A stretch of DNA of 63,658 nucleotides, the filler included, from Hyphochytrium catenoides (Eukaryota > Protista > Hyphochytriomycota): assembly GCA_900088475.1 (NCBI GenBank). It is 12 parts of 12 records of this genome, joined end to end, with 100 filler letters (N's around TTAATTAATTAA, not from the genome) between each part and the next. Parts side by side here need not be neighbours in the genome. Positions count along the whole stretch, not along the records: positions 38,228 to 41,520 come from FLMG01004317.1; 11 more parts are not named here. One strand, written 5' to 3'. The position numbers were made by a program, and so were the translations under genes. Below the pieces are notes generated by a model. That model worked only from the letters and a program-made list of their open reading frames with translations, did not search any database and was not told where the DNA came from. This document shows, piece by piece, positions 1 to 63,658 of the stretch. Within the stretch, counting starts at the first letter, position 1. Every line of letters starts with the position of its first letter.

Positions 1-791
1 ATACGAAGAATGGAGTCCGTTATAGTGACGACCCTACAATCATGGCCTGGAATATTGCAAATGAGCCGCACACAAAGGATGGCAACGATCCAACCGGCCA
101 AATTGTCGCCCAATTCATCTGTGGCACAGCCAGGTTCATGCGAGAGGAGCTACGTTTAAAGCAAATGATAACCTCAGGAGAGGAAGGATACATGACCAAT
201 GGAGATCTAGGTGGTATCTATAAAGGTCATGAGTGGATCAACAACGGGTTAAAGGGCGTCGACTTCGAGACCAACGCCAAGTGTTCGTATTTGGACTATA
301 TGACGGTACATCTATACCCAGACAATTGGGAAATAGGACGTTCAAAGTTCGCAGCGTTTATAGACAGATTTCTTCTTGACCGCGCTGGCATCGCTCATCA
401 AAACAAAAAGCCCCTTGTGGTTGAAGAATTTGGTTGCTGCCTCGCACAAGACTACAAGGGACACAGAGCCCAAATCTTCCGCGAATATCTTGCAGCCTTT
501 ACCCGTCATCAGATCGCCGGGCAGCTGGTTTGGCAGTTGTTTCCGTCCAACAGTCAACTAGTTCGAGACGTCGACAACTATGATTTCACATTCGAATCAG
601 ACAAAGAATCTGCAAAGTTATTAACAGATAGGGCTGCCATGCACAAGGCAAAGCAAGGAAATATTCCAGTGCAAAAGAAGTTTGAGGACGTCGTCCAGAC
701 GCTAGAACTAGAACGCTTTTGGCCTCTCGAGTCTACCCAGTCAACCCCCGTCCCCACCTCTAATTTCAAGAACGTCAGCTCTTCGTTTTAA
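1..791 (+). CDS. GH5 (subfamily 7-like) endo-beta-1,4-mannanase, C-terminal part (5' end lies outside the window)
   Basis: The frame is open from the window edge and reads TKNGVRYSDDPTIMAWNIANEP (NEP acid/base motif). It continues with SGEEG, DYMTVHLYPDNW, KKPLVVEEFG (nucleophile) and GQLVWQL. TAA stop at 789-791. Confidence 0.93.
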   Translation, partial: TKNGVRYSDDPTIMAWNIANEPHTKDGNDPTGQIVAQFICGTARFMREELRLKQMITSGEEGYMTNGDLGGIYKGHEWINNGLKGVDFETNAKCSYLDYMTVHLYPDNWEIGRSKFAAFIDRFLLDRAGIAHQNKKPLVVEEFGCCLAQDYKGHRAQIFREYLAAFTRHQIAGQLVWQLFPSNSQLVRDVDNYDFTFESDKESAKLLTDRAAMHKAKQGNIPVQKKFEDVVQTLELERFWPLESTQSTPVPTSNFKNVSSSF

Positions 792-974
792 CTCAGCGGA
801 GTTAGGAGATAACCCTTATACGTAGTAGGGGCTTGGCAAAGGGCTGCAGCAATGAATGAAGTAGTCATCATTAAATCTGTACTATATCAAATGATTCTTC
901 TTCTACTTCTGATAACCGTGGCTAAGGAAGCGAGCGAGTTGAAGAGAATTCCAAGACTTTGTAGCTCTTGTTGT

Positions 975-1011
<37 letters not shown>

Positions 1012-3019
1012 CCTTCTTTTACTCCTATTAGCTACTAAATAATATGAAATATGTATTCAGAAAAGCCAAAGTAAGACCCCGCCCTCTTCTCTGACCGGCA
1101 TTCTATCGGGTTGCCGACTTTCTTTTACTTTCTAAAAATTAAGCCTATGAACATTAGTCTCATTCCCCTACCAGGCGTTTTCCAGTCCTTCGTTGCAGAG
1201 GTTGAGGCTCACGCTTCAGTAAGCAAATGTGTGTTTTTGTTGCCTTAGTCCATGATGCTTGCCTGCTCTTATTCTTTTGATACTTTCACCCTTTTCCGAT
1301 AATGAGGACGGAGGAGGAGAGCGCGTTACAGAGTCTAGGACTTTGTAGCTCTTGACTCTCCTTCATTTTCCTCTTCTTCTGGTTCTTCCTCTTATCCTTC
1401 TGCTTCCTCTTCTGCTTCTTTTTTTTTTCCAATTCTTCTCTTCTTCTTCTTCTCTCCTTTCATTTTTCTCTATGAGTAGTAGTTGCTAAGGCATAGAATC
1501 AATAAACACTTCCACTCACCTTGTCGGTAGACCTCTATGGTAAGGACTAGCGTTTACCTCCACATCGGCTACTGTCAAGTGACAAGATAGGTTTATTTGT
1601 GGTGCCAGAGCAGCGTAGTCTCACAATCATCTACTACGGGATGGGACGGGAGTGCATGTGAAGGGTTGGTAGTAGTAGATGGGATCGAGATGACATATTG
1701 GCAGACACCACCAACTACGAGGGATGGCTGTCCCGGCTGGGGCTGGTGTCCCTGTCTCTTCCTGGCTACTTCTCTTGCTTCTTGTCAGCAAGATCAATCA
1801 TGGTGGCGGTCAACCGCTAATTCTGCCATTAACACTGTTCTGCTGCTGTTGCTGGGCATGAATGGTGAGAAAAAAGCGTTCTTGTCGATGATAGTAGTAA
1901 GAGATCAGGGCGCTGAAAACAAGAGCAAAAGCCGAAAGGGAAAGAACAAAGAGCACAGGAGTGGACAACTATGAGAAATAAAGGCAAGGCAAGAGATATG
2001 AGGAAGAGGGCGGGGATGAAAGTAGACCACCAGAACGGAATGGACACAGGCACGGAACCTACTAACCCTCATCCTCCTAACCCTAGCATATGGCGAGCGC
2101 CAGTTGATATTGACATCGCAAGAAGTGGTAGGGCTTCCTAAAAGGCCATCGGCCCACATGCTCTTACTCTATGCTCTATAATCGAATGTATGGAAGGCGC
2201 GTCGTCGTCGTCGTCAAACAGAGAAGAGATAGAGTAAGAAGGGCGACTGTGATAGAGCGAGAGAGAGCGAGGAGAAAGAAAGAGGATGAGAGAGAACGGC
2301 AAGAGAACATGACACTGCTTCAAGACAGGTCCCACACCACAGAGAAGGGGGAGAGAGAAGAACGGTGAGAGAGGGAGGAGGAGGAGATGAGAGGATTGAG
2401 GATGATAGAAGGAAATTGAGAAGAGAGGATGGGGAGAGGAAGCCAGCGAGGTTGAAGAAGACGACCAGAGGGAGCGGAAGGGAGAAAAGGAGAGAGAAGG
2501 GAATGAGAGGGGACAAGCAGGTGAGGTGACCAAACGAAGACAAGAGATGGAGCTCAGACGAGAGTAGAGTCGTCAATTCTGCTTGTCTCCTTTCCTGACT
2601 ACACTATTCACAGGCGCCCATTGCGATAAATCCAGCAGAAGAAGGACCTTGTCAAATAGCTGCTGCTGGAGGACGACATGTGAAGGAGCGGGGAAGAGAG
2701 CCCATTGGAGAGAGTTAGAATGAGGGCTAGGTAGAAGAGCAAGAGAACAGGCCGCCGCTAGTTATAGGAAAAGACGCTCCCACAAGGAAGAGAGGAGGAC
2801 AGGATACGGGAGAGAAGAGCGCTGGTAGGGCGCGAGATTGAACAAGTGGAGAGAGGGATCCAGGTAGAAAGCAAGGGAAGGAGGAAGGACAAGAAGGAAG
2901 GGAAAAATTGGAAGAGGAGAAGAGGAGACGACCACGAAGACAACGTGGAGAGGCCAGAGTCACCATTCATGCTTTCTTTGTCTTCGATCTCGTTTAGAAC
3001 TCCATCAAGCTCGGTCAGG

Positions 3020-3817
3020 GGTTCAACCCTAACTCTTAAAACTTTGACAAAAAAAGCCCAGGGCGAAGAAGTGTGGGTTTGACGGTAGCACACGCCACAG
3101 CGAGCGGTGGCAACCGATAGTTGCTGCTGTGCTTTATTTTGCAAAGTGGCGGAGGAAGAGCCTTCGCAGTCTTGCAGCCTTCATCATCATTGCAAAGGAG
3201 ATGGAGAGAGAAAGGAAGGAAGTTGTAGAGGAAGAGAAGGGAGCATGGGAGAGGACGAGAAGTTGATGAAATGGCTAACAGCAGGGAGCGGAAGCTCGAA
3301 AAGAGACACATGGGCATCTCACAAACCCACACGGTAGCTCCGAAGGAAGTGCCAGCACTGGTCAGCTCTAACCCTCAAAACTTTGACAAAAACAGCCCAG
3401 GGCATCAAAGTATGGGTTCTGACTGGAGCACTTGCCACAGTGGACATAATACACAATTGCCTTGGATTATTTATTAGCGGACTGCAAAAGCGCTTTCGTC
3501 ATCTGACAGCCCTCATTGCATGCAGTGAGTAAAGAAGCCCTCCTCCCTGTCTCTTGTGCAAGCCATTGCGACTCTGCATGGCGGATAGCTGGTTCTCACA
3601 GCTGGTGAAGGATGTTATATGCATATCTCCTCTGACGGCTGCTAATTACCTGATTATATTGCGCCATGGACACGGATCGACCGGTGTATGATGGGTATGG
3701 TCTCTCTTCTAGGAGAGGACTCTCAGGGCGGGTAGTCCTGACTAGAGTCAGGAACGAATGGCTCTGGCGAAGGATGCTCTCTCTCCCTTTTCCTTTCTTC
3801 TCTCTTTCTCTTTGCAT
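3020..3817 (-). pseudogene. Degenerate, internally duplicated Cys-containing coding remnant
   Basis: 3020-3100 and 3366-3443 are similar in sequence (aaaactttgacaaaaa.agcccagggc...tgggtt..tgac...gccacag). The minus strand gives CGVC..THTSSPWAFFVKVLRVR and CGKC..THTLMPWAVFVKVLRVR, with in-frame stops and frameshifts. Confidence 0.35.
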
Positions 3818-6800
3818 GTTATTCTTTTATCTTTGCATCTCTCAGGTAGACTGACTCTCTCACAAGGGAGATTCCCTCTTACCCTCTATATCTCAGTTAA
3901 TAAAGTTCTTTCTGAAGTAGAAGACCCTTTGCTACTTGTGCATGTTCCCGCGAAGTCTTCCTCTGCGTGGTGCTTGTCTGGACTGAGGCCTGGCCAGCCA
4001 AGGTACAGACAGAGCACCTTCTCTTTCTCTCTCTCTCTCACTCTCTTGAGAGCTGCATCAATCTCTCATATTACAAAGGATCAGTCTTCATCATTGCCCG
4101 AAGGTGACTGCTCTGGAGAGATGTGACGTGGAGGTGAAGCGGCAAAACGACAGGATGGAGCTGGAAGGCTACATCCTTCAGGTTTTGATATCAATATTTG
4201 TCGCTTTGTTGCCCATAAACCTTGGCGATGAAGAAGAATTTGAAGAGCGGTGGACAGGACAAGTGGACGAAGAAGGCAACGACGAGGATTACTCTACTGA
4301 TGTGAAGGTAAGCCGTAGGTCTGAAGGTCGGGGAAGTCGCCGAGCGAGAGGTCAGGGAGAAGACGTGACTAGAGTAAGGGCAGTAACAAAGACAATTCGG
4401 TAAGCTCGAGATCTAGGAGGAGCAGCTCTCATGGCCGCCCCGGGACTCTAGACGGACAAGCGGGCGGACTGAGATTGGCTTTGACTTCGAGGAAGGAGCA
4501 GGAGACCTCAGGAAAGCCTCCCAGACCTTGCCAGGCTGAGTATGGGTCAGCCAAAATTGAGGCCTGCTGGCAGCAGAGACCGGAGAAAGGACAGGCCAGA
4601 ATGGGAACATGTCGCAGTGCAGAGAGAAGCCGCGCGTGAAGACGGAGCTAGAAGTAGGAGCCCGAAAGTCTGCAAAAGGAACGTTCAAGCTGCTCTTAAG
4701 GCCTTCCATACCATCTGACAACTATCCTCCGTGCCTTGTCAGTCTGTTTTGCTGAAGGCAAGGCACTGTTGGCCATAAAAGAGCTGGCAACAGTAGATTA
4801 CAGCAGGCTCGATGATGTCTGTCCCGCCATTCCTTCTCCTTCTTCATCCTTCCTCTCTCCTTCCCTTTCTTCCCCGCTCTCTCCTCTTCTCCCGCGTCTC
4901 GTGGTGTTCACTGCCCTCTGTTCTTCATATTATCGCTCTTGGAAAACTCTCTGCTGTTCTTGAGTCTACCCTTCCGTGAATTAATGGTAAATATAATAAC
5001 AGCGCATGTTCCTTAGCTAGCTTGCTCATGAGGGGTCGCTCTCTATCTACTTTTGTTCCCTTTATTAGCTGATGTCCTTGCTGTTCTTTCTCCTTCCTCC
5101 TCTTATGTCTGCCCTTTTGATTATTATTGCCTCCATCTTATAAGCCTCTAACCTACTCCTCAACTAGCACCTGCCGCTTGTGTTCGCCTCTGCTCTAGCT
5201 CCTATTGCACTCTCTTCTCTTATCTTGCCGAGCCCCTGCACCATTACCCTAACTCTCCTAACTACCTCTTCCTCTAGCACTCCCTTCACTATTGAACGAG
5301 GTCCCATTCCCTCAGTATCGAGTGTAAGAAGAAGCTAGCTCTCACAGTGTGATCAAAGCATCTTGGTCTCTCGTTGCCCTTTCACTTCCCTGATATCTCT
5401 CTTTATGCCCTCCTCCTCCTTCGTCCTTTTTAGGTTTGTTTTGTCCCTTTTCAACCTTGGTTTCGCTCGATTGACTCCTCCCACGTGGTCTCTCCCTCCT
5501 TTTTGCTCCCTAGCTGGTTTGTCGTTGTACCTAACTCCATCATTGTCTACATTCCCTCACCTCGCTACGGACATCATACATCCACTTTCCATTCCTAATC
5601 TCTCTTGCTCCCTCCTGCCATCCCTCCAACAAATCTCCCTCCCACACCGCCCTCCTGCTTTCTCTATGTCGTCGAGTCCAACCGCTTATCTCTTCTTCCT
5701 GTTCCTCCCTCTTTCTCCTGGTACTCATGTTCTTTCATGATTGCAAATGCCTTGAGCCGGCTACCATGCCGTCCTTCTTACGCAGTATCCCTACGTCCTT
5801 CTCAACCTACACATAGTATCTATATCCTCTTGTCCCCCTGGTTATCGAGTAGTTTTTCGGAAACCAGCCCCGCCTGTGTGCCTCTCTGCCCCACCATTTG
5901 CCAAGCAAAGTTCTCTAAAAATCACACGTGTTTTCTTCCCGGAACAGCCTTCTCTGTTCGCTTCCGACAGCTACGTTTAAAGAGTGACATCACATTCTTC
6001 CTATTTATCGTCTCATCTCCTTCCTCCCAATAGTTTATACCAAGAAGTCCCCTCAACTTTCTCTCATTAAAAGGAATAGAGGTCTCTCTTTCCATTAGCT
6101 CTCCCTACAGGTTTCCTGTTCCTAACCTATATCTCGTGTTCACTACTTTGATGGGCGACGACCAAGCATCCGGCAGTATTCCTTTTTAGGGTGTCTGGCT
6201 CTCTCTCTCTCCGTTGGCAGCCATATTTTTGACAGTTTATCGTCGATGAGTGACGTAAACCCTAAGGTCTCATAGGAAGGGGGCAGAGAAAAGAAGTAGA
6301 GCTCAATAGGCAAAGAATACTGCTGACAGAAACAACACACTTTTTGTAAGGATAAGAATCCTTGACGGAGCAGACGGATAGAGATCATGGATAATATATT
6401 AGTACATAGAGAAGAGATTGGCAGCAGCTGCTGGCTGTTCTCCACTACAGGGTGAATATCGTGAGGAGGATAGCAGGATAGTATGCGTTTTTCTTGTATG
6501 GTGACGGAAAGAGCAAATGCCGATCATCTCTTAGTTCGTTCGCGCCAGCACAACCGCGAAGCGCCTACAAGAAGCCCCGCAGCATGAGCATTGATGCAGC
6601 TAACACGGACAGACAGTACCCTGCTTACGATGGAAAGCTCCCTGTCATCCTAAGCTTCGTAAGAGGTGGGATGTGTAGCTTACCGGCAATTAAAACATCT
6701 AACGAGCATTTTTCCGTCGCTTTTGACACTGTCTGTAGGCACAAGCAAAGAAGCATGCCTTTTTACTCCTCTGTGTATTACTCCGTCCTCCCTCTCCCAA

Positions 6801-8848
6801 ACATGACACCCAAACGGCGTCAGTTCGCTTTACTCACTCTGTCTCAAGTTGGAGGAGGTTTTGGGTTCGGCAACACCCTCCCAGAGCTTCTTGATAACTT
6901 TCCCCTGGTCGGTGCAACTCTCCTAACTCTTCTTACCATGGTCCTATGGCAGCACTTTGACCTCTTCCTGCACGAGACAAATGTGTCTTCATGCGACAAA
7001 GCTGAAATCTAACTTTGTCTGCTCTTTATTATAGGCATACAATCAGTATAAACTTCTTCCTGAGCTCATGAAAGCGGTAGAGTTCGGCGGGGCTGCAGCC
7101 AACGCAAGGGCCCAATCGGCGGAGGCGAGTTAACAACAAAGCGTCGTGCTCGATCATCTTGAACTCTTGCGCAACCAGTGACAACCAAATGAAGGGACCG
7201 GTCAAAGATAGATTCTAAGTGCTTCCATTGAGATACCTGACCTCGAAGTACCAACCTTGCCCATTGATCATCGTGGTCAGACTTTCCATTCACGCAATTA
7301 CAATATTTTCACAATGTTCACAATGATGAGTGTCGGGTATTGATTTTCTTCCCCCAAAGAAGAAATAGAGTTTTCTATGCCTTCTTCTTCGGATGGAGAA
7401 ACATGATCCTTCCTCCTCTGATAACGGCTGTGGAGAAGAAAGAGATGAAAGAGACCAGGGATCTTGTTGTCTCTTCCTTTCTTCTTCTTCTTCTTCTGAG
7501 TAGCAGTAAAAACAAGGACTTCATCGTTCTTGCCTGGGCGCGCGGTGGCTGAGCCCACCAGTAGAACTAGTACCCTGTATTCTATTTGTTCAAAGATCTT
7601 GGGAACAAAAGGACAAGCTAAAAGAGCTAGTAGGAAAAGATACAGAACCCTCGTCACAGTTCTTCTAAAACGGTAATTGGCTGACTTTGGTGACTCATCG
7701 GCATCCAGCATAAGATCTGTAGCCAAGCAGCCAATCATCGCAGCCAACCAAACGGCTATCGAACCGCGACCGGACTCATAGTCAACCTGGTAGTAGAATG
7801 GTTTAGTCTTTGGAAGATTCATTATTATTTCAGTCCCTTTTGCACTCGACCTTTGCTACTCCACCTCCATTTGTTCAGAGAAAGACGTGCTGGTTCCACT
7901 TCCTTTTCCTGCCAAACCCGCATACAACTTTTATGGATGGTTTTCCTGGTCATTTTAGAGCTACCTTACTTTTTTCGGAGTACAGTGTACTATATTATTG
8001 TTATGCTTGCCTTCGGGAGATAATTGATCTGCCTACAGTACTGTCTCTAGAGCGATAACTTGTTATACATAGCAGGTATCATCCACTATTTACCATCCCA
8101 AAGCCGGTGCACGACCTCATTGGAGGACTATTACTACGGGAAACTAAGAAAAGGATGTTCTGCATCCACACGCTTGCATACGCCCTTTCCCCGAAAAGGT
8201 TCGACGCGTGTTTCACCTTTCCCCACTATTTTTCTCTCACCCTGACTAGTAGTAGTATCGGTGGATGTGCTTCTATAAAAACAAGTGTAGAAACTACTTG
8301 CCCCTCGTCTCTCCCTTCACAAGTTTTTCTTTCCAAGATTCCGTTAGATCCGCTTCCCCCTGCTCTCTCTCTCTTTAACCATCTCTAGCTGGCTCCAGGT
8401 CAATACAGTTTAGCGAATCTCCAAAACCTGCATATATACCTGCGACCTTCTATGACATGATTGCCATGATAGATTTCAGTAGAATTTCAGATTTGATGTC
8501 GGGCGCTATCGGTCCGCACGGGGATTTCAGCCATACTTACTTCACGTTCTCACATATCGGCCTTTGTAGAGAGGTAAAGAAACTCAAGAGTAATGGAGCA
8601 AAGACACCGTTGATCGAGGTTCCTGAGTCATCCTTCATTACGCCGTTTCCTTTCCACTTCTGAACCCAGCCTCAGTTCATAGCATTCCGAACTTGCTCGT
8701 CATCACCTTGCGGCTCCTATCTGCTTCACTAACAGGAGTCTCTGCAGCGCCTGCCGCTTCACTGACATTAGTGGAGCTCAGTCCGCAAAAGGAGGAGCGC
8801 TTTGTTTCTTCTTTATAAAAAAAAAGAAACGAAGTAATCACCAAGACT

Positions 8849-9103
8849 ATGGCCTCGCGAAGGTGCATCATTCCCACTTGTTGTGGGGCGTCAGAGCCTT
8901 CAACGAGGAAGTCATTCTTCTCCATCAAGTACTTCCATGTACTATTACTCTTCCTCCTGGGAACTTGTCCCTTGACAATTACGACGGTACCAGCCTTTGC
9001 TCAACCCGCTCCGGATAAAGCGAAGGATCCTTTTGTCCGTGTGGATCCCAAAAACTTTCGGTATTTCATTCACAAAGGGAAGCGCTTTGAGTTTCAGGGA
9101 ACA
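8849..9103 (+). CDS. GH5 beta-mannanase N-terminus (signal peptide and start of catalytic domain), truncated by the contig end
   Basis: A hydrophobic leader (YFHVLLLFLLGTCPLTITTVPAFA) is followed by FVRVDPKNFRYFIHKGKRFEFQGT, matching the FVxxxGxxFxxxGxxFxFxGxN start of GH5_7 mannanases. Confidence 0.75.
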
Positions 9104-9203
9104 NNNNNNNNNNNNNNNNNNNNNNNNNNNNNNNNNNNNNNNNNNNNTTAATTAATTAANNNNNNNNNNNNNNNNNNNNNNNNNNNNNNNNNNNNNNNNN
9201 NNN
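9104..9203. other. Artificial contig-joining linker (44N-TTAATTAATTAA-44N)
   Basis: The same 100-bp linker, with stops in all six frames, recurs at 12534-12633, 14327-14426, 34313-34412, 35437-35536, 38128-38227, 41521-41620, 55652-55751, 58929-59028, 61049-61148 and 62430-62529. Adjacency across these linkers is not biological. Confidence 0.98.
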
Positions 9204-9279
9204 TGGGGCTCTAACTCCGAGAGAGAGCCAAACCTAAGGGAACATATCCAAGCAAAGGGAGAAGGCAATGGAGAGAGGG

Positions 9280-9325
<46 letters not shown>

Positions 9326-9918
9326 CAGGCGAGACGCGATTCAGATGTTGACACTGTTAAGGTGAGGCGGTCTATGTAGAAGGAGAGAGCGAGAGAGAGA
9401 GAGAGAAAAGAGTCAAGGAGCGAGCGAGCGAGAGAGAGGGAGAGAGAGAGGAAAGAGTCAAGGAGAGAGCGAGGGAGAGAGAGGAAAGAGTCAGGAAGAG
9501 ATATGGCAGGAGAGGAGACGTAGAGCAAAAGTGGGGAGGTTCACTTGTCATGGAAGAAGAAGAAGAGAGAGAGAGAACGCTCAGACAAGGAAGGGAAGAG
9601 CAGCCCCCCTAAGGAGAGATCTGTAGCAGGAAAAAGAGAGAGAAAGAGCCCTGCAGCTGACTGTAGGCCTGTGGGTCTCTTCTCGGATATATGTCGTTCC
9701 ACCTATCTCTTCGAAAGCTTCTCTCTCACACACTCTCCCTCTCTCTCTCTGTTCTACTCTCTCTCTCTCTCTTTCCTCTGCCTCTCTAAGGCCGCGTCAA
9801 GGGCCGCCAGTCTGGGTCTCTCATTCCTCTCTTTGCTCTTTGTTTTTCTCTTCCTCTCTTCTTCCTCTTTTATAACTTTCTCTTCCTCGCTTAAAGAAAC
9901 TGTCTCTTTCTTCACTTT

Positions 9919-9951
<33 letters not shown>

Positions 9952-10027
9952 GTCTCTCTCTCTCTCTTGTGCTTTCTTTCTCTCTTTCTCCCTGTCCCAT
10001 CCTCTCTCCCTTCTGTCTGTTTCTGCC

Positions 10028-10619
10028 CTACCCTGCTTCAGCTCCAATTAGCAGCTCCTCGTCTCCCATCAGCCCTTCCGCACGCCGCACAACGCCGGAG
10101 AGAGAGAAAGAGGAGCCGCCCCAGCTCTTCTGCAGCTTGAGAACCGAAGAGAGAGGGCGAAAGGGAGAGAGAGAGTCCCAAGAGAAGTCTGCCAGGGGAA
10201 GTAAGACACCTGATTGCAGACTAAACAAGGAGAGAAAGAGAGAGAAAGAGCAAGAGAGACAGTAAAAGAAAGATACCGACAAAGAAAGAATGGAAGAAAG
10301 GGAGAGACAGAAGAAGGTGCGAGAGAGTGGATAAGAGAGAGAAGGAAGAAAGAACAAAATGAAGAAACCAGAGAGTGGATAAGAGAGAGAAAGAAAGAAA
10401 GGGAAAAAAGAGGCAGGTGCGAGAGAGTGGATAAGAGAGCGAAAGGAAGAAAGAAGCAAAGAGAGAGAGAGAAAGAGAAAGCCAACCTGTGATAGCAATG
10501 CCTTGATCATGGTTTGCAGTGCAGAAGCAATTTAGACTCGGAAGATAGCTTCCCAGGCTCTTCCTCCAGGAGCCAGTACAGGCAGCAGAGAGGTCTAATA
10601 GGTGATAGAAGAGATGAAA

Positions 10620-10651
<32 letters not shown>

Positions 10652-12025
10652 NNNNNNNNNNNNNNNNNNNNNNNNNNNNNNNNNNNNNNGAGAGAGAGAG
10701 AGAGAGAGGGGTAGGGTGAGGAGCAGCGAGAGAGAAGAAATGGGAGAGAAGAGGGAAGAGAAAGGGAGGGAGAACAGAGAGGAGAGAGAAAGAAAGGAAG
10801 TGGAGACAAACGGCGGTGAAAGAGAGCGAGTGAGAGCAACAGAATGAGAGAATGGGTAGACCATGCGGAAAAGAGCAGAGGAAGTGACAAAAGAAAGGTG
10901 GGAGAGAGGAGGAGAGGAAACAAACCCAAGATAAACAATCGAGAGAGAAAGAGGAAGAGACAACAAGGAAAGAGAGAGATATGACGGTTAAAAGAAAGAG
11001 GAAAGATTCAAGACGATAGATGAGTAACGGAAGGGAAAAGAAGGGAGGGGGGAAGAGACAGGGAGAGAGAGAGAGGGAGAGAGAGAGAGAGAGAGGGAGA
11101 GAGAGAGGGAGACAGACAGAGACAGAGAGAGAGAGAGCAGGAGAGAGTCTTGGCGCACCGTTGATGGCAGGTGAGTAGACTTGAAGGAGCTTGAAGCCTG
11201 GGAAGCCTAAGATCAGGAGAGTGCCCGCCCTCAGCTGGACAGTGAGCGTCGTCTCTCTCTTAGAGAAGCATTTAAGGTGCAAGCCGTCGACCGCGCGGTA
11301 GAAAGAAGAAGAGAGAGAGACACCGATAGCGGCTGAAGAGAGAGAGAAAAAAGAAGAGAGACAGAAAGAGGTGAAGAAGAGAGTGGCAATGAGAGAGAAC
11401 AGAAAGGGAAGAGAAGAGAGTAAGGAAGACACAGAAGAGAAAAGGATTGACGGAGGCAGGATTGACCAGGCCAGAAGTTGGAGAGAAAAGCGAGAGATGA
11501 GAGTGAAAAGAGAGAAGGGGCGTTAGATTTAAAACAAACGTGTATCAAGAAAGAGAAGAGAGGTTGTTGACTAGAGATATCCTTCCTTTTATGTCATCTC
11601 TCTCTCTCTCTCTCTCGTTCCCTTTTTACTGGGTACTTGCTCTATTCTATGGAGAGAGGAAGAGAATCGACGGTAGAAGACAGGAAACGGCCAGTGTGGA
11701 GGGAGGAGAGAGAGCGGAAGACGGAGAGAGAAAGCGAGAGAGGAAGCGAGAAAGAGGGATACAGAGAAGGAGAAAGAGAGAGAGAGAGCAAGAGAAAGAG
11801 AGAGACAGAGAGACAGAAAGAGAGAGACAGAGAGCAAGAGAAAGAGAGAGACAGAGAGACAGAAAGAGAGAGACAGAGAGAGTGAGAGGGTGAGAGAGAG
11901 GGAGAGAGAGAAGCGGAAAGGGATGCTGACCTTGGAGGCACGCTGGGGCGGAGAAAGCCGTTAACTTGGTAGGAGCCGGGCGCTGACCAAAGGCGGGAAT
12001 GGAGAATTTGTTCAAGTCCCAAACC
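10028..12025 (-). CDS. Multi-exon hypothetical protein fragment (possibly beta-propeller-like)
   Basis: Four GT-AG exons join in phase: VWDLNKFSIP..ACLQ / AAIGVSL..KLLQVYSPAIN / DLSAACTGSW..GIAIT / GVLLPLADFSW..GAEAG. No family recognised beyond a VWDL motif. Confidence 0.5.
10317..10446. repeat. Intronic ~50-bp minisatellite, 3 copies
   Basis: The core agagagtggataagagag occurs near 10322, 10370 and 10422. Confidence 0.7.
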
Positions 12026-12131
12026 TGGGGGCCAAGTCGAGTGTGAAGAGAGGGAGAGGAGGAGAGAGAGTGGGAGAGGAAGGAGGCAGACAGAGAAAGG
12101 AGAGAAGAAAGAGAAGTGGCAAAGACACGGC

Positions 12132-12188
<57 letters not shown>

Positions 12189-13019
12189 AAAAGGGGACAG
12201 GGAGGAGGAAGGAAGGGAGACATGGAAGTGAAGGAGATATTGACAAGATCCAAAGAGAGTGCTAGTGGCGAAGTAGAAGAGAGAGACAGCAAAACTAGAG
12301 GCACCTGGAGGAGAGAAGAGGAGACAGCGAGAGAGGCGAGACAAGTGTTCTCCACAGAGGAAGACCAACAGTAAGGATCAAAAGAGAGATGGATAGGAAA
12401 GCAGTGAGAGAACGAGAGGGGGAAACGCTTGTGGGAGAGAGAGAATAGAGAATGAACTAAAGGGAAGAGAGAGAGAAGAGAGGAAAGAGAGAGAGAGAGA
12501 GAGTGAGAGAAGGGAATACAAGCTATTCCGAGGNNNNNNNNNNNNNNNNNNNNNNNNNNNNNNNNNNNNNNNNNNNNTTAATTAATTAANNNNNNNNNNN
12601 NNNNNNNNNNNNNNNNNNNNNNNNNNNNNNNNNCTCTCTCTCTCTCTCTGTTCTCCATTCTTCTCTCCCCATCTCTCTCTCTCCCCGGCATCTCTCTTTC
12701 TTTGCGCCGCTCTCTCTTTCTCCTCTTCCTCTCTCGCTGGCGGCCCCTTTCTCTCTTTGAAGCATCTTCAGATGGAACTTTCGTCTTTCCTTCGTGTCTC
12801 TTACGTTCAAAGTTCTCTCTCATTCCCACTCTGTGTGCGTCTCTCTCTCTCTCTCTCTCTTTCGTTCTTGTCCTTTTGTCCCTCTTGCTTTCTCTCATTC
12901 TCTCTCTTTCCTTCTCTTTCAATTTCTCCCTCTCTTTCCTTTCTCTGTCTAATTAGGCCCTCCCGTCCCTCTTTCTCTCTCTCTCTCTTTCTCTCTCACT
13001 CTCTTGTTCTCTCTCTTAC

Positions 13020-13358
13020 ATAGAGTTCTTCCTCCAGCTGTGCAATAGAAATCTCCGTCATGCAAGAGAGAATACGAAGTAGATTTGCAACGCCAGGTCG
13101 CTGCTCCGGTTCATACCTTTACGAAGAGAAAAGAGAGAGAGACAGAGAGAGAGAAAGAGAGAGAAAAAGAGAAAGAGAGAGAGAAGAGAAAGAGAAGGAG
13201 AAAGAAGTTAAAAGAGCCATAGAAGGAACAGAAGAGAACGGAGAGGAGGAGAAGAAGACATTCGGAAAGATGAGAGAGAAAGAGAGAGAGAGAGTACAAG
13301 AGAGAGTAATAGCGGATAGTGCGAAAAGAGAAGGAGAAAATGCAAGTAAGTAACGGGA

Positions 13359-13394
<36 letters not shown>

Positions 13395-13832
13395 CTACCT
13401 AATGCCTGACACGCTATCTGACATTGCTCTCTGAATTTTTCTTTTTATCACGTCTGCAGGGTCTGCAGAGCATAAGATCAGGTCAGTGGAGCGGAGAAAA
13501 GAAACAGAGACGAGAGAGAGAGAAAGAGAGAGAGAGAAAAAGAGAGAGAAGATCTGGTGGCAAAGAATGATCGGAGGTGATAAAGATATGCTGTGGATGG
13601 AGGCGAAGAAGGAGACGAAAAAGGAGACAGGGGAAGAGAGAAAGAGAGAGAAAGAGAGAGAGAAGTGAAGAGCGACAGTGAGAGAGCGAGCGAGAGAGAG
13701 AGAGAGAGAGAGTGCACCTGTGAGGTTGATGCGACTGAGGTCTGATCTGTCTGACTTGCTCATCTTGACTGAGGGATCCTTCAGGCTCATCACCCGCGAA
13801 TGAGCCGCTGTTGAGTCTAGAGAGAGAGAGAA

Positions 13833-13870
<38 letters not shown>

Positions 13871-14326
13871 GAGAGGGAGAGAGAGGAAAACAGATGTTAG
13901 GAGAGAACAGAAGAAGAAAAGATATGCCATGTATGATGGAGCCAATCCAATAATAAAGGGCTGAAGGTTACAAGAAAGAAAGAAATTGACAGAGAGAGAG
14001 AGAGAGAGAAAGAAAGAAAGAGACAGCAAGAGACATTCGCAGGAGAACGCCCCATTTAGAGGACAAGACAAGATGAGAGAGAAAAGGAAACACAACATCA
14101 GGAAAGTAAAAACTTCTCCTCTCTCTCTTCAATCTCTCTGCTAATACCGGCTCTCTCTCTCTTCTCTGCCTCCTACAATCTTCCCTCTCCTAGAGGCCCG
14201 TCTGAGCCCTAGTTCTCTCTCTCTCTCTCTCTTTCTCTCTCCTTCTCTCTCCCTTTCTCTCTCCTCCTACCGAGCTGCAGAATAGCTTCAGGGATGGTGA
14301 GCGTCTCTTCTCGAAAAAGCTTGTTA
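13020..14326 (-). CDS. WARS2: Tryptophanyl-tRNA synthetase, bacterial/mitochondrial type, internal fragment (4 exons)
   Basis: Spliced read: NKLFREETLTIPEAILQL / DSTAAHSRVMSLKDPSVKMSKSDRSDLSRINLT / DPADVIKRKIQRAMSDSVSGI / RYEPEQRPGVANLLRILSCM. This contains the class I KMSKS motif in a TrpRS-specific context (RVMSLxDP, RPGVxNLL). Confidence 0.93.
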
Positions 14327-14594
14327 NNNNNNNNNNNNNNNNNNNNNNNNNNNNNNNNNNNNNNNNNNNNTTAATTAATTAANNNNNNNNNNNNNNNNNN
14401 NNNNNNNNNNNNNNNNNNNNNNNNNNCTCTCTCTCTCTCTCTCTCCCCACTTCCTTCCTTCCTCCCGCTCACGCTGGTTTCTCTCTTTCTCGCTCTTCCC
14501 TCCTCTCAGCTTCTTGGTGGCTTTTTGTCTTTTCCTTGCTGCTTCACTTCCCGGTCGTTCGCCTTCTCTATCGTTGCCTCTTCTACCTCCCCAG

Positions 14595-14829
14595 AACATC
14601 TGCTGTCTCTCTTTCCCTCTTACTCTCTCTCGTCAGCATCACTCTTATTTCTTTGATAACAAGGAGAAGAACAAGAAGGACTGTAGAACTATCTCTCAGT
14701 CTCCTAGCTCCTAGCTCAAAGGTTTCTCTTTCTCTCCTCTCTCCCTATCTTTCTCTCTTCTCTCTCTTTCATTCCTATCTTTTCTCGCTTCCGCGAATTC
14801 CCTCCCTTTTTTCGTTTTTTCTCTCTTTT

Positions 14830-14861
<32 letters not shown>

Positions 14862-17800
14862 GCGCCCCCTCCTTTCTCCTCGGGCTCTTCTTCATTACGC
14901 CCTTCTTCCTCCTCCTTGTTAAAGAGTGTGAAGAAGAAAAGGGAAACCAAAGGACCACCCTTCGTGATGGATTTAGGAGAGAAAAACGAGAGAGCGGGGG
15001 AGACCCTGATAGTCTCTCTTTGTTCACAATTGGAGAGTCTCTCCCGTCTCATCAACCAGCCCTCCAACCTCTCCTTCTCCCCTGCGTCCTCTCTCTCTCT
15101 TCCCATCTCGCAAGTGCAAGAACTCAGTCACACACTCTCTCTCATCCTGGAGAGAGACGAGAGGTTCTCTTCATCTGCCAAGAAGTCGCTCTCTCCTTCC
15201 CTTCTCTTCTTTCTTTCTCAACCTTCTCGCTACAAGCGCTACCTAGAGATCATTGCAAATGCCGTTATTTCTCTTAGTCTTTCAGGCAGAGAAGGGAAAA
15301 GAAAAAGAGAGGAAGACGTTAAAGAGATAGAGAGAGAGACACTAAGGAAGACCGCCAAACTCCTCTTCTATCTTCTCCTTCAACTGCTTGAAAGATGGCC
15401 CGACGCCTCTTCCACTGTTATTAGGACTGCCTTTGTAGAAAGATTTGTCGCTCTCTTTATAAGACCGCAGGAGAGCGAGGAGAGGAAGGAGAGAGAGAGA
15501 GACGAAAAAGGAGAGAGAGACGAAGAGAGAGAATGGGAAGACTTGAGAGGAATTGCTCTTCATTTCCTCTCTTGCTTGGTGAAACAAAGTGATGAAGCTG
15601 CCCTGCGTTTTGCCAGCCAAGATGGAGTCTCTCTCTCTCTCTTGGCGCTTTCTCAACCCTTACCTCTCTCGTCTCTTCGTTCTCCTTCTTCACCTCTTTC
15701 TCTCTCTCTTTCTCCCCCTTCTTCTCTCTCTCTTCTCTCTCTCTTAAATCGCCTTCTCTGCTCTAAGGAAGTAGAAGATGTTGCTCTTGAGATCCTGGAG
15801 GGACGCGGGCTCGACGTTGTAAGAGAGATTATGGAGAGACGACGCGAGGTAAGATAGGAAGAAGCAAAGGGAAAGAGACGCGATAGACGAAGAGAGAGAG
15901 AGAGAGAGAGAGAGCGAGTTAGGCAGTCAGACAATAGGGACCAAAGGATGGAAGAAGGGAGAGAGAGTGGAACAGAGAGAGAAAGCTTAAGCCTGGATAA
16001 ATGTAGAGAAAGAGAGAGACACAGATGAGGATTCCAATCCTTTCTTCCTCTCTCTCTTCTTTGTTCGCACTCCCATCATTCTCATTCTTTTTCCCTCTCC
16101 TCCTCGTCCGCTCTTAGTGCTTGGATCTCTATCTCTCTGGTCGCTCCTTCTCTCTCTTTTCTCTTTGTCTCTCTTCAAAAAGCTGTGACCTCCTTCCCAT
16201 GATCTCTTACTCTCTTTCCTTTCTCTTTCCTCTTCCTGATTGTCCTGCAGGATAGAGAAGTTATGAAAGAGAGTCTTCTTTTCCTCTCACACCTCTCGGA
16301 GTTCTCTCCTCCATCTCTCTTCTCCTCGTCTCTCTCTTCTTCTCTCTCTCTCTCTTCTTCTCTCGTGAGTAGCATTATCTATGGACTTTCGCTATTCGCA
16401 TTTGATCCAAACATACTCGGACCAACCGTCAAGACATTAACACGGTATCTGACATACTGGAGGGAAAGAGAGAGAGAGAGAAGAGAGAGATGAAGTTAAA
16501 ATGTAACGATAGAGAGAGAAAAGAAAGGAGGAGGGGAGGGAGAGAAAGGGAACAACAGAATGGCCAAGGAGGAGGGAGCAAGATTGAGAGAGAGAGAGGG
16601 TGAGGGAGAGAGAAGTTCGTAGTAGGGGTATCCTTTTCCTCCGCTTTTTCTAGATCTCTCCTTGAATTCAGATGCTTTTGTTTACTTGTTGTCTCTCTTC
16701 TCTCTTTTTAACCTTCTTGATGCCATCTTCCCTTGTTTTGAGACTCTTTCGTTCTTACTCGATCTCTTTCTCTCTCTTTTTCTTTGTCTCTCAGGTTCTT
16801 TTCAATTGTGGGTCTCTCTTCTCTCTCTTCTGGGGCCGCAGGAGAGCTCTGGGCTATCCTTTTCTCTCTTATGGGAGCATGGTCTCAAGCACTCAGTACA
16901 GAAGAGAGAAAGGAAAATGCTGCCTTAATCTCTCTCTTCTCTCTCTCTCTGGACCTTCTCCTGATGCTACAGCTCTCTTTGGAGGGACACAAACCAAGCC
17001 AAAAAGAAGAAACAGAGCCGCAGTCCAGTGGGTGAGTAGTGAGGGAAAGAGAGCGAGAAAGAGAGAGGAAGAGAAAACCCAACTCATGCTAGAAACTGGA
17101 AGATTGGAAGCAAAATGGAAGGTAGAGAGAGCCACGTCAGGCAAGAACGAGAGAAAAGGGAGGAATTGTTCGTTTAGATAAAAGGGCAGCGACCGAGACA
17201 GAGAGAGAGAAAAGAGAGAGACAGAGAGGGAGAAAGAGAGAGAGAGAGACAGTTTTCGATGTGTGACTGATTTTTCTTTGATTAGGCTGGCTAAGTTGCA
17301 GGAGGCTCTGCCAAACCTTCGAGCAGTACTTCCTCAAGAGACAGTGCAAAAGCTGGAAAAAGTTCTAGCTCTCTCTCTCGTTCTCTCAGATCACAGCTTG
17401 GAAAGAGACAACGAGAAGAGAAGAGAGGAAAGTGAGGAGGAAGACGAGCTTGTAACCTTACGAAGAGAGAGAGACCAGGCGCAGGAGGCTTTTCTAGAGA
17501 TCGTAAGGCAATTTGAGGAAGAGAGAAACGCCATGCAGGAAGAAATCCAAAGTCTGTCTCTTTCTCTCTCGTCAGCGGAGAGAGAAAGGGAGAAGAACCT
17601 GCAGCTGGCGATGGGTCAGGAGAAGAGAACACGGCTATTAGAAGAAAGACTAAGGCGACGGGGAGATACCACATTTTCCCCTTCTCTCTCTCTCTCTCCT
17701 TTTCCATCGCCGGAAGAGAGAGAAGGAACCGTATCTTTTCCTTCTGCTCTCTCTCCTCCCCCGTCTTCGTTTCTTCAAAAAGCACAGAGCCTTTCTGCAA

Positions 17801-20800
17801 ATCCAGGAGAGCTCCAGCTGTCCATCGCTTACTTAGAAGAGCAAGTCTCCATCCTCTCCTATCGATGTCAACGCTTTGCAGAATCCAATAAAAAACTTCG
17901 AATGCAGATGAGAACGACGGGGAGACGCGTTAACCCTGAAATGTATGGCGATGAAGATTTTATGGGCCCGGAAAGAGATCTGGAACTTGATCTATTGCGC
18001 CGTCAGGAGTTAGAGAGAGAGGAAGAGGGTTGGCCCTTGAGCCTGCAACTGCTGGGGGAGAGAGAGCTCCGAAGGAAGGAGAGAGAGACTATGGAAGACA
18101 TCCTTGCGGAGCTGCTCCTTAGACAAGAAGAAGAGAATGAATTGGTAGAAGATGAGCAAAGGGAGGGAGAGAAAGAGAAGAGAGAGAGAGAAGAAGCTGA
18201 GCGTCTCGCGATGACTGTGGAGGAGCTCTGTCAGTGGAGAAGTCAAGCCCATGAGTTGAGGGTGCTGCTTGGGGAAGAACAGGAGAGGGCTAAGAGAGAG
18301 AGAGGTATGTTTCTCTCTTAAGAGGAAAGAACACTGTGGATATCAAGTTGCTTTCTAGATTTTCTCTCTTCTTCCGCTGTTTACCCTTTGAGACTATTCC
18401 TGCTTTCGTTAGTCTCTCTCTCTCCTCTCTCTCTCCCTCTCTATGATCCCTGCTTTGCGTCTTTCTCTTACTCTCTTTCCCAGTCTCTCTCTTGCTTTTC
18501 CTCTCTCTTACCCTGTATTCCTTCCCTTTCTATCTATCCACCTCCCTCTTGCCCCTTCCTCTCCTCTTTGTCATTTCTCTCTCGTTCTCTCTTTGCCTTG
18601 CGCTCTTGTGCGCTCTCTCACTTATGTTCGCTCCCTCGTGTTTAATGTCTGTCCTAACATATCCCTTTGTTTATTTTTCTCCGTGCTCTCCTATTCCTCT
18701 CACACATCTCTCTCTCTCTCTCTCTCTCTCCTGCCTCTCTCTCTCCCTGTCTCTCTCTCCCCCTGTCTCTCTCTCTCCCCTGTCTCTCTCTCTCTCTCCC
18801 CTGTCTCTCTCTCTCTCTCTCACACACTCGCTGCGCGTTTCATTCCTTCCCTTCTCTATCTATCGGTCTCACTAAAACAGACACAGGAGAATCGCTTGCC
18901 CCCGTTCCTTCCTCCTCATCCTCGCCCAGAGCAAGGAGAAAAAGCTCGCGCTACTCTTCACACTCTCTTTCTTCTCCTTCCCGGCCTCCAAGTCCTTGCA
19001 GAGAAAGAAAGAGAGAAGAACTTATGAGGAAGCACACAGCAGCAGATGTCACTTCCCATCTAGAGACCATCTGCTATATGCTCAACGGAGGAGAGAGGGA
19101 GAGAGAGAACCGAGAAGCGTCTCTCCCGTCTCCTCCCCCACTTTCCTGCTCTGTTCCTCTTTCCATAGCTCGGCGCTTTCTCCTTGATTGCGGGCTGGTG
19201 CGCCCTCCTCTCACTGTTCCTGCAGACATCGATATTGCATTGCGACGTTCTCTCTCTCTCTCTTCTTCTCTCTCTTCAGCATTGTCTATCAACAAGCGAA
19301 GAGTGAGCCCAACCGCCCTGTGGCAAGCCATGCAGGTTCTACTGTCAAAACTCTATGGAAAGGGAGAAGATGAGAGAGGCTGGGAAGGGGAAAGGGAGAG
19401 AGAGGCTGGAAATGAGCGTCTCTCTTGTCTAGCTGTCGATCATCTCAATCTCTTCTTGAAGGAAAGAAGAGGAATGTCAGCCGTAGAGGAACTAGAGACT
19501 TTGCTCAGACCAGAAAGCAGCCACCCCGCTCCAGAAGACGTATCCCTTCTCTCTTCTATCCTTCAGAAAGAGTCCGAACAGAGAGAAGAGAGAGAGATTA
19601 TGGAGAGAAAGAGAGATATCTTCCATTGCGCCACAAATGCCACAGACAGAGGGCTGCAGACAATTTTAGAGATTTTTGCGGATTCTCGGACGGAGCTTCA
19701 GGTAGAGACTGCTGTCCATAGTTTTACTTACTACTTGACTATTTTTAGAGATCAGGGAATGGGGATAATTGACTTTCTCTTCCCTGTCTCTGCCCTTGAC
19801 AGACAGTCTTTCGCTGCTATAGCGGGCTAAGGATTGCGCAGCCCTACTCAGGAAAGGTGGAAGGGGAGAAGATGGAGAAGAATGAGCCGCAGGAGAAAAG
19901 AGAGAGACGGAGAATTTCTCTCCCTCAGCTTCTGGTCTTTGCGCAAGACTATGGTCTCCTTCCTCATCTCTTTACCAGGTCGTCATTGCTCAGATTCTAT
20001 GAGAACATACTGAACAGAGAAGGAAACGAGAGAAGTAGAGGTTAGCTAACCGCACACCTTCTCTCTCTTTCTCTCTCTCCTTTTTCTTTTTCTCTCATCC
20101 TCTCTCTCTCTCACTCTCTCTCTCTCCCGCAATCGCTTCGATAGATCTCCAAGCCCCTACTTTCTGCACTCTCTCTCTTTGAATCTTCCTTTCTCTCTCT
20201 TTTTGACGCCCGCTTTCTCTCACTATCCCTCATCTCTCTCTTTCTCCTTGTCTCTCCTCTTTTCTCTCTTTCTGTCTTTCCATCCTTCCTCTCTCCAAAA
20301 TCTCTACCTTCGCAATCCCGATCGCTTCTCTGTTTTCCTACCTTGCTTGCCCGGCAGGGCTAGTCCACGGTCGGCACAGTAAGAGAAAACAGAGTCTTCA
20401 GTCACCTGAAGATCAGGAGGAGAGAGAAGAGAGAGAGAAGACAGAAGAGAAAAGAGAAAGAGACTCTTTTTCTCTTGGTCTCTCCTTTGACGGCTTCCTC
20501 CTCCTTCTCTCCCAGCTCATTCTTCAAACTGACGCAGGGACATTGCTGCGATGCTCTACGGAGGAAAGAGTAAGTAGTCGTTCTCTTTCTCTCTTTCTCT
20601 TCACCCGCTTCTCCTCGTGTCTCTCTCTCTTTCCTGCTGATAAAATCCACTCTCTCTCTTTGTACCTTCATCTCTTATAAACACTTCTCCTCCGTCTCGT
20701 TCTCCCACGGATAAATGGTAAATTCTCCTCATTGACAACTCTTTTTTCGCTTTTTCTTGTCTCTCCCTCTCTCTCTCTCTCTCTTTCTGTGGTTCAGGCT

Positions 20801-20953
20801 AGCGTCTTTCTCCAGTGGTTGGAGCACGGACCAGGCAGAGAGAAACTAAAGGAGAGACAGCAGAGTCTTCCGCGCCTTCGGTCCGGACGGCCTAGGAAGC
20901 CCGAGAGTCACAGAGAGAGAAGAGAGAGAGAGAAAGGAGGAGAAGTGTTTTGA
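14595..20953 (+). CDS. Large multi-exon protein: ARM-like helical region, coiled coil, and p25alpha/TPPP-like domains (5' partial)
   Basis: Nine exons join in phase with GT-AG ends (approx. 14595-14721, 14925-15848, 16251-16444, 16795-17031, 17287-18305, 18881-19701, 19803-20040, 20358-20569, 20798-20953). The segment RRFLLDCGLVRPPLTVPADIDIALRR..VSPTALWQAMQVLLSKLY resembles the p25alpha core. Confidence 0.65.
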
Positions 20954-21586
20954 GACTTAGCCGCCGGAGTTTAATTATTGGAGAGAACGCTTAGGACGAA
21001 AGTTAAAGAATGCGGAGCGAGCAAGCGAGCGGGAGAGAGAGAGAGAGGGAGAGAGAGGGAGAGAGAGAAAGAAAGAAAGAAAGGGAGTTCACAATCCCTC
21101 GCTTCCCTTCTGCTACGCACGGGACTAGCTCCCTCATTTGCAACGTCCTTTGTTACACACAGCGTCACGCCACCTCTCTCTTTCTCCTCTGAGAATCTCT
21201 CTCTCTCTCCTTCCTCTGGGCAATAAATATTCACCAGAGACAGGAAGGGGACGCTTAAAGACACATCTTTTCTCTCTCTCTCTCTCTCTCCTTTTCGTTA
21301 TAACTAAGGCTACATATAAGATCCACTTAAGAGAAACGAGGAGGAGAATGCACTCTGTCTCTCTCCCTCTTCACGATTGTAGGCGTCGCGAACTGATCCA
21401 CCAAAAAGGAAAGAGAGAGAAAGGAGGAAGAGAGACAGAGAGAGAGAAAGGAAGAGGAACAAAATTTGGGGAGAAAGGAGGGAAGGAAGAGAGAGACAGG
21501 TAGGCTCTCAGTGTCTTCAAGTTTATTTATTATCTCTCCGGTAGAGTCATTTTCCTTCCTTTTCTCTTTTTGTCTCTCTCTCCCTC

Positions 21587-24500
21587 TTAGAAAGAGAGAA
21601 GACGTAGTTTCTTTCTCTCTTCCTCTCTCCCTTCGAGCCAGTCTAAAGCTCTTAAAAGACTGAGAAGCTTGAGTTTATCGCTCGGTCTCGCGATAGAAAC
21701 CCAGGGAAGAGTCCACACGGAAGAGCGAGAGTTTCTCCCTCTTCCTGTCTTCTCTTCTTCTCTCTCTTGGAGAGAGAAACCTCTCTGTGTCAGTTTGTTC
21801 CTAAGTTTACTACTGCTAACGTCACAAAGCACTTCGAATCCCCTCCATCGTCTCTTTCTCTCTCTCTTTTCTCTCTCTTTCTCTCTCTCTTCCCCTGCTG
21901 GGTCTTCTTCCTCTTCTTCGTCCTCTTCTTTCCATTCTCCATCCAAGAGTAACACAGGGTTCATCCGGCAGTAGATTTTACTGTTTAGAAAGAAGAGAGA
22001 GAGAGTGAATGAAAAAGAGAGATTTAAGGAAAGGAGTGAAAAAAGAGAGGAGAGGAAAGAGAGGGAGGCGGGCAAATAAGAGAAGGAGAGAAATAGGGAG
22101 AGCGGAGAAATAAGAGAGAGAGAGAGAGAGAGAGAGCTGGTGTTAGTAAAAGAGAAGTTAGGGCTTTGTAAAGCGACCTCAGCTGAAAAAGAGAGGAGAG
22201 AATAAGCGAGGGACGAACTACTCCCGTTTTCCCTTTCTCTCTCTTCTTGTCATTATTCTCTAACTTTGTCTCTTCGCGTCTCCCAGGTCTGTCTGTCCCT
22301 CTTCCCATCCCCTGTTTCCTCAAGCTCTCTCTCTCTTCTTTCTGTGTTCTCTTTCCCCCTCTCTCTGTCTCTCTCTCCCTTTCTTCTTTCTCTCTCTCTC
22401 TCTCTTTTTGTGTCCCCTATCTTACATCCATTCTTTCGCATTGCTCTCCGAGTTGGAGACAGTGCCAACGGCTGACTGCTTTCCATCCCAAGGATAAGGC
22501 GGCCGAATGGAGAGAGAGAGAGAAGAAGAAGAGAGAGACAATACAGAGTGGGGAAGACCGAAAGCATGTGCTTCATCTTTTATAAGAGAGAGGAGAGACC
22601 GTGCAGTTTCAATGAGAAGAAAGGAAGAGAGAGAAGAGAAAGAGCGAAGAGAGAGAGCAGAAGAGGCTGCTGCTCCATGTTCAGAGATAAATTGTGACGG
22701 GATCTGGAGAGAGCCTGAGGCCAGGAGAATGTCTACAGAATAGAGAGAAAGAGAAATGAACAGAAGAGAGAAAGTTAAGAACAATACGGAAAGAAAGAGA
22801 CCAGAGCAGGACGGCTACTAGGAAATCAATTGCGCTTCTTTGGTTTCGTCTCTCTTTCTCTCTGTCTCTCTCTTTCTCTCGGTTCCTTTTTTTCTCCCTT
22901 TCTCTCTCTCTCTTCTAGTTATTTCTCTTCTCTCTCTTTCCCTCTCTCTCTCTTCTCTCTCCTGGTGCCATTTCTTACCTGGTATTCCTCTGCTCCCTAT
23001 CTGCAGGTCCATCACTGCCTGGTCCCCTCTCCTGCTGTCTTTCCAGTGAACGCTAAGGGAAGAACCCAGGGAAGAGTCAAGGAACTCCCCAAAGCGAGGA
23101 AACCCTGGGCCGCCTTCTCTTTCTTTCTCTCTCCCCCTCTCCTCTTCCGGGAGGAGAGGGCGAGCAAGAGACTTGGAGAAAAAAGAGAGAGAGAGAGAGA
23201 TTCTTTGTCGGAAGAGCGCGAGTCTGATATTGTTGATAGTACTTCGCAATATGGACGAGGATGAGGAAAGAGAGAGAGGCCCCGATGAAGTGTTTCTCTC
23301 CGAAGAGAAAGAAGTGTCTCTCCCCAGAATAAAGACACGAGGCTTGGAATGTCGCTGATGGTGACGCCGGAGCGATGCCTTGGGTTGTCCAGCCACGGTG
23401 AGGAGTGGGAGAGAGAGACAGAGAGATATTGTTGGGGAGGGAAGAGAGGGAAGGAAAGGAAGGGCAGAGAAGAGAGAGAGAGAGAGTGAGGCAAAAGCGA
23501 TTCATACGTAGTGAGAAGGGCACCCGGGAGAGACACNNNNNNNNNNNNNNNNNNNNNNNNNNNNNNNNNNNNNNNNNNNNNNNNNNNNNNNNNNNNNNNN
23601 NNNNNNNNNNNNNNNNNNNNNNNNNNNNNNNGAAAGAGCAACGAAGATGGCGATCCAGGATACAGGAGAAGAGCAAGGACAAATATATCTTTACAGGAAG
23701 AGAGACAAGAAACAGTCAAAGACTCGGCCGACGGAAAGAGATGAGACAACGGGATAGAAGAGTTTAGGAAGGGCAGTGATCTTTTTCTATCTGGACTCTC
23801 TCTCTCTCTTTCTCGCTCTCTCCTTCTTAGTCTCTTTCTCTGTGTCTCTCTTCTCTCTCAGGGTTTTACCTCACACTCTTTTCTCTCCCTTTCGTCAGGA
23901 AAGGGCTGTCTTTTCACTTACGTTAAGGAAAATCAGCGCAGACCGACAAAGTTGAGAGAGAAAGTCTCTTTCCCGGGTTCTCTGTCCTCTCTTCCTGCTA
24001 CGCTGGTGCTCAAGACTCTCCCTCTCTCTCTCTTGCATGGAGAGAGAGAGAAGAAGGCTAAATGTCTGGTCGACGCGAAGAGAGATCTCTTCCTCTAAGA
24101 TCTGGAGGACCTGCAGCTCTTCCGGAGCGTCAGAAAGAGGAGAGAGAGGAGAAGAGACCTTTCTCTCTTCTTCCCTTTTTTCAGTAACCCACGAGGTTGG
24201 AGCTTTCAACGCCTTCATCGTGCAGGACAAAAATGGTGAGCGGAGGCGCAGAGAGGAAAAGCAGAGAGGTGAGAGACGAAGAGAGAGAGGGAGAGAGAGA
24301 CAGGATGGGAAAGAGAGAAACCAAAAGAATTGAGCGTAGAGAGAATAAAGAGAGCCAAAAGGGCGCGGAGAGGACAGAGAGGGATAGAGAGGACAGAAAG
24401 ACGAGAGGAGAGGGAGAGAGAGAGAGAGAGAGGAGAAAGTGAGAGACAAGACAAAAGAGGAGGGAAAGTTGGGATAATGAAAGCCGCCGAGTAAGAGCAA

Positions 24501-25180
24501 GAGAGAGGATAAAGAACTGGAGAGGCTTTGCTTACAGGAAACGCAGAGAGAGAGAGAGAGAGAGAGAAGGAGACCCCGTTACAAAGCGAAGAGAATCAGA
24601 AAGAGTATGCTCTACCTCCTGCATTAACATCTGAAAGAGCTCAAGAGAGAAGGCCGAGTGCTGCACCGAAGCGAGAAGACGTTCATTGTCCTCTCTCTCT
24701 CTCTTTTCTCCTTCCTCCGCCTCCTGAATTGTCTCTTCACTCTTCACTTCGCCCTTCTGTGCCTTCTTTCTCTCTCTCACGCGCCACAGAATCTCCTCAG
24801 AGGAACAGGAAACGCTTTCTCCCGTGAGACGATTCAGGATTGTCAGCTAAAGAGAGAGAGAGAGAGAGGGAGAGAGAGAGAGAGAGAGAGAGAGAAAGAA
24901 AGAGAGAGAAAGGTAGGGAGACCGCCGCGAAGTGGAAAAAGAGAGTCAGTCAGGTGAGCCTGTGTCCTTCTCTTACCTCCCTATGTGAGAAAGACATAAA
25001 ATAGAAGAGAGGGGGCAGGACAGAGGCAAAAAAGAAGGATGGGCAAAAGAACTGACCCGGAAAGAAAGAAAGAGACAAGAGAAACAAAAAGAAAGAGAGT
25101 TGAAGGAACGGACAGAGCGATGAAAAGCAAAAAGGCAGCCAACGAGAGACCATTCACAAGTCAATAAGCACCCGGAAATC

Positions 25181-25237
<57 letters not shown>

Positions 25238-25844
25238 GCGAGAGATGGCATACTGACCCTAATCGCTCTCGCCTCATGCTGAGGAGGAGCTTTCAGCTTG
25301 ACATTTCCACTAGGACTGCGCTGAATCTGTGGAGAGAGAAAGGAAGAAGAGAGAAAGAGATAGAGAGCAACGAAAAAGAAAAGACGGTGAGAGGTAACGG
25401 CAAGGCAAGGTTACGAGCTTTTGGTAAGGCAAACATAGATAGCAGTGGGTGCAGAAGACATAAAAGGCCCAAGAGAGAGAGAGAGACAGAGAGACAGGGG
25501 GAAGGACTGACAAGGGTAGGAATGCAATCGGAGGAGATAAGCTTCCAAAAAGAGAGAAAGGCTGAGAGAAGAGAAAAGGGTGAGAAGAAAGGAGAGCCTG
25601 AGTTAAGAGAAAGAGAGAGCGGAGACTAGAAAAGCACTGCCTCTCTCTCTCTCTTCCTCTCTACCTCTGGCGCCAGCGTCTCATGCAGAGTTCCGTCTTT
25701 CACTGTAAAGTCGGCACCCGCTAGTAGAAAGAAGAGACAGAGAAGCAACGATGTAAGGGAGAGGATGATAGACGTGATCTAAGGGGTCTCGGTGAGAGAG
25801 AGGGAGAGAGAGAGAGAGAGAAAGAAGGAGAGAGAAGGGGGGGG

Positions 25845-25900
<56 letters not shown>

Positions 25901-26280
25901 ATGAAGAAGGTATATACTGACAAAGAGTAAGCCAGTGAGAAACGGTGAGGGAAACTGCCCAAGTGCAGGGGAGAGGGTCAGACACACGGACAACGCACAC
26001 GGAAGGCAACAGATGGAAGGAAAACGGGAGACAGAGAAAGATGGAAGGAGAGGGGAGAGGGAGAGAGAGGAGGCGAAAGGGAGAAAGACGACGAAACGAG
26101 AGAAGATAGAGAGAGAGCAGAGAGAGAGAGAGTGGAGAGAGACTACGAAAGAAGAGAAGAGTCACTCAGTGACCTGTCGTATAACTGCAATCGATCGCCA
26201 GAGGCTCCGAAGATCTAAGGGGTTTAGGAATGGACCCATGGATCGGGGCAATCACGCGCCAAGAGGAACGAATCTGCGGT

Positions 26281-26315
<35 letters not shown>

Positions 26316-27689
26316 GAGGTGTGACAGGCAAGGGAAGGGAGAGAAAGGGAGGTCAGGCGCTGTCCTGTCTACAGATGCTATTCTCTCGTAAGGTCGCCCG
26401 TCCGTTCAGTCTATGTCTCTCATTTCTTGGTCTTGCTCCCTGCTTTTCTTTCTCTATTTCTCAAATCTCTGCTGTTACTACTCGCTCTCTGCCTCTTCAC
26501 ACCTTCTTCTCTCTCTGTTTTTTCTTGCTACACCCATAAGTACGTTTCTCTCCTTTTCTCTCTCTCTTCGTTTACCTTTTGCAGACCGTCGGTAAATCTT
26601 CGCTCGTACTCCAGAGACTTTCTTAGCGAACTGACAGCTGCCCAGGACGGATTAAGGCGGGGAGAGAGAGAGAGAGAGAGAAAAGAGAGAGAGAAGAGAG
26701 AGAGAGTGAGCGAGAGAGAAGGGAGAAAGAACAGAGGTAAGGGAGAGACAAGAGAGAGAGAGCATGGAGGGAATGCCCTAAAGCAGCCCACTCCTAAAAT
26801 CCATTTTTTTCTCCACTCTGGTTTCCTTTTCCACGTTATATCTTTCTCCTGGTTGTCTCGTCCTTCTCTTTCTCTCTTCATCCGCGAATTCTGTCTGTCT
26901 GTCTGCCTCTCTCTCTCTCTTTCTTTAAGCGCTTGATACCTTCTCTTATGCTTTTGGCGTTTTCTCTCAGCTGATTCCGCTTGAGTTCGAGAGAGGCCGT
27001 CAGATCCGCGACATTGGACCCTCCTTGCTCCCTCAAGCAGCTCCTATCCTAACAGTTATGGAGAGAAAGAAACGATGTGTATGAGAGAGAGGGATTTCCA
27101 TGAGAGAGATAGAGAGAGGCGACAGATAAAGAGAGCGAGAGTATGCGAAACACAGGCAAGGAGAGAGAGAGAGAGAAGAGAGAGAGGCCCTTACCTCCAT
27201 ATACTGTCTCCCTCTCAGTAGGTCGATGACCTGCATTAAGTGCATGAGCTCGGTACTCGAGGCTTGCAAAGAGGCCACGGCCGGGCGGAAATGTATCCGC
27301 GGATCCATAGGAAATCTCTCAGCAGCGACGTCCACCTCTGTTTTCTTCCCTGGCGCTTTATTCTCTGTCTCTTCGTCTTTTTCTGCCCCATCAACTCTGT
27401 CAGAACTCTCATTCTGAAGCTTTCGCCGTTTAGCGGCAATGGCCTCGAAATCTAGAGCTCGAACGGAACGCTCAAAGATGATTTCTTCGGCGATAGAGAC
27501 CTCTTTAGTCTCTTCTCCTTTCTCTGTTATGCGCTCTATGTGAAGGTCTGGTAGAGGCTCAACTGTTATCGCCAGGTCCTCCGCATTGTCCTCGGTTCTC
27601 CTCTCTACAATAGCATCATTGCGGTTCCTCTCCTCTTCTATGTCCATCTCTTCTCCCAACTCATTGCCTTCTGCGTTCTCGCCTTCCAT
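21587..27689 (-). CDS. MED17: Mediator of RNA polymerase II transcription subunit 17 (about 11 exons)
   Basis: The spliced motifs follow MED17 order: ITVEPLPDLHIERITEKGEE..SVRALDF; VASLQASSTELMHLMQVIDLL; LELKRNQLRENAKSIREAVSSLRKSLEYERRFTDGLQKIRSSWRV; IDCSYTTAGADF; LLASVQHSAFSLELFQMLMQEA. ATG at 27689. Confidence 0.8.
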
Positions 27690-28698
27690 AGTCTCCGCCT
27701 CAAAGGCTGCCGTGGCGCCAAGTTTTATAAGGGATGACAAACAAAGAGTTGACTAAAGAGGAGGGGCTGTCAACGACCGCGAGACTGTAGCTGCCTCCTC
27801 CCACCGTTAGCACCCCATCATCTATTGCGCTAACGGCACCCCTTTTAGCTAGTAGAACCTTTCAAAGGACATGTGGACTCCGTTGGCGCTGGTGACAAGC
27901 GCCAAGGTCTAAGAGTTGAAGAGGCGGCCGTTCTCAAGGACAAGATGGACTGCAGACCGAGCAGGCCGATGAAAAATCTTCGTAAAGAATCTGCAAAAAT
28001 CTCAACTTCACAGATCCGAGACCCGAGGCACAAAATGACATCTCCAATTCCAAGTTTCAAGCACAATTCCAAGTCCAAACCCAAACGCATTCTCTCATTC
28101 TGGTGCAATATAGTCAGTCTTGCATTGTGTCCTTACTTACTTAAGTCAATAATTCTAAGTCTACAATGGACTTGGTGAGACTTCCTCATGCACTGTCTGA
28201 ACTCCCCCTGGAAGTTGCGTTTTGAAGCAAGGGGAGAGGGAAGTGAGAGAGAGAAAGAAAGAGAGAGAGACAGAGGGAGAGAGAGAAACAAAGAGAGAAA
28301 CAAAGAGAGAAACAGAGTGAGAGACAGAGAGAGACAGACAGGGGGAAGGGGAGAGAGAGACAGAGAAAGAGACACAGAGAGAGACAGAGAGAGAGACCAG
28401 AGAAAGAGAAAGAGAGAACAGGAGACACCGCGCGCCAGACCGAGAAAGAGGAAGAGAACGGATGAAAGAAGAAAGGACACAAGGTTTCCAAAGACTACTG
28501 ACAACGCGGATCCAGCCAGCGAGCAGCAGCAGAGGCTCAGCCCTCAAAACGACAGATCTCTAATTTTCCGCTCCCGTCGCTCCTCGTGCTCCATCGTCTT
28601 CCCCTCTCTCTGTTTCTCCTATCTCTCTCCTTTACTCTCTTTTGCTTCTTTCTCTCTCGTTCTGTTTCTCTCTCCCTGTCCCACTCGCACTCTCTCTC

Positions 28699-28732
<34 letters not shown>

Positions 28733-28862
28733 NNNNNNNNNNNNNNNNNNNNNNNNNNNNNNNNNNNNNNNNNNNCTCTCTCTCTCTCTCTCTCTCTCTC
28801 TCTTGCTTCTTTCTCTCTCGTTCTGTATCTCTCTCCCTGTCCCACTCGCACTCTCTCTCTTC

Positions 28863-28894
<32 letters not shown>

Positions 28895-28903
28895 CTCTCT
28901 CTC

Positions 28904-28934
<31 letters not shown>

Positions 28935-29086
28935 TTGTTTCTTTCTTTGTCTCTTTCCTATCTAGCTCTGGCGCTCTTCGGTCAAGAAATCAGGCAGAGA
29001 AAGGACATGAAGCTCTTTCACGGAGGATAACCCTACTCTTTCTCCAGACAGAGGGAGTTAGGACTAAGCTAACACCCTGTTCGCCG

Positions 29087-30186
29087 ATGGAGAGAAAAGA
29101 GGAAGACAAGGCGGGCAGCGCGGCTACTTCGTCTCTCTCTTCTTCTCTCCCTCTCATCGTTCTCTCTCTCTCTCCCGGACTCTCTTCCGCCATCTTCTCA
29201 CCTTCTCCTTCCTCATTGTGGAAGGGAGCGGAAAAAGAGCGAGAAAGTGCGGTGACCGGAGGGGAGAGAGAACGAGATGGAGGAGGAGAATTAAAAGTGC
29301 TTTGGGAGACTGCAGAGACAGCACTTCTCTCTCTCATTGTGCGCTATAAAGAAACTGAAGAGAGACATGCTGAAGAGAGAGAAGGAGAAAAGATCCACGA
29401 GGAAGAAAGAGAGGCAGCAAGAGACACGGAAGAGAAGGAGAGAGAAAGACAGTTAGACAGAAGAAAGAAAGAAAGATGGAAAACGTTCACTTTTATGGCG
29501 GATTATGTGGAAGAATCGGATCTTTCTCCTCTCTCTCTCGTCTTCTCTCTCTTTGCTAAAGAAGAAGGAGCACGCAAGTCAGTTCTCTCACCCTCTATCC
29601 CTCCTATTGTCACCCATGACACTGCTGTCTCTTCCTCAAACGGTAGACAGAAGAGAGAGAAGAGAGAGAGAGAGGAAGACATTGGTTCCAGCCTTCTGTC
29701 TCTCCCTTCTTCACCTAGCAGCTTGGAGGAAGATAGAGAGGAAGAAGAAGACTATCGCGAGAAAGAAGAACATGACTCTATAATAACCTCCACCTCCCGC
29801 GAGGAAGAGAGAGAAAGAGAGAGAGAAAGGAAGAAGAAGGGAGAAGAAGACGATTTCTCTCGGATTCTCTGTTTTAACTGCGGTATTTCGGGTCATAAGG
29901 TAGGCGATTGCTCTCTCCCTCGGGATCCTCTCTCGATAGGGAGAAGGAGACTGGAACATCTCTCTTTCTACCGTCGGTACACTTCTCTCTCTCTCCCCTT
30001 TCAGTTAAGAAAGAGAGAGAGAGAAGACAGCAAGAGAGAAAATCGGGAGAAAGAGAGAGACACACCGATTTCGGAAGAGTTGGCCGAGGCGCTGGGAATG
30101 GCGAACTCAAATCTTCCTCCTCCTTTTCTATGGAAAATGAGGGAAAAAGGATATCCACCAGGTAGCGGCCGTCCTGCTGTGCATTC

Positions 30187-30239
<53 letters not shown>

Positions 30240-30398
30240 CTTTCTTATTTTTCCAGCGACCTCTCCCTTTTGGGAACGCTAGTGTCTCTCCCTCTTTCGC
30301 GTGTCCACGTACTTTCTGTTGTCACCTACATTTCTTTTCTAGAAGCTTCCCTTCTGTCTTTGTCTTGTCGGTCATTTCGCCTCCCTCTTCTGTCTCTC

Positions 30399-30462
<64 letters not shown>

Positions 30463-30837
30463 AACCTTTCCGTCCCTATTCCTGTGCCTTCAGGCTACGT
30501 CTCCTGGACAGCTCCACAAGAAACTCTAGGAACAAGCAAAACGAGAAGCAAAAGAGAGAGAGAGAACACCACTTCTCCTCTCTCTTCTTCTTCTCCCGTC
30601 TTTCTCCTTCCAATTCCTGGGCTTAATGTTAGAGGAAGAGGATCTGATGGGGAGCCTCTCTCCTCTCCTCCCTGGCCTCTTCCTCTAGAACCTTGCCCTA
30701 TAGCTTTTATGGAGGAGAGAAGAGAGAGACAAAAGAAGAGAAAGAGGGAAAGGGAAGAACCAGCAGGAGAACCGAGAGACGATGAGACTTTAGGGGAGGA
30801 AGTGAGAGAGAGTGACATGGAGCTTGACTCTGACTGA
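29087..30837 (+). CDS. ZCCHC8: Zinc-knuckle + PSP domain protein, ZCCHC8-like (NEXT complex); exons 29087-30161 and 30494-30837
   Basis: A CCHC knuckle (CFNCGISGHKVGDC) is followed by the PSP signature ISEELAEALGM..LPPPFLWKMREKGYPPG|Y, which spans the intron. Confidence 0.85.
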
Positions 30838-31429
30838 AAGAGCAGCAGAGAGAGGAGAGAGAACGATAAGAAGGGAGACAAAAAGTGAGAGAGAGAAGAA
30901 GGCACAGCGCCTTGAATACCTTGAATTTGAATTATAGATTTATTGGAGAGAGAGACTGCGCGATGGTCTCTCTCTCTGCGGACACGGTCTCTCTCTCGTC
31001 ACTCACTTTCCTTCTTCTCTCTTCCATCTCACTTCTCTCCCTTCTATTTCGCTCACTTTTTTTTGCTTCTTTCTCTCTCTCTTTTCTCTCTCTCGCTTGT
31101 TGGAAATAGATAGATTTTTAATATGGAGTCGTACTGACAACCGAGAGAAAGACTAAAAAAGAGATTGAGAAGAGAGAGACAGGATGGTTAAGATGAACCA
31201 GTGATCATTTTGTCTCTTTGCGTCTGATGCTTGCTAAGTAAGAGAGGTAGATGGAAGAGCTTTCACCCCTCTGGCCCACTTCGGGAGGAGAGAGAGCGAA
31301 GAAGGAGATAGAACTAGCTTGAGAAGAGACGGAGAGAGACGGAACAAGAGGAGACGCATCGAAGAGGAGAGAGAGAGAGAGGGAGAGAGAGAGAGAGGAA
31401 GATTTTGTTTGACCCTCCTCCTTTTCATC

Positions 31430-31540
31430 TCCTGGGCGTTTGGTGTCGCACACCACCCTCCCTCCTCTCTCTTCGCTCTCTTCTCTCTCTCTTCTCTCTC
31501 CTCTCTCTTCTCTCTCTCTTCTTACTCTGTCTCAAGCACT

Positions 31541-31576
<36 letters not shown>

Positions 31577-31892
31577 TACTCTGTCTCAACCACTTTTTTT
31601 TTCTCTCTCTCTCTCTCTCTCTTCCTCTCTTTTTATTCTCTATCCTCATTCACTTTTTCTTCCTGGGCGTATGGTGTCGCACACCACCCTCCCTCCTCTC
31701 TCTCTTCGCTCTCTCTTCTCTCTCTCTTCTCTCTCTCTCTTCTCTCTCTCTTCTCTCTCTCTCTTCTTTTTCTTCTCTCTCTTCTCTCTCTTCTCCCTCT
31801 TCTCTCTCTCCTCTCTCTCTCTTCTCTCTCTCTTCTCTCTCTCCTCTCTCTCTCTTCTCTCTCTCTTCTTACTCTGTCTCAACCACTTTTTT
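31430..31892. repeat. Intergenic imperfect direct repeats in a CT-rich tract
   Basis: tcctgggcgt(t/a)tggtgtcgcacaccaccctccctcctctctct occurs near 31430 and 31661. tcttcttactctgtctcaa(g/c)cacttttt occurs near 31516, 31571 and 31864. Confidence 0.8.
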
Positions 31893-32625
31893 CTCTCTTT
31901 CTCTCTTCCTCTCTTTTTATTCTCCATCTCACTCTTTCTTCCACTCTGTCTCTACCTCTTCCTCTCTCCAATATCTCCTCTTTGCCAACTCATGCTACCA
32001 GAATATTAACCGCTTACGTGCTTTTATTCTGACAAATACTGGGTTCCCCCTAGAAACTGTGCTTCGCGGTTCAGTAACCGCTCATAAAATCTGAACGTAA
32101 GCCGCTTTTGAAGCATGTGTTCGCCAGTACAACAACAACAAACAGAAACCAAAACTACTTTGTTTCTCCCCTTCCACCTTTCTTTGTGTCCCTTCTTCCA
32201 TTCTCTGTCTCTCCGTTCCTCTGTCTCTCTCTCCCTTCTCTTCAATCTCTCTGTGTCTCTCTCTCCCCCNNNNNNNNNNNNNNNNNNNNNNNNNNNNNNN
32301 NNNNNNNNNNNNNNNNNNNNNNNNNNNNNNNNNNNCTCTCTCTTCCTATTTCTCTCTATCTCCATCTCTTTACCTTCCTCTGTGTTGTTTGCATCTTCAT
32401 ATTTCCCGCTCCCCCGCCCACAGTTCACATCCTACTTTTCCTTCTTCCTCACATCACCCGCGCCGCTGACTTCTCCTCTCCGTTGCATTCTCATCAAGAG
32501 AAGAGAGAGAAAGAGAAGAGAGAGAGAGAGAGGAAAAGAGGGAAAATAACTTATCACTGAAGCGTGAGCAAGGTGAAGGGAAGGGAAGAGAAAGACACAC
32601 AGAGAAAGAGAAGAGAGAGAGAAAG

Positions 32626-32909
32626 ATGGCGGCAGCGAACAACAAGGATGTCGTGTATATTATGGACAAGCGGTCAGTCAAACTTTCTTGGCCTCTCTCT
32701 CTCACTTGCTTGCCTCCCTTTGATGCTGTCAGTGCTCTTCTACTTCTCTTTTGCTCTTTCTCTCCTTCTTTTTTCCGTCCTCTTTCTCTATCCGTTCTCT
32801 CTCTGTCTCTCTGTGTCCTCTCCTTCGTTCTCCTCTCCTCTCCGCTACGTATACAAATTCTCTTAATCTTTCTTGTCAATCTCTCGTTTCTTTGTCCCTC
32901 ACCTGTCTT

Positions 32910-32944
<35 letters not shown>

Positions 32945-32990
32945 CCCCCTTTCTTTCTCTCCCATTATCTCTCGCCTCTCTCCCTCTTTT

Positions 32991-33029
<39 letters not shown>

Positions 33030-34073
33030 GTGTGCGTGTCTGTGTCACAGGACGGCTCGTAAGGAGTACGCAGATCTCTTCAATGAGAATATCGAAAAAA
33101 TCAGGAAGAGACTGACAGCAAATAAGAATCAGGAAGAAGAAGTCGCCAGGTTTCTCTCGCTCTCTCGGCCTCTCTGTCAGTTTTTTTTCTCTCTCTCTCC
33201 TTTTGGTACTGTCTCTCTCTCTCTCTGAACATCTCTGATTTGTTATGTTCGTTCCAACGCATGGTGGCCTGTCTTTCTTACATCATGTTCTTCTCTTGGT
33301 GTCTCTCTGCCTCCCTCTCTCTCTCTTTTCCTATCTGTCATGCTGTCTCCCTATCTCTCGTCCCTCTCTTTCTTTATCCATTTCTTTGTTATCTCTCCTA
33401 TCGCTCACACACGTTAACCTTCTTCTCTCTCTCTCTCTCTCTCCCTCTCCTTCTCTTTCTCTCCCTCTCTCTCTCTCTCTCTCTTCGTACCTCCAGTCTC
33501 TCTCACGCTGAGGGCCACTTTCTCTCTGTCGTGGTACGGAAACGGCCTCTGATCGCGAGAGAGAGAGCGCGGAAGGCGTTTGATGCCCTGACAGTGACTG
33601 GCCCAAGGAGCATTGTCGCGCATGACTGCAGACTCAGACCTAGTACGCCACTCTCTCTCTTTCTCTCTCTCTCTTTCTTTTCCTTTTTTTCTTTCTCTCT
33701 CTGTCTCTTTCTCTCTGTCTTTTTGTTTTCGGCCCCTGCATACGGTTCAATTGGCTTCTTTGCTTTTCCTTACTCTCTCTGTCCGTCTCTCTGTCTGTCA
33801 TCCCTCTTTCATTCTCTCTTCTCTTTTCTTCTTCTCTTCTTTCTCTCATTCTCGGGTCACTGCTCTGTAGATACGTCGATACTATTGCTCTCGCTCTCTC
33901 GCTCTCTCTCCCTCTCTCTCTCTTTTTCCGTTCTGTTCTGTCTATTGTTGCTTTTGCCGCCCTCTTTCCCCTCCGTCTCTCCTCCATTGTCTCTCTTCTT
34001 TCTTGTTATTCTCCCGTTTTCTCTTTCTAACTCGGTTCTTTCCTATCTCTTTCTTCTTTTCTTTCTTCCATCA

Positions 34074-34151
<78 letters not shown>

Positions 34152-34312
34152 TTCCCTGTCTCTCTCTTCTCTTTTCAATCCTCCTCTCTCCCACTCAACA
34201 GATCAGAAGAACAAGTACATTGATAACTACAAGCTCGACTTTGATCTAGTTTTTGATGCCTCTGATCCGACCGAGCGCGTCTATGAGGCGGCGGTCCTGC
34301 CTCTGGTCCGAG
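32626..34312 (+). CDS. Kinesin-13-like motor protein, 5' part (truncated by the contig end)
   Basis: Four exons. The motor begins LSVVVRKRPLIARERARKAFDALTV..IVAHDCRLRP|NQKNKYIDNYKLDFDLVFDASDPTERVYEAAVLPLV, which is the kinesin-13 VRKRPL / loop-2 / FDxxFD..VY..PLV layout. Confidence 0.85.
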
Positions 34313-34412
34313 NNNNNNNNNNNNNNNNNNNNNNNNNNNNNNNNNNNNNNNNNNNNTTAATTAATTAANNNNNNNNNNNNNNNNNNNNNNNNNNNNNNNN
34401 NNNNNNNNNNNN

Positions 34413-35116
34413 TGGTGGGCGGCTTGGCAAAGGCCTTTACTTTCAAGGCCTGTGGAGAGATGAATACACCCTACGCAAGCAAAGAAAGTCCTGGACTTCT
34501 GCCAGGTAGTTCGTCTCAAGTCTGAGGAGGCTTACAAAGTCCTGCAGGAGGCAAATCTGATGACCACCAGTGTTAACCACCTCAAGAGGTTAGCGGCTAG
34601 AGATCGCGGTAGCAGCGCGATAATTGACCTCAATCTTGAAGCGATAAAGCAGCGGTTGAATGACTGGGCTCAGTCAATGGTCGCCGACAACGAAGATGAC
34701 TTCCTCCTTGTGTCTCTAGCCATTGAGATGCAACCAAGGTACCGCAACGATATGAAGTTAGCCCTCTGCACTGTGCCATGGTCGATGGCATCATCATCAA
34801 TATCATGCGGGAGGTACAACATAGTAAGAAGAAGAATTATTTAGCCGGCCATTTATTATCATCAAATCGGAGACTCGAAGCTTCGTACTATAATGATCAT
34901 CAGAAGCTCGCACTCATCATCATTCAGGTGGTCTTCATCAAGAGAGATCTGGGATATGACGATGTCTGTTTCATGTTATTCCGAAATAACAGCATATATA
35001 TACAGAATGAGGTTAATTCTGCCCCATCCCCGCCAGCCTTCCAGCAACCCAATCGCGTACGGCCTTTAATACTGAGATGTATGAGAGCTTACCAGCCGTC
35101 GCCTCCAATCCGGTAG
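34413..35116 (+). CDS. Hypothetical protein fragment (two overlapping frames)
   Basis: Non-repetitive, protein-like ORFs at 34560-34844 and 34778-35116. No recognised motif. Confidence 0.3.
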
Positions 35117-35608
35117 TACGCGGCGGGCGTAGGGATGTATCCCCTCCTGGACTTTAACAACTAGCCTGAGGGAACAGGGGTAGGAAGTCCTGTAATAATA
35201 CCGCAGGGAGGAGAGGACAGAGGAGGGCTTGGAGGAGATATGAGCAACGGTGGCGGAAAGTCAATGGGGAGAATGTGTGAGCTCACAGAGACAGAGAATG
35301 GCAGAGATGAAAAAGAGTGTGACGCGAGGGGGGAGATGCATTGAAACAGAGTCATGTAGAGGTCTAGCAAGAGCGAGAGAGAAAGAGGGAGAGAACAGAG
35401 AGAGAACAGAGAGAGAGAGTGTGTGTGAGAGAGAGANNNNNNNNNNNNNNNNNNNNNNNNNNNNNNNNNNNNNNNNNNNNTTAATTAATTAANNNNNNNN
35501 NNNNNNNNNNNNNNNNNNNNNNNNNNNNNNNNNNNNTCTCTCTCTCTCTCTCCTCTTTTTCTCACTCTCTCTTTCCCTCTTCCTCTCTCCCCATCCTGGC
35601 CACCAAAG

Positions 35609-36171
35609 TCTTTACTTTGGAGTTCGTGATCCGGCTCTTCATCGCAAACGACACGCGTCAGTTCGTGACGGACGCCTCCAACATGATCGACTTTGTCTCT
35701 ATCGCGCCATTCTACCTCGAAGTAAGGCGCCCTCAAGACTCACACTCTCTCTCTTCTCTTCTCTGTCTTTGCTCCTTCTCTATGTATATATATGGATTTC
35801 CACTCTCATTCTCTGCGGTTGTTCTCTCTCCGCTTTGGTGTCTCTCCTTCTTCGTTTCTCACTCTCTTTATTCTCTCTCTTCTCTTTCTGTCTTTGTCTT
35901 CCAAGTCTCCTGTCCTTCACTCTGTCACTTCCTCTCCTTTTTCTTTTGGCCTCTTGCCAAAAAAAACCTCTCCCTTCCTCTTTCTGTTTCTCTCTTTCTC
36001 ATTCTCTCCCTGTTTCTCTCTCTCTCTCTCCTCCCTTCTTCCTCGTCGCGAGAACCAAAAGCCTAGATCTCTAAGAAGCTGAAGCTTATCTTGCTTGTCT
36101 TGATGCTAACACTCTCTCTCTCTCTCTCTTCACTCTCTCTGCGGACCCTTTCATTGGTCTCATTTCCTTTT

Positions 36172-36202
<31 letters not shown>

Positions 36203-36391
36203 TTTCTCTCTCTTTGTCACTCTATTGGATCTCTCTCTCTCTCTCTGCTTCTCTCTCCCATCTAAAAGGTTCTCTATTCTAAAGTGAGTGGGAAGCCTGT
36301 GGAGTACGCCTTCGCACCAGGAGATCCAGACTTTGCCAAGTTCATGAAAGTGCTGCGAAGTCTTCGTCTTCTGAAGATTACGAGGGTGAGT

Positions 36392-36435
<44 letters not shown>

Positions 36436-36551
36436 AATCTCTCTCCTATCGCTCTCCCCACATTTCTCTCTTCCTCATGTCTCTTCTTTTTTCGTCTTCT
36501 ACAACTTCTTCTTCTCTTCTTTCTCAATCCCTATTTCTCTTTCTCTTTCTC

Positions 36552-36605
<54 letters not shown>

Positions 36606-37624
36606 ATTCTATATCTATGAATCACTAAGACCGCCCCGCCTGCAGCACTTCAAGGACGTGAAACTCATTGTGACTACCTTCAAAGTTTGCTGGCGGCGGC
36701 TCATGGTTCCGGTGAGATAATCTCTTTCTTCTCCTTCTCTTCTATCTCTGTCTCTCCGTGTCTCTCTCTCTTTTTCTCCCTGTGTCTCTCTCTCTTTGTC
36801 TCTCTCTCTCTTCCTCTTATATGCGTGTCTGTCAACATCCTTTTTCTCTCTCTCTGTGTCTCTCTTCCCATCTTTTATTCTTCTGTAAGTGACTCTGTCT
36901 CTGACCTATCTCTCTCTCTGTATTCCTCGTTTACTCTTCTCTCTCTCTCACTCTCTCTCTCTCTCTCTCCGCATACAGCTCTTCGTCCTTTACGTCCTGG
37001 TCCAGTTCTTTGCTGGCTTTCTCTTCTACTTCGAGCAAGGGAAAGAGTGTGTCGTCGGTGGTGGCGCAGGGAACGAAAGCTGCGATGCTTTGATCGCTCT
37101 GGCCTCTGATGAGTTTCCCTCGGGGAAGAGATTGCTGTTGGCAGACGGCGTAGGACATAAGAAACTCTCTCTTGTCCCCAATATGGTGGTGTCTCTTTGG
37201 TTCTCCATCACGACGTAAGAGATCTCTCTCNNNNNNNNNNNNNNNNNNNNNNNNNNNNNNNNNNNNNNNNNNNNCCTGCCTGTCTATTTGACCCTCCTCG
37301 AAAAATAATCCCAGTCTCTCTCTCCCTGGCTCTCTCTCTCTCTATGTCTCTCTTTTCAGTGTTCGGTCTTCTTACCTACTTGTTGTCTCCTGCCCTTCCC
37401 TTTTTCTCCATCCTCAATACTCTTTCCCTCTTCTGTCCCACTCTCTCCATCGCGCTCTCTTCGTCTCTCTCCCTTTTTTCTCTCTCCTTCTTAACTTTCT
37501 CTTCCATTCTCAATCTCTCCCCCTCTCTCTCTCTCTCCCCTCTCTCTCTCTCTTTCTTTCTCTCTCTCTCTCTCTCTTTCTTCCTTTCTCTTTGTCTCTC
37601 CCTCTCTCTCTCTCTCCCTTCCTT

Positions 37625-37666
<42 letters not shown>

Positions 37667-37846
37667 TCTCTTACCTTCAGGATTACAACTGTGGGTTACG
37701 GTGACGTTGTTCCCCTGACAGCTGCGGGGAAGGTGATCGCGTGCATGGCGATGGTCGTAGGGACTTTCTATATGGCGATGCCCCTGACCATGGTCGGAGT
37801 CCAGTACTACGCCTGCTACGAGGAACAAAGAGAGAGAAAGAAGCAG
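35609..37846 (+). CDS. Voltage-gated potassium channel (Kv, 6TM), S2-S6 fragment, 5 exons
   Basis: S2 FTLEFVIRLF; S3 NMIDFVSIAPFYLE; S4 KVLRSLRLLKITRHF; S5; pore SLWFSITT|ITTVGYGDVVPLTAAGK; S6 GTFYMAMPLTMVG. Confidence 0.95.
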
Positions 37847-38362
37847 GTTGATACTCTCTCTGTCTCTCTGTCTCTCTCTCTCTCTTTCTCTTTGTTTGTT
37901 TTGTTGCTGGCTATTCCGTTTGTTTCCTATCAATCATCCTCATGGGCATATTATCCTCTCTCTCTCTCTCTGCTTCTCGTCTTACCGCTACTAGCATCTC
38001 TCTGTTCTCACTCCATTTTTATCCCCCTCTCTCTTTGTCCTCTCTCTCTCTTTGTCCTTTTTCTCTCTCTCTTCTCTCTCTTCTCTCTCTTCTCTCTCTT
38101 CTCTCTTCTCTCTCTCTCTCTCTCCCTNNNNNNNNNNNNNNNNNNNNNNNNNNNNNNNNNNNNNNNNNNNNTTAATTAATTAANNNNNNNNNNNNNNNNN
38201 NNNNNNNNNNNNNNNNNNNNNNNNNNNCTGCATATCGAAGGGAGTTATGTTGCAGCGGATGGGTAACAGAAATATCAAAGGCATTTGAGCCAGAATTTTA
38301 TTTTGATCATAATATAGAAAAAAGAAAGAAAAAAGCTGCGTGAGAAAGAAGGCAGAACAAAA

Positions 38363-39242
38363 ATGGCCGCGCGACGAAGCGCTAACACCCGAAAGCCGGC
38401 GAGACAATTCGAACGTTTGGATGGAGACAGTCTACCATCATTTGCTGAAAGGAAAGCGACAAAAAAGAAGCAACTGCCAGTGCTCTCCAGAAGCGATGTC
38501 ACAGAACTTGTTGACTATCTTACGCGTACTGAGATTGAAGCTGGGCTAGGTAGAGGAGTTGCAGCCATATACAGTCAAGCGTCTGATCAGGCAATGCTCA
38601 ATGGGGAAGGAAAAGTGTCAATCGCCCAAATTCGTCAAGCAGTCAAGGAGGACCCCCAGGCAGTGGCCACCTTAGAAGGTGCCGTCATCAAAGGGAGACC
38701 AGTTTTTGACGCGGCTATGGAGCGTTATGAGAAGGTATACCGTAAGAGCGTGACCCCACCAACTGCAGAACAGAAGCTACAAAGAAAAACAGAGAAGTGC
38801 AATGAACCGAGAGGTAAACCAAATGTTCAATGGTTGTATCATGAAAAGGGTAGAGGAAACAGCTCCAGAACTCATCTCTGAGTGCCTTGTAAATTACGAT
38901 GATCCCGATCGCCACTTTGAGGTTTATAGAAACGCTCATAAAAAGGATTTGCGTAATCTGGCCTATCTGAAAGAGTTGGAGAAGGGCCATCCGCGCCGAG
39001 CTGCCGTGATCAAACCACGTACTCATATTTCTGACCTACCGCAGGCTTTGAGAAGCTACCTTGATGAATCATACTCGGAGTACGTAAATTATGAGATGGA
39101 ACTTAAGGCCCTTAGGAAACTGCTCAGCGCCACTCGTGAGAGTAGGTCCAAGGAACTGCATCGAGAGCGTAACAGTAAGCGGAGGTTGTCATCCTCTCAT
39201 GGTGAGACCATGGATGAGGATTATTACTATGAAGACCTGTAA
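38363..39242 (+). CDS. Hypothetical protein (about 290 aa) split by a one-base frameshift
   Basis: ORFs 38363-38881 and 38802-39242 fuse if one A is removed from the A-run near 38785, giving QKLQRKQRSAMNREV. Confidence 0.5.
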
Positions 39243-39730
39243 ATAATGCTAGATCGTGGCCTTAGCGGATTCATACAAAGATCTCCTAAGCCTGAGAGAC
39301 GCCATTACTCGTAACGAGGCAAGGCCGTCTGAAGGGCAAGCTTAGGATAGCGGATAGTGCGTCTCTCATTGCACTTGTGTGGTGGCAAGCGCAGTGCCCT
39401 TATTGTCGTCTTGCTCCTCCCAGGTCCCTAAATGCTGAATGGAAGTAGTGACCCCATTCTATGCAAGGGCCTGAGGAGACCTTAACAAGGCTGTGCCGTC
39501 GTGGCTGACAGAATAGCCTTCTTTCTTGGCTTGCAAGTTCGAGGCATCGTTCCAAGAATTATATTCATGTGTTGAGCTATATCCTCTTATGCAAGGGGAT
39601 AAAAGAGAGAAAGCGCTTCGTTTCTGGAGTTGCTTTCTCTTTTTTCTGCGAGCAAAGGATTAGTCGATAGCAAAACCCATTACTTGCGGTCGCTTGACAG
39701 CGAAGACACGTGTCCTGTCATTCCCCAGGT

Positions 39731-41220
39731 CTACTTTTCTCCATCAACCAGAGTCTTGCCTCTTTTTCGCAGCACTTTAAGGATCAGAAACACAATAGCA
39801 AGAAGTCCGACTACGAATCCCACAACCACGGCCACAATCTCCAGAGTGGAAAGCCCGCCAGACTTCGGTTGCAGCGGCACAGGGTCCCCAGGGCACTTCC
39901 ATGAGTCATCACCTGCCGCACAGATTGGGGGCTGATTGCTACTAGTGTTGAGATAGTCCTGGACCGGAACCGCAGTAGGAGGAAAGCAGGGTATGGATGT
40001 ATTACGAATGTCCCTGTCGGAACACCTGAATTGAGGTACGGTATTATGCAACGCAAAAGGCCACTGCTACTCACAGGTTCATATTCCATGGCAACAAGCC
40101 CAGGAGGCACTTCAGATTGGTGTTATTCCTGAGGTCCCTGCAGATCGGTATCAATTGTAGTAGTAACAGTTGTTTAGAAAGCAAGCAAACAAGGAAGCAA
40201 GCAAGGATTCACTGTACTCACAGGCGAGTTAGACTCGAAGGAAGCTCAATATTGAAAGTTTGAAGTTGGTTGTCTCTGATACTCCTAATAGCAGTTGGTG
40301 AGACAATTTGGAACTTCTTTCTGATGTAGTTTATATAATAAGATGGCTCACAGTACTCTTAAGCCTCGTGGAAGTGAGGTACTAAAGGAAGCAATGTTGT
40401 TCATAGCCAGATTCCCTGTTGCAGATGGAACAAAAGTGAGCCAGCTTTGTAAAAAAGCTGCCACATCAAGTACACGTCACTTAGCATCCTTACAAATATT
40501 CTAAGCTTGATGGAAGGTGAACCTGATACGAGGAAAGGTAGTTACGCTCGAGGTTCCTGTGAGAGTGCTCATGTCAAAGCTCCCTTATATATTTCCTAGG
40601 GCAATGAGATCTTACAAGACTTCCATCCTTTCCGGTAACACCGCCTCAAATGACAATAGCTGGTTATTATAGGCAGTTCTGTTGGGGGAGGTGTACAGAG
40701 TGAACAGGGCATGACTCTGATGCCAATCGGCTCAAACTCGTTTCGAAACTTACAGGGTTTCGAGTCTTGAGGGTAGTGTGACAGAAAGTGAGGTGAGGTT
40801 GTTGTCAGAGATCATTCTTTTATACGAAGGGGCGTCGGTTAGTATCAATAACCACTAGGAGAGCCTTAAGTAGGTAGCTGTTTAGGTCGGCTTACAGTGA
40901 GGTGACATTCGTGACAGAACCCATGTCATCACAGACTCTGGTAATCTTGAGCTGATCATATAGCCACCATAGAAAAAGAGAGATTGCGGGCTGCCAGGTT
41001 GATTGAATACTGCCTCTACGCAGCTTCCATCATCAGCAATGCTTTTGACACACATGACGTTGGATTGGCATTTCGTCGCGGTCAGTATTGTTTGATCCGG
41101 GATGCATCCAGTCGATGCAACGGTGCGCCCATAGGTCTCACCATAGACAACAAGGTCCTTATTGCGAGCCAACACACATACCAGTACCACCAAAGAAGAT
41201 AGGCTAACCCGGATGATCAT
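39731..41220 (-). CDS. LRR receptor-like type I membrane protein: signal peptide, Cys-rich cap, 6-7 LRRs of 21 aa, TM helix, short tail, no kinase domain
   Basis: LRR exons: 40754-40816 MISDNNLTSLSVTLPSRLETL; 40616-40678 TAYNNQLLSFEAVLPERMEVL; 40494-40556 NLERNYLSSYQVHLPSSLEYL; 40352-40415 NLAMNNIASFSTSLPRGLRVL; 40222-40284 SIRDNQLQTFNIELPSSLTRL; 40075-40137 DLRNNTNLKCLLGLLPWNMNL. TM: IVAVVVGFVVGLLAIVFLILKVLRKR. Apparent 1-nt indels are present. Confidence 0.85.
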
Positions 41221-41620
41221 TGTATAGTAAAGAAACTCGCGTTGAGCGATAAGGGCTGTTTGGAATGATAGAAAATTGAAAATATGAGAGGAGTTTGCAA
41301 CTCTCTATAGAGCCAGGAGAAAGATGCAGACTCTACCAACAATCCCAGAGTAGACAGTGATGAATGATGAATGACGCCCTTTAGAACCTTGTAGTTTAGA
41401 ATAGCAACTTCACCGTCAGAATAGTCATAGTACTTTTATTTAGTTACTAGTTGGAGAAACTAATAAGCGGAGTAACTACATACTAGACGTTATGCATAGC
41501 CTACGAGTACTGTCGTCTCTNNNNNNNNNNNNNNNNNNNNNNNNNNNNNNNNNNNNNNNNNNNNTTAATTAATTAANNNNNNNNNNNNNNNNNNNNNNNN
41601 NNNNNNNNNNNNNNNNNNNN

Positions 41621-41764
41621 ATTGGCATTGGTATCGCTGCTTTCGGTGTACGTAAGGTGCAATGGCTCCTGGTAGGGAAGATTGTCCTTGCTTGGGTCTT
41701 CACCGTTCCTACCGCTGCCTTATTCTCTGGCTTCTTGGCCTGGATAATCCAGTTTGCCTTCTAG
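41621..41764 (+). CDS. Inorganic phosphate transporter (PiT/PHO4 family), C-terminus
   Basis: IGIGIAAFGVRKVQWLLVGKIVLAWVFTVPTAALFSGFLAWIIQFAF* matches the PiT VxWxxVxxIVxAWxxTxPxAA end. It is too short to appear in the ORF track. Confidence 0.85.
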   Translation: MGIGIAAFGVRKVQWLLVGKIVLAWVFTVPTAALFSGFLAWIIQFAF

Positions 41765-43909
41765 AGGATGCGAACAGACGCTAGTTCTTACTCTCTTCTT
41801 TGCTCTGTCCCAGTATAATGTTACCAACAAAGGGATCCTTTTCTCTTTCTCTCTCTCTCTCTCTCCCAACTTTTCTAGCGGGTAGAGCTTATATAATCCT
41901 AATGGAACAATGTCTCTCGCGAGACATACATCTTTTTTACTCTTTAGCTGTTACTTATTCTCTCTCGCTTTCTTTCCGCTCATCACTTCCTGAGGGGCCG
42001 AAGCAGGCAGATCCCTTTGGAGAGCTACTCTTCCTTTTTCTCAGGGGATTAAGAGAGTGGAGCGTTGAGTTGTCTGCCTCAAAGAGGGCAGAGCTCGCCA
42101 ATAATAAGTCTTACTATTGTGCAGAGGAGCGGCAGCTAGAGAGAGAGAGAAAGAGAGCTCTTCTTCTCTATCCTCTCGCTTCGCCTCATGAGCAGTAGAA
42201 GACAAAGAGGAATGGACCAAGAGAGAGACAGACACCACGATACGTACGCAAAGGGAGAAAGAGAGAGAAGTTTTATATTATAAGGCAGTCAAGCAGACAG
42301 AGGGCAGAGGGATAGCGTCAATCATCTTGGCTGAATGAGACCTTGGCAGCTTTTGCTTTGGATGGGAATGGTCGATCATCGATCTCGAGTCACTGCTTTC
42401 CCTGCATGCTGGTGAAGAAAGAGTGATAATGATTGGCGGGACGAGAGAGAGGTCCCTCTCGTTGACAGATGTGGATAGAAGATTCACCTTCTCGCTTATC
42501 TTGGTACGTATCTACATCTGCAGAAGGCAGCAGATGAAGGAAAAAGAGAGAGAGAGAGAGAGAGAGAGAGTAGATGAGGAAAAAGAGAGTAAAAGAACAG
42601 GGCTCGTCGTACGAGTCTCCTTCTTCTCTGAGATACTGCGACACCTCGATCCCATCCTAGCAAAGGCTCAACATTCAACGTAAAGAGTGTTGCCCTGGTG
42701 GCAGAGCCGCACCTGGCACCAGCAGAAGAAGATCTTTCGTGAGTGGCAATATGAGCTTTCTCTCAAGAAGGTTTAGAAGATGCTTGGGATCTATGGCGGC
42801 GGCGGCTCTCTTTTCTCTGCTGGGTGACAACAGACTCCGTCGTTGTGACGAAGAGAAAGACTAAAGGAACAGAGAAATGCAGAGAATCGAGACAGGACTT
42901 ATAGGTATGAAGGGCTCGGCAGGAAGTAAGTGGGACAGGCGATTAAGCGAGAGAAAGAAGAGAGTGACTGGGGGAGAGGAAAAGAGGAAGAGAGAGAGAG
43001 AGAGAGAAGGGCAGAGATGGAGAGGGAGAGAGAGAGGGGAGGGGGGAAGAGAGAGAGAAGAGGCAGAAAGAGCGGGCAAAGAGAAAGAGAGAGAGAGGAG
43101 GGGACAGGAGACCTAGATAGAGAGAGGGGGAACAGAAGAGGGAGGTACAGTAGAAGGCAACGAAGACAGAGGGAGAGAGAGAGAGAGGGAGAGACTAGCG
43201 AGAGAGGGGAACAGAGAGAGAGGTAGGAGAGGAGAGGGCAAAGAGAGAGAGAGAGTAGAGAGGGGAACACAGGGAGAAGAGCAATGAGAATGTATGGTCA
43301 AGACAGAGAGAGAGAATCTAGGTCTTTTTAGGGTTGGACACTAGCGCTAGATACAATAAGTAAGAACGGACCGCTAACCACTAGCTTTCAAGATCATCCG
43401 TTACTTGGCTGGCCGTTTCATGTGTGGACATAGAAACCGAGAGANNNNNNNNNNNNNNNNNNNNNNNNNNNNNNNNNNNNNNNNNNNNNNNNNNNNNNNN
43501 NNNNNNNNNNNNNNNNNNNNNNNNNNNNNNNNNNNNNNNNNNNNNNNNNNNNNNNNNNNNNNNNNNNNNNNNNNNNNNNNNGAGAGAGAAAGAGAGAAAG
43601 AGAGAGAAAGAGAGAGAAAGAGAGTGAAAGAGAGTGAAAGAGAGTGAGAAGGGGGCAAAGACATAGAGACAGAGAGAAGAGAGAGAGAGAAAAAGAGAGA
43701 GAAAGAGAGGGAAAGAGAGAGAGAGAGAAAAAGAGAGAGAAAGAGAGAGAAAGAGAGAGAGAAAGAGAGTGAAAGAGAGTGAAAGAGAGAGAAGGGGGCA
43801 AAAGACAGGGAGAGAGAGAGAACTAGAGGAGAGAGAGGATGGTGGGTGAGCAATTACAGGAGAGAGAGAGAGAGAGAGAGTGAGGGGGGGAGAGAGAGAG
43901 AGACGGAGA

Positions 43910-43962
<53 letters not shown>

Positions 43963-44330
43963 GGAAGAGAGGGAGCATCAGGGAAGAGCTAAATTCATCC
44001 TGGTTTTTGCCTTTGGGGCCACTCTTCTTTTCCCTCTCCCAAAACTTTTCCTCATCTTTAGATTATTGATTGACTGGTCCTTACATTCTCCCTCTGTTTT
44101 CCTATCTTATGACAGTCAAACAAGGAAAGTTATATAGAGAGAGAGAAGAGAGAAAGAGACAAGGAGAGAAAGAGACGAGAGACATGTCGTCCCTTTCGCG
44201 ATGACCATCAAAACAATGCTTTAGGGGACACAGAAGACTTCAGTGCAAGTCTTGGCTCTTTGTCCGTTATGGTCGACACCCCCTTTCTCCCATCCCGAAC
44301 GCTTACTCTGACATCTCTCTTTCTCTCTCT

Positions 44331-44361
<31 letters not shown>

Positions 44362-44753
44362 ACTTTCTTTCCAGTCATTGTTCTACCCTTCTTTCTCCCT
44401 TCCAGCTCCGCTCTGTCTCTAAACTACGGTCCGCTAAAGAGCTAGTGTCTTACATCCTGGCTGGAGGCATAGCAAAGAGCTTATTATTATTCTCCTCTCG
44501 AAGAATAGCCACTATTATCACCATCCATCTCCCGCTGAGTCACTCTCTCTCTCTCTCTCCCTCTCTCTCCCCGTCTCTTCTCTCTTTGTCCGGACAAGCA
44601 AGAGGGACACTCTCTCTCGGCAGAGGAAGCCGCAGATCTTGGCACGGCCACCTCTGTTGCCTGCGTTTTCACTTATTTGGGGCTCTCTTTCTCTCGACCT
44701 CTGCTCTCAATGCTTTTCTCTCTTTCCCTCTCCTGCCCCCATCCTTCCCCGCG

Positions 44754-44797
<44 letters not shown>

Positions 44798-44894
44798 ACT
44801 CCCTCTTCTAAGCCCAAAAAAATGTCTGCCATTCACTATCTCACTATTCCTACTACTTCGTGACACATTCGACCTTTTGCCTCTCTTTCTCTAA

Positions 44895-44934
<40 letters not shown>

Positions 44935-45103
44935 CTCTCTCTTTTCCTGTCCGTCCTTTGACGCAGTCAGAGCAGTGCTTCCTCACTCTTCGATCTCCGT
45001 CTCCGTCCAATGATTGAAGCCCGCAGTTACCCCCAGAGAAGCATAAATCTTCAGTCCAACCTCTTCTCTCCCTGTCCTCGAAGAAGCAGCAATATCTCCC
45101 TTC

Positions 45104-45162
<59 letters not shown>

Positions 45163-45281
45163 GTTCCATTCTTTCCGCAGCTTCGGAGCTCCATCAGCCA
45201 CGTCAAAGCTCCTTCAACTGCCGCTGCTTATCTTGGAAAAAGTCTTCGATTGCTTGGGAACAAGCCCGCGTTTGGTCCACA

Positions 45282-46072
45282 ATGATCATCTCTCTCTCTG
45301 CAGCGGACGCCTCTTCTCTCTCGTCTTCCTCTTCTTCTTCGAGCTCTTTCTCTTCTTCTTCTTCTTCTTCTTCCTCCAGCAGCAGCAGCAGCAGTGGCTC
45401 AGCAACAGGAGGAGAAGGAGAAGGCGAAGAGACCGCGGAGGTCATCCCGACCTTCGCCACAGTCTTTGGCTACTATTTCCTGATCTTCCAAGCGCTTGTG
45501 ACGGTGTTTAACCTTGTCTTTCTCATCATGAGACGGAACCATTTCCCTCTGAACAAGCTGAACGTGCCCAGTCTGATCGTGAGCGATCTCACGACGTTCT
45601 TCAGCACCTGGTACTCTGCTGGCAGCTACATCTGGCCTGCCTACTATGTGCCCTGCTGGTTCTATTTGATCATGTGGGACTGCAACCTCTTTCCGAAGCA
45701 AGTGCTCCTCGTGCTCAACGTGATAAAGTATCGAGTGGACTATCAGGTTGCCTATGATAGCGTGAATAACCCTAAGAGCTGGCTCAACAGGCACAAGACA
45801 AAGCTCCGTCATCCTCTCACTGTCGCCGCGGTTATCCTGCCCTTTTGGGCCTTGGGATGGCTCTCGATCCTTCCTTCGTGGCCGCGGTACGCCGATATGA
45901 TGGACAGACCAGAGTATGAGTGCTGGGCGACGACGGACTTTGAGGTAAGAGTAATCTTTGCTTTAGGGAGAGAGAGAAAAAACTCGTTTTGTGCGTCTGT
46001 CAACGCTGTGAAGATGGCCTCTGGACCTCTTCGTTCTATCTGTCTCTCGCTTGCAGTTCTCTTCTCTCGGTC

Positions 46073-46142
<70 letters not shown>

Positions 46143-47161
46143 GCTCTTCGTCCCTCACGTCTCTCTCTCTCTCTCTCTTCTCCCCTTCTCTTTCCCTCAC
46201 CCACTTTCTCTTCAGTCTTTCTCTGGCTCTCTATCTATCTTCCTTCTTCCTCTCTTTCTCTTGTCTCAATCATCTTCCGCTGACATCATCATCACTAACC
46301 TTTATCCCTGCTCTCTCTCCTACATGGCAGCTGACAGTGGACACCCCGAACGCCATCGCTTTTTCCATTGTGACAATCTTCATGTCCACAATCTTCTTGA
46401 GAGGAGTCAAAGACGCCTTCCACCTGCGGCCACGCTTCACCGTTGGAGGCCTGGCCTGTGGATTCGCAATCATTGCCTGGAATATCTTGGAAGCCCATAC
46501 AGAAGGGCGCTTTATCAAAGGAGTGGCCTATACCGCGCTGCAGCACTCCTACTCTTTCATTGTCCCTTTCTCTCTCATTGTCTCTTCTTTTCTCTATGAA
46601 AGACAGAAGAGACGGGCGCTACTAAGGCAGACCTCTAGCGGCGTGGCGCTCTCTTCTTCCCGAGCTGGAGAAGACACAGAGCTTCGGCACTCTGTCCAGA
46701 AATACACAGAGCTGGAGCTGAAGTTGCAGACAGCGGACGATGCGTCCTTACAGAGATTTGCACGGTATCTCTTGCTAGAGTTTGCGGGAGAGAATCTCCT
46801 CTACTATCGCAAATCTATGGAGTTTGCCGCTTTAGAGGACGCGGCGCAGAGAGAGAAGCTCTCGGAGGAGATGGTGCGTCTTCACTTTGCGCGGAACTGC
46901 CCGGCCGAGGTCAACATCTCTTCATCTCTTCAGCAGCAGATTGTAAAGGCTTCTTCTCGCTCTGACTTGGGCTTCTGGAAGAAAGTGGATGAGGAGGTGC
47001 TGAAGATGCTCTTGGATCCTTATAACCGCTTCGTTGTCTGGCGGAAGAGGAAAGAAGAAGACAGTGTCTCTTCTAATAAGAAGCCTTTAGCGGCAGCGGG
47101 AGCGCCAGAGATGAAGAAGAAGAAGTCTAAGAGCTCTGCAGCAGCTGTGCAGCCTGAGTAG
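45282..47161 (+). CDS. 7TM-RGS protein (seven-transmembrane receptor-like region fused to an RGS box); exons 45282-45944 and 46331-47161
   Basis: Seven hydrophobic segments, with RRNHFPL after TM1, PCW at TM3 and RGVKDAFHLR after TM5. The RGS box reads FARYLLLEFAGENLLYY..PAEVNISS..VLKMLLDPYNRF. The intron is phase 0 (gtaaga..tggcag). The N-terminus is poly-Ser. Confidence 0.9.
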
Positions 47162-47446
47162 GAGAGAAGATGATATAGAGAGGCCAGTCCGGGTAGCAGC
47201 AGCAGAAACGCCACCACTGCTGTCTGTCTTCCTCTCTCATCTGTTAAGGATAAACGCGAGGAAACTGACAGGAAAGAGACCAATGCACGTTCTTATCTAC
47301 CTTGCAAAAAAAGGGAGAGAGAAAGAGAGAAACAAAGAGGATCAGAGAGAGAATGAAAGAGAGGAGATCGGGAGAGAGAGAATAAGAGAGAGGAGACAGA
47401 GAGAGAGAGAATGAGAGAAGGGACAAGGAGAGAGAATGAAAGAGAG

Positions 47447-47504
<58 letters not shown>

Positions 47505-47939
47505 AAAGAGTGAAGGGATAGGAGGGAAGAAAATAAAGGGAGGGGTGGAAGAGAGAACAAGAGAGAGGATGAACGAGTGAGGCGAGGGATAGAGCATGGG
47601 AGTGAGCGGAAGAGAGAAATGCAGGGAAAGGTAGAGGAGAAAGAAGAACGTGGTAGAAGAGAGCTCGACAGCAAGAGTGAGAAGGACACCTAAGACTCAG
47701 ACGACACTTCTAACTTTGTTTATATTTGAAGAGGCTCGAGGAGCATGTGGAATAATAAATGAGGTTCTCTCTCTTTCTCTCTCTCTCTCTCTCGCTCTCT
47801 CTCTCCCTTCTCTCTCTCCTGCCTCACTCTGAAGGAGGTCAAAAGGCAGCATGCCAAGAACATGGATCATGGCAGAACAAACATATCTCTTAGCACAAGA
47901 TATAAGGTGCTAACAATGAGATAGCGTGCGTTCTGTCTT

Positions 47940-48221
47940 TTAGAACTTGCAGTGGCAGAACTGCAGGACGCGGCGCTGGCCGTTGATCATCGCCACCATC
48001 GGCTCCATCTCCTTGTCTTCCTCTCCCAGTCTGCGGCACATGCAGCCCTCAATGTCAGCATTGCCCTGAGTCTGCTGCTCTGCTTGAGTGCGCAGGCTCT
48101 TCTGCTGCTGTCCTGAGGCGACAATAGGGAACTTCTCCATGTTCTGGGCCTCGTCGGCCATCGCCATTGAGGCGAAGAGAAAGACGGAGGCGAGAGAAAC
48201 GAGAGCGGTGCCGATCTTCAT
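47940..48221 (-). CDS. Small secreted protein / peptide precursor (93 aa)
   Basis: Signal peptide MKIGTALVSLASVFLFASMAMA, then a Gln-rich part, KSLR, and CMC-RRL..RRVL-QFCHCKF*. The coding-like sequence is microsatellite-free inside a repeat-rich neighbourhood. Confidence 0.8.
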   Translation of the reverse strand: MKIGTALVSLASVFLFASMAMADEAQNMEKFPIVASGQQQKSLRTQAEQQTQGNADIEGCMCRRLGEEDKEMEPMVAMINGQRRVLQFCHCKF

Positions 48222-48504
48222 TGTTAATGTATGAAAAAGCGCTGTGTGGCGGAAGATGGACGGCTGAATGTTGGGCCTTTGGTTGAAGAAACGTTGGGCT
48301 CTGTGGGGGGGAGCGAGAGCTTGAGCTTCACGTGGAAAGTCTGGGAATGAGCTGAAGGACAAGCAGCCTGAACGCTGGGTGGTTGTTGAAAGAGAGAGAG
48401 NNNNNNNNNNNNNNNNNNNNNNNNNNNNNNNNNNNNNNNNNNNNNNNNNNNNNNNNNNNNNNNAGGGAGAGAGAGAGAGCGAGAGAGCGAGAGGGAGGAC
48501 AGAG

Positions 48505-48539
<35 letters not shown>

Positions 48540-49621
48540 GGGCTTACTTCCTTGCTCGATAGTGCTGTCTGCCTCTGCCTCCTCGCTCTCCCCCTCATTC
48601 CTCTCCCTTCCTTCTCTCTCTCTTCTCATGCTCTTTGCGTCTTTCTCCTCGCTTTGTTCGAAGGGAGTCTTTACTTTCTTATCAGATGTTGAGGTTGACA
48701 AGGAAAGAAAGAAGGAGGAGAGAAGACATGTCGGAGAGAACGAGACCTGAATAATAAGGGCCAGGATCAGCAGTTATTCAAAGAGTTTTATTATGGAAGG
48801 CAGCTGTGCTCTTTCTGCTCTCTCTCTTTCTTTCTCTCTCTCTCTCTCTCCTGTTTTTTTTTTTTCCTCGCTTCTGTCTCACTGTCTCCCACGCTGTTCC
48901 CCTACCTCCCTCGAGGTTCTGTCTGCGTGGAGGCTTCCCAATCCGCCACAGCTACTTTATATTTTGGCCTCAGAGCCACCTCCAGTTTCAAAATAACGTC
49001 TCCTTCTCTCTCTTCTCTCTCTTCCCATTTCTCTCTCTCTCTTTCTCTCCCCTCTATCTCCCAGTCTTTTCTCTCCTACTCGCTAGTTCTATAATAGAAG
49101 CAAGTAACCAAGCGTTCCAGTTGTCTCTTTGTCCTTTCACATCTTTTGACAGCGCGTCAGGGTCGCGCTATGATGGCGATCTGTCGTCTCTGTCTGCCCC
49201 AGTCTTCCCAGAGTACCCGCCCTGCTTGCCGTGGAACAGGGAAAAGGTAGTTATTTCCCGCGCTCTGTTGTCTCTCCCTCTCTCTCTCTCTTTCTTCCCC
49301 CGTCTACCAGTGGTCTCTCTCCCTCTTTCTGTTCAATTGCAGGACTCTCCGTGCCAGCATCGACCTTCTGCGGAAGATACTGGCTCTCTCTCCTACTCTT
49401 CTCAACGATCCGAACCCTTTTATGCCCTATGTCCCAGCATGTCCATTCTGTTCTCTCTCTCTCTAAGTGTGCTCTCTCTCTCTCCTTTCGTCTTTCTTTG
49501 CCCCTCCATCTCAGTCTTCAGGAGCTTTCTTCCACTTCCTTCACATTCCTGTGCCTTTTTGGTCAAGGTTGTCAAGTAACTCTGCGTCCTTTCTGTCTCT
49601 CTGTCTCTTTCTCTCTCTGTG

Positions 49622-49656
<35 letters not shown>

Positions 49657-50298
49657 ATCTCTTTCTCTCTCTCTCTCTTTCTCTCTCTCCTCCTTCTTGA
49701 GCCTGTCGGTTGTTGCTGTCTGTCCTTCTTCTGATCATCTGTTTCCACCATCTCCTGCCTGTCTGTCTTGTCACAAACTGTCTACCGACATCTTCTCGCT
49801 CTGTCTGTCCATTCTTCTTTTCGCTCACTAACAGCCACACTTTCTGGCGTCTTTTGGCGTTGTGGGAGTGGTTCTTATGGCCGCTAACGGACATCGATCT
49901 AGTTTATTCTTAGACCTCCCAAAGTTTCATAAAAGTGAGCCATTGGTAATGGAATCCGCAAAAAAGGGAAGCTCCTATTGGCCAGAATGCTTGACCATGA
50001 AATGGAATTGTTTTACATAAATTGAGTTCCAATTTATATATCAGCGATGGTTAGACTTAGACAAATTAACATTTTATGGATGTTTTATAAAAGAGCAATT
50101 GATAAACACCACATTATCATAAAAGGTGGAAGACATCTTGATCCCAACTGTCTTTCTCTGCTTTCTGCCTCGCTTTCTTTCTCTCTCTTTTGCTCTCTCT
50201 TCTGTTGCCTTCATATTATTTCTTCACTTCTTTCTCCACTTTCTTCATCCAGTCTCTCTCTTTCATTCCCCTAAAGTTTCTCTCTCTCTCTCTCTGTT

Positions 50299-50329
<31 letters not shown>

Positions 50330-50331
50330 TT

Positions 50332-50367
<36 letters not shown>

Positions 50368-52030
50368 CTCTCTCTCTTACTCTCTCTCTCACACGCACAT
50401 CCACACCACCGTCTCTCTCTTGGAATGAAGCGTACTTGCCCTGTTCTGCCCAACCACCACGCTTCTGAATTCCTCATTGCTTCAGAAATCTCTACTTATC
50501 CTTCTCCTTGTCGCCTTCCGTGTTTCTCTTCTCTTCATCATGTCTCCTAGTAATCTTCTCTTCCCCCTCTCACCATAGCCCTCGGTCCTCTTTGCGGTCT
50601 CTTCTTACCTGCCTCGTCCGTCCTGACTGCACCGCTCCAGTCAACCTCGCTTTCCTTCGGAACCTTTCTCTCTCCCTTTTTGCTGCTGTCACGTTTCCTC
50701 TCCTCCCTTGCTGTTTGAGCTCCTTGCCTTCTCAATCATCGGTGACCGTTTTGTCCATCACTTTCCTTGTCTTCCTCTCGTCTAGCTCTCTCTTTCTCTC
50801 TTTTTCTCTCTCTCTCTCTCTCTCTCCTCTCTCTTTTTCTTCAACTCTTCATCTCCCCTCCTTCCTTCTCGTAGTGTCTCAGCTCTGTTTTTTGTTTCCT
50901 CCTCTTCCCTTCCTCTTCACTTCCTAAGTAATCCCCGGCCGGCAGAAGTGTCCTNNNNNNNNNNNNNNNNNNNNNNNNNNNNNNNNNNNNNNNNNNNNNN
51001 NNNNNNNNNNNNNNNNNNNNNNNNNNNNNNNNNNNNNNNNNNNNNNNNNNNNNNNNNNNNNNNNNNNNNATTCTGTCTCTGTCACTCTCTCTCTCTCTTC
51101 TCTTTTCAAAGTCCTCTGTTATCTCTTCAGCTCAGTTTTTCCTGGTCAACCCTTACGAAATATAATCAGAGCAGCCGCAAGAGGCGATGCTTGCTGCCTC
51201 GCCGCACTCTAACACTAAAACGACCGATGGACACAGAGAATGGCACGAGCAACACTGCAGCTAGCACTGCCAGCTCATAGTCCCAGATGGGCCAGTCTTT
51301 CTCTGCCGAGAGTGGTTGTTGAGAGCTTGAGAGAGACAATAACTGGAGCTAAAAGACCCATGAAGTCGGCGTGGTCAGCCTGCTGATGATGCAGCGAGAT
51401 GAGTTTTCCTATCAGTCCTTCATGGCAGAGGCACGAGACAGATGGAGAGATCTTAGTGAAGCTTGCTGATTGTGTTGCTATCGACCACATGCCATGGACT
51501 GTCTTCTGAGCGGATTTCATGGACTGAGCTTTTAAAAAGAGGAGATAACGCCAGATGTCGGAGCTCTGTCAATTAGCAGGCTCGTAGGTGAGGAAGGCTT
51601 GCCCGTTGGCTGATCTAACTGCCAGTGAGCTGAATGACGAGAGGAGTGACATTAAGGGCACTCCGTCTGATGATGCGCCCCTATTTGAAGTAAGAAGATG
51701 AGAAGAACGGGCAAGCAAGGGGAAAAAAGAGGAAGAGAACAGAAGGAGAGAATGAAGAGACGCTAGAAGTGAGCAGGCTTTCTGTGGTCTCTCTCTCTCT
51801 CTTGACGAAGAGCTCAATCAGGAGCTTGATGACCTGCAGGCACCAGCAGAAAGAATCAATCAAACATCTTCTCCTCTGCCAATTCAATCACACTCATCGT
51901 CAAACCGCCTAAGAAGTCTATTAATCTCATCATAAAAAGTTCATAAAAATTCTATAGCTTTTCCCGAAGCTCTGACAGTGCGCTTCTCTCCTTCCTTCAC
52001 ATAACAACCTTTTATCCGATGGAAGGGCCT

Positions 52031-53630
52031 CTATAAAGCACCCGAGATGACTTGCCCGCTGTTGGTTGGAGATTCCTTGTCGCTCTTGAACCAGCAAGTT
52101 CCACCATTAAAGCCGTTCCAGGAGAAAGCTTTGCAGTCCGAAGAGGCTTTGCAGACGGTACAGCAGTGGTCAGCCTTAGCCACAGGCCTGTTGAAGATAT
52201 CGTTGCCAAAGAAGTCGGTCCCCATCAAGAGCTTACAGCTTGAAGGGTTCACTTTGGCTGAACGACATGATGGGCAAGGAGCACTCGCAGGATTAACGGT
52301 GGCTGCACTCTTGAGCCAGCATGTACCGCCGTTGTATGTGCTCCAAGTCCAGGCCGTGCACCCTGGGGTGGCAAGACAGTCCGCGCAGCAGTTAGCCGCC
52401 TCCTTCTGGGGCGTATTGTGGATGTCATTGCCATAGAAGTCAACGCCATCGACAATATCAGTACATACACCCTCTTCAGTGTTCTGGATGAAGGCCGAAA
52501 CAGTTCCTGCCATCTCCTTCATTTCCGTCACTTTGCTCTTAAGCCAGCATGTTCCCCCGTTGTAAGCCGACCAGGTATGAGCTCTGCACCCAGGCGTCGC
52601 GGCACACTCTACGCAGCAGAGTTCAGGATTAGGTTGCACGACACTCCGGATGTCATTGCCGACAAAATCAACTCCCCACTGAGGATCACTGCAGGTTCCC
52701 TGGACGGGAGGCGATGGGCTAGGAGTGGGACTCGAACTTGGGGTGGGGGTTGGGGCCCCGTCTGGCGTTGGTGCGTCCGTAGGAATGGGCGTGGGCTGAT
52801 TGTTTTCTTCATACTTCAGCAAAATCTTTGCCCACTGTTCCTCCGAGTAGTAAGGCTCTGCGTCTCCCAGACATCCAGCCACAGTAGCCACTGTTTTGCC
52901 CTTGGACTTGATGATAGGGATGAAGGTGGATGCCGCCGTTACCGAGGATTTGATGGTATCACGCTGAACGAAGATGCTGTTGCTGCTAGAGGTCAGGCCC
53001 TTGTTATACACGTCCGAGTAGTACTCATTCTTCTGGTTCGCCGGGTTGGAGTCCTGCAAATCTGAAAGATGGGTACGGAGCAAGGCGGACTCTGTCATTC
53101 GCTGCTCACGGATTAAAAAAATTTCTCTAACGTAACTCATTACCTGTGGCAGCGCTGGACGCCTGAACGGGGATCAGCTCTAAGGCTTTCAAGACCTTCA
53201 AAGTGTTCGGTCCGCATGTTCCTCCTGGGCAGTAGAAATACTTAGGCCGGCCGTTGCCGCCGACCAGGCCACTAATAAAGTCACTGGTAAACGTGATCTC
53301 CATATAGAGTTCATCTTGGCTTAACGTTTCCAATGGGCGATTAGTAAATCCCATACTGCCAATGAGATGCCCATCCTTCGCAAGCTGCCTCACAGCAGCT
53401 TGACCCTGAGGCTCCTGGAGCGCCATACCCAGGACGAAGAAGGTCACCTTAACGTCCAATTTTTTAAGGCTTGCAAGGAGGTCTATAGAGAATTCATTGT
53501 GTGGACCTTCAATGTACGCAGGAGCAACAAAATTAGCCTTGCTACATTGTTGGACTACATCTGTAGCAAGGACCGGACTAGAAGCCAACAGGCCGCTCGC
53601 TGCCGCGAGAGCAAAACTTAAAAACTTCAT
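52031..53630 (-). CDS. Secreted CE4/NodB polysaccharide-deacetylase-like domain, PT linker and three PAN/Apple domains; exons 53144-53630 and 52031-53061
   Basis: Signal peptide MKFLSFALAAAS; NodB scaffold VKVTFFVLG..DGHLIGS..PKYF; G..TVAGCLGD; a PTP/SP linker; then three C..G.DF.GNDI..CC..C....C.A.(T/S)W...NGGTCW.KS repeats. Confidence 0.9.
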
Positions 53631-55342
53631 GTCGCACGATACAATGCGATGGCGGTGATTAACGTTCCCAGCCCTTATGGCACGTTGGTCTCTCAGTTCC
53701 AATTGCAAATTGACAGACAGACCCACAGTAGAACGATCTTCAGTTGCAATCGACTCCCGGCTTGCGTGTCAGAGGCAGGAAATGTTAATGATGTTTCCTA
53801 GAGATGATTAGTAAGAAGCGGAGACCTTGTTCCTTCCAGGGAAAGTGAGTGCGCCAAGAAGGGCCACTTTCTGCTTCTATTCACCCATCGGCTCTCTGGC
53901 TCTCTCGTCGTTATTCGCCTGGAAAGATGTCCTCCGCGAGCTACACTTTTGCTGTCCTTCTCTTGTCTCCAAAAAGGCTGGTGCTAGCAATAGTTCCCGA
54001 ATGCGTTATCGCTATTACTATATTCAAACCATCCCCATCTTCCGCAAGAACAGCTAGAAAGGCGTAGGCTCACAGGCTTGGGAGGAGCGAGAGTGACAGA
54101 CATCAGCCCGCGCCAAACGTTAGAGGGATCAAATGGGCTCTCATTGCTGCTGAGACGGGGAGCTCCAACCAATCAATGAGTCGCCTTCGTCTTAGGCCTT
54201 GCAGTAGATCCAATTATGTACCTTCTTCTATGGCTCATCGCAGAGAAAAATGTGCTTGGTAGGACCCGAACCCGCAGCCAATAATTGATCGGACCAGGGA
54301 GGACAGACGGGCTAGTTTTATACTTGGCTTTCGTCGTTACACTGCCAGTTCATGCTTTGCGCTTCTACCTCCCGTCACGCCTTATATACCAATATCAATG
54401 AAGCCCTTGATTATACTTTTATAAAGAAGTGTTCATCGTGTTCTCAGTTCTGAAGGGAGATGAGACAGACGAAGAGGCAGAACTAAAGTAGAGTCGTCGA
54501 ATTATTATTGAGGACAATGAGAGACAGAGCTGGATGACGAGGCGGCAAAGCTATGGATAGTGACCTAACCGGGCAAGTGCATCGGATCGTATGAGGCGAG
54601 ATAAGAAGCGGTGTACTGGGTAAATGACTGGCAAAGGAGGGCGGGCGCCCGAACCCATCACTATCGCAGGAGCTTGGCCTGGTCGAGCCTCTTTCAATTG
54701 TTCCCGCGCCTTACTCTTTCTTAGCCCCAAGGCAAGCTTACTATACTGGTTGAGGATTAGTAGCTCTTGCAGGAATATTAACTTAGGGCTTTACTTTCTA
54801 TACAAGTGGCAGAGTACTTCCAATCTTAGGCCTCCCGAGACGGGAGAGCAACCTCTATAAGGAGATCACCGCTTGTGATACCACTAACTCTTATTACTTA
54901 GTCCGGCTTTACAGGTTCTTCCAGGGGTTCCAACTTGAACTCGTGTCTCCGATGTACAGCCAGAGCGTGAACAAACCGCAAACCCGTCTATGGGAATCAC
55001 CCTCTTCATGATTCATAGTTTGGTCCACTCTAACAGGTGATATTGCTTACAACTACTACTACCGTTTTAAAGTCCTGTAGGTCAGGTTCTAGGAGTAGTA
55101 GAAATGACAGAAGACAGAGGAGGATACGCCCTTCTTTATCAATGGCCGGAGGGAGAAAAGAGACATGCAGATCAGGTTAGGAAGACCAACTAGGAGATGA
55201 TGAGCAGAGGATCAAATATTCACTGGCAGGAGAAGGACCGAGCGTCGGTCGAGCTTCAGGACTATTATTATCCTCGAGCAACTAATCTTCTAGTGCAGAG
55301 TAGTCTCTGTGGTTCTTACTAGTGCTATCTACGGCGTCATCG

Positions 55343-55364
55343 AACCCTAACCCTAACCCTAACC
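55343..55364 (+). repeat. Short interstitial telomere-type repeat (AACCCT)3AACC
   Basis: Read directly as aaccctaaccctaaccctaacc. Confidence 0.6.
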
Positions 55365-57321
55365 GTGGGAACTACTGTTTATTTAACCCTACAAGGACGA
55401 ATCGCCGAAACAAATGAAAGGGGAAAAGAAAGAAAGATTAGTGCTATGCCAAATTGACAGATTGTAAAGTGTAATAACACCAAATACCTTTCCGAGGGGT
55501 TCGGGTTCCAGATCCTTACACCAGGTCTCCTGTCTGTTGTTCACTGGCCCTCCGCAGAGCGAGTGTGTCATTGATTGACCACTGCTCTGGATCCCTCCTA
55601 TACCGTCGTCCACTCGCAAAGAGAAGCCTACAGAGAAATCGTTCATTATTANNNNNNNNNNNNNNNNNNNNNNNNNNNNNNNNNNNNNNNNNNNNTTAAT
55701 TAATTAANNNNNNNNNNNNNNNNNNNNNNNNNNNNNNNNNNNNNNNNNNNNAGCAGCCGCGAAATCGCTTTGGAACCACAGAGCCTTTCAGACAAAATGC
55801 GTTCTCATTATTGAGGAGGAAGAAAACCTTCAACATAACCTTTCACTTCAGTAATCCCCCAGTAATTTGCTCTGACAACCTTGACCAAACCTGGGTCCTT
55901 TCATTCAGCGCTGGCCCTCACAATGCTATCGGCGCTCGCTTGCCGCTGCATAGCTCGGGATGCAGTCACCGTTCTTGCCAAGCAAAGGGGCGATATTCTC
56001 TAACGGGAGGAATGTCGAACCAAGAGAGTGGAGCGCGTTACGGCTGGGATTATTGCTAGACAGATAGTCGTACTTCCAAGGCTTTATAGTAGAGTGTGTC
56101 GACGCCTGCTACTTCAGGATGACGTAGGAGGTTAAAGAAGGACAGCGTGTGACCGCCGATTGGCAATCTCTCCAGCAAAGTGGGGGTGGCCGCCTCCATC
56201 TCTAAAGCACAGTTTTAGGTCTGGAGCGAGGAGGCCAATGAATAGCACCTGCTTCAAACCTTCCTGGTTCGACCAGATAGCCCTCTACAGTCAATTTCTT
56301 CTTCCTGGACGCTCGCTTCCTGCTACTATTCTTCTGCACCCCTAGTAGCTGCGTTGACTGGTTTCTTCTTGTTGCGCCTGCAAGCACCATTCGCTCTGCG
56401 TTTCTTTCTTTTTGTTGGAGACAACATCTCCCTAGAAAATATCACGCTATTGACTTTTCGTCAAATTGCTTATGAGAAATCGGAGATGCCAATTGCGGAA
56501 CAGAGAAGCCTATGTCAGCCTTCGGCTGCGGCATCTTTTGAAGGTGGAGTGAATTAGAGGCGCGTGGTTGGATGTTGGATGCTGTTTGTGCCTGGTCCTT
56601 GTGTCTCGCACTCTCTTTCGTGCCTTGGTTACATGCGGACCTGAGTCCTGTCGTAGTAAGTGAACAGTCGTGAAGTTCAGCGAAGGGATCCTGACATGCT
56701 TCAGGCGTTGGCAAGAGGACGAGGTCCTGGACATCGCCAGGTTCAAGGAAGCTCCTTCCTTGGCATTCAGCGGTGACCGTGGTGAACCTCATCGTGGGCT
56801 TTGGGTAATCTCAAGACCCACTAGTGGGCTTTGCGTGTTGAGTGCAGCTTCAATATCTTTCGTGTGTCCAGAACTCCAATCAGTTTCATTAGCGACAGGC
56901 GGTTGAGATACCCTTGACTTCGAAGCTGTCCTGCAAGACGTTGAGCTACGGGAGAAGGTAATGGCACTTCAGGAGCCGTCAGTTGCCGCTCGAAACTGAT
57001 TTGAGTGCCGGACATACGAAAGGTGAATAGTGTTTGATCAATAGTTCAAGTCCATCGGCCCCAAGAATCCTCACATCTCACAGGGGACTCAAATCAGAGG
57101 CTGAAGCTGTAATATATGGCAGATTTATGGCGGAAGGCACAAGCGAGAAAGCCCATCACTAGGCTTAATGACATGTTTAACTAACTAATAGTGGATAATC
57201 CTTCCTCACTTGCTGGTCCGTGCCGCTGTGTAGGAAGAGGATCATGTGAATGAATTCCTAACGATGAGGATTCTAGGAGCAACAACCTGTACTGAGCTGC
57301 AGTACATCCCAAGCGTTGGTC

Positions 57322-58810
<1,489 letters not shown>

Positions 58811-61244
58811 CTACAAAGAAGAGGTGAAAGACAACGCACCACCGAAGCCATGAGGAAACAGTGATGTTCTAGCCACTGCATTGGCCATAGATGAAGATAG
58901 GGAACTAGAAGAGCATCAAGACGTAGGANNNNNNNNNNNNNNNNNNNNNNNNNNNNNNNNNNNNNNNNNNNNTTAATTAATTAANNNNNNNNNNNNNNNN
59001 NNNNNNNNNNNNNNNNNNNNNNNNNNNNTCTTCGCACAGAGATGAGTTCTTCACAATCCGGCATTTGCTCTAGAGTAGTCTTCCCTAGATTAGAAGGAGG
59101 AAATGGGAGAGACGCTGTGCTATTCCGGCTTTGCCTGACTCCATAAATATTGTCCCTTAACTCTTTAACCGACGGCACTCGCATAGCGGAGAGGAGAAGG
59201 AAAAGGAGAGAGTGTGTGAGAGGGAGAGAGAGAGAAGGAATGAAGATTTATAAAGTCTAGGATCCGTATCGACTAGGCGTGACTCATTGTCTGCAATAAA
59301 GCGCGACCGTTTGAAAAGCCCTGTCAGGCCGAGGGGACGGAGAGGGAAGAGAGTGCGAGGTAAAGAGTGGAGAAAGGAGAATCAGGGGAGAGAACTTTAT
59401 GTAGATGGGCAATCCTATCGTTCATCGCCGAAGGCCCAGCAAAAGAAGGCAACAACTAGGAGTTACTACGAGTAGAAAGCAAACAAGAGAAAGTGTCGCG
59501 TCAGCAGGCTTGTCTTGTCTAACAGAGAGAAGTGCGAACAATGACTTGACCATCCTCCTCTTGATGGACATCGGGATGGAATAAATCCGAACAGTGCCTT
59601 TCGGATGAGAGAACTGGAGATATCTGGGGTGACCTCTCCAATATTGAGTCTTTGGTCTTGGCTTGTTCTACCTTTCTATAGGCCGCTCTACTGACCTTGA
59701 CACCTTCTACATCCCCTCCTCTCTCCCACTGACTCTCTCTCTTTCTTTCCTTGGAGGCAGCAAGGGGACAGTCTAACCTCTGGACTCTAGCGCTTGAGTG
59801 CGGGCAACCACAGGGTTGGGATGTCAAGTGTAGGGCTGTTGCCCCTGCTCCCTTCAACATGGTGCCCTGACACACTGCTTCCTAGGCCCTTGGCTTGCGT
59901 TTTACGTACAACTCTATGATAGACACAGGTAGAATCAGACTCACTAGCGCTTGTGGCGCTAGCGACGTGGTCGGCGTTGGACGGCTCGCCATGAAGAGGA
60001 CAAACTGACGGTCATCTAAGCGATTGGAAAGCCAAGTGGAGGAGGGAAAGACAAAGCCGCAAGGGGATGAAATAACAGCAATCCAATTAGAACGAGACAG
60101 AGCGTACTGCGAGAAAGAGTGACCAAGAGATGTGTGGAGATAAGACACAAGCAACATGTTAAGTAGGTGTAAGAAAAGGTTTCACAGAGGAAGAGTGCGC
60201 ACGAAAGATTCTGTGGTTTGAGACAGAGTGGCCGGTAGGGTGTCATAAAACCCTTGCGCTGGGCCCTTAGGAGCCGCAGCTCCTCTGTTCTTATGGCTCG
60301 CAAAGGCCGCTCTCACCCACACAGCCCCATATGATCATCCTACTCTGTCTCATGACCTCAATTCTCTCATTTTTCAGTCCACTGTTTAGAGGCTACAGTA
60401 AATATGTCTCTTGGGATGGTTCAGGAAATCTCTCGAGTTGGCTGAAGAGTGTGGGACGATGGAGGGAAGACCTCTTGGTTCTTGTTTTTTGTCCTCTGCG
60501 TCCTCTCTGGTGCTAGAGCCACAGAGTGATCTGTGGCCAAGGCAGGAGGACTAAGATTGCTGCCAGAGGAAACCTTTCAATGCAACATATCACAAAGACA
60601 TATTTTCCCGGGAGCAACCACAGCTGTAGCGGAGGAACTGCGTCGAAGAGAACCTTTCCATTGTTTGGAAACTAACAGAAATGCATAGTCAATCTTGTCA
60701 GGGGGGTTCTCCTTTCTCTTGGATCTGAACAGCACTTCCTAAAGCGAAAGAACTACGCACGAAACTTGAACCGCCAATTCTAATGGTCCTTTAGCCGCTT
60801 TTTACCAAAAGTAAAATCATCTACTGTCATATTGTCTCCTTGACTGTCAAGTTGCAACCGAAACTTAGAGCCGCATGTCGAATTCAATACAGATAGGCAG
60901 TACGTGGTGGCGTTGGGTATAAGTGTTTGAGGTCGTTGGTACGACATAAAGCAAGGTTTGTCCTTCTGATAAAAGCAGACAAGCAGTCAGGACGCTCACT
61001 CCGTACTTCGAGCAGGAGCGAATCCAAGAGATGCGTGTCATTGATCCANNNNNNNNNNNNNNNNNNNNNNNNNNNNNNNNNNNNNNNNNNNNTTAATTAA
61101 TTAANNNNNNNNNNNNNNNNNNNNNNNNNNNNNNNNNNNNNNNNNNNNGACCATATTCCCTAAACGCCTGCTTCACTGTGGTCAGCCGGACATAGACCCA
61201 ACCCTCGGGAAGGCTTGCGTAGTCGTCTTCCTTATCTAAGTCCT

Positions 61245-62310
61245 CTACAGTTGAAAAGAAAAAAATATAGTTGAGCCAGTCATTGCAGATGGGATGCTAT
61301 CGATCATTTCAATCCAACCTTCGTTGACAATAACCCCATTGGCCAGAGTACTGCGACCAGGACCTTTTGAGGCTAACCTTCGCAAAGATACCTCATCACC
61401 GGCCGACAGTTCACGGGTTACGAAACTGGTAGCACCCACAGTATGCGCGGCTGGCCACGGGATTACGTCTCCTACACCTAAAAGAGATGGCCCAATGCGA
61501 AAGGTTGGGCCCATTTTAGTCAGAGGGACCCAGACGCTAGTGGCTATAAACATTACCATGACTTTGAACAACCCCAACTTCTCCTTTAGGTCTTTGGCTT
61601 TCAGTAAAGATTCGCCTGCCTTGGCCATCGCAAAGAAGTCGGAGGTGTGGAGGAATTTGCTCCCATGAGCTCAGATGGTACTTGGTTATGACACTATCCA
61701 GCTGAATCCAGGCAAGCTCCTGTCCACCTGTGATATGGTCGTTCGTCGTCATAAGCTGGCCACCGATCTTAGGGTATCACCGGCTACGCAGTTGTGATGT
61801 TTTCTTTTTACCTGGAGCGCGAGTAACATCCTGAAGAATACCCCGTGCAAATACATTCTTCCCGGAAGGCTTATTTCGACCGAGCGCGCTAGTCGTCTTC
61901 GTCTCCTCCACGGAATCTTGACATATCACCGATGTCTTGGGTGGAGCGTTTAGTTTGTACAAGCTAACGCGCTTGCCTTTCATCGCAACCCAGGGCGGCG
62001 TCTGGCGCTGAGACTCGTGATTATCAATGTCATCACGAGGCTGACTGGTCGCTTCTTCCACCAGTGGTTCTTCAATCGTCGCACTGCCCTGGTCCTCAAC
62101 TACGACACCCCGGTCAATCTCCTCTTCAAGGGCAGATGACGCTCGTCCATCTTGAGAGGCGTCCGTATCATCGTCCTCAGACACATCACCGCCCACATCA
62201 CTGAGGCTGGCTCCGAGTGGTGTTTGTTTGTTCCCCTCTCCAGTGTCCTCTTCGTCATAGGAAGCGTCGCTCCCTCTTCGTCGTTTTCTCTTGTTGTTAT
62301 CCATCATCAT
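61245..62310 (-). CDS. Hypothetical protein, interrupted (acidic N-terminus with NLS-like KRKRRR)
   Basis: ORF 61777-62316 is followed by further protein-like frames at 61537-61752 and 61245-61628, separated by a stop and a frameshift. No family recognised. Confidence 0.35.
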
Positions 62311-63658
62311 CGACAAGCTTCGCCTCGATAGACCGCCTCTGTAAAAGTAACTAAGGATAAGTGTCAGTGCTGCATTTACTGACTACGGTGGTGGCAGGCA
62401 GCTGATTGATGATGGTAAGCTCTGATTGTNNNNNNNNNNNNNNNNNNNNNNNNNNNNNNNNNNNNNNNNNNNNTTAATTAATTAANNNNNNNNNNNNNNN
62501 NNNNNNNNNNNNNNNNNNNNNNNNNNNNNTTGTGGCAGATTACCATCGGACACGCAAGCGGCACTCCTTCCCCAGTCATAATCTTCGGCCTGTTGATGGT
62601 CTCCGTGTTTCCCCCGGCGGAAAGAGATAGAGACAATAAGAGCTTAGAAAAAGAGGCTCTTTCTCTGTCTCTCTTCGTGCTTTTGCCTCCCTTGTAGATT
62701 CGGTCTCTTTCTCTTCCTTCACCGACGCTATCGCTCTCTTTCCTCCTCCTCCGGTGACTCAATATGCAAGAGACAGATGCCACTTGGAGTTAGGCATCCT
62801 GTTCGTGTCTCTTACCCTTCTCTCTCTCCGCGATAGAGGGAGAGGTGTGCCTTGTTGGTCTTCTGGTCAATAGAGGAAAGGAGGAGAAGTCGTTAACCAC
62901 AGAGAGAGAGAGAGAGATACGAGGGAGGAGCAGCAAGGACATTGCCTTGAAGTGGGCGACGTGACCAACTACTTCCTTTTGTATAAACCCTGTAACGATG
63001 TGAAATAGCGCTGTCTCTTCCATGCTTTTTTCTCTCTTTCTCCCTCTCTCCCTTTCTCTCTCTCTAGATATCTCTCTCTTCCCCACGTGCCAGACAAGGC
63101 CAAAGGACGAGAGAGAAAGCGGATGGTTTCCCTTGCATACCATCACTGTCATCCTCGTACAACGGAGGTTCCTGCACGAGTGGAGGCAGTCTTTGGCCAT
63201 TCTTTCCACTGTTCCTGCACACCCCTCTCTCTGTCTCTGTCTCTCTCTGTAGAGGCCGCCCCTTCTGTTTTGCTTTTTAACAACAGTGATCTGAGTCAAC
63301 TACAACAAAACCACCTGTTTTCGGGGGTAAATTTTCAGGCACCTAATTCCGGAGTTAGTGAGGGTTATTCGAGAGCTATACCGTTTAAAAGTCCGTAATC
63401 CGATGATTCTGAGAACATAGCTTTCATACCCATATGTTCACAGGGGCCAGAGTTATAGAATAGAGTCTCCAAGTAGAGGAGCTTTCTATGGTGGCCGCGC
63501 CTGTTATACAGCAAGACTATGGGAATGCTTTTTGGGAGTGTCAAAGAGCTGAATACTGTCCTTAGATTGCTTAAGATTTTCGGTATAAGCCTTCGAGCTT
63601 CAAAATTGATCTGGAGATTTTTCCTAAGTTAAAGTCCTGTAAAAAAGGTGCGGCCATT

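Follow-up and report, generated by a model that had tools for sequence, protein, structure and literature searches.

A stretch of Hyphochytrium catenoides DNA of 63,658 nucleotides, filler included (the window), contains on its minus strand what is probably a spliced gene, or a very recently damaged copy of one, for a small type I LRR membrane protein whose repeats are carried by an array of symmetric exons. The gene lies in the piece at 38228-41520 (FLMG01004317.1, a 3.3-kb contig), which holds two genes in convergent orientation. From the N- to the C-terminus, its product would begin with a signal peptide and a Cys-rich module, continue with about 6.5 LRRs of 21 residues and finish with a Cys-rich cap, a TM helix and a cytoplasmic tail of 15 residues that would carry neither a kinase nor any other domain. 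The LRR solenoid would correspond to the exon array itself, with one repeat per 63 nt and with phase-2 introns splitting the Leu codon that closes each repeat. As assembled, however, the gene has no continuous reading frame, and two frame defects, both missed in the preliminary description of this locus, have to be accounted for. The features of the gene are as follows.

41220-40896, minus strand: exon 1, 325 nt, with an ATG at 41220 and a 112-codon ORF that has a hydrophobic start followed by a Cys-rich module
40918-40896, minus strand: partial LRR at the end of exon 1, reading SVTNVTSL in the LRR frame and ending CT/GTAAG like the other LRR exons
40816-40754, minus strand: LRR exon 1 of 6, 63 nt, phase 2-2
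40678-40616, minus strand: LRR exon 2 of 6, 63 nt, phase 2-2
40556-40494, minus strand: LRR exon 3 of 6, 63 nt, phase 2-2
40415-40352, minus strand: LRR exon 4 of 6, 64 nt when counted from the only available AG
40284-40222, minus strand: LRR exon 5 of 6, 63 nt, phase 2-2
40137-40075, minus strand: LRR exon 6 of 6, 63 nt, phase 2-2, an irregular repeat (NNTNL...LLP, shifted by one residue)
40025-39731, minus strand: last exon, with a Cys-rich cap (four Cys, two NTS sequons), a TM helix and a basic tail of 15 residues; TAG stop at 39733-39731
39838-39779, minus strand: predicted TM helix of 20 hydrophobic residues, mean Kyte-Doolittle value 3.3 over 19 residues, followed by KVLRKRGK
40895-40026, minus strand: span containing the seven introns, at 40895-40817 (79 nt), 40753-40679 (75 nt), 40615-40557 (59 nt), 40493-40416 (78 nt), 40351-40285 (67 nt), 40221-40138 (84 nt) and 40074-40026 (49 nt)

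The exon coordinates, lengths, splice dinucleotides and phases given in the preliminary description were all recovered, and only the strand had to be added. The central observation of that description, one 21-aa LRR per symmetric phase-2 exon with a Leu codon split at each boundary, was likewise borne out, with five exons of 63 nt and one of 64 nt. Intron donors are either GTAAG or GTGAG (four of each), acceptors are AG throughout, and every intron is in phase 2 relative to the LRR frame. The codons formed across the seven junctions are CT/A, CT/A, TT/G, TT/G, CT/G, CT/G and CT/G, so that each junction encodes Leu. The same is true of any donor joined to any acceptor (49 of 49 combinations), which upholds the earlier claim that a 63-nt exon can be dropped, doubled or swapped without loss of frame. 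Retention of an intron has the opposite consequence: for each of the seven, a TAA or TGA follows directly after the junction Leu. The 84-nt intron that separates LRR exons 5 and 6 also contains an (AAGC)n microsatellite of 6.8 copies (40179-40205).

Aligned with one another, the six exons give one 21-residue LRR each, of the form x[LI]xxNx[LI]xS[FLY]xxxLPxx[LM]xx, in which N5, L14 and P15 are invariant. The last repeat (40137-40075) departs from the others in having one additional residue ahead of LP. LRR proteins are recognized by tandem units of 20-30 residues with the motif LxxLxLxxNxL (Pfam clan CL0022), and six such units of 21 aa are present here, with the motif spanning the junction Leu. 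Additional evidence for the nature of the repeats came from a search of the PDB with a six-exon profile of 20-aa units, in which all 29 matches were LRR proteins. The best match was LRRTM (3e-4), followed by repebodies, TLR2/7, VLR and SspH1/2; matches that extend over the full repeat were to TLR7 and SspH1/2, and these were weak. Pfam returned no LRR match for any single exon, the 20-aa exons being too short to score.

A pattern of this kind could in principle be a coincidence of composition or a non-coding repeat rather than a gene, and the failure to find a homologue or a Pfam match would be expected in that case. The statistics speak against it. Four open, in-phase AG-63 nt-GT stretches carrying the motif were observed, as compared with 0.005 expected per random piece (same-composition random sequences; maximum 1 in 2000), and the two-exon pattern was observed twice, as compared with 0.00 in 100 shuffles. 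Moreover, the exons are regularly spaced on the same strand, in the right phase, between an ORF with a putative signal peptide and an ORF with a TM helix, and their profile finds LRR proteins only. An origin of the array by chance is excluded, and the broader proposal that the locus is not a gene at all is barely credible.

The two ends of the gene support a single-pass type I membrane protein lacking a kinase, with the signal peptide and TM helix predicted from hydropathy; the preliminary description had also placed the protein at the cell surface without a kinase, and at the level of sequence the hydrophobic N-terminus, the TM helix and the 15-residue tail agree with it. The product of exon 1 begins with a hydrophobic, signal-peptide-like stretch at residues 2-16 and has Cys at residues 39, 51, 57 and 67. 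In the last exon the residues that follow the TM helix, KVLRKRGKTLVDGEK, make up a basic tail of 15 residues, beyond which there is no further in-phase ORF. Sequons are confined to the predicted ectodomain. No ROC-COR domain is present in either terminal exon, and the gene stops 15 residues past the TM helix. The protein would serve as a binding module at the cell surface and, having no signalling domain of its own, would depend on a partner or co-receptor for signalling.

The Cys-rich flanks gave no Pfam match to the recognized LRRNT and LRRCT caps. For the module in exon 1, the ESM Atlas offered PAN_1 look-alikes with a score of 0.91 and 148 shared features, which is below the level at which such matches are usually true; a PAN/apple identity was not confirmed by Pfam, by a PDB sequence search or by a single-sequence fold (pLDDT 40). 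In the PDB the last exon met with nothing significant, and such matches as it had were confined to type I proteins, in their TM or juxtamembrane segments.

The first of the two frame defects is in LRR exon 4, where the G run at 40414-40416 contains one surplus base. Read from the canonical acceptor, the exon reaches a TAG after 11 codons; read from 40414, its LRR frame is intact. There is no alternative acceptor or donor that would rescue the 64-nt exon, and skipping it altogether would keep the frame. The second defect is in exon 1, where the frame opened by the ATG arrives at the GTAAG donor in phase 1 rather than phase 2. A frame change of 1 nt is needed between approximately 41040 and 40896, at a site not localized more exactly. 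At the DNA level, the last 23 nt of the exon (40896-40918) share 78% identity with the opening part of the first LRR exon (40787-40809). Because this identity is accompanied by the sequence SVTNVTSL and by a CT/GTAAG boundary, the true frame at this end of exon 1 is probably that of the LRRs, and the one-base shift would therefore lie upstream, inside the exon. An internal intron that would mend the frame of exon 1 was also considered. No canonical pair of sites of plausible size preserves the Cys-rich ORF; a weak GTCACG donor at a CT would keep the 21-residue period but is unsupported.

The neighbouring gene on the plus strand (38363-39242; about 290 aa) belongs to no Pfam family, and Pfam searches with its ORFs gave nothing meaningful. 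A single additional base, within an A-rich run at about 38785-38800, divides it into two ORFs of 172 and 146 aa. Among 5.8 billion proteins its sole homologue is P0001 (291 aa, 73% identity), which is uninterrupted; comparison of the two gives a dN/dS of about 0.26, with dS ranging from 0.7 to saturated. Through P0001 a Logan contig of 15 kb was reached, L001 (run SRR28521206). Its positions 12131-12185, within a reverse-transcriptase (RT) ORF of 745 aa, match the opening 55 nt of the piece (38228-38282) at 100% identity, and L001 is therefore taken to derive from the same species or a close one. Directly upstream of P0001, at 6627-7451, L001 also has a degenerate copy of the C-terminus of this RT. 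Since RT sequence adjoins the gene both on the piece and on L001, the P0001-like gene sits beside a retroelement at both loci. Named relatives of this RT come solely from the sponge Ephydatia muelleri (35-49% identity), which hints weakly at an animal origin; nothing pointed to human sequence. L001 also has an ORF at 1380-2914 (minus strand) with a polB-exonuclease-like motif (YDTEA) and one at 4211-4911 (plus strand) with a prim-pol-like motif (VLDIDN). Both motifs were judged by eye, and they suggest that L001 may carry a Polinton- or virus-like insert.

Conservation between the two loci extends to non-coding DNA. The stretch at 39267-39650 (plus strand), which sits between the two convergent genes, is 82% identical overall to L001 8295-8669, rising to about 90% in the core, and identity is 85% over the 79 nt that lie upstream of the neighbouring gene's ATG. 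Both non-coding stretches are more conserved than the synonymous sites of that gene's coding sequence. The intergenic stretch folds well (z = -4.3) and closes with a hairpin of 14 perfect base pairs (about 39599-39650), after which comes a run of T. It has no match in Rfam; a structured RNA and a bidirectional 3'-end element are both possible identities for it.

The frame defects raise the question of whether the LRR gene still makes its protein. If both are true mutations, the layout is real but the copy is decaying, and the locus would yield no full-length protein, or only an exon-skipped form with five repeats. Two independent defects within a single 1.5-kb gene are what would be expected of such a pseudogene, and the surroundings point the same way: the neighbouring gene also carries a +1 break relative to P0001, a fragment of a retroelement lies at the start of the piece, and exon 1 ends in a truncated LRR copy. 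However, the pairs of splice sites are all intact, and in the LRR frame no LRR exon is interrupted and all of them keep the invariant N and LP; any damage must therefore be very recent. The dN/dS of the neighbouring gene, moreover, indicates long-term constraint. Interpretation is further complicated by the positions of the breaks, two of the three of which (the GGG in LRR exon 4 and the A-rich run in the neighbouring gene) are in or beside short base runs, in a contig of only 3.3 kb, as would also be expected of indel errors in the assembly. Taken together, the frame breaks, the intact splice sites and motifs and the constraint on the neighbour fit assembly indels as well as they fit very recent decay. 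We regard the pseudogene as a serious possibility that falls somewhat short of an even chance. Besides the lack of read-through as assembled, the points that count against the favoured reading, a gene or very recently damaged copy for a small type I LRR protein, are that single exons match no Pfam family and that no homologue was found for either terminal exon.

The age of the array was addressed by comparing its parts. In register, the six LRR exons are 27-51% identical in DNA, their identity at third codon positions is 0.35, which is near random, and no pair of introns aligns above shuffled sequence. Programs that search for tandem or direct repeats detected no exon-level DNA repeats except the partial LRR in exon 1. 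Because the exons have diverged to this extent, with third positions near random and introns unrelated, the array reads as the product of old duplications. Under the favoured reading, a single exon-plus-intron unit would have been duplicated in tandem long ago and the copies would since have diverged. Since an array built in this way consists of repeated units that are symmetric in phase 2, the number of exons could change in frame, whether by unequal recombination or crossing-over or by exon skipping, and the junction would remain a Leu.

The preliminary description went further and proposed a candidate family of diversifying recognition receptors, in which 63-nt LRR exons would be shuffled between and within genes and alternatively spliced, varying binding specificity. 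The proposal has a clear rationale: the exons are symmetric (2-2), every pairing of donor and acceptor gives Leu, the truncated LRR with which exon 1 ends resembles a relic of rearrangement, and there are precedents with the same intron phase. This part of the description found no support here, in view of the divergence of the exons, the unrelated introns and the failure to find a paralogue or orthologue in the collections searched. Within the gene there are no near-identical exons or introns and no other sign of recent shuffling, and no paralogue was detected through either terminal exon. An exact look-up of the four larger ORFs in a collection of 15 billion proteins found all four absent. 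HMMER searches with the last exon against 1.84 billion representatives returned four matches only, all of them PKD-repeat proteins, and these are spurious, reflecting a weak similarity over 31 aa that is multiplied over 20 repeats. Nothing matched the exon 1 ORF in a word search whose length window leaves out full-length kin. At the DNA level, the two-exon signature has no match in JGI metagenome contigs, and tblastn with the last exon found no relative in the same contigs. The single-exon signature is also unmatched on the related contig L001, where a different gene occupies the place at which the LRR gene would be. An actively diversifying family is thus unlikely. We think it very doubtful that the locus represents an extensive family of surface LRR receptors, kinase-less and specific to its lineage, assembled from interchangeable 63-nt cassettes in a poorly sampled eukaryote, possibly a sponge-like animal, with exon number and order varying by paralogue and by skipping. 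If such a family did exist, phase-2 LRR cassette arrays would have been invented independently for a third or fourth time, and the family would be a case of diversified recognition. The LRR gene gains in interest only if many such genes with mosaic exon order are present genome-wide; as it stands, it has a clean layout but is a single copy, old and possibly broken, and is better viewed as a well-annotated example than as evidence for a diversifying system.

There are parallels between this array and LRR genes in other lineages. The brown-algal precedent cited in the preliminary description is real: in the LRR-ROCO genes of Ectocarpus and Saccharina, 72-nt exons encode one LRR each and have phase-2 introns between them, and shuffling, positive selection and splice variants have been documented (PMC3341825, PMC11378527). 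The gene described here shares with them the correspondence of one LRR to one exon, the equal exon lengths, the phase-2 introns and the potential for in-frame gain, loss or skipping of repeats. The unit differs, however, being 63 nt (21 aa) here and 72 nt (24 aa) there. ROCO proteins are cytoplasmic LRR-ROC-COR GTPases, whereas the protein predicted here would lack ROC-COR and would instead combine a signal peptide with a TM helix and a short tail. In addition, the near-identical shuffled exons, the non-coding LRR relics in introns and the splice variants of the ROCO genes have no counterpart seen in this gene.

A second parallel is provided by Tetrahymena, which has tens of thousands of LRR exons of exactly 90 bp, with phase-2 introns between more than 96% of them (PMC6564038). 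Tandem LRR exons of equal length, an extreme bias toward phase 2 and a common junction codon are features of both systems (PMC6564038). Important differences are that the Tetrahymena unit is 90 bp (30 aa), that thousands of genes are involved, and that clonal expansions there are recent and nucleotide similarity is retained. The present case is one gene, whose exons are old and diverged and whose composition and intron structure are unlike those of ciliates (about 46% GC; GT(A/G)AG introns of 49-84 nt).

In vertebrates, the ectodomains of gonadotropin/LGR receptors have approximately one repeat per exon and introns that are all in phase 2 (Koo et al. 1991, as cited in a passage of PMC11378527). 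These features, and the extracellular position of the LRRs, are what the two have in common, but those receptors have repeats of about 24 aa and a 7-TM domain. Slit genes also have 72-bp LRR exons, with the LRRs joined to EGF and LamG domains. No sequence homology to either was detected. In domain order, with a putative signal peptide ahead of a capped block of LRRs and a single TM helix and short tail behind it, the predicted protein matches kinase-less LRR membrane proteins such as plant LRR-RLPs and animal LRRTM. The repeat is 21 aa long here rather than 24, however; no homology was found beyond the generic LRR motif, and the caps match no LRRNT or LRRCT model. SspH/IpaH-type LRRs form a class with repeats of 20-21 residues. 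The N-x-L-x-S-[LF]-x3-L-P-x2-L spacing of the repeats resembles that class, consistent with the weak full-repeat matches.

LRR exon arrays with a 63-bp unit did not turn up in the literature searched. Arrays of equal-length LRR exons with phase-2 introns are an established principle, and the gene described here follows the same principle in a different form, with a 21-aa unit and a predicted TM protein that has no ROC-COR. Few routes are known by which eukaryotes other than vertebrates could vary their recognition receptors quickly. Modular, symmetric LRR exons are one of them, and each independent instance helps to show how general this exon-modular route is.
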